A stretch of 64,000 bases of DNA. Origin: Paraspadella gotoi (lineage: Eukaryota > Animalia > Chaetognatha). The stretch spans positions 4,410,152 to 4,474,151 of the forward strand of contig CM119270.1 of NCBI GenBank assembly GCA_051294375.1, written 5' to 3'. Positions 1 to 64,000 of this stretch are shown here, piece after piece; the first letter of the stretch is position 1; every line of letters begins with the position of its first letter. Made by a program: the position numbers and the translations under genes. The notes beneath the pieces were generated by a model, which saw only the letters and a program-made list of their open reading frames with translations, was not told where the DNA came from and searched no databases.

Positions 1-598
1 CCGATTTTTCCCCTTACAACGGATTAGCGGCACCGGTGATGATCCTTTTTTTTTACTTTTCTACAATTTTTTAAACCATTATAATCATAAAAAACTATGT
101 ATTCATTACTTTGAAACAATTTCTACTTTCATTTTTCATTTTCCTTTTCGTAATTTTTACTTCTCTTTTTTTAAAAAATTCAATCCTCAAATTATTTTTT
201 GGTCTTAACCGCCCTCTACTGGGAACTCGGATCATTACCCTCTATTTCTTTTCAGCGGCCAAAAAAAAAGGAACAAAAGGGAATCGTTTTGTTTTCTCAA
301 GGAAATTGTCTTTTTTCCGAAGCGTTAAACGTCGTTGCCTCCTTTTTTGAGGGGGATTATTGTCTTTGTCATCATTATTATTATCTTTGTCATCATTTTT
401 ATTGTCTTTGTCATCATTCTTAACGAACGTTCTTTTAGAATTAATCCTAGCTTTCTTTTACTTTTCGTTTGAGCGAAGTCTTTTGCTTCATCTTTATGTC
501 CTGTTTTGATTTGTGATAGATCCTCTTTGTTTCATTAGTCATATTTCGTTTATCATTGATATTATGTACATGTTAAATTGTTGTCATCTTTGTCGTCG

Positions 599-616
599 AC
601 GTCGTCGTCGTCGTCG

Positions 617-705
<89 letters not shown>

Positions 706-975
706 TTCCTCGACGTCGTCGTCTTCTATGTCGTCGCCCTTGTAGTCATCCTAACCATGATCAGCATCATCGACGTCGTCGTCGTCATCATCGTCGTCGT
801 CGTCATCATCGTCGTCGTCGTCATCATCGTCGTTTTCATCATGGTCGTCGTCATCATGGTCGTCTTCTTCGTCGTCATCCTCGCTGTCGTCTTCGTCGTT
901 TTCGTCATCGTCGTCGTTTTCATCATGGTCGTCGTCATCATAGTCTTTTTTTCTTCTTCGTCGTCGTCGTCGTCG
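599..975. repeat. (CGT)n/(CAT)n compound trinucleotide microsatellite
   Basis: Pure (CAT)n run ~618-704 flanked by degenerate CGT/CAT mixtures. Confidence 0.95.
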
Positions 976-3600
976 TCCTCAGCCAAAAGCCAACGAGTTT
1001 TAAGCGCGACTCTTGGAGATTTATTCCCGTTGGTCGTCGCCTCCTTTTCCTCCCTCGAATCGTTTCAAAGGATTTTACGATGAGGAAAAAAATTCGAAAG
1101 GTGATTCTTTGTCAAAGGAGAGAGAGAGNNNNNNNNNNNNNNNNNNNNNNNNNNNNNNNNNNNNNNNNNNNNNNNNNNNNNNNNNNNNNNNNNNNNNNNN
1201 NNNNNNNNNNNNNNNNNNNNNNNNNNNNNNNNNNNNNNNNNNNNNNNNNNNNNNNNNNNNNNNNNNNNNNNNNNNNNNNNNNNNNNNNNNNNNNNNNNNN
1301 NNNNNNNNNNNNNNNNNNNNNNNNNNNNNNNNNNNNNNNNNNNNNNNNNNNNNNNNNNNNNNNNNNNNNNNNNNNNNNNNNNNNNNNNNNNNNNNNNNNN
1401 NNNNNNNNNNNNNNNNNNNNNNNNNNNNNNNNNNNNNNNNNNNNNNNNNNNNNNNNNNNNNNNNNNNNNNNNNNNNNNNNNNNNNNNNNNNNNNNNNNNN
1501 NNNNNNNNNNNNNNNNNNNNNNNNNNNNNNNNNNNNNNNNNNNNNNNNNNNNNNNNNNNNNNNNNNNNNNNNNNNNNNNNNNNNNNNNNNNNNNNNNNNN
1601 NNNNNNNNNNNNNNNNNNNNNNNNNNNNNNNNNNNNNNNNNNNNNNNNNNNNNNNNNNNNNNNNNNNNNNNNNNNNNNNNNNNNNNNNNNNNNNNNNNNN
1701 NNNNNNNNNNNNNNNNNNNNNNNNNNNNNNNNNNNNNNNNNNNNNNNNNNNNNNNNNNNNNNNNNNNNNNNNAAGAAAAAAAGAAAGAAAGAAAGAAAGA
1801 AAAAAAGAAAGATACAAAGAAAGAGAGATAACAGAAAACCTGAGAAATGAGTCCAAATCATTCCAAACAATGATCATCTTTGGTTCCTCTTCCCCGGGTC
1901 ATTAGGATCACCTCATCCGGGGTAAGTCTATCAAGCAGCTTGACCTTTCCCTCCTTAGCGCTGACCTTGAACGACTTTTCCGCGAATCTTCTTCTCTTGG
2001 ATTTCGTTAGCAAGCATTTGATAAGTGATTTCAATTAATACTCTTGCTTTTTTAACAATCGCGTTTCCTTTTCTTTTTGCATCAATCAATCGGTCAATCA
2101 TTCAATACGCAGTAAATGTGAGCGGAAAGCGCGGCTTCTAGCAGCAACAAAGATTAAACTATTGTACATCCCAAGTTATACGAATATACATAATCTTTCA
2201 AATTACTTTGAATTGATTAAAAGCATTAGTAATAAATTAATCGATCCAACGAAAATAAAAAATCGACAAAGAATATAAAAAAGTTGTACTCACTGTCAGA
2301 AAGGAATGTCCCAGATATCTTTATCCCTTGGCCGTCAGATGGCTTGAGAGACGCCAGAGACGCAAGTAAGACGAACGAGAGGAAACTGAAAAAAACAAAA
2401 AAACAAAAGAACAAATGTTTTAATAAGATAAAACGAAACGGCGACGATGGTTCGTGAGCGGACGACGACGAACGAAACATAAACAAAACAAATTAAGAAA
2501 TAAAACAAACAACAACAGCGCCTCTATGGATGCCAACGCAAACGATTCTCGATCCGTAGAGAAACAAACTCACTACATTATTCATCTTTTCATGAAGTGA
2601 AAATCACGGAAAATGTTTTTTTTCAAAACGCGCGTGAATTCTCAAGAGTAAAACATCAAAATATGCCGCCGCATTTTAAATTATCAACAACGACAACAAG
2701 GACAACAACAACAATGACGCTTAGTGACGCCGGAAAGAAAAATAATAAAAAATTTTTTTCTGGCGGCCATTTTTAGAATTCATGAGAATAGTTTTGAGGC
2801 CGCCTCCGCCGCTTGGATAAATGAAACGAAACCGTAAGGAATTTTTTCATGTTTTTAAATATTTGATTTTCTTTCTTTTTTTTTTTCAAATCTCAGAATT
2901 ATTTTCTCGTTTTTGCCAATTTTTAAAAATTTTGTTAAGTTTATCCTTCGAATAAATTTTATTCGTCCTTGAAACTAGATGCTGAGTCGACAGTGATAAA
3001 AAGCGATTGCGTTACATCTTTAGGGCGTAGAGCATTGTTTGCTCAAACTTGTTTTTACTCTAAATCACTTTTCTCTTTGCAGTATTTAAACGAAATTCGT
3101 TTCATTCTTTATTTCCTTCATTCTTTCTTACTATCCTTCTTTCGTTCTTTCTATTTTTCTTTCCTTCTTTATAACTCACTTACTCTCTTTATTTCCTTCT
3201 ATCGTTCTTTCTTTCTTTCTTTCTTNNNNNNNNNNNNNNNNNNNNNNNNNNNNNNNNNNNNNNNNNNNNNNNNNNNNNNNNNNNNNNNNNNNNNNNNNNN
3301 NNNNNNNNNNNNNNNNNNNNNNNNNNNNNNNNNNNNNNNNNNNNNNNNNNNNNNNNNNNNNNNNNNNNNNNNNNNNNNNNNNNNNNNNNNNNNNNNNNNN
3401 NNNNNNNNNNNNNNNNNNNNNNNNNNNNNNNNNNNNNNNNNNNNNNNNNNNNNNNNNNNNNNNNNNNNNNNNNNNNNNNNNNNNCATCGATGAGAGGAGA
3501 AAACATTCTTTCCTTATTTTTTTGGATCTTTATTCTTTCTTATTTTTTATTTCCTTTTTTTCTTCCTTTTTTATTCCTTTTTTTATGTTTCTTTTAAGAT

Positions 3601-3655
<55 letters not shown>

Positions 3656-3739
3656 AACTTTCCTTCTTCCTTCTTTTTTTTTCTTCATTTTATTTAATCT
3701 TTTAAATTTTATATTTTTTTCTCTATTTATTTCTTTTTT

Positions 3740-4213
3740 CTCTCCTAACGCGCTATATTTAAAAAAAAAGGGAAATGGAGTTTTTATCGTTCGCCAAAAA
3801 AAATCTTCCATAAAACCGAAAAACCAAAAAAAACACCTTCTTAAAAATGGTTTTTGAATTTTCCCGGGCGCCATGCCTCCAGTCCTGCGCGGACTAACGA
3901 AATTAAAAATCTCTCTCTCTCTNNNNNNNNNNNNNNNNNNNNNNNNNGGTGAATTACCTGGGGGAGAGAGAGAGAGAGACGAGTAGAGAGAGAGAAGAAG
4001 AGAGAGAGAGACGAGAGAGAGAGAGGAGATGAGAGAAGAGAGAGATTTTTAAATTTCGTTAGTCGGCGCAGGACTTGGCGAGGCATGGCGCCCGGGAAAA
4101 ATTCAAAACCATTTTTAAAAGTGTTTTTTTTGTTTTCGTTTTATGGAAGATTTTTTTTGGCGAACACTAAAAACTCCATTTCCCTTTTTTTTAAATATTA
4201 GCGCTTAGGAGAG
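3740..4213. repeat. ~180-bp inverted repeat (foldback) around a 25-N gap and (AG)n
   Basis: 3740-3922 is the reverse complement of ~4035-4213 (e.g. ttcccgggcgccatgcctc / gaggcatggcgcccgggaa), with small indel differences. Confidence 0.9.
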
Positions 4214-5169
4214 CAATTAGTAGTAGACAGGGATTTCTGATGCGAAAACCAAAGTGGATTTTATTTCTTTCGAAAATTAAAACGATAAACAAGACGTGTC
4301 AATTTCAGGCAGAGAGTGAATCCAATACAGAATTCGGGTCCTTTTACTACAGCCCAACGATCGGAGTCAAGGTTTTAAAATTTCCCGACCATTTTTCATT
4401 GGCCGGCTGCCATTTTGTCTTTCAAACCAATGAGATCTGTTCCATTGTATTCCGATCCGATCCGTTATCGATCCGTTATCCGATTCCGTTGATCCGATTC
4501 GGATCTTGAGTCTGGATGTCCTCTCGATTGCGTCCCCCCCTCCTCAGACCGACAGCGCACGTGGTCAGTCCAGGTAGCTGGAGTTGTGGAACCGTGAGCG
4601 GGGGAACGGAAGATTCCTGTTCTTGACTTTCTCCAAGGCTCAGCCTCTCTGGCTGTTGTTGTATTTGAAAGGTTTCTTTTTTTGAGACGGTCTTTGAATT
4701 GATTCTTTTCTTCTGTAGGAGAGTGGAGCGAGAAGGGGAGATGAGAAATTCTCTTTTTATTTTGAACGAGAGAAGAGAGAGAGAGAATGAGTAGGTTTCT
4801 CTTGAATAAAAATTACTCGTTCCTCCTGGCTCCCGTTCTATTGCGTCGTTCTCCTATTGTTTTTCTTTTTTTTTTTTGCTTGGTCGTTTCGGTGAGGGTC
4901 GGGCTTCCGTGGGAGGCTTTGTTTTCTTTTGTATTTTTTTGTCGAGTTTCTGTTTCGCGGCTTTTCGTGGTCTTTTGTTTTCGAATTCCAATCGAGAAGT
5001 TACCATATAGTCTACGGTTTTTTTTTGGTCTACTTTCTAATGCCTACGTTCCTTGTGTGAATAACTAATCCATGTTTTATTTAAATTAATTTTTAATTAA
5101 TTCTAAGTATTATTTACACTAACTTTATGTCTCTTTTTCTATTCTGTTGGCCTTGTCTCAGCTTTTTGA

Positions 5170-8100
5170 GGCGACGTCGATTGATATCTGAGATTTCGGC
5201 CAGCTATCGAGATGACGTTAATGGTTGCCGTCTCTCTCTTACAACCTCTGTAGAGACCTGAATATACCTTTTGACCTTCTCGGTTTCGCTCGCTTTCCGG
5301 TCCCTATGATCAGATCCCGTTCTGGCCAGGACAAGATCGCCGGACCTTAATTCTCTTCATTGGTCGCTGTTAAAGGGTTTCTTCTGGCCGATTTTTGTAA
5401 TAGCTTGTCCCCGCTGGTTCGCCAGCTGTGCTTGAGCTCTTTCTTGCTTTGTCGCCTTATGTCTTATAAAAGTCGAAATGAGGATCCTTTTTGTGAAGTC
5501 GTCGAGCGCTTTCCACTTTCTTTGGCCTGTGAGCCAAACTGGATTTCATGCGTGACATTGTCCTTCGTCTTCCAGGCGATTATGGGGGTTCGCATTAGGA
5601 GTAGGCATCAGGTGTGGCAGCTGTTCCAGCCATCTGTTTGTTGATCGTCGACGCTTTGCGTAGGGCTTGGCGGATTCGGCCTATGTTCCCCTTCTCGGCC
5701 CTGTTGGCTATCTTTCCTCCTACAAGGACTCGTCCTGCCTACTGTGTCAAGTAGGATTTAAATTGACTTCATTGCTGATCCGTTAGTTGTTTGCAACCAT
5801 CCGAAATTTACTTCCATGTAGGCCCCATTGTTTGAGAGAAATTTCTTTGTCGAGAGCTTTTACGATGGTCGTGGCATCTGCTCGACGGTAGTGGGGATTG
5901 CCCAGTGTATGGCGAAGTCATTGTCTGATGCCAACTAGAATTGCTAGCCATGTCCAGCCGACAGAGGGGAGATGCATGGACGTCGATGCCTCAATGATCC
6001 CAGGGTGCCTATGGCCAGATTAGGAGCTGATGGGGTTCGTAGCTTCTTTGTGTGTCCGTTGCCTTTGGTCGCAAATTATCACAGTTTCTGAGGACATTTT
6101 CCACTGGCGGCTGCTATAGCCGGGTGCTGAAAAACATATTGGCAGTTATATAAATTGCCACGACGATCGCGGCCGGGATTGTCCAAACACGTTCGTTTGT
6201 AATTGTTTATGTGATCAATTTCTGCTTTCTGGCGGGTACGCACGATTTTTTTGTTGTGTTGTGTATTCGGCCTTGAAGCCTCTTGATGATGAGAATGTCG
6301 TTGTTTTGAGTCGAGATCATCCAGACAATGTGACAAGTATTTTTTCAGTTACTGTTTTTCTCTTTTGCCATTTTCTCGTATTAACTTTGTTTGGCTTTTT
6401 CGCGGTCTCTTCCTTGAGGGCGTCAATGGACCAGTTAAAGGAAATCGTCTTCTGTTGCACTTTTTTATTTCGGGTGGCGAGTGGGGAGCTTGCATTGCCT
6501 TTCTTGTGTTGGGTGATTCCATGTGCAACCTCAGCTTCCGGTTGGTGTCGATGTCCGCCTCAAGGGTGCTGTCTTGTCATGAGTTTCATGATCGGTGCCT
6601 GTTTTATTCACTTCTATTGTGTCAGAACTTTGAACGGGTGGAAGTTGTGAGCTTGACGTTTCCTTTCGTGTCTAGGGCTGGATGTTTACGAAATCCTGTG
6701 GAGCGCGTCGATATGTCGGGTGGGCTACCGTGGCGTTCGGTCGTCCCCTGCGTTCGGGTTGTTTTGAGCATATCGACCTTGATTGGTTTGGATTTGGCCC
6801 AAAGCTGATGGTCGTAGGGGGCGTGACTCGTTTAATGTCATTGACTAGGCTAACTTGCTTCCGGTAATGGTTTCTGAAGATTTCAGTGGTTCTCTCGTAT
6901 GTCCCTCGGCGAAGGCCATATACCCTTTCGAATTGCAGGGCCTGTCTCCTTGGTCGAGTCTTCGTCCTTCATGATTATGGTAATTTGATTCATTTCCACT
7001 GAAGGCCATTTCCAAGTTTCGGGGTTGGCCGAGACTCCAATTTTTGGCTGGAAATTGGTTCTGATGAAAGGGCATCAGATCCTTTGTTTGGGCTTGCCGT
7101 CCCCAATTTTTTCAATGTTGGCTTTTGTTGGTAAGAATTTTTGTCTTACGAATTTCAAAAAAATTTTTGCCCTGAAGGATTTTGTGTCCTCGTTTAGTGT
7201 CTTGCTACTTAATGCTAGTGTGGGGCGTGTCCGTGATGAGTTCTAGATGTCTGGAGTTCCTGCGTCATAGATGGAATTTTCGGCGAAACTGGGTTATTTA
7301 CTCTTCCTGTACGTCAAATCCCGCTGGGAAGAATGGAGTATCAAGGCGTCACTTGACCTTAATCAGTTGAAAACGGGTTAGAAAGGTTCAGCCGGGTTAT
7401 CTTCGCTTTTAACGAGATAACTTCCTTGGGTTTGCGCATTCTTGTTTGAATTTGTCCGTAATCCACCTGTAGTACGTCGTGGCATAGCTGTTGCCTGTCG
7501 TGTTGAAGATCCATCACCCTTTTGAAAGTATTGTGAATCTGTTGACGAGGGTGACGCTACGCCCACAAGTTTAGCCTTAAAACTTTCGCACATCATATTG
7601 AAGGCGAGTGTCTCCAGAATGTTTGATATGTTTTATCCCTGTAGTCGTCTGGGAATGATTTTTGAGTGGAAGGACAAATGGATACTCGACGCCATCTGCG
7701 GTGGCGGTGATTTAAACCGCCCATTGCGCTTGTGCCTGGCATGCAGCATAAAAATTCTGTACGGATCCGTGTTTGATTCTCGCATCATTGAGGAAGTTCA
7801 AGCAGTTCTGATAGATCTGAATTTTCTTCGACAAGTAGTTGTAAGCATTTCCATGTGTTTGGTCGTTAGCTTGAAAATCCTTTTTGTCTAGCAGGGTTAG
7901 GGCCATGGAGGGCTGGCAATGTAGAGGAAACGATGTGTGAAGATCTATTAATTAATTTTAAATGGATGCTTAACATCGCTCTGATTTCTTTCTGCGTTTT
8001 CAGCGACTTAAGTTTGATTTCGACGCGTCATAGTTTTTCTCTTTGTGGCATGAGTTTGCTTTGGGAGATACTGAAAGCCCAGGATTTTAATCCTCCTTGC

Positions 8101-9560
8101 GCAGTAGCACAACTTTTTGTCCATTTGAGGACCACGTTTTCATCTCTACACATCTTTGCAAGAGGGTCGCGCAAGTCTCTAGCCATGTCGTCTGGCAGAT
8201 TTTGCTGTTGAGGAATTAGGTCGTCGACATAAACGAGAAAGCTTTTTATGTCTGTGCCCTAAAATCCTGGAAAATTTCAGTCGTAGGATGGCCCTTGGAG
8301 GACGTTTACGCTGCTTGACTCCTTCCCATTGCAGCTTGCTTCATCCACCAGTTGTGGCCGGCTCGCAAAAAGTGGTGACGGTGTTTGCAGGGCTTGTGAA
8401 TTTACCTGTGGAAAACATGCCAAGATTTCGCGGAGCATTGAGCTCGTTGAGCTTGTATTGTTCAATATTGAAGCTATGTTTGAGGTTCTGTTGCGTAAGT
8501 GGATTATGTTATTAATTCAACCTGCCGAGAGGTCGCATATCAATCGCCCTGCTTGCAAATGTTTCGTCGTTCATTTGTTCCTGCCTCAGCATGTGTCCGG
8601 GTTCTGATTAGGAGGCGGTTTTGAATATGCCTCGTTCCTTGTTCTTAGAAACTATGCCAAGCTTTTCATAGACTTAAACTAGAGGTAACGTTAAGCGCCT
8701 TCTTGACGGTCCCTGTAATTAGCAATTTTGTTTCGGGAGGATTCGTTCGTTTGTGATATAGCCCAGGGTTTCGACTTGTAATGAGGAAACCCTCTTGCAG
8801 TCGTAATGGATTCTCCAAACACATCATATCCCAGACGACATCCAAACAATTGGGCTTTTTCTTTGAGCTAGCGCTACCGGTCTTTGAATGCTTCAAAAAA
8901 GGCTTCTTATGCCCCGGTCGTTCATGTTTTGCTCTTTCTCCTTGGCCGAGCTTCTCCACTGCTTAAGTTCCTCAAACGCTTGTTTATGGTGAACTATAGT
9001 TGTAGCCGGATGTGATCCTTGCGGACTTCCCTCAACAGAGTTCTTTTCCTGTTTAAGTCGCTTGTACTGGTTCCACCGTGGATTGTTTCGAGTTTTTAAC
9101 TCGTTTTTGCCTCGTTAGTATCGCAGGGCGTGCTGTTCCCCAGGACAGTCAGTTGTCTAATTCAACTCCTTCTTTAATTGTCTTCCATCGTGATTCTTGC
9201 GTCTCGTGATTAGTCCATCTCGTCCCTGTTAATTGTGCGAATAAGCCGTTGTTGGAGGTCAGTCTAGTTTTCCCTTATCCTTTTCGGATTTGTGGGTAAG
9301 AGTTGGGTCATCGACGTTTCCCCGCGCAACCGATCTCGGCCTTTAAGCTCTTGTTGTCCAAGGGTGGCTAGTGGGTTTTTTCCTGAGCGACTGGAATCTT
9401 CTTATGATGTTGGACTACCAAGTGTTGGTGGCCTGTTTAATAGCAGTTCCAATATTAGTCTGTCTTTTCGCGCCAGACTAAAAGACGTTCGGTATACCCG
9501 CATGAAATCACCCTCAGTTATTCTTTCACAGGTGACGTCCATGCCGTTATAACTTGTACC
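5170..9560 (-). mobile_element. Ty3/Gypsy LTR retrotransposon internal region (gag?-PR-RT-RNaseH-IN), frameshifted
   Basis: Minus strand, in Gypsy order: protease-end-like LDVVWDM (~8830-8850), RT 'RLICDL' (~8530-8548), RT catalytic 'FLVYVDDL' (YVDD at 8231-8220), RNase H-like 'PYRIF...GVEYPFV.HSKII...ILETLAF' (~7770-7600), integrase-like 'GIDV...HWAIP' (~5990-5895). Many frameshifts; no LTR pair found. Confidence 0.85.
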
Positions 9561-10236
9561 TTGGTAACTACATTACAACCCATTTTCGGAATTCCGGGTT
9601 ACCTGTGATGAGCCCTGTTTCTAAGCAACTACGTAACCTGGATTACCCGAAAAACCTTTCTCTGTAACACCTCTTTTGTCTTTCTTCATTTTTCTTAAAG
9701 GAGCCTTTTCAAAAAAAAATCTTGTTGAAGCTTCAACTCTCTCGGGCCTCCAGGCCTCCAGGCCTCCGCTCTAAAGTTTTTGTTTTATAATAATTTTTTA
9801 GGCGAACAAAAAAGAAAAATCCGTGACAAGACACGAACCAGTGGCTGCGCCAATACTTGCAAATGGTTTTCAAGGGTTCCGAAATTTAAATGTAATTTTA
9901 CGAGTCAAAATATCATTGTGCAAATTATGGTTACTAGAGGCGTAGTGTCATTTCAAAATAAAGTCAAAATGTCATTTCCTAAGTCATTTCCCAAGTGTGT
10001 TTTCCCAGATGGCACAATTGTGGTAACATGAAGAAATTCAATTTAACTTCTTTCATTATAAACAATTAAACAAAAGGCGACTGAAGGAACATCTACATAC
10101 TTGAGAGGAGCCACATCACGACCTTCATTACTCTTGTATTTATTCCATTGGATGCTGGGGCGGAGACAGAAGAAGTGATAGACTGAAAATCAAAATGAGA
10201 GAAGTTGGAATGAAAGAGGGAAAGAGAGAGAGAGAG

Positions 10237-10533
10237 AAAACAAGAAGGGTGATTCCAATGTGTTGCGCCGCAGTGACTTGATCCTATGATATGACATGAC
10301 ATGACACGAGTAAAAAACTTTCTTAGCCCTTGTATTTATGACATGCACTTCATCGAGTCTTTTATTCCTTATAGTTTTGGGATTTCCTGAAGGCGGTGCG
10401 AGCAGTCCCTTAGATTTGAGGTTTTTTTCTATCTTAACAAATGAACAACCAACAGACAGACGGACAAAAGTGACAAAAGTGACAAAAGTGACTTATAGAG
10501 TAGATCCACGAGTACTCGTAGCGGAACTAAAAA
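10237..10533 (+). mobile_element. Helentron/HINE-like non-autonomous element, family C copy 1
   Basis: Colinear with 58891-59277. Starts AAAACAAG, has a subterminal gttgcgccgc, a (GACA/GACG) tract, then 'ttatagag' + hairpin (cgagtactcg) + ctaaaaa. Confidence 0.7.
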
Positions 10534-13500
10534 GAGATTGTGAGAAAAAGAGAACAATTGAGAGAGAGAGAGAGAGAGACAGAGAGAGAGAAAGACAGAG
10601 AGAGCGACAGAGTGCGATAGATAAAAAAATAAAGAAAAGAAGGTTAATGTTCTGCACTGGAGAATATGTAAATTAAATTAATATTTTTAAAGAAGGAGGA
10701 TAAGATAGAAACATTGAGGAAGAAGATGAAAGAAAGAAGGAGAATACAATAGAAATATAAGGGCAAAAGATGAGACTAAAGAAGGAGAATACAATAGAAA
10801 CATTAAGGAAGAAGATAAAAGTAAGGAAGGAGAATACAATAGAAATATAAAGGCAAAAAATGAGACTAAAGAAGGAGAATACAATAGAAACATTAAGGAA
10901 GAATATGAGACTTAAGAAGGAGACAGAGAGAAAAAAAGAGTTTTCTTATTCCTCTCGGCGCAAATCAAGTCTTCCCAAAATCCAACTTACTTATTCCGGC
11001 CAAAATTAGAAGACAGAGAAAAGGGAGGAACGGGTCAGANNNNNNNNNNNNNNNNNNNNNNNNNNNNNNNNNNNNNNNNNNNNNNNNNNNNNNNNNNNNN
11101 NNNNNNNNNNNNNNNNNNNNNNNNNNNNNNNNNNNNNNNNNNNNNNNNNNNNNNNNNNNNNNNNNNNNNNNNNNNNNNNNNNNNNNNNNNNNNNNNNNNN
11201 NNNNNNNNNNNNNNNNNNNNNNNNNNNNNNNNNNNNNNNNNNNNNNNNNNNNNNNGAGAGAGAGAGAGAGAGAGAGAAGCTTTCAAACGAATATAATTAA
11301 ATAAAATCCGAAAAAAAGAATTTCCTTTTGTTTATAACTTTATTGACTTAACGTCAGTATATTTGATTTCCGCTTCTCATTTATACCACTTCATTCTTAA
11401 ATATAATAAATTGTTCAAGAGGCATTTATAAAATAGAATAAAATAAGTTTAGAAAGTAAAATTAAAAAAAAGAAGTTTTCTTTTTTTCTTCATTTAATTA
11501 TACTCTCGGATGTGAGATTGTGAGATTGTGAGATTGTGAGACGGATTCATATTTATCTAATCAAACATAAACAGTTGGGCAACATTTAAACGTAAAAGAA
11601 TGAGAGGAAAACAAAAGAAATGAGAANNNNNNNNNNNNNNNNNNNNNNNNNNNNNNNNNNNNNNNNNNNNNNNNNNNNNNNNNNNNNNNNNNNNNNNNNN
11701 NNNNNNNNNNNNNNNNNNNNNNNNNNNNNNNNNNNNNNNNNNNNNNNNNNNNNNNNNNNNNNNNNNNNNNNNNNNNNNNNNNNNNNNNNNNNNNNNNNNN
11801 NNNNNNNNNNNNNNNNNNNNNNNNNNNNNNNNNNNNNNNNNNNNNNNNNNNNNNNNNNNNNNNNNNNNNNNNNNNNNNNNNNNNNNNNNNNNNNNNNNNN
11901 NNNNNNNNNNNNNNNNNNNNNNNNNNNNNNNNNNNNNNNNNNNNNNNNNNNNNNNNNNNNNNNNNNNNNNNNNNNNNNNNNNNNNNNNNNNNNNNNNNNN
12001 NNNNNNNNNNNNNNNNNNNNNNNNNNNNNNNNNNNNNNNNNNNNNNNNNNNNNNNNNNNNNNNNNNNNNNNNNNNNNNNNNNNNNNNNNNNNNNNNNNNN
12101 NNNNNNNNNNNNNNNNNNNNNNNNNNNNNNNNNNNNNNNNNNNNNNNNNNNNNNNNNNNNNNNNNNNNNNNNNNNNNNNNNNNNNNNNNNNNNNNNNNNN
12201 NNNNNNNNNNNNNNNNNNNNNNNNNNNNNNNNNNNNNNNNNNNNNNNNNNNNNNNNNNNNNNNNNNNNNNNNNNNNNNNNNNNNNNNNNNNNNNNNNNNN
12301 NNNNNNNNNNNNNNNNNNNNNNNNNNNNNNNNNNNNNNNNNNNNNNNNNNNNNNNNNNNNNNNNNNNNNNNNNNNNNNNNNNNNNNNNNNNNNNNNNATG
12401 GCAGAGGAAAAGGAAAGAAGCTTTCTTTAATGGAAGACAAAATGGCGGAGGAAAAGGAAAGAAACTTTCTTTAATGGAGGACAAAATGAGAAAAGGAGCT
12501 TTCTCTGATAATCATTAATCTTTACATAATCATTTAATAAAGAAATTAAAAAAACTATAGTGTTTTTAAAGTATCGTTAATTAATTCAATATTTTGTATT
12601 TTACTTATACTTAAATGAAAGGAATAAGGAAAAACGAAGACGGTGCCAAAAACGCAGTAATACGGAATTCGAGAGCATGCCTATCATCTCTAAAGAAATT
12701 CAAGTCCCATCCCCAATAAATAAAAAAAAATTTAAAACAAGAAAACCTTGTACTTCTTTTTAAAGATCGCTTCAGACGAAATTTCTTTTGAAAAAAAAGT
12801 CGGACGGGAGCTGAATCGTTTCGACAAAATGGGACAGAGGAGGGAAAAAATCGCACCTTAACTGCTTCGCGAAAAGCGCGGCAAAAAAAAAAAAAAAAAA
12901 AAGGCGGGAAGTAAAAAATGTAGGTTACAACGATGACTTTTCTCCGGCCCTCTCTACTAATGGCCTCTTTTTCTTCTCTCTTTTCGGAGAAAAACTACTT
13001 TTTTTAAATTTTTTTTTATTTTGAGAACCTCGCGAAAAGTCTGCCTAAATTACGTCGAGCTTTAAGTACTAGTCATAAAAAGGTGTTTTTATTTTCATTG
13101 TAATCCTTTTTGTAACTCTCTTTGCATTTACCTAACTTTTGATAATTCCCTACCAGGAGTCTTTGACGCGCGCGGGAGAGGAAGCTTGAATTTCCAAGCT
13201 GTCATTCCAAAAACTGCAAGCTATCGAGGTTGACAGTTGACACGTTAAACTGTCACGCGTGACACGGTCGTTCGTATTCCGTCCTCGTCGTCAAGAATGA
13301 ATAATCGCGGAAAAGACGTCGGTCGCGGATTCTTAATGAAGTCGCCTTCGAGAACGCCGCTGGAAATGCAGCTGGAAACTGTAGGTAGATATTGCGGTGG
13401 AAAAGCCGCATTAAATTCCGCTGGAAATGACGCCTTAAAGACCGTAGGAATGCCGTCGGAAACGTCACCGGAAGTGACGCTGTAATTTCGACGGAAACGT

Positions 13501-14884
13501 CTCGAGAAAAGTCAGACGCATTAGTTTACACCAACGCATCCTTCGTGCCTTTCTTTGGCCGCCTCGATGCTGCGCCGGTTGTTTACGCGTTGGCGGCGGC
13601 GGAAGCGGCGGCGGAAGCGGCGGCGGAAGCGNNNNNNNNNNNNNNNNNNNNNNNNNNNNNNNNNNNNNNNNNNNNNNNNNNNNNNNNNNNNNNNNNNNNN
13701 NNNNNNNNNNNNNNNNNNNNNNNNNNNNNNNNNNNNNNNNNNNNNNNNNNNNNNNNNNNNNNNNNNNNNNNNNNNNNNNNNNNNNNNNNNNNNNNNNNNN
13801 NNNNNNNNNNNNNNNNNNNNNNNNNNNNNNNNNNNNNNNNNNNNNNNNNNNNNNNNNNNNNNNNNNNNNNNNNNNNNNNNNNNNNNNNNNNNNNNNNNNN
13901 NNNNNNNNNNNNNNNNNNNNNNNNNNNNNNNNNNNNNNNNNNNNNNNNNNNNNNNNNNNNNNNNNNNNNNNNNNNNNNNNNNNNNNNNNNNNNNNNNNNN
14001 NNNNNNNNNNNCGACGACGACGACGTTGATGACAACATAGGGATATGACGATGACAACGTAGACAGTGACAAAGGAAACGGGTGGAGAAAAACGACTTTG
14101 TTAAAGCAAACGACGATGACGTTCGTGTTACTAATCGAACTGGTCATTGGCTGGTGCCATTTGTCTCCTGGCCAATGAGAGAGTTCCATTCTGCTTCCGG
14201 TGGATTTTACTCGAGTCGTTGATCCGATTTCATTTCTTGGGTTTGATTCCTCTGCGATGATAGGTTGGCGATAAGATATTAATAGCATGCCGATAAAATA
14301 TTAATAAAATGTCGATGAATTATTAATAAGATATTGAGAAAATATATCGAGAAAGTGAAGAATCGACGGTGATAAAATTCTCATCTCGATCGATTGGAAC
14401 GGAATGATTGCGGCGGTATATTCACGCCGCTTCGTGATACACTGATACACTGATTCACTGATACACTGACCGTATTGGCTCCAGAGTCCAGAGTGAGCAA
14501 TGACTTGACGCCATTCGAAACTGCAGCTCACACTGATCACGATATTCGAATGAAAAACTTAGCCATAGTCCAGGTCATGAGGCAATATATATGAATGTAT
14601 ATCAGATCGAAAAAACTTAATTATAAATATAAATATAAATATAAACATAAATAATAATCATTTTATATCTAAAAAATAAAAAAATAAAGATAGTGAAACA
14701 AGTAGTTTTGTAACTTTCTTAATTATCTTAACATAATAAATTATAACTTTAATTTTTAATTAATAAATAATTAAATAACTAATTAATTGAAGAAATCGAT
14801 ATTTCAATATGATACTTTCATATTAGCGCTCTTATTCAAAACCACAAGCCATCAGGCAACATGCAAGAGGCGTTATAAAGGGCG

Positions 14885-15170
14885 AGCAGACGATATAACG
14901 GTAGAGCAGACGANNNNNNNNNNNNNNNNNNNNNNNNNNNNNNNNNNNNNNNNNNNNNNNNNNNNNNNNNNNNNNNNNNNNNNNNNNNNNNNNNNNNNNN
15001 NNNNNNNNNNNNNNNNNNNNNNNNNNNNNNNNNNNNNNNNNNNNNNNNNNNNNNNNNNNNNNNNNNNNNNNNNNNNNNNNNNNNNNNNNNNNNNAACGGT
15101 AGAGCAGACGATATAACAGTAGAGCAGACGATATAACGGTAGAGCAGACGAAATAACGGTAGAGCAGACG
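14885..15170. repeat. 20-bp minisatellite (agagcagacgatataacggt) spanning a gap
   Basis: Units visible on both sides of the N run. Confidence 0.9.
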
Positions 15171-17030
15171 CTAAAACGCTGAAAAGGGGTGAGAGTGACA
15201 CAGGCGTTCCGACCGAGGCGCCCACCGAGGGAACGCGGTCGTAACGGATCTAATCAAGGGCGCGCGCCGATATTAAACGACTGTAAGCCGTTGGAACTGT
15301 TCATGAGTGAATGAATCTCGTTCCAGTAAAACCGAGGCCGGTCGGAACGCGCGCAGACTGCGAGCCGGGAGGAAACTTTCGCAGTCTCGCTTTATTGCTC
15401 TCCAATCGCTTTGAGAGAGGAAGGAACGTTTTTAAGGGAAGCTTTTTTCTTGGTTTAAAATCACTATGGGAAAGGAAGGAAAACTTTGCAGCTTTACAAT
15501 CACGATGGCAAAACTTTGCGGAGCAGCTTTATTGCTTTATAATACTAGTAATTATAATACTAATAATGGTAAAACTTTGTATTGTAGATTTATTGTTTTA
15601 CAATCGCTATGGTAAAACTCTGAAGTGTAGCTGTATTGCTTTATAACTGCGAAGACTTGCTTTATTGCTTTTCAATCGTTTTACAAGATGGTGGGAACTT
15701 TGCGATCGGTTATCATTTCATTGCAATCACTTTATCATAAAGAAAAAAAAACTATTGTTGCTTTCTCAAAAGTTCTTTCACGCTTTACTAGATAGAATAA
15801 CATGTATAATGTTTTATCTTCTCTCCTTTCAGTATTTCCGCGCAAGCTTTTCTTACGCAGTATGCTTCTTTTATTTCTGAAGCGCCAAGTTTGAAAATGG
15901 AAAATTTCTCCAGAATCTTGTTGTCTCTCTCTTTTTTTTCTCTCTATCTCTTAATTCTCTAAGCCAATTAAAGAAAAACATTGCAGTATCTCTCTGGTTC
16001 ACTCTATACTTTTGCTCTCTCTACAGAACTGAGCACTTTATTGTTATCGCCGTCCGTTAAAAAACTTTTCAGAGAGAGAGAGATTGAGAGAGCAAGAAGA
16101 GAGATGGAGAGAGAGGAGAGAGAGGTGATGAACTGAGATGAGAGAGGAGGAGAGAGAGAGACAGCGACAGAAATGAGAGAGAGAGAAGAGAGAGTAGAGA
16201 CTGAGAGAGAGAGAGAGAGAAAGGCAGAGAGATGAACCGAGGAGAGAGAGAGAGAGAGAGGTTGGAAATATTCCTCCAAATAACACCAAACGAGGACTCT
16301 TAGCACCATAAAGATAACTGCGTTCGGTCCCTGGAGACGCGACTGTGAGAGAGAAAGAAAGGAAGGAATTCACGCACAGAAAGACAAAGAAAAGCCATGA
16401 AGAAAGAAAAAGAGAAGGAATAAGTAAGAAAGAAAGAAAAAAAAAAAAAAAAAAGAAAGAAAAAAAAGAAAAATAAGAAGAAAGAAAAAAAGAAAGAAAA
16501 AAGAAAGAGAGAAAGATAGAAAGAAAAAATAAAAGAAAGAAAGAAAGAAAAAAAGAAAGAAAGAAAGAAAGAAAAAAAGAAAGAAAGAAAAAAAGAAAAA
16601 AAAGAGAGGGAGATTTATGCTCTCACCGCCGTTCCATCTGCCTTCTTTTCTTTCCTCCTCAACTTTTCTTTTTTTTCCCCTTTCCTCTCTCCTCTTCCTC
16701 TCTTTCCCTTCATCCCAACGTTTGATGCTCCTTTTGACCCGAGGGAACAAAAAACGTTTAGAAGCTCAGAATCACGCCGAGATCACGTGAGACGACGCGG
16801 GGGATCACGTGAACGTCAGGTGAACAGTTATGGTGCTTCATATGAATGGGTTTTCAGCTCTTGTTTGTCTTTTCCGGACGTCATAACTTTTTTGGGAATT
16901 GTTTTGTATAAGTTGTTTAAAAATGTAAGTTTTTTGATAACCTAGCATTAGTTCACTTCTTTTGACGAGCAAAAAATCTGACAGCATGACAAAAGTGTTC
17001 AAAATTTTTAACTTTTGAAAATTTATGATA

Positions 17031-17892
17031 AACAAGTTTTAGCAAACAATGTCGAATCTGCCTACGTTAATTAAGTGGTAATCAGCTATTTTTTTTTCAA
17101 TTTGTGATCCTAACTGATCATAACAGACCATACCATACCAAACCAGTGGCTGCGCCAATACATGTAAATCGCTTGCAAGGGATAATACGGAACTGTTACT
17201 GCGGTACAAATAATTTTTTTAACTGGTATTATTTTTTAAACTTTCTTCTAAGAAAAAAATTGAATTAATTTTTATTGAAAAAAAAGCAGAAACAGTGGAT
17301 ACATGGAATGCAGCATACAACCTATTTTGATGTAAATTGATTGTTGTTCACTTAGGATGTCCTGTCTCTTCTATTGCCAACAGATTTCCCCTTTTGTTCA
17401 TTGACCGTTCAGTGATCCTCTATTTGACCCAGATGGCAGAGTAAGTCGAGAGCGGATATCCTGCAGATGACAATCACAGAATACCTGAACTCGGGTACGA
17501 CCCTCCGTCCTGCAACACACTATCCCTTATGGCTGGGATTACAGCCGAGATGAAGGAGAGATTCTTAAAAAGGGAGTCTTTTTTCTAATGGGCGGAAACT
17601 GATTATACATAATATAATATAATATATAATATAATATGATATGATATGATATGATATAATATATGATATAATTTCATAAGATAAAAAAATAAAATATAAT
17701 CTAATGTATTGTATATGATGAATTGACTTTATATCAATTCAAATACAAATATTTAACAAGTATTAAAATTTTTTGCATAATTTATCATTATTCGATAGTC
17801 TGACATGATATACTAAGAGGATGACCGACAAGATTGAGGGGGCCGACCGACTGACCGACAAAGTGGATTATAGAGTCGGGATCTGCTGATAA
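17031..17892 (+). mobile_element. Helentron/HINE-like element, family D copy
   Basis: 5' end aacaagtt.agcaaacaat.tcg.atctgcctacg shared with 51310 and 52182. 3' end gaccgac..caaagtggattatagagtcgg resembles 51407-51457. An internal ccagtggctgcgccaatac also occurs at 9838 and ~52373. Confidence 0.6.
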
Positions 17893-18354
17893 TAGAAATG
17901 ATGACGAAGAAAATTTAAAAAGTAAAACAGAAAAGAAAGAAAAAGAAACATAGAAAATATAAAATAGAAAATAGAAATAGATAAGAGAAAATATTAAAGA
18001 GAAGAGAGAAAGTAAAACAAAGAACAGAAAATATATGAAATAGAAAATAGATAATATAAATAGAAAATAGAAAATAGAAAATAGAAAGTGGTGAAGAGAA
18101 AACAGAAATTAGCGACGGAGAAAAAGGGCTCGACTTCTCATCCATCACGGAGAAAGAGGAAAGACATCTCATCGAAAGAGACGTGAGGATTGTGAGAGCG
18201 AGTGAGGTGAGGATTGTGTGGCTCTCTTTTCCAAAAACGTCCTATTTCCGTCCCTTCATCCCTAAACCTGATTTTAACCTTACTATTTAACCATAATATT
18301 TTACTAAACTTATAAACATATCCCTAATCTAGTTTTTAACTTTAATGCCCGACT

Positions 18355-18505
18355 ACAAACCTAACCCCTAACCATAAACCCTAACCCTAATCCCTAATCC
18401 ATAACCCTAATCCCTAACACTAATCCCAAACCATAAACTCTAATCCCTAACCATAATCCCTAACCCTAATCCCTAACCGCAATCCCTAACCAGTAACCAT
18501 AAACC
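18355..18505. repeat. Degenerate (CCCTAA)n telomere-like interstitial repeat
   Basis: ccctaa/cccta(a/t)/ccataa variants in tandem. Confidence 0.8.
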
Positions 18506-21468
18506 TGTGGTCTGTCATGGATGTTAGCCACAGCGTGATGAAGTGTAGACCCACTGGAACGACACAGTTTTAAGTGATTAAGTATTTTTTCTTTATCATT
18601 AACGTTGCAGGGAAGATTTGACGTTAGTTAATTAATTTGATTCAATTGTTTTTGAGATTAAATGACTCCATTTTATCTAATCGAATTATAGGAAGATTAA
18701 TTCATTATTTAATGAAGGTAAAAACATTGACTCGATTTCAATTTGTTTATTTTATCTTTCCTCTAATGCATTAATTACATTTGGATGAATTCGATAAGCA
18801 GGTTTTGTGATAAAATGATTTATTATCATTGATTTGTGACAAGAGAATCGAGACTGAATTTATTCAGTTAACAAGATTAAAGGAAAACTATTTCATCAAA
18901 ACAAAACAGATTTTAAATCTTCGCGACATCTTCGAGCACCTTACCGCACCTTTCCTTGACAGAGAACTTTTCCAGAAAGGGCCCTTAACTGACAGAGCAC
19001 CTTACCCGAAAGAGCCCTTTCCCTGCCTGAGGGGCGCCTCACCTTTTTCGCTCCGCTGCATTTTTCTCTCTCCGTTAACTTTCCCCTTTTTTCCTTTTCC
19101 GTCTCCTCTCCCTTTTTACCTCTCGAATTCAAAAACAGGACATTTAAATTTCAAACTAAGCAGCACTTATACATTCCGATAATTTCGTTTATCTTAATTT
19201 CATATTCCAGCGAGCTCGCGAGCAAACGCATTTTTTTTTCGATAGAACTTGAACTCGTAAAAATTTTAATGCTTGATCTTTTTCTCTTTTTTTTAGAGAA
19301 GGAAAAAACTAACTTTGAAATCGCGAAATAATAGAAGACGATAAATACTGAAAGACGTTAGATGGCAAAACATACTAAGTTTCTATTGTCGATTGCAGTG
19401 TAAAATCCTAGTCGGTGGAAAAGTATGTAAGAAGATAGNNNNNNNNNNNNNNNNNNNNNNNNNNNNNNNNNNNNNNNNNNNNNNNNNNNNNNNNNNNNNN
19501 NNNNNNNNNNNNNNNNNNNNNNNNNNNNNNNNNNNNNNNNNNNNNNNNNNNNNNNNNNNNNNNNNNNNNNNNNNNNNNNNNNNNNNNNNNNNNNNNNNNN
19601 NNNNNNNNNNNNNNNNNNNNNNNNNNNNNNNNNNNNNNNNNNNNNNNNNNNNNNNNNNNNNNNNNNNNNNNNNNNNNNNNNNNNNACTCGGCTCAATGAG
19701 AAACTCGTCTAATCCCTTTGACGAAAAAAAAAGTATTGGCGAGAAAATGGAAAGGCGTTATAGATTAGTTCTATGAACGTAGAGCGTGCATAAAATACAG
19801 AGAGAGAGTGAGAGAGATGATAGAAAAGGTTCTCGTTTCAGACAAAATAGGAGTCTTGACTATCATTTGCAGAACGAAAGCGAACATTTAAATGAAATAA
19901 TGTTGGGCAAGGGCAGGTGAAAAAAAAACTGAACAAAAAAACGAGTTTCTGAATAAATTAAACAGACGTATGAATGAAGGAACGAAAGAAAGATTAAATG
20001 AACGAATTGATGAATGAATGGAAATTCGATTCACAGATGAGTTGAGGAGCTGCAGAATATAAAAAAAAAAAGGTGAAGAAAATGATAAAGAGATAATACG
20101 AAGAAGAAATGAGATATCGAAAAAAAGGGCAGATGGAGACATTAATGAGGCGAAAGAGTAAAAGGACAGAGGATGNNNNNNNNNNAAGGTGAAGAAAATG
20201 ATGAAGAGAAAATACGAAGAAGAAATGAGATATCGAAAAAAAGGNNNNNNNNNNNNNNNNNNNNNNNNNNNNNNNNNNNNNNNNNNNNNNNNNNNNNNNN
20301 NNNNNNNNNNNNNNNNNNNNNNNNNNNNNNNNNNNNNNNNNNNNNNNNNNNNNNNNNNNNNNNNNNNNNNNNNNNNNNNNNNNNNNNNNNNNNNNNNNNN
20401 NNNNNNNNNNNNNNNNNNNNNNNNNNNNNNNNNNNNNNNNNNNNNNNNNNNNNNNNNNNNNNNNNNNNNNNNNNNNNNNNNNNNNNNNNNNNNNNNNNNN
20501 NNNNNNNNNNNNNNNNNNNNNNNNNNNNNNNNNNNNNNNNNNNNNNNNNNNGAATAGAAATGAAAGAAATTCAAGGTTCAACAATCTTGAAAACTTTAGA
20601 CAGAGAGAGAGAGAAATGGAAAGAGAGAGCGACAGAGAAGCAGAAATCGAGAGATGGAGACGAAGAGAGAATAAATGATAAAATAAATGAGAGAGTAAAA
20701 TGAGGTGGCTGCCAGAAAAGAATAAAAAAGAGAAAAGCTATGGGCGTTTCATTGCTCAATGTTTGTTTCCGTTCAGTTTAACAATTTTCCGAGACACATT
20801 TAATATTCCAGGTTAAATTCAACGGAAAAACTTCCAAAGTGTTATTGAATTAACGATTGTTCCGGAAGTCTTCATTATTTAGTGATCGATCATTACGAAA
20901 AAACAAATCACTATTTTCCTAAAGCGCCCCATTTTATTCCTCAATCCCGAAACTTAATTTATAACCCTTTTTCTTTTTCCATATTTATAACTCAATCCCT
21001 CGCCTTAACCGAGTCCCTAACACTAATCCCTAACTTCTAATCTACAACTCCAGTCCCTCATCCCTAAGCTAATATATTTAAACCTAAAAGCTGGAATGGG
21101 TCGGTTTTGTAAAATATGGTCGAAAAAAGTAACATTCGCATCTCATCATTTAATACAACTTTTTTTCATGGAATAATTTTAAGGCTTCATTGACGTCACT
21201 TTAGTCGTTGTTACGATGCCATTGCTGGGGTGGATGCTGGAGAATGTCAGGCGTGGGATGTGGAGAGAGTGAGATGTGGGCCGCCACATCCTTGGGAAAG
21301 GGTCGGGCAGCGAAGAAACACCCACAATATCCGACAGTGTCCGACGGTGTCCCACACCCTATCCATCAACTAGAAACTCTACTCGTTTTTACGTCATGAA
21401 TATCAATATGAATTTAAAAAAAAATAACTTGAAAAGCGAGAAAATTAATTAAAAGAGAGTTCGAGAAA

Positions 21469-21530
<62 letters not shown>

Positions 21531-22127
21531 GACGACGAGTTTCGGGATCACGTGACACGAAAAGGCATGATTAATCGAGACGCCGCTAGAGACGCTGGTG
21601 TGGGTTGAATTTGGAGAAGGTGGTTAAACGAAAATAGGGGAAGGGGAGAAAAAAGGAAAAGAGAGAAAGGGAGGAATAAGGAAGAGGAAAGAGAAGTTAA
21701 AAAGGAGAAATTGAGAAGAGAATGAAAAGTAAGGTGAGGCAAAGTAGATTTAGTGAGAATGAAATACGAAANNNNNNNNNNNNNNNNNNNNNNNNNTGTT
21801 GAAATAATTTGTATGATTTACTTACATAGTGTTTCCAATCTGGGTTTTTTTATTTTAGATAGTCAATATAGGTAATCTCTCTCTTTTTTAAAACCCAAAA
21901 TCTCACAACCTCGCTCAGATCTTTTTTTGGGCAGCTTTGTTTGTATCACGTACTCGAGCGGTGGGAAAACATTTTTATTTCTTGTAAACAAAAAAAAACA
22001 TCCACACGAGCGACAAAATGTAAACACAAACATTTCCGATCCAAGTTTTATTGTTTTTTTTAATCTCAAAATGCAGATACACATCTAAACAAAAAATTTA
22101 AAAAAAAAAATAAATCCAAAATCTTTA

Positions 22128-22252
22128 GTTCATGGCAACCGTATTGCTTGCGTTACTCGGGGTCACACCAACTTGCAAAGGGGCTGCGGAATGACAATGA
22201 CCGCCTCCTGTCACTGGTATGGTGATATCACTGACCCGGTCCCGTCACATTT
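22128..22252 (-). mobile_element. SINE family B fragment (also 22951-23030)
   Basis: Shares ggggctgcgga..tgaccgcctcctgtcactgg...ccgtcacattt with 51802-51890. Confidence 0.7.
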
Positions 22253-23995
22253 CAGTGCACGTCGCCGCATCGCTGGACTCTATCGTCGACGTTCTCTATT
22301 TTCTTTTTCTCTCCTTTTTATTTCTAAAAGAAAATTCCGTTTTACTGGAAGAAAGATCACGTGACTGCTCGGTTACGTTTCCCATAACGAAGCCTCGTAA
22401 AAAAGGAAAAAAAAAAACTTGGAGAAAGGAAAGAAATGAGGAAAAAAGGAAAAGAAAAAAACTTGGAGAAAGGAAAAAAATGAGGAAAAAAGGAAAAGAA
22501 AAATAAAGCAGAAAAAAACAAGAGTAAAAAGGAGAAGAAAAATAAAGCACAAAAAAACAAGAGTAAAAAGGAGAAGAAAAATAAAGCAGAAAAAAACAAG
22601 AGTCAACAATCGGCGAAAAAAAAAAGAAAAGATCAAAGCAAATGATACATTGTAAATTGCATAAAATATAAATGGTGTGATTAAAAAAAGCTAAAAAAAA
22701 AGAAGAAACAATCAATTAACAAAATATTTTTTTATCTTTTAAAATCATATCAAAGTTCTAAGAGAAATTGATTCAAATTTGAACTGCGGTTCGTAGCTGA
22801 ACCTAGTCTACGTTAAAAAATACTAAAGATTAAATCCAAAATACTCTGCAATCTTACTATATAACTTCCGGTACTAGCTGTATTCAGTAATAGTAAGAGC
22901 GCTATCATTAGTATAACGATAACTAACTCATCGATCGAAANNNNNNNNNNTGCGGAATGACAGTGATCGCCTCCTGTCACTGGTATGATGGTATCACTGA
23001 CCCGGTCCCGTCACATTTCGCCCAAATCATGGATAAACGGGTCCGTCTGGGCCGAGTCTGTCGTGGGACAGTTGTGTGGAGGCTTAAAGTCGTACCGTTA
23101 CAAGGTAACTTTTATTCTCTTATATACTAGTATTTAATAGTAATTATAATTAATAGTAATCCCCCTGTAGAGGTTCACCATTATAGGTGCTTGAATCACC
23201 GCTAATCTTAGGCTTAACCAGAAAAACAACAACGTAACCCACGATGAAACAAATGGAACAAAGACAAAAGCGATCAAAAACAAACAAAAACAAAAAACAA
23301 AAAGACAAAAAAAAACCTTCTCTGTCATTGAAACGATGATAAATCTTTTAAAAGTATTATATATAATGTATGTTTAATTGTTTATTTGATTATATGTCGT
23401 TGGATTGTACGGTTCAGTCCACGTCGCCGCATCGCTGGACTCTATCGTCGACGCTCTCTATTTTCTTTTTCTCTCCTTTTTATTTCTAAAAGAAAATTCC
23501 GTTTTACTGGAAGAAAGATCACGTGACTCCACGGTTACGTTTCCCATAACGAAGGCTCGTTAAAAAAGGAAAAAAAAAACTTGAGGAAAGGAAAAAAATG
23601 AGGAAAAAAAGGAAAAGAAAAATAAAGCAGAAAAAAACAAGAGTAAACAATCGGCGAAGAAAAGATCAAAGCAAATGATACATTGTAATTTGCATAAAAT
23701 ATAAATGGTATGATTAAAAAATGCTAAAAAAAAAAAACAAAAACAATTAAATAACAAAATAATTTTTTATCTTTTAAAATCATATCAAAGTTCTAAGAGA
23801 AAGGTCGTAGAGAAAATATTTAAAATTGATTAAAATTTGAACTGCGGTTCGTAGCTGAACCTAGTCTACGTTAAAAAATACTAAAGATTAAATCCAAAAT
23901 ACTCTGCAATCTTACTATATAACTTCCGGTAATAGCTGTATTCAGTAATAGAGCGCTATCATTAGTATAACGATTACGAACTCATCGATCGAAAG
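22185..23995. repeat. Near-identical duplicate (22185-22940 vs 22951-23995) across a 10-N gap
   Basis: Colinear blocks with SNP-like differences; copy 2 carries ~400 extra bp (23020-23414). Confidence 0.9.
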
Positions 23996-26209
23996 GGCAA
24001 AGAAAAAAGAGCAACGATATACAGGGGTGTCTGGTTCTTGGCTCTTTTTTTCCTTTGGCAGACTTGACGTTTAAACCGAAGTTTTATTCTCAGCTTCCGC
24101 GTTGACTTGTTATTGTTGTTTTATTTTTAAGGTTGTTTTTGTTGTGCTCGATGCTGTTGTCGCGTTATGGAACAAGGGTCCTTTTCTTGGCAATGTCCGA
24201 GATTTTCGTTTTTATCAGTGCTATCTTTAACATGAAGATGGGTCATATACTTTTATTCCCCCAAAAATCTGTCCTGTATATTGTACACCGATTAAAAATA
24301 AACGAAAGGATCACGACGACGAATTTTAAATTTGAAAATTAGATTTTCGTCTCGTCTCGTCTCGATTTTCGACCTCCGTCATCTGCCCTTTATCGTTTCG
24401 TTCCCGCTCTCGTCTGGCGTCGATAGGTGACGCACTAAGACCGAGGCGTCGTTGCCGAAGTCTTTGCCTGGCATCAGGCGCCGGTAAGTGACAGCGGAGG
24501 AAAAGGGAGGAAAGGAAAATGGAAAAGAAAAAAAGGAAAATGCGAGAAAAGGAAGGAAAGGAAAGGAAAGGAAGGCACAAGAGATGTGATAACAGGAAGA
24601 TGATGAGAAACATAATTTGGAGTAAATGATAAATAAGAGAATGAGAAAGGAAGAAAGAAGGAAAAAAAATTAAAAGAAAACGGAATTGAACGACGACGAC
24701 GACGACGACGACGACGACAACGGTGGCAAGAAGGAAATTAAATGCAGCCGCGAGGGGAAGAAGGGAGACTGAGAGAGAGAGAGACAGAGAGACTGAGANN
24801 NNNNNNNNNNNNNNNNNNNNNNNNNNNNNNNNNNNNNNNNNNNNNNNNNNNNNNNNNNNNNNNNNNNNNNNNNNNNNNNNNNNNNNNNNNNNNNNNNNNN
24901 NNNNNNNNNNNNNNNNNNNNNNNNNNNNNNNNNNNNNNNNNNNNNNNNNNNNNNNNNNNNAGAGAGAGAGAGTCTCCCGTCCAATGCAACAGAATTTTTA
25001 ATTCTAAAGAGACTCATAGCGAATGGAATGAGGGAGGAAAAAGAAATTTAGCGATGAACGTGGAAACGACGAGAGGGAAAATTTGAAATGAAAACTTTTA
25101 AATTAGGTTATTTATTTTGAATGTGACATAACCTTTTATGTCAGAGCATTTGGTGAAATGTTTTAGGGGGCCTTTTTTTAAAAAAATGAGGTGAAAACGT
25201 CAACTTTTTCGTCGAGTCAACGTTAAACGCGAACAGATGGTCGTTTGAATGTGAAAGCGAATGTGAAAACGTAAAATTGTGAACGTGAGACTGGATCTTT
25301 GTTTACCGTCACCCACGGTGACATCGTAAACAATTGGAATCGTGCGACGGATAGAGAAAGAGAGAGGGAGAGAAAAGGAGATGGAGAGGGAGGGAGAGAG
25401 GGAGGAAGAGGGAGATGGAGAAAAAGGAATTGAGGTAGATTGAAGAAGGGAGAGAGAGAGAGAGAGAGNNNNNNNNNNNNNNNNNNNNNNNNNNNNNNNN
25501 NNNNNNNNNNNNNNNNNNNNNNNNNNNNNNNNNNNNNNNNNNNNNNNNNNNNNNNNNNNNNNNNNNNNNNNNNNNNNNNNNNNNNNNNNNNNNNNNNNNN
25601 NNNNNNNNNNNNNNNNNNNNNNNNNNNNNNNNNNNNNNNNNNNNNNNNNNNNNNNNNNNNNNNNNNNNNNNNNNNNNNNNNNNNNNNNNNNNNNNNNNNN
25701 NNNNACCCGGTAAAGCTGACAAGCGACATAATTTGCATGCATACTTCTTTGAATCTCCTGGAATTTTTTAGAATTTCTTTTCTTTTTTTTCTTTTTTATT
25801 TACACGTTGGAAACTTATCTTTGCTTGCATAAAATATGGAGTTTTTCTGTGAAAAATTGTTTTATCCTTTAAAGGAATATTGAAGAATATATAAACTATT
25901 CTTTACATAAAAAACTGTTCCTACTTTGAAGAAATGATACTATAGTTCAAAATAAAACCCGGAAAAATAGCGTCTGATTTCGGCGTTCATTTTTCTTAGA
26001 AAGATAAGCAAAGGGAAAAACGCAATGTCAACAAATGTATATATATATATATAAATTGCGCGATAAAAGGTAAAATATGTTAAACGACAAAATGAAGGAA
26101 AAGAATCGATGAAAAGAAAATGAATAAAAAGAAACGAAAAGAAAAAAGAAAAAAAAAATTTCCAGATTCCCTTTGCTCATTCATTTACTTTTTTTTCTGT
26201 CGTCCTTTT

Positions 26210-26272
<63 letters not shown>

Positions 26273-26852
26273 CTTTCATTCACTCACAGAAACCGAGAGC
26301 TTTGGGTGGATTGTAAATCCGCCATTTTTTTTCATCGGATTTTCTCTCGTTTCTACTTTGAAAAAAAGTAAATTCAATAACGGTAATAATATTATTAAAT
26401 TCGCTACCTCTCTCTAGTAATCTTTGTCATATATCTCCCCATCTACAACATTCCCTTTTTCTCCCTACTGTCTCCCTCTCTATCTCCGTCTCCTCTCTCT
26501 CTTTTTCTTTCGTTCATTTTTTTCTCAATCGTCTCCCTCTCTCTCTTCGTCTCCCTCTCGCTCATTCATTCCCTTTTTTTCTCAATTGTCTCTCTCTCTC
26601 TCTATCTCCCTCTCCCTCTCCTTTTTCTTCCGGAGGTCATGATTGTTTCTCTCGGCCCAAACGAGGTCGACGACCGGAAAAAGAATTCATAGTCGATTTT
26701 CTGCGACGTCATTAGCATCGACGTCGTCGTCGTCGTCGTTATGGTCGTCGTCGTCGTCGTTATGGTCGTCGTCGTCATCGTCGTCGCCGCAGTAATTATC
26801 ATCATCCACGTCTCAATTCGCATTAAACATGCGAATGATTTAACATAAATAG

Positions 26853-26924
<72 letters not shown>

Positions 26925-28711
26925 ACATTGAAGGTTCTAAACATTGACAATTTAACTTTTTTATCTTTTCATTCATTATTTTCTTCTTTCCTTCTTTTTT
27001 TCCCTTTTCTTTCATTCCCACCAGCCGCGCCATTTTCTCATTTGCCTCTTCTGTCCCTCTTCCCTTTCACTTTTCCCGCCAATTGCTCCCTTGTTTTCCG
27101 TTTTCCCGCTCCGCCCGTCAGGTGTCAAATTCCTAATCATCTTCGCGACGCAGCAAATGTCTCTTTTGTTTTTTCCTGTTTTTTTTTTCCTTCCCTGTTT
27201 TCGAAGCGAAGACCAAAACAGGAGTTGCACCTGAAAGAGGGAGTTAGTTCCCGGCTCGAAAATAGGATGGGGAAGTGCAAGCCATTCGCTCCATCGACCG
27301 CGGAAAACAAAACAAAAACAAAAAAACCAAAAATAACTCAGATAAAAGATAAAAAATAACATAGTGGCATCGGCTGAGGTTGGAAAGAAAAAAGTATGAC
27401 CTGTACAAGTGTACATATTTTAATTATTTAATACATAATTTATTTTTTTTAGTTTAGATGAAAAAAACGGAAAAAAAGTGAAATAAAGGTTAATCGTTTG
27501 TTAACACCATACGTATAACAAGTGCCAAGGACAACCAAATATGCGGCTTGGGAAATAGCAATGGAAAAGGCGAAGACAAAAAATGATATTAAAATGACAG
27601 AAAAGTGAAAATCGAGGCGAAGGTAAAATTTACATCTGATATCGGCCGCCCTAAAGACTCTCATATCATAATTATAATAATCCTACCTATTTTACCTATT
27701 TTAAACTTTTTCTCCCATTTATGATGTTAATTTTTTTTTTTAATTCTCCTTATTCATTGTCTTTGTTTACTTTTTTTTCACTTTCTCTCATCTCATTCAT
27801 TTTCGCCATTGTGGCTAAAAAGGTTCAGTGGCGAACTCGTGAAAGAGACCCGACAACAAGTGAATCTACTCACCCGCCAACCAGTGAATCTTCTCACCCG
27901 CCAACCAGNNNNNNNNNNNNNNNNNNNNNNNNNNNNNNNNNNNNNNNNNNNNNNNNNNNNNNNNNNNNNNNNNNNNNNNNNNNNNNNNNNNNNNNNNNNN
28001 NNNNNNNNNNNNNNNNNNNNNNNNNNNNNNNNNNNNNNNNNNNNNNNNNNNNNNNNNNNNNNNNNNCCGCCGTTCCGCCCACGCTGCCACGCCCCGACAT
28101 CTCCATGACAACGGGTGCAAACACTTGACCGCCTTTTTTTTCTCTCCCGTTTTTCCATTGTCCGTATATCGAGCGGCTTTGTTCAGTTTGTGCCCCGTTG
28201 TCTGCATCGTGCGTGATGTCTGTACAACCGCGCGACAATTTCTGAATTTAACCTCACGTTGATTGAAAGTGTTGTATTGTTTGTATGGTTTTTATGTTTT
28301 GACTGTTGATTGTAGAACGCGTGATATTTAAGACACGCCTAAAATGTTGCTGAGTTTATTGTGGACCACAGTGTCTACATAACCTGGCAAGATTTTCCAA
28401 CATCGAAGAATATTTATCGAAGATAATATTATATTATATATATAATATATATATAATATATATATTATATTAGACCTTTTTTTTCCCAGAATCTTTAATT
28501 CCGGTTAAAGGTAGTGTCAGGGATTAGGTTAGTTTTTAAAGTGAGTACCCGAAAAGGCAGCCGCCATTTTGAACTCACTCTTCAGCCTTTAATTTTAAGC
28601 CTAAACTATCGTTTCCGTTTTTTTGTCACATTTTCTTCATACAATTGAAACATTCTTTGAAATATTTTCTACTTCATTGATAGGGAAGCCAGGTACTCTA
28701 GGAGTGAATAA

Positions 28712-28890
28712 ACGAGACTGTGAGAGAGTCTTGATTGAAAGCTTGCAGGGACCTGCTATGTTATTAATTTATTATCTTGTAAGAGTGATGGAGGCCTTAA
28801 ACCACCAAAGCCTGTCCAAAGTCAGGGGCAAGATAGCTTATTTATTAAATGAATGGATAATTTTTATATTGGTTGTACCAATTTCATACA
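28712..28890. repeat. Dispersed repeat family E (copies ~42424-42500, 45767-45950, 48290-48365)
   Basis: Shared core tgtcc.aagtc.ggggc...ttaatgaatggataat...tgtaccaattt. Confidence 0.7.
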
Positions 28891-31800
28891 TTTTGGGTTT
28901 TGTTTTGATGAAATCGTATCGTCGGAAAATGAATCGGCATTTGACGTCTGTCGTCGTCGAGACGTAAAACGGTTTTTTCATCCGTTGTCGTCGGCGTTAC
29001 AAATCGGATATCTGAGCCTCTATCATATTTTCTGGCTTACGCTTGTTTTATCTGGAAAATCTTTCTCAACTATCATACTATGCCCCTTGCTTAAGCGCGC
29101 GATAGATCTAAAAAAATGAAATAAATATATTTCCGAAAAATTCAGTGGTGTATTAATTTTGTGTAATTGTGTAATGTTGCGTAATGATAATATAAGGCTT
29201 TGCAAAAGAGAAACCCAAGTGTCTGATAAATCGAACAACGTTTTAGTTTTAGTTGAGTTTACTTTTTAGTTTGTTTGAAATTAGTTCTCTTAGTCTGCGC
29301 TGCTGAGATATAAAATGTGATTTGCAGAATGAGTATAGATTTATCGATAGATATATTTTGAGAAGAACCAATATGTAATCACATCCGGAAAACCAAAATC
29401 CACATCCGGGGAGAATCAGAATATAACCCCCTCTTTTTCTACGTCTCGTACATCGTAAATGGATCGCGAGATGGCGCCGCGAATATCGCCTTAGATGGAT
29501 CCACTTTGACACTTGGCGCAAATTAAACGCTCTATTCCGTTATTCGGCGCCTCTTTACCATTGACTCGCGGCGCCCAATAGTCTGCCGGGCGCCAAGGCG
29601 GAAGCTTCCCGCCAAATCATAATCGACTTTTACGTTCGGTTATTTTTTTCCCCGATTTAGTTTTGATTGATGTGTTCGCGTTCTCTCACCGAAGACGAGA
29701 CAACATATATCGCTAGTTGTTTTGAATTGTCTCAAATTCAAAAGGAATTGAATAAAAAAAATATTCCGTCGAATAGAAGACAGAGAGTATAGTCCAAGTA
29801 GAAGATAGAAGATAGAAAAGAAAGCAAACGCGATTTTTTAACAAATCGAAAAACGAGAGAATTGTGAATCAATTTGATCATAATTCATAAGTCAATTTTT
29901 TTTTTCAAACGAATATCTTCCTTCTTTCCATTTTGCAAGATGATTTTTCATTTTTTCTGTTTAATATATTATTTTATATGTTTGTATTTATTTATATTTA
30001 TTGACTTTCATTCACAATTAAACTTTCAAAGTTACGTCTTACGGAACCCAAAGGATAAACGGTCGTCAGTCGTTTCAGGAAAAACTTCTTGTCACTGTGA
30101 ACATTGTGAACATTGTGAACATTGCGCGTTCCCTTCTATTTTCATAAAATGAAGTCGCGTCTACTTTCAAAAATATGTTTTTAAATATTCATTCCCGCTT
30201 TTGGTTCCTCGTTGCTCTTTTGTATTTTCTTACTGACACGGCAAGAGCCTTCATTAAAAGCGATTACTAGCGACATCTTCAGGTGTCTTTTGTTTTTAGG
30301 TACGTATTTAAGTAAGATGCAGTGCGTGGCTCCCGGGCTTTCGGGTCTAAACACTGGGGTGCCAACGTGGAACCTTTATAATCTCATCAGTTCACCACTT
30401 GTTTTAAACGGTTATTTTTGCTATTAAAATCAATTTTATAGATATTTGGAATTCTTAAAGCAACTCTTTGCATTTTATTGGCTGCAGAAACAAGTAAGAA
30501 ACGTCTCTTTAAACTTTATATATATTTTTGGTGAGTTTGCTTCTGGAAAAAACAAAAGGAACTAATTGCTGATTGCTCACTTGGTACGAGTTTGGATACC
30601 ATGGATACCGAACGAGTCAGACATTAAAGTTAATATCATGTCAACCTCAAAAAGCCAAAAAGTGTCGGCGAAAGAGGTAAAAACCGTAAAATATTATCCA
30701 TGGCTTTAGTGCCATTTCTCTGGGGGAAAAAAAAGATAAAAAAAAATCTAAAAATCAAAATAGGGCATTTTGCGTTTATTTCGCGAATTCGTCACTCGGC
30801 CTTTGAATCCGAGTTGCGGCAGCGGCAGCGGCAGCAGAGGCAGCGGCAGCGGCAGCAGAGGCAGCGGCAACAGAGGCAGCGGCCCAAATCCCGTCACAGA
30901 TGCCAGGATTTAATGACGTGAGCCGAGCTTCGCGTGATGTTGACGGCGTTGATGGGGACGAATGTTGGATTTTAATCTCGTTGGTGATGAAGTGAGGTGA
31001 TTGGTTTAACGTGACGTGATTGGTTTGACGTTTACTGCTTGTCGATCGACAGGAAAAACCGACGACCTACTTGAACAATTGCATTCCACAGTAACTGAGA
31101 GGTGCTTTTGGATCCCTTACCACATTAATTGTAAATATCCGTCAAAAAAAATGTTCCCCCCGCTTATGGAATAGTCAACTCGTTAACTGGCGTCCTACGT
31201 CAGAGCAAGAGCGTTGAGTTACGGATCGCCCGTCTATGTAACGGCGTGTCAACTGTCAACTGTCAACTGTCACGGCGTGTCAACTGTCAACTGTCACGGC
31301 GTGTCAACTGTCGAGCCGCGTCAAGAATTGGCGCGACTGCCCGCGACTTCCGGCTTGACGCGCAGGCGCCTCGCCACGTCAAATAAACAACCGAATCTGA
31401 CGGAATTCTTCGCACGTATCGTCGCCGCGGCCGAGCGAGAAAATCGCTTTTCTCTCTCTCCTCTCGTCGTGCGTCTCTCCGTCGCTGCGTGTGCTGTGTG
31501 CTCTCTCTCTCTCTCTTTTTTCATCTCGTCTCTCTCTCTCTCTCTCTCTCTTCTCTTCTCATTCTCGTCGTACTCCCTCATTCTCTCTTCTCTCTCGTCT
31601 CTGCTCTCCTCCTCTCTCTCTCTCTCTCTCTCGGGATTCCGCCCCCTCAGAAAAAAAACCCTAGGAGAGAGACAATCCCCTTTGCCGACATTCGCGAATT
31701 CGGATTCGACGGTTGAGGGCGTTTGAGGCGGCGAAGCCTCGCATCTCTTGTTGTCGTTGTTGTCGATTTCTCAGTTTGTTGTTGTTTTTCATTTTTAAAA

Positions 31801-32260
31801 TTTTTATCTCGTCATCGACGTCATTTTATATTTACTTAACATCGATTACTATATAAATCATCGGTCAAGCGTCTAGAATATATACAAATAATACAATTCA
31901 TAAAAAATTACGACTAAATTGTTTAGTAAAAAAAAAATAAGGAAGAATAATAAATAAGAAATAAAAAACACAAAAATTAAAATGATACGAAATTTTTTAA
32001 ATTATACTGATATAACAAAATGACCTCATCGGCTAGACTTGACTTGACTTGACTTGACAGGCAATCCGTAAAAAGGATCGTCCTCGTTGGTTATTTAATT
32101 AACTAACGACTATTCGATTCATTTCACGAATCGGTCACTAGTGAATCTATAAACGCGTGAAACCATGAAAATAAAACTTTATCCGATTACAAAACGAGCT
32201 TTCAGTAGGACAACGCCTTGTAGTTGGGCATTGCATAAGCATGACATTTTCAGTCTTACC

Positions 32261-32474
32261 CGGTGGCTCATTGAGTAAATGAGTATAGCCATTAGCTCAT
32301 GACTACAAGCTACCGGGTTCAATCCCAATCCGGTACCTACCCTGGCGGATGCGTTAGGAACCGCCGTAAACCGCCCTTAGGGCGTGGAAAATCTCTAGTC
32401 TGGTTCCAAACTTGGCCACTAGAGGGGTTAAAGAAGATGCGGATAGTCATCTTCAGCCCCTTTGGCGCCTTATC
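32261..32474 (+). mobile_element. tRNA-derived SINE family A
   Basis: A-box-like TGGCTCATTGAGT (~32264) and B-box GGTTCAATCCC (32316-32326). The body matches reverse-complement copies at 59395-59490 and 59936-60130. Confidence 0.8.
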
Positions 32475-32856
32475 AGTCGCCTCGTGGTCAGGCAATGTCC
32501 CGGAATAAGGGCTAGAACTCGGGACCGCAAAGACTCCTCGATCGATCCCTTCTTTGTCCTCGTCATCGTTGACGCAGGGTTTTTCCCAGGTGGAAAGGCG
32601 TTTCTCGGAATTGCTCTTTTATTTCGTGACCCCATTGTCGCCCTCGTCCCTCGTCCATCGAATCTCACTTGAGGCCGTTTGTTGTCGTCTCGGTCGTCGG
32701 AAGCGTTAACGCCTCCCAATTCGACGCCACCGGAGCAAATGGCCAGAAACCGACCTCGTAGTATCAAAGTAATAGAAAGGAAGTGAAAAAAAGGCTTACG
32801 ATTATTAGAAGAGTAAAATTACAAAATTAAAATTTGAATGTGAATACTTTAGCTTT

Positions 32857-32898
32857 AGCGCTGATGAAGACTCGAAACAGAGTCGAAACATGTCTGTT
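32857..32898 (+). ncRNA. Minimal type I hammerhead ribozyme motif (Penelope/retrozyme-like)
   Basis: CUGAUGA (32861-67), extra A, stem II GACUC/GAGUC, GAAA, palindromic stem III ACAUGU, GUC cleavage triplet (32892-94), weak stem I agcg/uguu; AATAAA ~13 nt downstream. Confidence 0.7.
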
Positions 32899-33204
32899 TT
32901 ATATTGAATAAAAACGTTGTTTGCCTAAAAACAAATCTCTCTGCTAATTGTTTTATAATAACTACAAAGATAAACAATATATTTTCTCTTCTATTAAATA
33001 ATTAATTCTCGCGAAAACATTCGTTCGAAAAAGAATCGAAAAGTGTTTCCGAATTTCTTTTCTCCACCTCAGAGATAATGCATATTTATATTTTAATTTT
33101 TACGTTTTCCTCTCCGTTATAATATATATTGTTTGTATCTAGGTTTTTATTACGTTTGTAACGAAGTAGAATTTTGTATTTTTTAAAAATGTTTTTTAAC
33201 GCCG

Positions 33205-33250
<46 letters not shown>

Positions 33251-33733
33251 GGTCGATTTTGAAATTTGTTCAATTTTTTTCAATTTTGTTCAATCTGATT
33301 CTCATTTTTACCGTCTTTTACATATTTAGAGTCCACTACTACTGTACTATACTACTATACTATACTACTAGAATTTACAACTACACTGCGTGTCCGTCGT
33401 CCATTTTATCGTCGTCTCCTCCTTTATCCACTTTGCCTAAAAATCCGCGAGACGAGAGACCATCTCGGATTTCGCTCGATTTTATTCATCGATAAAACGG
33501 CGCCAGTTGCGTCGCCATTCGAACAAAAGGCAATCGGAGTTTTATTGCCATTAAAATTTGAAAGATTTATATGATTTGATAATAAAACAATAGATTATTA
33601 AATATCTACTATTACAAAAACGATACAGTTTACTATTTAGCTCTTTTTAAAATTAATAATGATTTTATAATTCTTTAATAAGATGAGAAAAAACTTTTAA
33701 ATTCTCTCTCTCTTTCTCTCTCTCTCTTTCTCT

Positions 33734-33800
<67 letters not shown>

Positions 33801-34998
33801 TTATCATTCTTTCCGGTTTAAAACGCGCGTTTTTTAATTTCAATCACTTTTTTTTATCACACTTCAACGCCGCGAATCTGCGTCACTTTTATTGCGGTTG
33901 ACAATCGAGGATGACAAGATGACAGGATGACAAGTCATTCGAAGCGACAAGTTTTCTCCCACGTGTTATTAAAGGTTATTAAACGCGTTATTAAACGAAC
34001 AATACCGTATTATATCACCGTTATAATGTGTTTCTCTCGTCGCCGTTATCGTTACGGCCCTTTCGTTTTTATTAAAACGTTACATATGTAAATAATAGCG
34101 TTGCATGAAAGCGAAAACAATTATCCAAAGAAATCGGCATTTTTGGGAATCTAGGAAAACTGGCTGCAAAATCTTCAAATATATATATGTTTATTATGGA
34201 AGAGAAAAATTTCAAGCTCCAGATTTCAACTTTGGGACTATGAATTAAAAAAAAAAGGACTTGACTCGAAAAAAATTACAAAAAATGGACAAATAATAAT
34301 TATAATTGTCCTTCGCAAAATGAAATAAAATTTCGACCTACGTCATGAAGAAAAAAAATCTGGAGATAAAAAATGAAAGTGAGTTTAAAAAATTTAAATC
34401 TAAATCTAAGCCGAAGATTTTTTCGGGATCGGCCAAATCCCGAGACCTAAAACATTCGTAGACGAAATTTGGAAATGAGATTCGGACGAAACTCGATTTA
34501 CGTTCGGGGGTGGAGGTCCAAAGGGGGAGAGAGGAAATCAAGAGCACAGGCGGAGCCCCTTCACGAATTTCGTAAGCCAAGTTAATCATTACATCTACAA
34601 TAAGTTAATTTTTCAATTTATATCTATGTAACATTGAGTCAAACCTTGTATCATTGTATCAAATTTTAACAAATTGAAAAACAAGATGTTTCGTTATCCC
34701 ATGAGCTTTTCCCGGGCCCCCTTACAGAGCCCGGGCCCNNNNNNNNNNNNNNNNNNNNNNNNNNNNNNNNNNNNNNNNNNNNNNNNNNNNNNNNNNNNNN
34801 NNNNNNNNNNNNNNNNNNNNNNNNNNNNNNNNNNNNNNNNNNNNNNNNNNNNNNNNNNNNNNNNNNNNNNNNNNNNNNNNNNNNNNNNNNNNNNNNNNNN
34901 NNNNNNNNNNNNNNNNNNNNNNNNNNNNNNNNNNNNNNNNNNNNNNNNNNNNNNNNNNNNNNNNNNNNNNNNNNNNNNNNNNNNNNNNNNNNNNNNNN

Positions 34999-35032
<34 letters not shown>

Positions 35033-35739
35033 CTTTGATGTCTCGCATAGAATCCTTTCCAGGTCTCCGGAAATCAATCACTGCCACCAAAGAAAACTGT
35101 AAAATCCCTGAGTAATTGCATCTGAATCAGACATGAGGAGTTTTGGACTGTCTCTGCATCAATGCATCTTGCATCGGAGTCTCTGACTCATTCTACAATC
35201 TTTTAATCTAAAATTGTACTAGTATGGATAGATTGCACGTTTGCAATAATACAATATAACAATTCTATGATGGCTAAACAAAAAGTCCTTACTCGACAAG
35301 ATGCTGAATCTTTACATTTTCATTTATTTCCAACACCCATTGCGACTAAATGCATTTAGTTAAACTAAGTTTTAAAAGTTTTCTAATTCTGTTTTCCTAA
35401 ATTCTCCGTCGAAAAGAAGAAACAGAAACGAAGTGAATCGTTTCTAAGCTTCCATGTCACAAAACGAAAAATGTGCGTCCGTTAAACTTATTTACAGAAA
35501 AGCAAAACCGCAAAAGAAAATAAAAGGAAAAAAAAATATTTCGAACAAAAAAAAAGGGAAAAAAAGGAACAGGACAAAAAAAAAGAGGGCGTGACACGAC
35601 AAAAGATGGCGTGGCACGAAAAAGGAAGCGTGGCACAAAAAAAGAAGGCGTGGCACGATCCCATCTGCGCCGCATGAGTTTCTGTCATCAACTTTTTTGG
35701 GAGCAATTTTTCCCGCTGACGATTTTCCGCGCGAAATAA

Positions 35740-35811
<72 letters not shown>

Positions 35812-36768
35812 CATTCTCTCGGTCGTGCTGCGTGCCTTCGAAGAACGTCAGATATTTTTGGAATCTCAAATGTTAACAAGGAATATTTCTCACTCAGATG
35901 GTTTTGTCAATCGTCAATCCGGCTTTAATGTCATTTACATCAACGTCATATTTTATGTCCCTGTCATCATCATCACTCTCTCGTGGAAGTCTTTCGCCCT
36001 TGTCCGTTAACCTTTAGCCCTTAGCGCTTAGCCCTTACCTTTCATCTTATAGCCGCTTAGCCCTTCAGACTTTTAACTTATCGTTTAACCTTTAGTCGCC
36101 TTGCCCCTTTAACTTTTAGCTTCAAACCTCAGCCCTTCATTTTCAACCCTAACTATAAAGCCCTATAGCTTTAAGCTCTTAGCGGATTGAGTTTAACCAC
36201 TTAGCCACATATAACCTTCTAAAAACCAAAGGATTCCCAGTTTGCAAACCACTCCTTTTTTTTTCCCCCCGCCCGATCTCCAATCAACACTCATTCCCGA
36301 TTCTAATCAGCCATTATCCTAGAAATCCAATCAGGCACGTGGCGGCGAAGATCTCAGTTCTAATCAGCACCTCTCCCCTTTCCCCACTCCCTCCCTCCCC
36401 CTCTCTCCTCCTCTCTCTCCCTCTCCCCCCGATCGAGCTTCATTCGTCGCCCTCCTTTCTCTCTCCTCGTAAAAAATGGCGGAGGAAACTCGATTGGCGA
36501 CGCGCGGTCTTTTCCGGTCCGCGTGCGAGAGTGCGTGCGTGCGTGCAATGGTACGTACATCATAAGGCGCTGTGTATCACGTGAAATGGACAACGAAAAA
36601 ATACATAAACAACAAAAACAACAACAACGACGACGATAACTGATAACAGCGAAGATAAAAGAAAGAAAATGAAAGAGCGGGAATCTTTAGTGGAACTCTC
36701 TCTCTTCTCTCTCTCTCTCTCTCTTCTCTCTCTTCTCTCTCTTCTCTCTCTCTCTCTCTCTTTCTCTT

Positions 36769-36800
<32 letters not shown>

Positions 36801-36886
36801 TCTCTCTTCTCTTTATCTCTCTCTTCCCTTTCTCTCTCTCTCTCTTCTCTTTCTCTTGTCTTCTATTTCCTCTCGGTCTCTCTCTG

Positions 36887-36925
<39 letters not shown>

Positions 36926-37003
36926 CTCTTCTCTCTCCTCTCTCTCTCGCTCTCTTTCTTTCTCTCCTTCTCTCTCTCTCTCTCTCTCTCCATCTCTCTC
37001 TCT

Positions 37004-37041
<38 letters not shown>

Positions 37042-37066
37042 GAACTCATCCTCTTTCCCGTTTCAG

Positions 37067-37286
37067 GAAAAGTCGACGGTCAGCCCTTCGTCCTTTGCCG
37101 ACGCAATCGATTCCGGCGCAGAGTTTGCCGACCCTGCCGACCTCGGCGGCGCCGAATTTGCCGACTCTGCCGACCATGGTCGCGCCTCCTGGGCGTCGGA
37201 TCGATTCCGTGACGGAAGACGCCATCTTTTGTTCGTCAACGAAATTCGCTTCTCTTTTCATTTCGTTCGTATTTTTTTTTAAATAG
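37067..37286 (+). CDS. Putative terminal exon: P/T/S-rich stalk ending in a hydrophobic tail (GPI-signal-like)
   Basis: Polypyrimidine acceptor ttcccgtttcag at 37066; frame KSRRSALRPLPTQSIPAQSLPTLPT...FASLFISFVFFFK*; followed by a long T-rich UTR-like tract. Upstream exons not identified. Confidence 0.35.
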
Positions 37287-39624
37287 TAAATCAAGTTTTT
37301 TTTTTTTGATAGTTAAATGTTAAATATTCTGTACTTGGTATAAATTATATTTCGTTTCGTTTCTTTTCTTTCGTGTTAGTTTATTTCGTTTAATTAAGCG
37401 TACTCTTTTGACGTTATTACTTATCTTTATTTTTATTTTTCCGGTGTACTGTTTTTTTTTCGGTGAAAGATATAAAAACTAAAATAGTTTTAATTTTCGT
37501 GTGTGTGTGTGTTAGAATATAATAGATCGTGTATTGATATATTGTTATTTTTAACTAGGACGTCTTTTGTTTCGGAGTATTACTTTTGTCAACAAAAGAC
37601 GAAATTTATTTTTTAATGTTTTGTTAGAAAATGGATATTTTTTTTTCAATTAAGCTTACATTTATCGTTTCGCGTGGTTGTTTGTTTTTAAAAATTTTTT
37701 TTTTCGACCAATCTCAAGTGAGCTTGTTTGCTAATTTGCTTGTTTGTTTATTTGTTAATGATGTTGTTCCGTTGGAGTTAGCGATTTGTCGTTTTTGCTT
37801 TTTTTTTTCTTTTGAATCGATTCGCGTTAATTATTCCGCGTAAATAATAAAATAAAACACGTTGGTTTTTTTTTATCGGTTTTGTGAGTTGCAAAATAAA
37901 ATTACTTTTTTTAAAAATCGATAATAATGATGATATTTATTTTTTTTTCGGTTTTTTGGAAGTGGTTTCGATATTGGAGGATTAATAAGAAATTACGACA
38001 TCGAAGTTGTTTATGTGTTTTGTTTTTGTTTTTGTTTTTTTTTTTAAACCGAGGCTGGCGGTGATGACTTTGGGAAATAGAGGTCGCGACGAGAGTTCAA
38101 GAAACAAAAGGTACAACGTCAATTCGTGAGAGCGATTTTGTTATTTTTCAGAGTGGGAAATGAGAGTGTTTAGGTAAATACTATGCGTGACTCTTTGCAA
38201 TAGGGAACGGTTTCTTTCTTTTCAAAATCTTGAGGAGTTTGTTTTTTGTTGTTGTTTTTTTTTTAAATTTTCTTTTTCTTTTATTTTTTTTTTTGCGTTT
38301 TGTTTACAGTTACACGTGCGCTTTTCGCCTGCGAGCGTCACAACTTCCTTTAGGTCTCGCTGCGTGCGTTTGTTAGTTTGTAAGTAAGAATTTCCGCTTA
38401 TCAATATTGATTTTACTCAAAATATTTCTTTTTTTAATAAAGGGATTTTATTTGTTGGGGCTATGGTATTACAACGACGAGTGACAACGACTAGTAGTAC
38501 AAAATAATTAAGCTTTTTTTTTTTTATCAAAACTTCTGTTCGTATTTTTCGGTGAAAAAAGGTGTTAGTATTTTGTTTGTCGTCAATTTTGCTGTTTTGT
38601 TTTTCATTCCATACGGCGTCTATCCCTCTGGCTGGGGCAGATTTGGAGGGCTCAACATTTAAATGATGACACGAAACAAAAGGGAAATAAATTATCGAAA
38701 TCCGATAATTCTTTAAAAAATAAGAAATCTTTTTTTTTCTCCAAACTTGGTTTTTTGAAGTTTAATTTGAAAAAAAAAAATTGATACCGTTTTTCTTGAA
38801 AATGAGCCTTAAAAAACTATTTTTTAAAACTTTTAAATTTTTTTTTAAAACGGAAATTAAAGCGTTATTAGTAGCCAAAATATACGGGCATTTTTTTTTT
38901 TAGTTTTGTTTTCTATATTTCAGTTGATTTCAATGTTTTTTTTTTATATTTTAATTTTTTTTTAGAGGAAAGGAGTGTGTGTGAGTCTGATTGGCTTCTT
39001 TTTGTTTGTTTTTGTTTATTAATCCTAAGAAAAAATCCAGGAAGACGACGACGCTTCGAAAGACGCGCGGGTTTTTAGGCTCAAAACGACTGCCTGCCAG
39101 TTGCTAGGCAACGCGGGCGCTGGCGAAAAGAGGAGGAGGAGGAGGAGGAAGAGGAGGAGGAGGAAAAAGTGTGAGAGGAAGAAGGGGAGGAGAAAAGGAG
39201 GAAAGGAGGATGGAGAAAGAGAGGAGGACGAGCGAGGAGGAAGAGAGAAGGAGGGAGAGAAGGAATTATGGTTAAAACGAAAGACTAAAAACGATAAACA
39301 GTTGAAACAAAACTAAAAAAATATGAAAAAAATTATAATAATCAAAAACGATACGTTTTCCGATTATTTTAACGAACTTAGTATCGAATAAATTCTTTTT
39401 CATTTACATTTGTTTTATTTATTTGTTTATTTTTTTCATTTTAATTCCGACCAAAAATCAGAGATTAAAAGTCTCGCACCCGGGGACACGCGATTCGTCG
39501 AATCGCATTCAATTTGCATTCATGAATTTCAATTTCGTGAATGCAAATTTGTTTTTTTTCGGGAGAGACGAAATTGAGGGGCGTAAACGAAGAAAATTGA
39601 AGAGTCAATTGATTTCAGTGATGG

Positions 39625-39825
39625 GAAATGAATTGAGAAACGAATGGAGTGAAATAAGAAATGAATTAAGATATGAATGGCGTGAAACTAAAAATGAATT
39701 GAGAGATGAATGCAGTGAATTGACGAATGAATTGAGAAACGAATAGAGTGAAATAAGAAATGAATCTAGTTATGAATGGAGTGAATTTAAAAGTGAATTG
39801 AGAAATGATTTGAGTGAAATAAAGG
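39625..39825. repeat. 33-bp minisatellite (aatgaattgagaaacgaatggagtgaaataaga variants)
   Basis: About six degenerate units; in-frame stop present. Confidence 0.8.
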
Positions 39826-39861
39826 AAAAGGGAATTGAGTTGGTATTAAGGTCAATCCATA

Positions 39862-39898
<37 letters not shown>

Positions 39899-41918
39899 GG
39901 AAAAGTTCAGAAGAAAGAATATAAAAAGGAGGAAACGGCTTTTTCCCTGGGAGGATGAGAGGAGGAGGTCGAGGAGGAGGAGTTAGAAGAGAAGTTTGGA
40001 TGGGAGGAGGAAGAGGAGGAGCGAGTGAGGAGTGAAGCNNNNNNNNNNNNNNNNNNNNNNNNNNNNNNNNNNNNNNNNNNNNNNNNNNNNNNNNNNNNNN
40101 NNNNNNNNNNNNNNNNNNNNNNNNNNNNNNNNNNNNNNNNNNNNNNNNNNNNNNNNNNNNNNNNNGAAGGATGGAGAAGGCGTGAAAACAAGGAGAAGAT
40201 GATGTGGAGACAAAAAATTGAGACCGGAATCGGAGAAAGGACGAGGATTATGAAGGGGAGGAGGAGGAAGAGGAAAAGGAGGAAGAGGGAAGAGGAAGAG
40301 GAGGAGGAGGAAAAGGAAGAGGGAGGAAAACGGTGAGCTGGTGACAGAAAGAGAGAGAGAGAAAAAAAAAGGCTTTTGAGGCGCTTTGACCATTTGCTCT
40401 CTTATTAAATTGCTTTATTTACCGGTATTATTACTTTTATAAATTTTATTTTAAGAAAAAATAGCAGGAGAATAAAATAGTAAATTCTTGAACAGATTAA
40501 TTTCTTTTACATTGATACAAAAATTAACAAAGAGACCTAAGAGAGCGGGCGACCAAAATCACAGCCGAAACATTCACAGAAAGTATTTTAATGTTAATGA
40601 TGACTTTACCCTGGCTCTTTTCGTGATTGCCTGATTCTGGCAAATAGCTGATTAGGAAAAAAAAAATCCAACGAGTTATGAAAAAAATCTATTCTGGCGA
40701 CTCAAATTGAGCTCAAATTGATTGAATCAATCTTGACAATATCATCGCAGATGGAATCAGAACCAAGAATGGAATCGAATCCGCGACTGGGATGAAATCT
40801 ACCGAGGACTCTCCGATTGGATGAATCATCTTCGGGAATCAACCAATGAGAAGACGGGCTTCATGCCAAATTTAACGTTGTTTGTCAATAATTTTATTCA
40901 TTCCTTCGTACAACGAAAACCATCTCTAAGAAGTAAACACCACTTATAGAATTTTTCCCGCTTTATTCATTATTCATTATTCATTCCGGGCAAAGTTTAT
41001 TCTTTCCATCCTTTCATTCCTCATTTTCTCTCGCGTCAAAACATAAAAAGACGTCGAGAGGGAGAAAAAAAACCAACGACAATCAACGGCTCGGTGGGGG
41101 GGCGAGCGGGGGGGCGGGGGATTTCCGGATTTAACTTTATCAACAACGTTAATTCAATTTGCATGTTTATGCGAGGTTCCCCCGGCGGTTTATGTGCGGA
41201 GGTATTGAAGTCGGAATCAGTTGTTTTCGTTGTCACTGTCATTTTTTTTTATCTTCGTCAGTCAAACAAATTGAAATAAGTGTGTTAGAATATAATAGAT
41301 CGTGTATTGATATATTGTTATTTTTAACTAGGACGTCTGCAGGTAAATAGATAGATAACTTGGAACGATATTAAATAAAACATATAAATCGTTCTCCGTC
41401 AAATATCTTAGTTTTAATAACTAATACAGAATTTAATNNNNNNNNNNACTGTCATTTTTTTTTTATCTTCGTCAGTCAAACAAATTGAAATAAGTAAATA
41501 TAGATGGATGAAATAATAAATAATACGTACGCAGGTAAATAGATAGATAACTTGGAACGATATTAAATAAAACATATAAATCGTTTTCCGTCAAATATCT
41601 TAGTTTTAATAAGTAATACAGAATTTAATTACATATTTTGGTCATTGTCTTTTACGTCACTTTACGTCATTATGTATCTTCTGTTTTTATAATTTTTGAA
41701 ATAAAAAAAATACATAGATATTGCGCCTTTTCGTTAACACTCAGAATTTCAATTACTTTGCGGTAAGATTTTGATCTTAGCCATTTTTTGTGATTATATA
41801 AGAATTAATTTTTCTCTGATGAGAGAATTAAAAAAAAAAAACACTTGTACATTCGGAACGTCGGTGCTGATGGTCTCAGCTATCTATCTTCTCAATTAAA
41901 TGAAGAAACACAGAGAGA

Positions 41919-41952
<34 letters not shown>

Positions 41953-42815
41953 CTCCTTTATACTGATTAACTTCTTTTCTCATCCTGGCTTCGCAAATGA
42001 TAAACAGAAATCGTTCGCCAACTGAGAACGGATAAAACACAAAAGCAGAAAATTATCTTCATAATAGAAAGATTTCTTATCGTCTTTTCAATTTCTCCAT
42101 CGCATTGAGTGAAGATCGTTCATCCTTTTCCAAAGAGAAAATTATTTAAGAAATCTAATTCAATTATTTAAAAACAAAACAAAAAAAAACCTCAACGAAC
42201 AGATTGATTAATTATTTACACATATACTCGCCTAAATATTAACTCTCGTCATAATCGTTAATTTTAACGTTTTAAAGATTTTTAAGAGGCCGATTGCTGC
42301 CGCTCGTAATGCTCGTTGCAAGACGTTGCCCGTCATCCGTCCATCGAGTTTCCATCCCGAAATTTTACCATTTAACCATTTACCATTTTTTAAACAATTT
42401 TACCTCGCTAATAATTATCATGTAAGGTGATGGGGCCTCAACAAAAAGAGCCGTCCCAAGTCTGGGGCAGAGACTTTAATCATTAATTCCATGGATTAGC
42501 ACTTCTATTGCTTGATTGCATTGGTTGGTTGTTTCTTGTTTTGTTGTTTATAATCTTTACCAGTCATAAAGAGGCCTAAGTTCTATTAATCGCTATTGTG
42601 AAATTGGGTTCTCCTTTAACGTATTCATGATCGTCGTCATCGTCGTCGTATCCAGACGTCGTCGTCGACCGGCCAAAAGAAGCTCCATCTTCCGTCGAAA
42701 TTCCATCGATCCCACGGAGATCCGTCGGCCTTTGACGAAGAGTCGACAAAACGAAAGATCACAGTCGTTGACGACCGAGTTGACGTCATTTCCGGTGACG
42801 TTATTGGAATTGACG

Positions 42816-43296
42816 TCATTGAAATTGACGCACCAACGCCTCTCGCCTTAAGACTTCCTGACGCCATCTTGAATATTCAATCGACCTTTGTTCCGATTCG
42901 ATTTTCTCTCCCCTCTTCTCTCCTCCAAATTTTTCCGCTCTCGTTTCTTCTGATTCTTCCTCTTTCTGTCCATCTTCCCATGACGACCGTCCCGATGCGT
43001 TTCGTCGATCACAACTCAACTTCATCTCGGCTCCCTATAATCAGTCTCTGTCCTCGCTCCATCGTTCAAGCTTTTCTTGCCTCTGCGTCGTTTATCCTCC
43101 TCCTCCCTGCCTCCCCTCCCCTCCCCAACAGCCCGCGAACCGATCCTCCAGAGACCGCTGAAAGTTGAGTGCCGAGTGTCGCCTGAAGGGAAAGAACTCG
43201 TCGTCGACGGAGGCGAAGAAAGAGGAGACGCCCTCCTGCGGCGGCGATCGACCCATCGAGGGGCGGGGGTGTCGAAGAAGGAGGAGAAGGCGGGGC
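42816..43296 (-). CDS. Alpha/beta-hydrolase 3' exon(s) carrying catalytic Asp and His regions (frameshifted read)
   Basis: Acceptor ctctttcgccag. Composite translation 'SFFDT...LLFFASVDDEFFPFRRHS' fits the family pattern LL.HG..D..P..HS; later 'ETHRDGRHG' fits the G-x-H motif. End uncertain. Confidence 0.55.
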
Positions 43297-43559
43297 CTGG
43301 CGAAAGAGGGGGTGGGTGATTATAGAGAGGGCGGAGGGGTGGAGGGGGGTTTGAGAGGTGGTTTGGAGGAAGAAAGAAATCACAGAAGAGTATATAATAT
43401 TATATATATAATATACAATATAATAAGAGAGAGAGAAGAGAGATAAGAAAAATTAATAAGAGAGAATGAAGAAGAGAGAAGAGCAGAAGAGATGAAAAAG
43501 CAGAGAGAGAGAGAGAGAAGGAGAGAAGGAGAGAAAGAGAGAAAAAGAAAGAAAGAAGA

Positions 43560-43599
<40 letters not shown>

Positions 43600-43720
43600 G
43601 AAAGAAAGAAAAGAAAGAACAGAAGATCAGAAAAGTAGAGAAGAGAGCAGATAGAGAAAGCGAAACATAATAGGTGAGAGAGTAAGAAAAATTAAAAGAG
43701 AGAAAGAAAAACAGAGAGAG

Positions 43721-43754
<34 letters not shown>

Positions 43755-43896
43755 AGAGAGAGAAGAAAGAAAAAAGAGATAGAAAAGCTAAGAAGAGAGA
43801 GATAGAGAAAGCGAAACATATAGGGGAGAGCGTAGAAAAATTAAAAGAGAGAAAGAGAAAAAGAGAGAGAAGAGAGAGTGAGAGAGAGAGAAGAGA

Positions 43897-43943
<47 letters not shown>

Positions 43944-43986
43944 AGAGAGAAGAGCATTATGATATAGTACCACCTCTACCACTCAC

Positions 43987-44251
43987 CCACTATCCCCCGG
44001 TCATCCTTGCACCATATCCTCCGCCATGAGAAGTACAATCGGTCCAAAGGGATTCACAGCGAGCCTCTTTCAGCTTTGGCGTTTGGCGGCGCCGATGGCA
44101 CTGACGGCGCGACCCATGGAGTGACCCACGACGAAGGACACGGCCGCCGAGGGAACGCCCGGGAGGTTCGCCGCGAAAGTAGAGAAACGGCGGCCGGTGG
44201 GCGGAGGCGAAGGCGGAAGGGGAGCGGGGGCCGGCGCTGGAACCGTAACCC
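43987..44251 (-). CDS. Alpha/beta-hydrolase exon with nucleophile elbow (ABHD12/13/17-like)
   Basis: cag| then (R)GYGSSAGP...; 'SFVVGHSMG.AVSAIGAA' (G-x-S-x-G); 'LAVNPF'; donor gtgagt at 43986. Frames switch, consistent with indel errors. Confidence 0.7.
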
Positions 44252-44537
44252 CTGGTTTGTCAAAATTTTATTTAATATCTTAGAATTATTAGAAATCATC
44301 ATGTAGAAAACAATATAAATAGAGACACGGTGAGATATATGACAAGACTGATAAAGAGTCTCATCTACACGAGAGTATAATCGTATATTAATTGAGAAGG
44401 AAATAAGGAATATGTAAACGTGTTCAGTTTGTTCTTCAAAAAATGAATCGTTTCGTGAATGTCGTTTGACCATATTTAAAGTATGATAAATGTGAGGGTA
44501 TAAAAAATTGCCTAAGCTTATTATTTCACCAATGCAG

Positions 44538-44568
<31 letters not shown>

Positions 44569-44877
44569 AGAGAAGCGAGCAGAACGAGAGAGCGCACAGG
44601 TGATTATGTTGATGGGGATGGTCAATCTCAGAGGAGTCTAAAATCGTTATTGACGACTAAAGATATTGACCGAGCAGATCTAATGTCATGTCAGTTCAGG
44701 TAAGGCGACTTCACGTAATGTTCATTGATGTTAACTTTACTTTGTCTTTCGGGAGTGGTTCGTATGCTTATCAGTAATTCTAAAGTATGAACAACGTTGT
44801 AAGACTTTAATAGCGGGGTGAAGAGATAATCGGTGATAGAAAGTTGGTAAGACTGTATGTTCTTTCATTCGATTCAC

Positions 44878-45018
44878 CGGTGGTGGCATCAATCCCAACG
44901 AGAGCGCGAGAGAACGTTATGTACCCGTGACGGAGAAGAAATGTGGTCGACGGTTTCCCAGTTTCCTGCGATTCGACAGTGTGCTGTAGTGATATTCAAT
45001 TACGTCTTCTCTTTTTTT
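44878..45018 (-). CDS. Alpha/beta-hydrolase upstream exon (oxyanion region)
   Basis: 'IAGNWETVDHI..FFSVTG.NVL' resembles HGNAGN...NVL. It ends CG|gtgaat, which joins in phase with the next exon's G to give R-G-Y-G. Confidence 0.55.
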
Positions 45019-45869
45019 CTATTTATTGGTTTGGCGAATCATCTCTCTCTCTCTCTAGAGCTTCTCTCCTCTCCTCTCTCTCTTACCTATTCGTCTCTCT
45101 TTCCTCTCTCTCTCTCTCTTCTCTCTCGTCTCTCGTCTCTCTCTCTCTCTCGTCCATTTTCTTCTCTCTCTCTCTCTCTGCTACTCTCTCTCGTCTCATC
45201 TAGTGCTCCTTACTCATCTGCATGCATCTTGCTCAATCTGTTCTTCGTCAATGTCGCGGCTCTTTTCTCCCGCTCATCGGCAGAACTCTTTCTCTCTCTC
45301 TCTCGATTCGTCGCGTGCGACAGAGGTGAGTCGCATCCCTCAGATACTCCCCCTCTTCCTGTCTAATCGCTCTCTCCGTCATCCCCTCCCTCTCTCGTTC
45401 TAAACTACTCTCATATCCCCCCCTCATCGGCCTCGCCTCTGCCTCTCGGTCGCTTTTCCGCTTCTCGGCTCCTCTCTCCTCGTCTCTCCGCACTCTCCCT
45501 GCAGTTTCTCTCTCTCTCTTTACGCGCCCTCTTTCTCTCCCTCACCGTCCTTCCCATACGTATACAGCGCCCGGTGGCGTTGGTTAAATGGCCGCCAAGA
45601 AACCGGAAGTGTTGGCGCAATTCTCAGGACGGCGATGATTCCCACGGGCGTCGGTTGGCGGAAAGCCGTTCGCCTTGGTACGGGGAGACGCGGGGGAGAT
45701 TTAGTGGCTTCTGACTTTTAGCCTCGTACTACACATACTTTTTTAAAAAAAAATATACAGTATGTGACTAGACTTAGAGAAAGTTCTCCCGGATCGAAAG
45801 CAAGCATGGGTCCTAGATATGTAACGTATTATCTAATAAGAAGGCTGGAAGCTTTAACTCACTAATAGC

Positions 45870-48800
45870 TGTCCAAATCTGGGCGATAAAGCCTTTCTAA
45901 TTTAATGAATGGATAATTTAAATTATGAGTGTACCAATTTTATTCAGAATATTATTCATCTTCGCAATAAGGATTTCCTGTGTCTGTTTTTTTTAAAGTT
46001 AGCTATAAAAGTCAATCTGTTATCGACAATAGTGGGACCTAGAAAAAACCTCGAAAAAAACCCCCAAAAAAGTCTGTGACTCAGCAATTCCTCGTCTGGC
46101 GAGTCACTGCGAGCCGCGTTGCGCTGCGAGTCCATGGAGTCTGCGCCGGAGTCGATCTGCGTCGCGAGCTCATCGCGAAGCGCTTCTGCGATTAGTCACC
46201 CGAGGCCTGTCAAGGTCGAGGATAGAAAGTCGTCTGAGGTCAATTCCCCGTCCAACGAGAAGAGAATTTGGGTCCGAAGGTTGTCCGACGCCCATTTTCA
46301 CATCACACGAGCGATGACGACGACGATGACGCTCGTAACTAAGGACGACGAGACTGAACGATGACGCGAAAAAATTAATCCGACGCGTAATCAGCGACGA
46401 ACAACAGAAATTAACAACAACACGACCTAACTGCAGCGGATGTTGGAACGGCTAGTAGCAACAGCAGCGACCATAACGAAAAGCAGCGAAGAAGCCCCCC
46501 CCCCCCCCAACGTCCCCTCAAAAAAAAAAAACAAAAAAACCCGAGTTAGCACCACGCTTATCGTCGAGATCTTCGTCACGCCTCTTTCAACACAATGACG
46601 TTTCCGGTTTTATGAAGGAAGGCGTTCGCCTTTGAAAAATGGCCTCGGTACACGCGATTTCGTAAGATCGCCGCGACGCGAGTGCAGTACGCCAAAAGTG
46701 GCGCCGACGGCCAAAAAAATGGGCGGGAGGATAAAATATCGGCGCGTCGCGCCGGGCGGTTATAATCGCCGCCACCGAAGTGCGTCCCCGGTGGTGCGGC
46801 GTTGTTGTAAGTTCTCGTCACGCCCAAGGAGCAGGCGAGCCGAACGAGTTCGGCGTTCTTCGAAACCAGGCGTCGTCTAAGATGACGCCGTAGGCCTCCG
46901 AGCGGCGTCGCTCGCATCCGCGACAAAGACGCCGCCAAAAAGATGGACGCCTGATGACGACGATGACGACGAACGAGAAAGATGAAAATCGGACACTTCG
47001 GTCAGATGGTGCATCGACGGAAAGATGGGAGAACCGCCGTCCGATCCAGCGCTGGAGAAAAAGTGTATGCGGGATTTGAAGTAATGATGGAAAGAAAGAA
47101 TGGTAACGAATCTTTAAATGATGTGAAGATAATTCAGTTATTCAAACGTAGTTATATTTTAATACTTTAAAAAAAAAGACTCCGTTTTAAGTTTAATTCA
47201 ACAGATAGATCAACAGAACGAACCACGTCGACCAGGCCGTCACAGGCGCTCCACCAGGCGTCCACCTGAATCCACAGTTCCGCGTTTCCAAGGCCCCTCC
47301 CACCGGAAAAGGTAAACATCCCTGATTTTGTCAAAACGTCAAAAACTCTCTTTCCGTCCTCATGTTTTAAATATATTTTGTTGTTGTTTTCATGTTGCTT
47401 TTTATGCTTTTTATCTTCCTGACAGGGAAAAAAGTTCTTGTCGAATTGCGGAATTTTAAAGAGCCGATTAAAATACTTCCTCCCCATTCTTACCCCGTGC
47501 CGTTCGCGAGTGACACCAAAAAAATATTTAAACTATACTTTAATATTAATTAAACATAATTCATCAGTATATACTTGACGTTTTTTTATGTATAAGTTTT
47601 ATTTCGTGTTTAATTCATTTAACTATTTCTTTTGTTTAATTTTTTTTATTTCTAACCCATAAGAATATTTGCAAAAAAAGACCATTTTAGCGCGTGTTTT
47701 TTGATTGATCACTAAGGAAATTCCTATTAATGGTTTAATCAAATGCGTAACTGAATATCGTAAAAGGTTGAGTAATTTTTGAGTTAATGATTTTTATTTT
47801 ATTTTATCTTCAAATTGTAAATTCTTAAGTTTTTTTATTACAATTCGTTCCCAATTTAAAAAACAAAAAAAAATGCTGTCCTGAGCTTGTTCTTTGACTT
47901 TTTTGAAAATAATTATTCTATATGTGGCATGGAGACGGTCTCCTCCAACAGGGAGGAATGGAATTTTTAGTAAGAAAAGAATTTCGAGATCGAGTGAAAA
48001 AAATGAACGAGAGTTTATTTTCCAGCTCGCATCATCGGAGAATTCGCGCGCGAATACCAATTTACAATGACTTTAAAATGAAAACCACTTTTGTTATTGA
48101 AATCAAGAATTCAAAAAGAGGAATTGCAATTTTATGCCCGAGCTATATTGGATTTAGCATTGTTTTTTTTAGCGCACGTCACAGAGAAAAATTCGGCTTC
48201 GATCTTCACTATATCCGTAAAGGAATTCCCAATATAATTCTTATTTAATGGTGTAAGTGAATTTNNNNNNNNNNNNNNNNNNNNNNNNNTGTCCAAAGTC
48301 AGGGGCGATAAAGCCTTTTAATTTAATGAATGGATAATTTAAATTATGAGTGTACCAATTTTATTCAGAATATTTTCATCTTCGCAAATAAGATTTCCTG
48401 TGTCTGTTTTTTTAAAGTTAGCTATAAAAGTCATATTTTATCGACAATAGTGGACCTAGAAAAAACCTCGAAAAAAAACCCCAAAAAAGTCTGTGACTCA
48501 GCAATTCCTCGAGTCTGCGAGTCCTGCGAAGCTGCGAGTCTGGCGAGTACTGCGCAGCCTGCGAATCAAGGCTTCGACGGGATAAGAAGTCGTCCGGAGG
48601 TCAATCCCGTCTCAACGAGAAGGGAAATTTGGGTCCGAAGGTTTCGCGCCACATTATTCCGATCCATTTTACGACAACGACGACGACGACAACAACCGAC
48701 GAGATGACCGATGACGCCGAAAAAATATCACACTCGACCGTAATTCAGCGACAACAACCAAGAATAATAACATAACAACAACGACAACTGCATGCGGTGC

Positions 48801-50523
48801 TATGATGGAACGGGCAAGCAGCAGCAGCAGACCATAACGAAAAGCAGCGGAAGAAGCCCCCGGAGCCTCCCAACGTTCCTCCCTCAAAAAAAAACAAAAA
48901 AAAAAAACCCAGTAGCACCTCGTACTCGTCGAGTCTCGTCACGGCCTCTTTCGAACACAAGACTTCCGGTTTATGAAGGAGCGTCGCCTTGAAAAATGGC
49001 GGGACAGCGATTCGTAAGATCGCCGCGAGGATGCAGTACGCCAAAAGTGGCGCCGACGCCAAAAAAATGGCGGCGAGGATAATAATACGGCGTCGCGCCG
49101 GGCGGTTATAATCGCCGCCACCGAAGTGCGTCCCTCGGTGGGCGGCGTTGTTGTAAGTCTCGGTCACGCCCAAGCAGCGAGCGAACGACGTCTCGGCGTT
49201 CTTCGAACCAGCGTCGTCTAAGATGACGCCGTAGGCCTCCGAGCGGCGTCGCTCGATCCGGCGACAAAGACGCCGCCAAAAGATGACGCCGATGACGACG
49301 ATGACGACGACGAGAAAGATGAAAATCGGAACTTCGGTCAAGATGGTGCATCGACGGAAGATGGGAGACGCGTCCATCCAGCGCTGGAGAAAAAGTTATG
49401 TGGGATGTTGAAGTAATGATGGAAAGAAAGAATGTAACGAATCTTGTAAATGATGTGAAGATAATTCAGTTATTCAACGTAGTTATATTTTAATACTTAA
49501 AAAAAAAACTCCGTTTTAGTTTAATTCAACAGAATAGATAACGAACGAACACGTCACCAGGCGTCACCAGGCGTCACCAGGCGTCACCTGAATCCCAGTC
49601 CGGTTTCCAGGCGCCTCCACCGAAAAAGGTAAACATCCTGTTTTGTCAAAAACGTCAAAAACTCTTTCCGTCCTCATGTTTTAATATATTTTGTTGTTGT
49701 TTTCCATTTGCTTTTATGCTTTTTATCCCTTCCTGACAAGGGAAAAAGTTCCTTGTCGAAATTGGGAATTTTAAAGCCGATTAAAATACTTCCTCCCATT
49801 CTACCCCGTGTCCGTTCGCGAGTGACACCAAAAAAATATTTACTATACTTTAAATATTTAATAAACATAATTCATCAGTATACTTGACGTTTTTTTATGT
49901 ATAAGTTTTATTTCGTGTTTAATTCATTTACTATTCTTTGTTTAATTTTTTTATCTAACCCAGTAAAATTTGCAAAAAAAGACCATTTTAGGCGTGTTTT
50001 TGATTGATCATAAGAAATTCCTATTAATGGTTTAATCAATGGCGTAACTGAATTATCGTAAATGTTGAGTAATTTTTGAGTAATGATTTTTTATTTATTT
50101 TTTTAATTGTAAATCTTAAGTTTTCTTTATACAATTCGTCCAATTAGAAAAAAAAAATGCTGTCCTGAGCTTGTTCTTGACTGTTTTGAATAATTATTTT
50201 ATATGGTGGCATTGGAGACGGATCTCCTCCAACAGTGGAGGATGGAATTTTTAGTAAGAAAAGAATTCGAGATCGAGTGAAAAAAATGAACGCGAGTTTA
50301 TTTCAGTCACATCATCGGGAGAATTCGCGCGCGAATACAATTTACAATGACTTTTAAATGAACCACTTTGTTATGAAATCAAAGAATTCAAAAGAGGAAT
50401 GCAATTTTATGCCGGTAATATTATTTACATTTTTTTTGCAATTCAAGAGAAAATTCGGCTTCGATCTTCACTATATCGTAAGGATTCCCATATAATTCTT
50501 AATTTAATGGTGTAAGTGAATTT
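45870..50523. repeat. ~2.3-kb tandem duplicate (45870-48264 / 48290-50523) separated by exactly 25 N
   Basis: Colinear throughout; differences dominated by 1-2 nt indels. Confidence 0.9.
48669..49384 (-). CDS. Multipass membrane protein exon, GPCR TM5-TM7-like (degraded duplicate at ~46330-47052)
   Basis: Acceptor tttttctccag; hydrophobic segments EVPIFIFLVVVIVVIGVIFW and IIILAAIFLASAPLLAYCILAAIL; after an apparent homopolymer frameshift, YGLLLLLARSIIAP..ELRSSVIFFRR. Confidence 0.45.
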
Positions 50524-50825
50524 TAATAATTTTAAGTATCTAATGAATAATTAATTTATAATGATTTTCTTTTTTTAAAAGATTCAGTTTTTTACCAAAG
50601 ATGAAAATGGATGACCATTATAGAAAAGTTGTTTTACATAAGTAAATATCAAATTAATCTTATGAAATTAAAATATAATAAACGTCAAGTAGTTTGCTAC
50701 AGAATGAGGAAAAAAACATTTAAAAAAAATATTTATCCAATGAGAAATGGTACGCATTTTTTTGGTGCCACTGCGCAACGGACACGGGGTATCTCTCTCT
50801 CATTTTCTTTCTTTGTTTCTTTCCG

Positions 50826-50859
<34 letters not shown>

Positions 50860-51309
50860 TCTCACTCACCTCACTTCTCTTTCTTTGTTTCTTTCCGTCT
50901 TTCTTTTTCAATTATCATTCACGCCCGATTGCATAAAGAGAGGAGAGATTTTTTTTCTGAAATAATCGGACGTGAAACAAAAGGGACATTTTTGACGAAT
51001 TCCCGAGTAGGAAGATTTTTTTTTTTTGAATCAGAAAATCTTTAATTGAAAGGTGAATTTACTCCCACTAATACATCTTTCGGCGCGAAAAATAAAGGGC
51101 AAAAGTACGAAGGAAATACCGATCGTCATTTGGGAATTTTTCTGGACAGGCAGTCGTTCAAATTAAGCGAAATTGTTACATATGCGACTATGTCTAGTTA
51201 ACTAGTTAAAAAGAATGAAAGAAAGAAAGTAAATAGAAAGATAGAGAGAAAGAAAAAAAGAAAAAAAAGAAAGAAAGAAAGAAAGAAAGATATATAGAAG
51301 ATAAAAGTA

Positions 51310-51458
51310 AGCAAGTTTGAGCAATCAATGTAGGATCTGCCCACGATAATTAAGCGGTAAAAAAAAAAAAGAAAAAAAAATAAATAAATAATTTTTTTCA
51401 ACTTGACAAAGAGAATTATAGAGTCGGAAGCGGCTGATAAGCAGATCCGACTAAAAAT
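51310..51458 (+). mobile_element. Short HINE-like family D copy with both ends
   Basis: Subterminal ggatctgc is inverted in the 3' gcagatcc; 3' hairpin agtcgga...tccgact then aaaaa. Confidence 0.7.
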
Positions 51459-51759
51459 ATCCTTTTCTATATATAGGTCATTTAAAAATAATTGCGGAAA
51501 TTATTTTTGATTATCTTCACCGACGATGAGGCGATGCAAAAAATATTAAAAACGCAAAAAAAAATCGGAAAAATAAATTGTGATTGAATGAGCAAGTTCA
51601 ACCACTGGGCGTTGAGCGAGTTTGTCTATCGGTGCGCGGGAATCTTTAATCCAGATGATCAAAGTGAGGTTTGGGGGTGAGGGAAAGGGGGCGGGGGGGG
51701 GAGGAGGTGTGGCTGATGGGGCAACTTATCTTCGTCTTTCGATTTATGACTTAAAGAAA

Positions 51760-51972
51760 GTATTATGGCAACGGGAGGATAGCCTGTGATACCCGGGGCG
51801 CGGGGTATCTCACCAACTGGCGTAGGGGCTGCGGACCCTCAGTGACCGCCTCCTGTCACTGGCATGTTTATACCGGCACCGTCACATTTAAGCCAGAACC
51901 GGGATACCCGGGGATTGAACCCGGGACGCACGGATGGAATGAGATGATTTAGCCTGCTCAGCCATTGAGACG
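51760..51972 (-). mobile_element. tRNA-derived SINE family B
   Basis: Minus-strand A box TGGCTGAGCAGG (51964-51953) and B box GGTTCAATCCC (51921-51911); body shared with the 22128-23030 copies. Confidence 0.75.
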
Positions 51973-52181
51973 AGGCTGAGGACGGACAGCAGTGAGGCAG
52001 CTTTAAGTCTTGCTGCCACAGTATTATCTTTTGAGCCAAGATACTTTTTTCGTTACGAAAAGTAAGCACGAAATTATAGAAAGTACATTTAAAATGTTTA
52101 GTTACGTAATTTTGCGAGGTCATAATAGTTTGTTGGACTTACCTCTCCAGTCGAACGATGTTCGATGTTGGGGGGGAAAAA

Positions 52182-53095
52182 GAACAAGTTTGAGCAAACA
52201 ATATCGGATCTGCCTACGATAATAAAGCGGTAATAAGCTAATGCGATGATAAATCACGGTAATTTTTTCTGACTTTTAATTTGTGATCCTTACAGATCAC
52301 AACACGTAACATAAAAAATCATAACAGACTTCTTAATAAATCTATGAAAAAATCTATAAATCAAATGATCTATCAGTGGCCTCGCCAATACCAACTTGCA
52401 TAATTTGATAATTTTGCATAATTTGCTAATTTTTGCATAATTTTGTCAACCTGCATAATTTGGTCAACATGCATAATTTGATCAACTTGCATAATTTAAT
52501 CAACTTGTATTATTTGGTCAACTGACATAATTTTTTCAACTGGCGTTATTTGATCAACTTGCAAAATTTGGTTGACTGGCATAATTTTGTCAATTGACGT
52601 AATTTGGTCAACTGGCATAATTTGATCAACTGGCATAATTTGGTTAACCGTCATAATTTGGTCAACTGGCCTAATTTTATCAACTGGCATTATTTGGTCA
52701 ACTTGCAGAATTTGGTCACATGAATAATTTTGTCAACTGACATAATTTGGTCAACTTGCAATCAATCAATCAATCAATCAATCAATTAATCAATCAATCA
52801 ATCAACACAAAATTTAAAATCAATTTATGTATTCAATTTTTATTAAATATAATAATTATTAGTAAATATAAGTAAAAATACTTCAAGTAAAAATGACTTA
52901 ATTTTTTTCCTTTTCAACTCATTTCCACTCGCATGATTCCAACGAAACATTATATCCAGCTCGATCACACACTTTCCTTCCCACACACAAAATTTCATTC
53001 CAATCCAACCACTCAATCACGAGTTATTGGAGTTTGCAAAGTTGGGACGGACGGACGGACAGACAGACAGACAGACAGACCGACAGACATCATAT
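52182..53095 (+). mobile_element. HINE-like family D copy with internal 18-bp minisatellite
   Basis: Family D 5' end; (cataatttggtcaactgg)n at ~52395-52760; (CAAT)n; ends in a (GACG)/(GACA) tract. Confidence 0.6.
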
Positions 53096-53769
53096 TTTTT
53101 GCATAATTTATCAAAATTCAATGTTCTGACATGAAATAAGCAAAGTAACAGAAAATTTAGAAAAAAGAATAAAAAAAACGAACGTCACAGAGAAAAACGG
53201 AAGAAGGGAGAGAGAGAGAGAGAGCGAGAGAGAGAGAGAGAGCGAGAAAATCCCAAGACAAATTGAGAGATATTACACCTTGAACCTGTTGGCGAGAGAA
53301 ACCGCGAAGGCAAGCGTCGTCGTCGTCGTCCTCGTCGTCGTCGTCGTCGTCCTCGTCGTCCTCGTCGTCGTCGTCCTCCTCGTCGTCGTCGTCGTCCTCG
53401 TCGTCCTCGTCGTCGTCGTCGTCCTCGTCGTCGTCCTCGTCGTCGTCCTTGTCGTACGTTTTAGTCATTGTCGTCCCCTTAATTTAAATCTCGGATTTTA
53501 TTCAAATAGGTAATAGGTAATAGGTTAACAATCCTCCTTTCAAGTCACAATCGAAATGTTATAAATTCTTGCCACTGCCGAGTTATGTATATATTTCGAT
53601 CTCGTCACATGAGAATCAACGAATGATCAAAATGTATCGGCAACTTTCCAGAGAAATATAATTGCGATTATAATTAATTATAATTAACGAGGCGGAGGCA
53701 GTTTCGATCTGGATTCGACACATATCATCGGCATCTGATGAGACGGTACCATCGTCGTCGTCATCGCCA

Positions 53770-53800
<31 letters not shown>

Positions 53801-54431
53801 CTCAGCTGAAATCGAAATAAATGGGAATCGATTTCCGGGACGAAGAAATGAAACGACATCCGGGTTTTGTCGGCTTTTTCTTTCCGGTTGGCCCTTCGGT
53901 GGCCTTTCCTTTCCGGCAGGCCATTTATTGGCCGTTCTTTACCGGTCTTTTCCCGTTTTAGGTTAGCCATTTGTTGACCGTTCCTTTGCGGTCAGACATT
54001 TGATGGCCTTTCCTTTCCAGTTATCCATTTGTTGGCCTTTCCTTTTCCGGTTTCTCGACCTATTCTTCCTAGTTGGCCATTTGTTGGCCCTTCCTTTCGG
54101 GTCTCCCATTCCGCGGCCATTCTTTTCTAGACAGTCTCTCTTATTTTTGGTTCCGATTCCATCAGCGATGTGCCTTTCTTTACCAGCTGGCCATTTCTGG
54201 TCTTCCAATTTGCCTGTTCAGTCATTCTTCAGCCTATCGTCAACCAATCGTCAGCCATTTCCCGATCTGTCTCCATTCTTCCGCCGATCTCAGTACCGCC
54301 CACCAGCTTTGCGTTAAACAACCGCAAGTGTTTTCGCGATTGATTTTGTCCCTCTGTCGGCCAAAGATTTTCTCTCGGCCAACGCCTTTTTTTTTCCTGG
54401 CGGCTTCTCACTTTCTGCAAATCATCAATTA

Positions 54432-54467
<36 letters not shown>

Positions 54468-54636
54468 GCGTGCTCTCGTGCTGCTCTCGGTATCTCTCGT
54501 TGTTCGTTCTTTGAGTTATGCGTCTTTGTGTTTCTTAGGTTTTGCCTGCCGGTCGTCTCAGTTAACTAGGAAGTCTTGGCCTACGATCCATTCATCCGTC
54601 ATATTGCAGACTCCTGGAAACTTCATCTTTCGTCTC

Positions 54637-54703
<67 letters not shown>

Positions 54704-54812
54704 CTTCTTTCCTTATTCAAAAGTGTGTTTTTGTCAACTTGTCACTTTATAACGGAAAAAAACAACCCAAACTAAGTTAATATGAAAGACACAGAGAGAG
54801 ATGAGAGAGGAG

Positions 54813-54860
<48 letters not shown>

Positions 54861-55081
54861 AGCGAGAACGACATAGCCAGGTTGTCGAAAGGTTGGACGA
54901 GATCCAATAACCTTAATGACTTTTTCTTCTCGCTCGAAGTCTCTTGCTTCCCAAAGTGGGTCATTCGATTGAAAGAAATAGCGAGAGAGAGAGAGAAGAG
55001 AGAGAGAGGGAGAGAGAGAGAGGAGAGAGAAGAGAGAGAGAGAGAGGAGAGGAGTCGCAGAGAGAGAGATGAGGCGGACGA

Positions 55082-55117
<36 letters not shown>

Positions 55118-56484
55118 TTTGAAACCGGAAACGATGTTTTCTCAGCCGTAAAATCGAACTTAGTGTATAAGTTTATTCCCTCTTAAGTAACGCGAAATTA
55201 AATTGACTAAATTGAGTGAGAATCGACACCGGTAAAAGCTTTTTATTATATTGAATTATATTATTATATTAAATTAAATTGACTAAACTGAGTGAGAATC
55301 GAAACCGGTAAAAGCTTTTTTTTACAGAACAAACATCACAGTATCCCTATTTATCCCCGTTGATCAACCGCGTGAGAAAATTACAAAAAAGACGTTTGGG
55401 ACATTTCGATTTCATCGAAAGAATTGCGCCATTTTCTCTTTCATCTTCTCCTCTCTCCCTCCCACCTCTTTCCCCCTTAAGTTTCCCCACTTCCCTTCCC
55501 TTTTCCCTCTCCGGAAAATAGTCTTGCCCTTTGGACGGCGGAGAACAATCGGTCGCGAATATTTATGAGTTTCGCGAGACGAAAAAGACCTCGAAAACGC
55601 GGGTTTAATGGCCGCTGGTTCCTCGGACACGCCCACCGCGGCTCGATTGCGACGACCAGCCCCGAGGTTGTTTGGGGAAGACGAGTTTTACGTCTCTCTC
55701 TGTCTGTTTAATCTGGCTATCTACCCTCTTTGTCTTTCTGTATTTGTTTTTTTTTAACAAAAAGATTTTGATCTTTCTCCAAGATTATCAGTCTCGTCTT
55801 TTAAGTACGTTCACGGATCTGTATTTGTGCGTTGTTGTCTTTTCTTTCATTCCCACAGTGACTTAGAACTGATAACTTAGGCCACGGTTTTTTCCTTGCA
55901 CAAAGTAATTGTGATACGAATTCCACGTTTGGTATGACCATTCCACAAAAATCGAAAAAAAACGAAACATAAAAAAATGTCCTTTAGGTTAGATTTTTGC
56001 GTTAATCGAAAGAATTTGAAGGGAAAAGAAGCTAAACAAAGAGAAAAAAAAAACTGTTGAAAAAATTGGAGTTCGACCCTCGGACATTCGCAAAGAAAAG
56101 GAGAGAAAGGAAGGATATTAAGCTTCTACTCTTCGTTAGTTTGTTAAGTGAATTAATAGAATATGCAGGTTTAAAAATAAAGTTGATTAAGAAGTAAACG
56201 GAAAGGTTTCGGGCACGCTTTAGCGATTTTGAATGGCGAATCACGATGATTAACGATATCATTATGAATAACTAACTGATAATTTACTATAAACTACAAA
56301 AATCGTATACGTTATGTATTGCGCGGCGAATGTCTCAAGGTTGACAACATTAGTTGATCAAAATGAACAAAAATGAAAGAAGAAACAAACGATGGAACCG
56401 GAACCTTTGAAGTGGCATCGAAAGAAGAAGAAGAAAAAGATGAAATTAAAAAAGAAATAAAAAAAGACATGATAAGAAGAAATC

Positions 56485-56497
56485 ATGGTGAGAATTA

Positions 56498-56568
<71 letters not shown>

Positions 56569-58908
56569 TCATCAACAAACGTTCACTTTTCATACTTTTA
56601 GTCCACCGATAACCATCTCCCATCCGACGACAACGCCGGCAGGAAATCGATCGGCGAATCCGGCGACGAAACGGGGCGCCGGTTGATCGGATGGAATCGC
56701 GTGGCGGCGTTCGGCATCGGAAGCAGCGCCAAATGGCGACGTCCGATGCGAGAGGAGCGAGTCGCGGATCGACACTTCGACGCCAAGATCGAGGATGTCA
56801 CGGAGATGCAATGTTCTGATGAGGGTCGAGGCAAAACGGGGAACAGAGATGGAGTGACAAGGCGATACGTTGCTTGCTTAGATGTAGAAGATAAAAAGAT
56901 TAAGATTGACTCTTTGACCAAGGATGTCGCAGAGATGCGATGTGATGACCATCAAGGCAAAGCAGAGAACAGATTTGGAGTGTCGAGGCGATACGCCGCT
57001 TGCTTTGATGTAGAGGATAAAAAGATTAAGATTGACTCTTTGACCAAGGATGTCGCGGAGATGCGATGTTGTGATAGGGGTCAAGGCGAAGTGGGAAACA
57101 GAATTGGAGTGCCTAGGCGATATGCCGCTTGCTTTGATGTAGAGGATAACAAGATTAAGATTGACTCTTTGACCAATGATGTTGCAGAAAAACAATGTTG
57201 TGATGATGGTCGAAGCAAAGCTGGGAACAGAGTTGGAGTGACGAGGCGATACGCCGCTTGCTTTGATGTAAAGGATAAAAAGATTGACTCTTTGAAGGCA
57301 AAAGAATCAGAAATTCAAGTTAATGTTGTTCCTGCTCAGAAGGGCTCAGAAGCAATGCATTTTAAAACAAGGTTTTCAGGGAGCAAAAACTGCCTTAAGG
57401 ACGTTTGCAGCACTGACAGTTGCGACCTTGACAACAAACTGGAAGCTCTTATAGAGTCTGATCATATATTTCCAGACAGACAGAACATAGAAACTCCTAT
57501 TTTAAAAGAAAGGGTCTTTGTAAGTGATGTGGACAATACTTGTTATAAAGAAAATAGTTCAGAGACTGAATATCATAATCTACTAAATTTTTTAACCAAA
57601 GTTAATCATTCAGATGATGATTCCGTCTTTAAGGCTGTTCCATCATTCTCCACAACAAGTTTTGAGAGTGATGACAAGAATTCAGAAGCTGCCGTGTCAA
57701 AGGTGTGTTTGCTGGAAAACAGAGATAAAGACAAAGCATCCAGTGGCTCTTTATGTTTCAACTCGGATATTGCAGAGATGCGATGTGATGATGGTCGAGC
57801 CAAAGCAAGGAACAGAGTTGGAGTGACAAGGCGATACGCCGCTTGCTTTGATGTAAAAGATAAAAATATTAAGATTAACTCTTTGACCAAGGATGTCACG
57901 GAGATGCGATGTTGTGATGATGGTCGAGGCAAAGCGGGGAACCGAGTTGGAGTGACAAGGCGATACGCCGCTTGCTTTGATGTAAAGGATAAAAAGATTA
58001 AGATTAACTCTTTGACCAAGGATGTCACGGAGATGCGATGTTGTGATGATGGTCAAGGCAAAACGGGAAACAGAGTTGGAGTGACTAGGCGATATGCTGC
58101 TTGCTTCGATGTAGAGGATAAAAAGATTAAGATTGACTCTTGGAATGCAAAAGAATCAGAAATTCAAGTTCAGGGTGATTGTTTGGAAGCAACACATTTT
58201 AAAACAAGGTTCTCAGGGAGCAAAAACGGCCTTGAGGACATTTGCAGCACTGACAGTTGCGACCTTGACCGCAAACTGGAAGCTCTTACAGAGTCTGATC
58301 ATATATGTCCAGACGGCCAGAACATAGACACACCTATTTTAAAAGAAAGGGTCTTTGTAAGTGATGTGGACAACACCGGTTATCAAGCAAATAGTTTAGA
58401 GACTGGATATCATTCGGATGATGATCCCGTATTTAAGGCTGTTCCATCATTCTCCACCACAAGTTTTGAGAGTGATGACAAGAATTCAGAAGCTGCTGGG
58501 TCAAAGGTGAGTTTGCTGGAAAACAGAGATAAGGATGAAGCGTCCAGCGGCTCTTCTAGTTCCGACTCGGAGCAGGAGGAAAAATTAACCTCCTGTTCGA
58601 AAGTTAAGTGGTCAGAGGGCACTTACCAACTCAAGGACAGCACGTCTTGTAGTTCGAAATGGTCAGGGGACGAGGACAGAATCATGAAAGCCAGATCATG
58701 GAACGACATAAGTTCCGAGTGCGAATTCAACAACATCGAAAACGCGAAATGGTCAGAAGGCGATGATAACCACAGCGAAGAAGAAGCGACTTGTACCAGC
58801 GAATTAAAGTGGAACAATTACGCCAGTTGGAGCTCGATGAATGCTGATTCTGAAGAATTTTATCCTAGTAAAATGGGAAGGGGGATATTCAAAAAACAAG
58901 AATGGTAA
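56485..58908 (+). CDS. Tandem-repeat Cys-rich protein, ~770 aa (ATG exon 56485-56487 + exon 56602-58908)
   Basis: The 2.3-kb open frame begins exactly after the acceptor ttttag (56601); ATG|gtgaga donor upstream is in phase 0. Seven 42-43-aa repeats (DVAEMRCCDDGRGKAGNRVGVTRRYAACFDVEDKKIKIDSLTK) plus two long spacer repeats; all indels are frame-preserving. Confidence 0.7.
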
Positions 58909-59277
58909 TTCAAATGTGTTGTGCCGCAGTGACTGCCTTATCACGTGTATTTCTTATGATATGACATAACATGACAAAATAACTTTCTTAGACCATGTAT
59001 TTATGACATGCACTGCATCAAAATTCCGTCTTTTATTCTATTTTAGTTTTAGGATTTCCTGAAGGCGGTGCTGGAAGTCCCTTAAATTTGAGGTTGTTTC
59101 TGTCTTAACAAAAGAGCAACCAACTATAGCAACCAATTATAGTATAGGGAAATTATATGCATTTTTAACATAAGTGGGACAGATCGACGGATAGACATAC
59201 CAACGGACAGACCGACCGACCAACAAGTGACTTATAGAGTTTCTCCGCTAGTACTCGCGGCGTAACTAAAAAAAAAA
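58891..59277 (+). mobile_element. HINE-like family C copy 2
   Basis: Colinear with 10237-10533; 5' gttgtgccgc vs 3' gcggcgtaac inverted subterminal motif; (GACC/GACA) tract; ttatagag + hairpin + ctaaaaa. Confidence 0.7.
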
Positions 59278-59394
59278 TTGGCACTTCTTGTAAAAGACTC
59301 CTGAAATAGTTAAAATATATTCAAATTAAAAATAAACTTTATAAATTATACATTTTTTAGATATACATAAAAAAGTGAAACTAAATAAACTTTT

Positions 59395-59490
59395 GTGGAT
59401 AAGGCGCTACTTTGGCTGAAGATGACTATCCGTAACTTCTATAAGCCCCTCTAGCAGCCATGGAATGGGTCCTGGGCTTGGTACCAGGTT
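59395..59490 (-). mobile_element. SINE family A 3' fragment
   Basis: gataaggcgc..ggctgaagatgactatccg..cccctctag is the reverse complement of 32418-32474. Confidence 0.75.
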
Positions 59491-59935
59491 TGAATTTTTT
59501 AAATTTTACTGAAGATACAGCCTTATAATAAAATACAAATTCTAAAATCAATGTAACTACAGGGTTTGGACTTAAAACTTACCCCCCATAAGAAAAATTA
59601 CTATTTCCTTTGATAATTTGTACTTAATGATAGATCTGAAAAATTTGGTTTTATCAATTATTTGATTGGTCATTTTACTACATGTTTTAAAAAGTATACC
59701 TTACTTAGGACCCTTCCAAAGATGAGTAGTAAGGCGTAGTGAAAGTTGCAGATCAAAATTCGAACGGTTGCTCATGAACAGTCTTGTACTAAAGAACATT
59801 GATATATAAACAACATTTTTTTTAGTTTCTCAATTTTTGCATACGCCCATATTTATACATAGTACTAAATTTCAAAACCTAAATATTAATTTAAATTGAT
59901 AATATAAGATTTTTTACCTTAAAAGCTTTGAAATA

Positions 59936-60130
59936 TGTGGATAAGGCGCTAAGTGGGCTGAAGAGTGCTATCCGCAACTTTTTAAACCCCTCTCGCTGGA
60001 ACTAGGCTTTAAGGTTTTCTACACCCCCATGGCGGTTTACAGCTGTTTACGGCTTTTCCCGCAGGGTAGATACCATTGGGGAACGATCCCACTATATAAT
60101 GGTCAAGACTCAAGTGTACTTTAGTATAGC
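59936..60130 (-). mobile_element. SINE family A, near full length
   Basis: Reverse complement aligns to 32315-32474, including a degenerate B box and taccctg/taaaccgcc motifs. Confidence 0.75.
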
Positions 60131-60227
60131 ATAACATTTTTTTGGAAAGTTTACCAAATATGTTTTTGAAAAATTTTGAAGAGACAGTAATTATTGATAA
60201 GTGTTAATGACAGAACCGTTCAATGTA

Positions 60228-60303
60228 AGCAGTCCCTGAGCTTCGGATCAGACTGTAACACCGTGTTACAGGCGGGTTAAGCGCCCCGTCCCTCTTAACT
60301 GCT
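60228..60303 (-). ncRNA. Twister ribozyme (P5-permuted), copy 1
   Basis: Minus strand AGCAGU uaa GAGG GACGG GGCGCU UAA CCC GC CUGUAACA-cgg-UGUUACAG UCUGA UCCGAAGC UCAGG g ACUGCU. Twister loop 4, GC/GC pseudoknot, CCG/CGG pseudoknot; predicted U^A cut between 60279 and 60278. Confidence 0.8.
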
Positions 60304-60658
60304 AGGCGGCCACCGGGCTAGAACCCCGGACATTTTAGTTGGGAGGCGAATGACTTGCCTCCGACACCAATGGCCGCTGATGAAGCGGTTGGGTGAGATT
60401 TTAGTCCACCATACATACCCCCCCTCACCGTTAGGGAGAAGTCTGTTGCGTCTCTTCAGTGAATTGTTGTTGTGGTGGAAAGTGCGTCACCAAGTTGAGG
60501 CATGTCGCCCTGATGTGTTGTTGGCGGAAAGTGCATCGCCAGGTTTGAGGCATTGTCGCCTGAATATGTTGTTGTTTGTCGTTGTGTTCGGAAGTCGGGC
60601 TCACCAATGAAGAGACAGTAATTATTGATAAGTGTTAATGACAGAACGTTCAATGTAA

Positions 60659-60734
60659 AGCAGTCCCTGAGCTTCGGATCAGGCTGTAACACCGTGTTAC
60701 AGGCGGGTTAAGCACCCCGTCCCTCTTAACTGCT
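60659..60734 (-). ncRNA. Twister ribozyme (P5-permuted), copy 2
   Basis: Same core; P4 base pair C-G (U-G in copy 1); P1 segment GGUGCU; predicted cut between 60710 and 60709. Confidence 0.8.
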
Positions 60735-60941
60735 AGGCGGCCACCGGGCTAGAACCCTGGACCTTTTGAGTTTGAGGCGAATGACTTGCCTCCGGCACCA
60801 ATGGCCGCTGATGAATGTTGGTGGATTTTAGTAGCACCATAATTTTATAGTATTTTAGCTATCATAGGCATATTTTACCAGAGGTGCCTTTAGTAAGGAT
60901 TCATTTTATCCACATTTTTTGTACCCATTTACGAAGGCTTA

Positions 60942-60950
60942 CTATAAATA
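60942..60950 (+). promoter_or_regulatory. TATA box candidate
   Basis: ctataaata ~40 nt upstream of ATG 60984. Confidence 0.45.
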
Positions 60951-60983
60951 AACCAAGTTACAAGATCCCCTTCCCATTTCACT

Positions 60984-62160
60984 ATGAAAGGATGTTGTCA
61001 AACAAGCTTTGACTGGAACGAGGACATCGACAGAGATTTGTACGTGGAGGAATCTCAAAACTCTCCGATAGACTCTCAATTTTCAGCAGTCATTGACACT
61101 CACATAGATGTCGTTCACTCAAACATTGACATCATTGACTCTCAGAATCCAGATTGCAGCAGTTGGCCAGTCGACGTAAACATTGACATCATGGACTCTC
61201 AGAATCCCGATTGCAGCGGTTGGCCAATCGATGTAAACGTTGACATCATTGACTCTCAGAATCCAGATTGCAGCGGTTGGCCAGTCGATGTAAACATTGC
61301 AGAGGAAGTTGACGCCGTTGGTTGCTACTCTGTCCTCCCGCACACAGACCCCGGTGTCATTCCAATGAATCCTTTTGCGGCCGAGTGGCATCAATACCTC
61401 ACGCCATCATTTCATCCCAATTGGAACAATAACAACAATAACCAAGGAATTGTGCTCGACCCTGAGTTACTCCGCATCGATCCAGAAGTCAAACGTTCGA
61501 TCACAGGCGATATTTGTGGGGTCACTTACACCATGGCGGGACCTGATGATTCAATGGATGAATGGATCCCACTGAATACTGAGGAGAATGAAGGGACTTT
61601 TGTTCATCACATTGTGCATCATTATGTTTCGCCATCAAACCCCCCACACACCGTCGCCGCCTGCCCGGTTATTCCCGCTCCTCCTCCTCCAGGCAACAGT
61701 TGGCAGATAAATCTACCCACTGAACCAATCGAGGTGACTGATTGTACCCTGAGATGGCACGCCGATCCATCAAGTCCAGCAATGGAGCAGCCACCGATGT
61801 CTGTTTTGGAGGATACGCCTTATGTTGTTGGGAAATCATCATCATCATCATCTTTGGCTGCGTATTCAGTGGTGTCGCCTATTCCATCGCTTCTGTCGGC
61901 CGCAGCTTGGTCTCCTTATGCCTCGAACCCATCGTCAGTCTGCTTGTCAGCCACAAGATCAAATGTCTCGCCTAACTCATCAACAACGACGCTGCTGTCT
62001 CTTCCTGATTGGCCTCCCCAGAACCAACCATTGATGCTACCTTGTATGCAAACTTGGTGGCAATTTTTGCCATTTCACCCAATGAAGCCCTCATGGCAGA
62101 CAGAGCGACGTTTCAATGAAGCTGGCACGTTTAATTATGCATCGATAAAGATCGCCGGCG
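60984..62160 (+). CDS. KH-domain protein gene, exon 1 (acidic 19-aa repeats, P/S-rich low complexity)
   Basis: Long ORF from ATG 60984 with three NIDIIDSQNPDCSGWPVDV repeats; donor G|gtaggt at 62161 (phase 1) after SIKIAG. Confidence 0.7.
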
Positions 62161-62998
62161 GTAGGTGGTTGTTTTGATTCATGTACGATTTTAAGAAAAA
62201 TAATAATTTATTTGGGGTCATCTTGTCAGTTCAACTGTGGGGTGTCACGCCAGATTGACTCAGAATTTTTTTCAGAATTTTTTAAAGGTTTTTCTTGCCA
62301 GGTAGATTCTGCTCTAAGTTTCCCATCTTATGAGAATCTGAAAATCTTACAGTCGACCTGATAAGAAAAGTGCAATTGACTGAATTGATCTTCAGAGAAA
62401 AAAAAAGATGTTGTAACAATGTAAGTCGATGTAATGAGAATTTTTTTTTCCAAAAACTTTAACCGTTTTTTTCCCGGACATCACGAGAGGATATAAGTAT
62501 AAGATGCAAGTTTTTTTTATTGAATTAATGTGCATGATTAATATCAATCAATAGATTAAAGAATTGATACATGAAGGTATAGTATAAAGTATTTGCTACA
62601 TTGTTCATATTGGGACTCTCATTAACATAAATAGAATTAGGTGTAGATCGATTCAGGAATTTTTTATTTTCTCATCATGTCGATTCACATTTTTTATTTT
62701 TCTCATCAGATCGATCCACAAAATATTCATTTTCTTATCGGATCGAAAAAGAAGTTTCTAAATTTTTTTTTCTTATGACATCGATTTTTTTCTCATCACA
62801 TCAATGTCGATTCTATGAAAAAAATTAAATGAGAATCGTTCTCATGAGGACAATTATCGATCTGGAGACATGTACCCATTTAGATGATAGGAAGATTTCT
62901 CTAGTGTTTTTGATACTGAATTTTGCTTTTTGTTAATTTCTCATTTGCCTAAAAAAATATCATCAAAGAAGCTAAATGTAAGCTTTGTTTTTGAAAAG

Positions 62999-63192
62999 GA
63001 TATCGGCAGATTCTTGAAGGGCTGGAGATTTATTTGTCAAAACCGTTACAAGAGGCCACAAGCGAAATTGAAACGTTCTGGCAATGCTGCTGCTTTGAAA
63101 ACTTGGCACCAATGGAAGCCGCTTTGGAAATCAACTTCCCAGCGAGTCTCTTGGACCAGCTCATCGGGAAGAATGGAGAAAATGTCAAGCGG
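62999..63192 (+). CDS. KH-domain protein exon containing the GxxG loop
   Basis: aag|GA TAT..: GYRQILEGLEIYL...LEINFPASLLDQLIGKNGENVKR|gtatga; IGKNGENVKR is the canonical KH signature. Confidence 0.8.
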
Positions 63193-63391
63193 GTATGAAT
63201 GGTGTTTAACAAATGTTAATTGACATGTGTTGATGGTGCGAGTTACAAATTTGAAATTACCAGCAATCCTAGATCTGAATAATAGAAATTATGAATTTCT
63301 GAGAATATGGGACGATTGCAAATGGGAAGGGTAGCCGGTCACAGTAAGAAGTCAACATCATCCTCTTGCAATTTTCCCTTTCATCACTCAG

Positions 63392-63562
63392 TTAATGGGA
63401 ATTAATCCAATTCGCCTCATCGTCTTAACACACGATTTCGTCAACGACGTTCACCCAATCGTCTTGAGCGGATTCCCGCCTAATCTCAAATCCTTTTTCT
63501 CCGCCGTCAAACGCACCTTTCCCCCATCGACTCACCCTAAGGTCAACCTATCCTTGATGAAT
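63392..63562 (+). CDS. KH-domain protein exon completing the KH fold
   Basis: Acceptor ttttccctttcatcactcag, phase 0: LMGINPIRLIVL...PIVLSGFPPNLKSFFSAVK...; donor gtaagt at 63563; 171 nt, frame-preserving. Confidence 0.75.
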
Positions 63563-64000
63563 GTAAGTAATATCAATAATTGTAGTAATAGATGTAATTG
63601 TGATGGTTTTACAGTGTGTTTCAATGGTACTGTCGGTTAACTTTTACATATTGTGCGGAACTGTGTGCTATTAAATATTATTTCTGAGATAACAATGTCG
63701 AAGATAAGTTCCTACCATTTATGATACTATATTTTGAATTCAATTTTTATGAATTGTTCTTTACAGAACATTTAATTTAATTGAGTCTTTATTTCTTACT
63801 TTTTTAATTTTTAGATAATTTTTTTAACTTTACAATAAATTTTATTAAAAAATTATATAAAAAAATATTTTAAATAGATATAAATTATTTAAATTTTAAT
63901 TTGTATAAAATAAGTTAATAAATTAAAAGAAATAAACAAATATTTAAAAAATATATATAAATTGATAAAAATTTGCTAATTAATTTGATATTTAAATTTT

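Follow-up and report, generated by a model that had tools for sequence, protein, structure and literature searches.

A twister-like fold in the terminal repeats of a high-copy non-coding mobile repeat of Paraspadella gotoi, a likely counterpart of the hammerhead retrozymes

A locus of the chaetognath Paraspadella gotoi, in which each copy of a direct repeat carries a minus-strand twister-like motif, raises the question of what kind of element it is and whether its two putative ribozymes act alone or as a pair. The locus lies at 60177-60842 of the window, by which we mean the whole 64,000-nt stretch that was analysed (contig CM119270.1 of assembly GCA_051294375.1, positions 4,410,152 to 4,474,151); coordinates are those of the window, and the parts of the element are on the minus strand unless stated otherwise. 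The initial annotation had described a 431-bp unit repeated about 1.5 times with a minus-strand core in each copy, and had proposed a dimer-activated twister analogue of the animal retrozymes. The direct repeat does have a spacing of 431 bp (240 aligned nt, 92.9% identity between copies A and B) and each copy does hold a core, but the 1.5-unit layout is better read as a terminal repeat, a 192-bp spacer and a second terminal repeat. Terminal repeat A, the upstream copy, is about 235 bp long (60608-60842), and its similarity to copy B ends at 60841-60842. Terminal repeat B occupies 60177-60415, with 60177 as the main end of the repeat family to which the locus belongs. The non-coding spacer between them (60416-60607) contains three degenerate AC-rich repeats of ~50 nt. 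We also considered the spacer as a coding relic and rejected this, since it has no long frame and no Pfam match.

The minus strand of each copy reads, in order, the 5' strand of P5, AA, GAGG, GACGG, a 6-nt segment and UAA, followed by CCC, GC, the P3 hairpin, P4 with the loop UCCGAAGC, and the 3' strand of P5. A 6-bp P5 helix closes the core, and the topology is therefore that of type P5. On the basis of sequence and fold, core A (60660-60733) was divided into P5 (60733-60728/60665-60660), the GAGG 3' strand of P2 (60725-60722) with CCC as its 5' strand, GACGG of L1 (60721-60717), the palindromic 6-mer (60716-60711), UAA (60710-60708) with a predicted cut at 60710^60709, the GC of T2 between CCC and P3, P3 itself (60702-60684), which is a 19-nt near-perfect palindrome, and P4/L4 (60683-60666). 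Core B (60229-60302) has its 6-mer, GGCGCU, at 60285-60280 and its predicted cut at 60279^60278. The core elements, the segments GGUGCU and GGCGCU and both scissile positions are where the initial annotation had placed them, and the cut-to-cut unit is 431 nt as it had said. Both copies have the UAA cleavage triplet with GACGG opposite, together with P3, P5 and a P4 hairpin with an 8-nt L4. Both pseudoknots pair in both copies, T2 as GC:GC and T1 as CCG:CGG, the latter being the proposed change from the usual CCC/GGG. We then used a P5-permuted descriptor, derived from Table 1 of PMC8501958 and demanding generic pairing in P2, P3, P4, P5 and T1. It had two matches in the window, one at each copy, and none in 150 block shuffles (18 Mb); its catalytic-core positions are all intact in copies A and B.

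Two helices depart from the twister pattern. P2 has 3 bp with a bulged A where four Watson-Crick pairs are expected, and no local hairpin is possible for P1, only an intermolecular 6-bp duplex. The short, bulged P2 had been raised as a caveat; it is a true departure, but three published Naiad motifs share the form. In the twister literature P3 and P5 are optional parts, P1 is reported as dispensable, and a P2 of altered length is said to be a possible threat to the active site (PMC5408937), while the L1 guanine is given as the general base (PMC8501958). Rfam 15 gave no twister match at E<=1 over 8 kb or at E<=10 over 681 bp, and the same scans found no hammerhead and weak snoRNA matches only. 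The initial annotation had named the absence of a covariance-model match as refuting a ribozyme, and as evidence against one the result stands; we gave it little weight, since the consensus encoded in those models is one from which P1 and P2 differ here. A plus-strand CUGAUGA was considered as part of a hammerhead and dropped, no GAAA partner being seen.

By P1, P2 and Rfam the locus is not a textbook twister. It has in common with twister type P5 (Rfam twister clan; PMC5408937) the P5 end, UAA with GA in L1, an L4 of the form U-NNN-AAGC, both pseudoknots, and the P3 and P4 hairpins. It differs from that type by one 6-nt palindrome in place of the P1 stem, the 3-bp bulged P2, T1 as CCG:CGG and the missing Rfam match, and cleavage here is a prediction. 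The T-variant twisters of Perere-3 RTE elements (Liu et al. 2021, PMC8501958) are likewise carried by a retrotransposon, have a defective P1 and are similar in P3 sequence. However, those are of type P1, lie at the 5' end and rely on the target duplication to complete P1, whereas the present motif is of type P5, lies near the 3' end and has a palindrome. The twister-like fold of the locus is real. We consider it very probable that a twister fold is conserved here, and probable that the ribozyme is active in some context.

Relatives of the fold were sought by pattern scans, which gave 22 metagenome, 11 viral, 120 GTDB and 120 further viral loci. BLAST of the element against all 273 pattern loci gave one 26-nt match and no homolog. 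P4 was scored in 133 pattern matches, 131 of them outside the window, and one of the outside matches (L142) reached 4 bp. This match also has a plausible P2, the CCG:CGG pseudoknot variant and a 7-nt P1 segment, and it could be either chance or a bacterial type-P5 variant. Literature searches, in which subscription papers were not covered, found no dimeric twister, no twister retrozyme and no twister in Penelope-like elements (PLEs).

In sequencing runs, the terminal repeat belongs to a family of high copy. Part of the stretch was contained in 10 of 12 listed runs, nine of these from one organism; run X10, from organism B, had two contigs that were less than 90% alike and was left out. Contigs on a 106-nt core numbered 5,967, 762, 374 and 4,956 in four runs. 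The depth of the terminal repeat is thousands of times that of the flanks, and the family depth of the spacer is several-fold below that of the terminal repeat, ratios which we do not take as copy numbers. The family has two alternative 3' ends, 60226 and 60177, which are 49 bp apart; counted from the predicted cut, they are 52 and 101 nt further on. Flanking sequences that are AT-rich and unrelated to one another start at 60176/60177 in 69+65 contigs of run X1 and 19 of X9, and at 60226 in 18, 13 and 22 contigs of X1, X5 and X2. The flank consensus is AT-rich and partly TA-like, in a genome that is itself AT-rich. The 49 bp between the two ends form a tail, at 60177-60225 in copy B and 60608-60656 in copy A, and 6 of the 26 listed pieces begin at 60226-60229. 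A further boundary, at ~60413, recurs in three listed contigs and in copy A. In X1 and X5 we found a joint from 60794 to 60226, as expected of two units in head-to-tail order that have neither tail nor spacer. This joint suggests that tandem units of ~186 bp, without tail and spacer, exist elsewhere; ~186 bp is the size of a classical animal retrozyme monomer. The many contigs and many insertion sites exclude the single genomic locus that the initial annotation had named as fatal to a retrozyme model. The mobile repeat is non-coding and of high copy, and the locus is a single, aged member of it.

Variation within the family was assessed for ~60245-60288; P5, the GA of L1 and the 3' part of L4 lie outside this part, and the shares given are those of contigs weighted by depth and do not count copies. 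In this part, the only variants that exceed 10% of depth are beside the P3 loop and at a site private to copy B. The positions beside the P3 loop vary at 32-55% (60263) and 5-12% (60264). Sites at 44-76% are found in the tail and upstream. The private site is the P4 position at which the two copies differ: 98-99.8% of family depth carries the base of copy A. The C-G/U-G difference, which had been put forward as a difference that keeps pairing, is thus a private change of copy B and the covariation falls away. For the P1 segment the relation is reversed, GGCGCU being the family form. GGUGCU of copy A is a 0.2-5.2% minority on the copy-B stretch, at a CpG, and is probably decay. Depth is smooth across the cut site and no end among those listed falls there, which fits uncut or circular templates.

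For the origin of the family, we compared the published Naiad consensi (PMC8557442 supplement), reading by eye the last ~600 nt of 23 of the 54 records, with names assigned by file order. A twister-like motif of P5 type is present on the sense strand in five of the 23 3' ends (Mgal, Bpla, Mphi, Scon and Mmer); it was not seen in the last ~600 nt of the other 18. P1 is replaced by self-complementary stretches of differing sequence in all five, and P2 has 3 bp and one bulged base in three of them, as here, and four pairs in two. T2 is AC:GU or CC:GG in those ends and GC:GC here. T1 is ACC:GGU in two and has one U-U mismatch in three, compared to CCG:CGG here. A search of the published Naiad, Chlamys and Hydra consensi, in which line breaks can hide matches, did not show the exact L4, P1 and P3 motifs of the present family in a twister context. 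Seven of the twister-less Naiad ends, namely the 3' ends before the Sglo, Tgra, Pmar, Mcor, Skow-2, Pfla-2 and Ebur headers (PMC8557442 File S5), share another structured motif with a CACCUG element. That motif has a central self-complementary stretch and is possibly a further ribozyme-like fold. At the other end of the unit is a GGTGGA..TCC hairpin (60391-60410, with a degenerate copy at ~60821-60839), which reads alike on both strands, so that its orientation is ambiguous. A GGTGGA..TCC motif stands near the start of 10 of the 23 Naiad records. In the loose-end consensus the end hairpin of the family has 16 nt in common with the start of Naiad-2_Pfla, and 14 nt in copy A of the window.

Other features are also those of Penelope-like elements. 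A partial tandem that forms pseudo-LTRs is seen here as 1.5 units and as the one head-to-tail joint, and an optional tail is seen as the two 3' ends with unrelated flanks. The PLE tail has been described as what lies between two positions at which reverse transcription can begin, close to an AC-rich stem-loop, the targets being ATT (PMC11167929); by subtraction from the figures of that paper, the distal site is 85-92 nt past the ribozyme cut. In our locus, the spacer repeats are 67% A+C and enclosed by a predicted stem that begins at the tail end (z -1.6, a modest value), the last 10 nt of the tail of copy A being predicted to pair with 60449-60458 and to close the AC-rich loop. The locus shares with Naiad PLEs (PMC8557442) a twister-like variant, a similar end hairpin, the partial tandem, the tail and perhaps AT-rich targets, whereas it has no ORF, a 431-bp unit and one short palindrome in place of two longer ones. 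Its tail of 49 bp also differs from the published PLE tails of 30-40 bp and counts against a Naiad reading. So do the motifs that resemble a primer-binding site (PBS) and a polypurine tract (PPT), and the ~60413 boundary, which random 5' truncation does not explain. The likeness is at the level of motifs, and to Naiads of other species. We rather favour a Naiad/PLE origin.

We then considered whether the two copies need one another. The initial annotation had held that P1 cannot form a local hairpin and that the 6-nt segments are self- and cross-complementary, and the calculation bears out both points. Closing even one local pair in the 6-mer costs +3.9 kcal/mol, and the 6-mers form 6-bp duplexes at -3.8 and -8.3 kcal/mol, and at -6.4 kcal/mol for the cross-duplex. 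The chance of full self-complementarity for a 6-mer, G-U pairs allowed, is 5%, and in a single family the palindrome is therefore weak evidence by itself. In a nested fold of the tandem transcript, the model paired P3 across the copies with p>0.99 for most pairs and swapped the inner P5 with 0.96, although repeated hairpins of any kind can swap to some degree. The cross-pairing probability of P1 was 0 in this fold, and a nested model cannot represent pseudoknots. Obligate dimer activation, as proposed, comes out weakened: the copies do pair in the model, via P3 and P5, but not via P1, and P1-less twisters can cleave. Twisters without P1 have been reported to cleave at almost wild-type rate (PMC5408937), so the missing hairpin does not imply a need for a dimer, and a tether of 6 nt might just be looped out. 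Pairing draws its best support from comparison, with the P1-position palindromes of five Naiad families and with the PLE hammerheads, which cleave as dimers via a palindrome (PMC6765202). We judge the chances about even that pairing raises the cleavage rate. An obligate dimer is plausible and, in our estimate, unlikely.

A competing account is an ordinary, monomer-active twister in which the dispensable P1 is a 6-nt loop, the palindrome is incidental, the locus is a routine PLE partial tandem and no circle is made. It draws on the dispensability of P1 in vitro (PMC5408937), on the 5% chance level and on the absence of P1 cross-pairing from the fold model. It also agrees with a 431-nt unit that has no special structure and with the one PLE assayed in vitro, for which uncut RNA was used and insertion had no need of ribozyme cleavage (PMC11167929). 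However, differing palindromes occupy the P1 position in five Naiad ends, the smooth depth with no listed family end at the cut site fits uncut templates, and a second source calls cleavage of P1-less twisters inefficient (PMC8501958). We regard this account as improbable.

If both sites were cut, the predicted product would be a 431-nt monomer (60279-60709), a candidate circle whose cleavage ends would be ligatable by established chemistry (PMC7229834). The 431-nt unit was predicted to be 51% paired as a circle, compared to more than 70% in the described retrozyme circles (PMC4918200), and its linear fold was no better than shuffles (z -0.65). A ligated junction would have the same sequence as the tandem DNA, and contigs cannot tell the two apart. 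We think it rather doubtful that 431-nt circles accumulate. Metazoan non-LTR retrozymes (Cervera and de la Pena 2020, PMC7229834) are also non-coding, high-copy repeats with a 150-450-bp unit. They have a self-cleaving motif per unit, as predicted here, some of them need dimers, and they are reported as non-autonomous PLE derivatives (bioRxiv 10.64898/2026.07.22.740005), as is likely here. They carry a type I hammerhead in each unit, whereas the locus has a twister-like fold and no Rfam hammerhead, a GC content of about 52% and the PBS/PPT-like motifs. By layout the locus is like a retrozyme; with no hammerhead it falls outside the described class, and its circle is a candidate. The idea of a retrozyme analogue thus holds to the extent that a twister-type fold sits in a high-copy non-coding mobile repeat, a likely counterpart of the animal retrozymes. 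Its strongest form, an obligate double twister that swaps palindromic P1/P3 and yields a 431-nt cleavage-silent circle which the Naiad enzyme would copy for more than one turn, we hold to be unlikely.

A non-autonomous LTR retrotransposon of TRIM type would account for the repeats in another way, as two ~237-bp LTRs with a tRNA-Trp-like PBS, a polypurine tract and many solo LTRs. A Naiad-type ribozyme would then have been captured into an LTR, giving an animal LTR retrozyme with a twister. Two direct terminal repeats do surround a non-coding core, and the depth of the terminal repeat is several-fold over that of the spacer. The main family end is CA, and in the loose-end consensus a purine run (60418-60426) stands directly before TG at repeat B. 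The recurring ~60413 boundary and a candidate 5-bp target-site duplication (TSD), AATTT at 60172-60176 on the plus strand with its partner at 60841-60845 (chance about 0.03), also agree with LTRs. TG...CA ends are the rule for LTRs. Here, a single fixed pair of TG...CA ends with a 4-6-bp TSD was not found: the second end at 60226 has no CA, has unrelated flanks and takes part in the head-to-tail joint, and the duplication-supported end of the locus copy has neither CA nor TG. The PBS-like motif (60594-60605) begins with TGG, 2 nt after repeat A, and matches 10 of the first 12 nt of the printed Trp PBS of the CsRn1 clade (PMC3587641), whose members use a tRNA-Trp primer and have 4-bp TSDs; the comparison is with the printed sites of that clade, which may not be the tRNA of this host, and a tRNA scan found none. 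However, the same motif is one of the three spacer repeats. Plant LTR retrozymes (Cervera et al. 2016, PMC4918200) have exactly such a layout, with a ribozyme in each of two repeats around a spacer, PBS/PPT-like motifs, a short TSD and solo repeats. The locus differs from them in its two alternative 3' ends, in ends that are not cleanly TG...CA, in its smaller size and in having a twister where they have a type III hammerhead, and it is not an element of the plant type. The ribozyme and the end hairpin are both like parts of Naiads, and the pLTR of MRC1, a non-autonomous PLE, once led to its wrong placement among the LTR elements. On this evidence an LTR origin is not likely.

That the fold is a catalytically dead relic inside a successful repeat is very unlikely: the Rfam result, the short and bulged P2, the 7% difference between the two terminal repeats of the locus and a study in which 1 of 9 hammerhead retrozyme dimers cleaved would agree with it, but every catalytic-core position that the descriptor requires is preserved in copies A and B, variation is low in the assessable core, and three Naiad families have the bulged P2 too, with compensatory changes.

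The reading we prefer is an aged, non-autonomous derivative of Naiad type, with type-P5 twister-like terminal repeats that are predicted to cut, maybe better when paired; taken as a whole, it has in our view an even chance of being right. In such an element, minus-strand RNA would be bound by a Naiad reverse transcriptase/endonuclease supplied in trans. Reverse transcription would start at either of two sites beside the AC-rich stem-loop, 52 or 101 nt 3' of the scissile bond, and priming at an AT-rich nick would give tail-less and tailed copies. A lone ribozyme would be slow, most templates would be copied uncut, and solo terminal units spanning the cut site would result. In a tandem transcript the copies would pair via P3, P5 and possibly the P1 palindrome, both would be cut, and the 431-nt piece would be ligatable. 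A circle or multimer could then be the template for copies of more than one unit, such as this locus.

The setting of the locus bears on which strand is transcribed. A contig of run X9 joins 58867 to 60991 across a GT...AG intron of 2,123 bp (58868-60990, plus strand). Once joined, the ORFs at 56602 and 60948 form part of one uninterrupted frame of 1,151 codons. None of the listed runs with the stretch is recorded as RNA, but X9, with its spliced join, contains RNA, although its contigs show neither strand nor transcript ends nor level. The element lies antisense inside the intron. Read-through from the host would therefore yield the non-catalytic strand. This position, the two family ends, the Naiad link and the LTR-like motifs were all missing from the initial annotation. 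A 21-nt inverted repeat occurs at both intron ends (58863-58883/60967-60987), and the intron resembles a transposon with terminal inverted repeats which brings along the donor site itself, much as an introner would. No homologs were found for the proteins flanking the element, in DNA that is rich in microsatellites.

Several other features were observed in the window. A second high-copy repeat family is present at 59394-59448 and 59936-60100 on the plus strand and at 32310-32474 on the minus strand, and its left end is sharply defined at 59936, where 78 flanks in X1 are unrelated. Conserved in this family is a GGCGC(C/U) palindrome; half of a hammerhead core, CUGAAGA, and a stem of GGAUA/UAUCC are also present, and the whole may be a rearranged hammerhead. 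A decayed retroelement at ~4500-9700 (minus strand) has fragmentary frames, with a YVDD reverse-transcriptase-like motif at 8031-8258; it gave no Pfam match and has no similarity to the twister element. A short frame at 62995-63198 (plus strand) has a weak match to a KH domain (E 0.083, below cut-off), and no homolog of it was found.

What ribozymes do for Penelope-like elements is still debated, and Naiads have been reported to be without canonical hammerheads (Craig et al. 2021, PMC8557442). If a ribozyme of another, unrelated class stood in that position and used the palindrome device by which PLE hammerheads are made dependent on dimers, this would be convergence, and such convergence would argue for selection of copy-number-gated cleavage. 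What the locus contributes is a non-autonomous form that is compact, of high copy and reduced to a minimal palindrome. It is also a ready test piece for in vitro work, since its 666 bp have both copies in cis, would give a defined product of 431 nt and allow simple controls of the palindrome. In our best reading it is likely the twister counterpart of the hammerhead retrozymes. A double-twister retrozyme, if true, would be the first of its class and would fill the ribozyme gap reported for Naiads.
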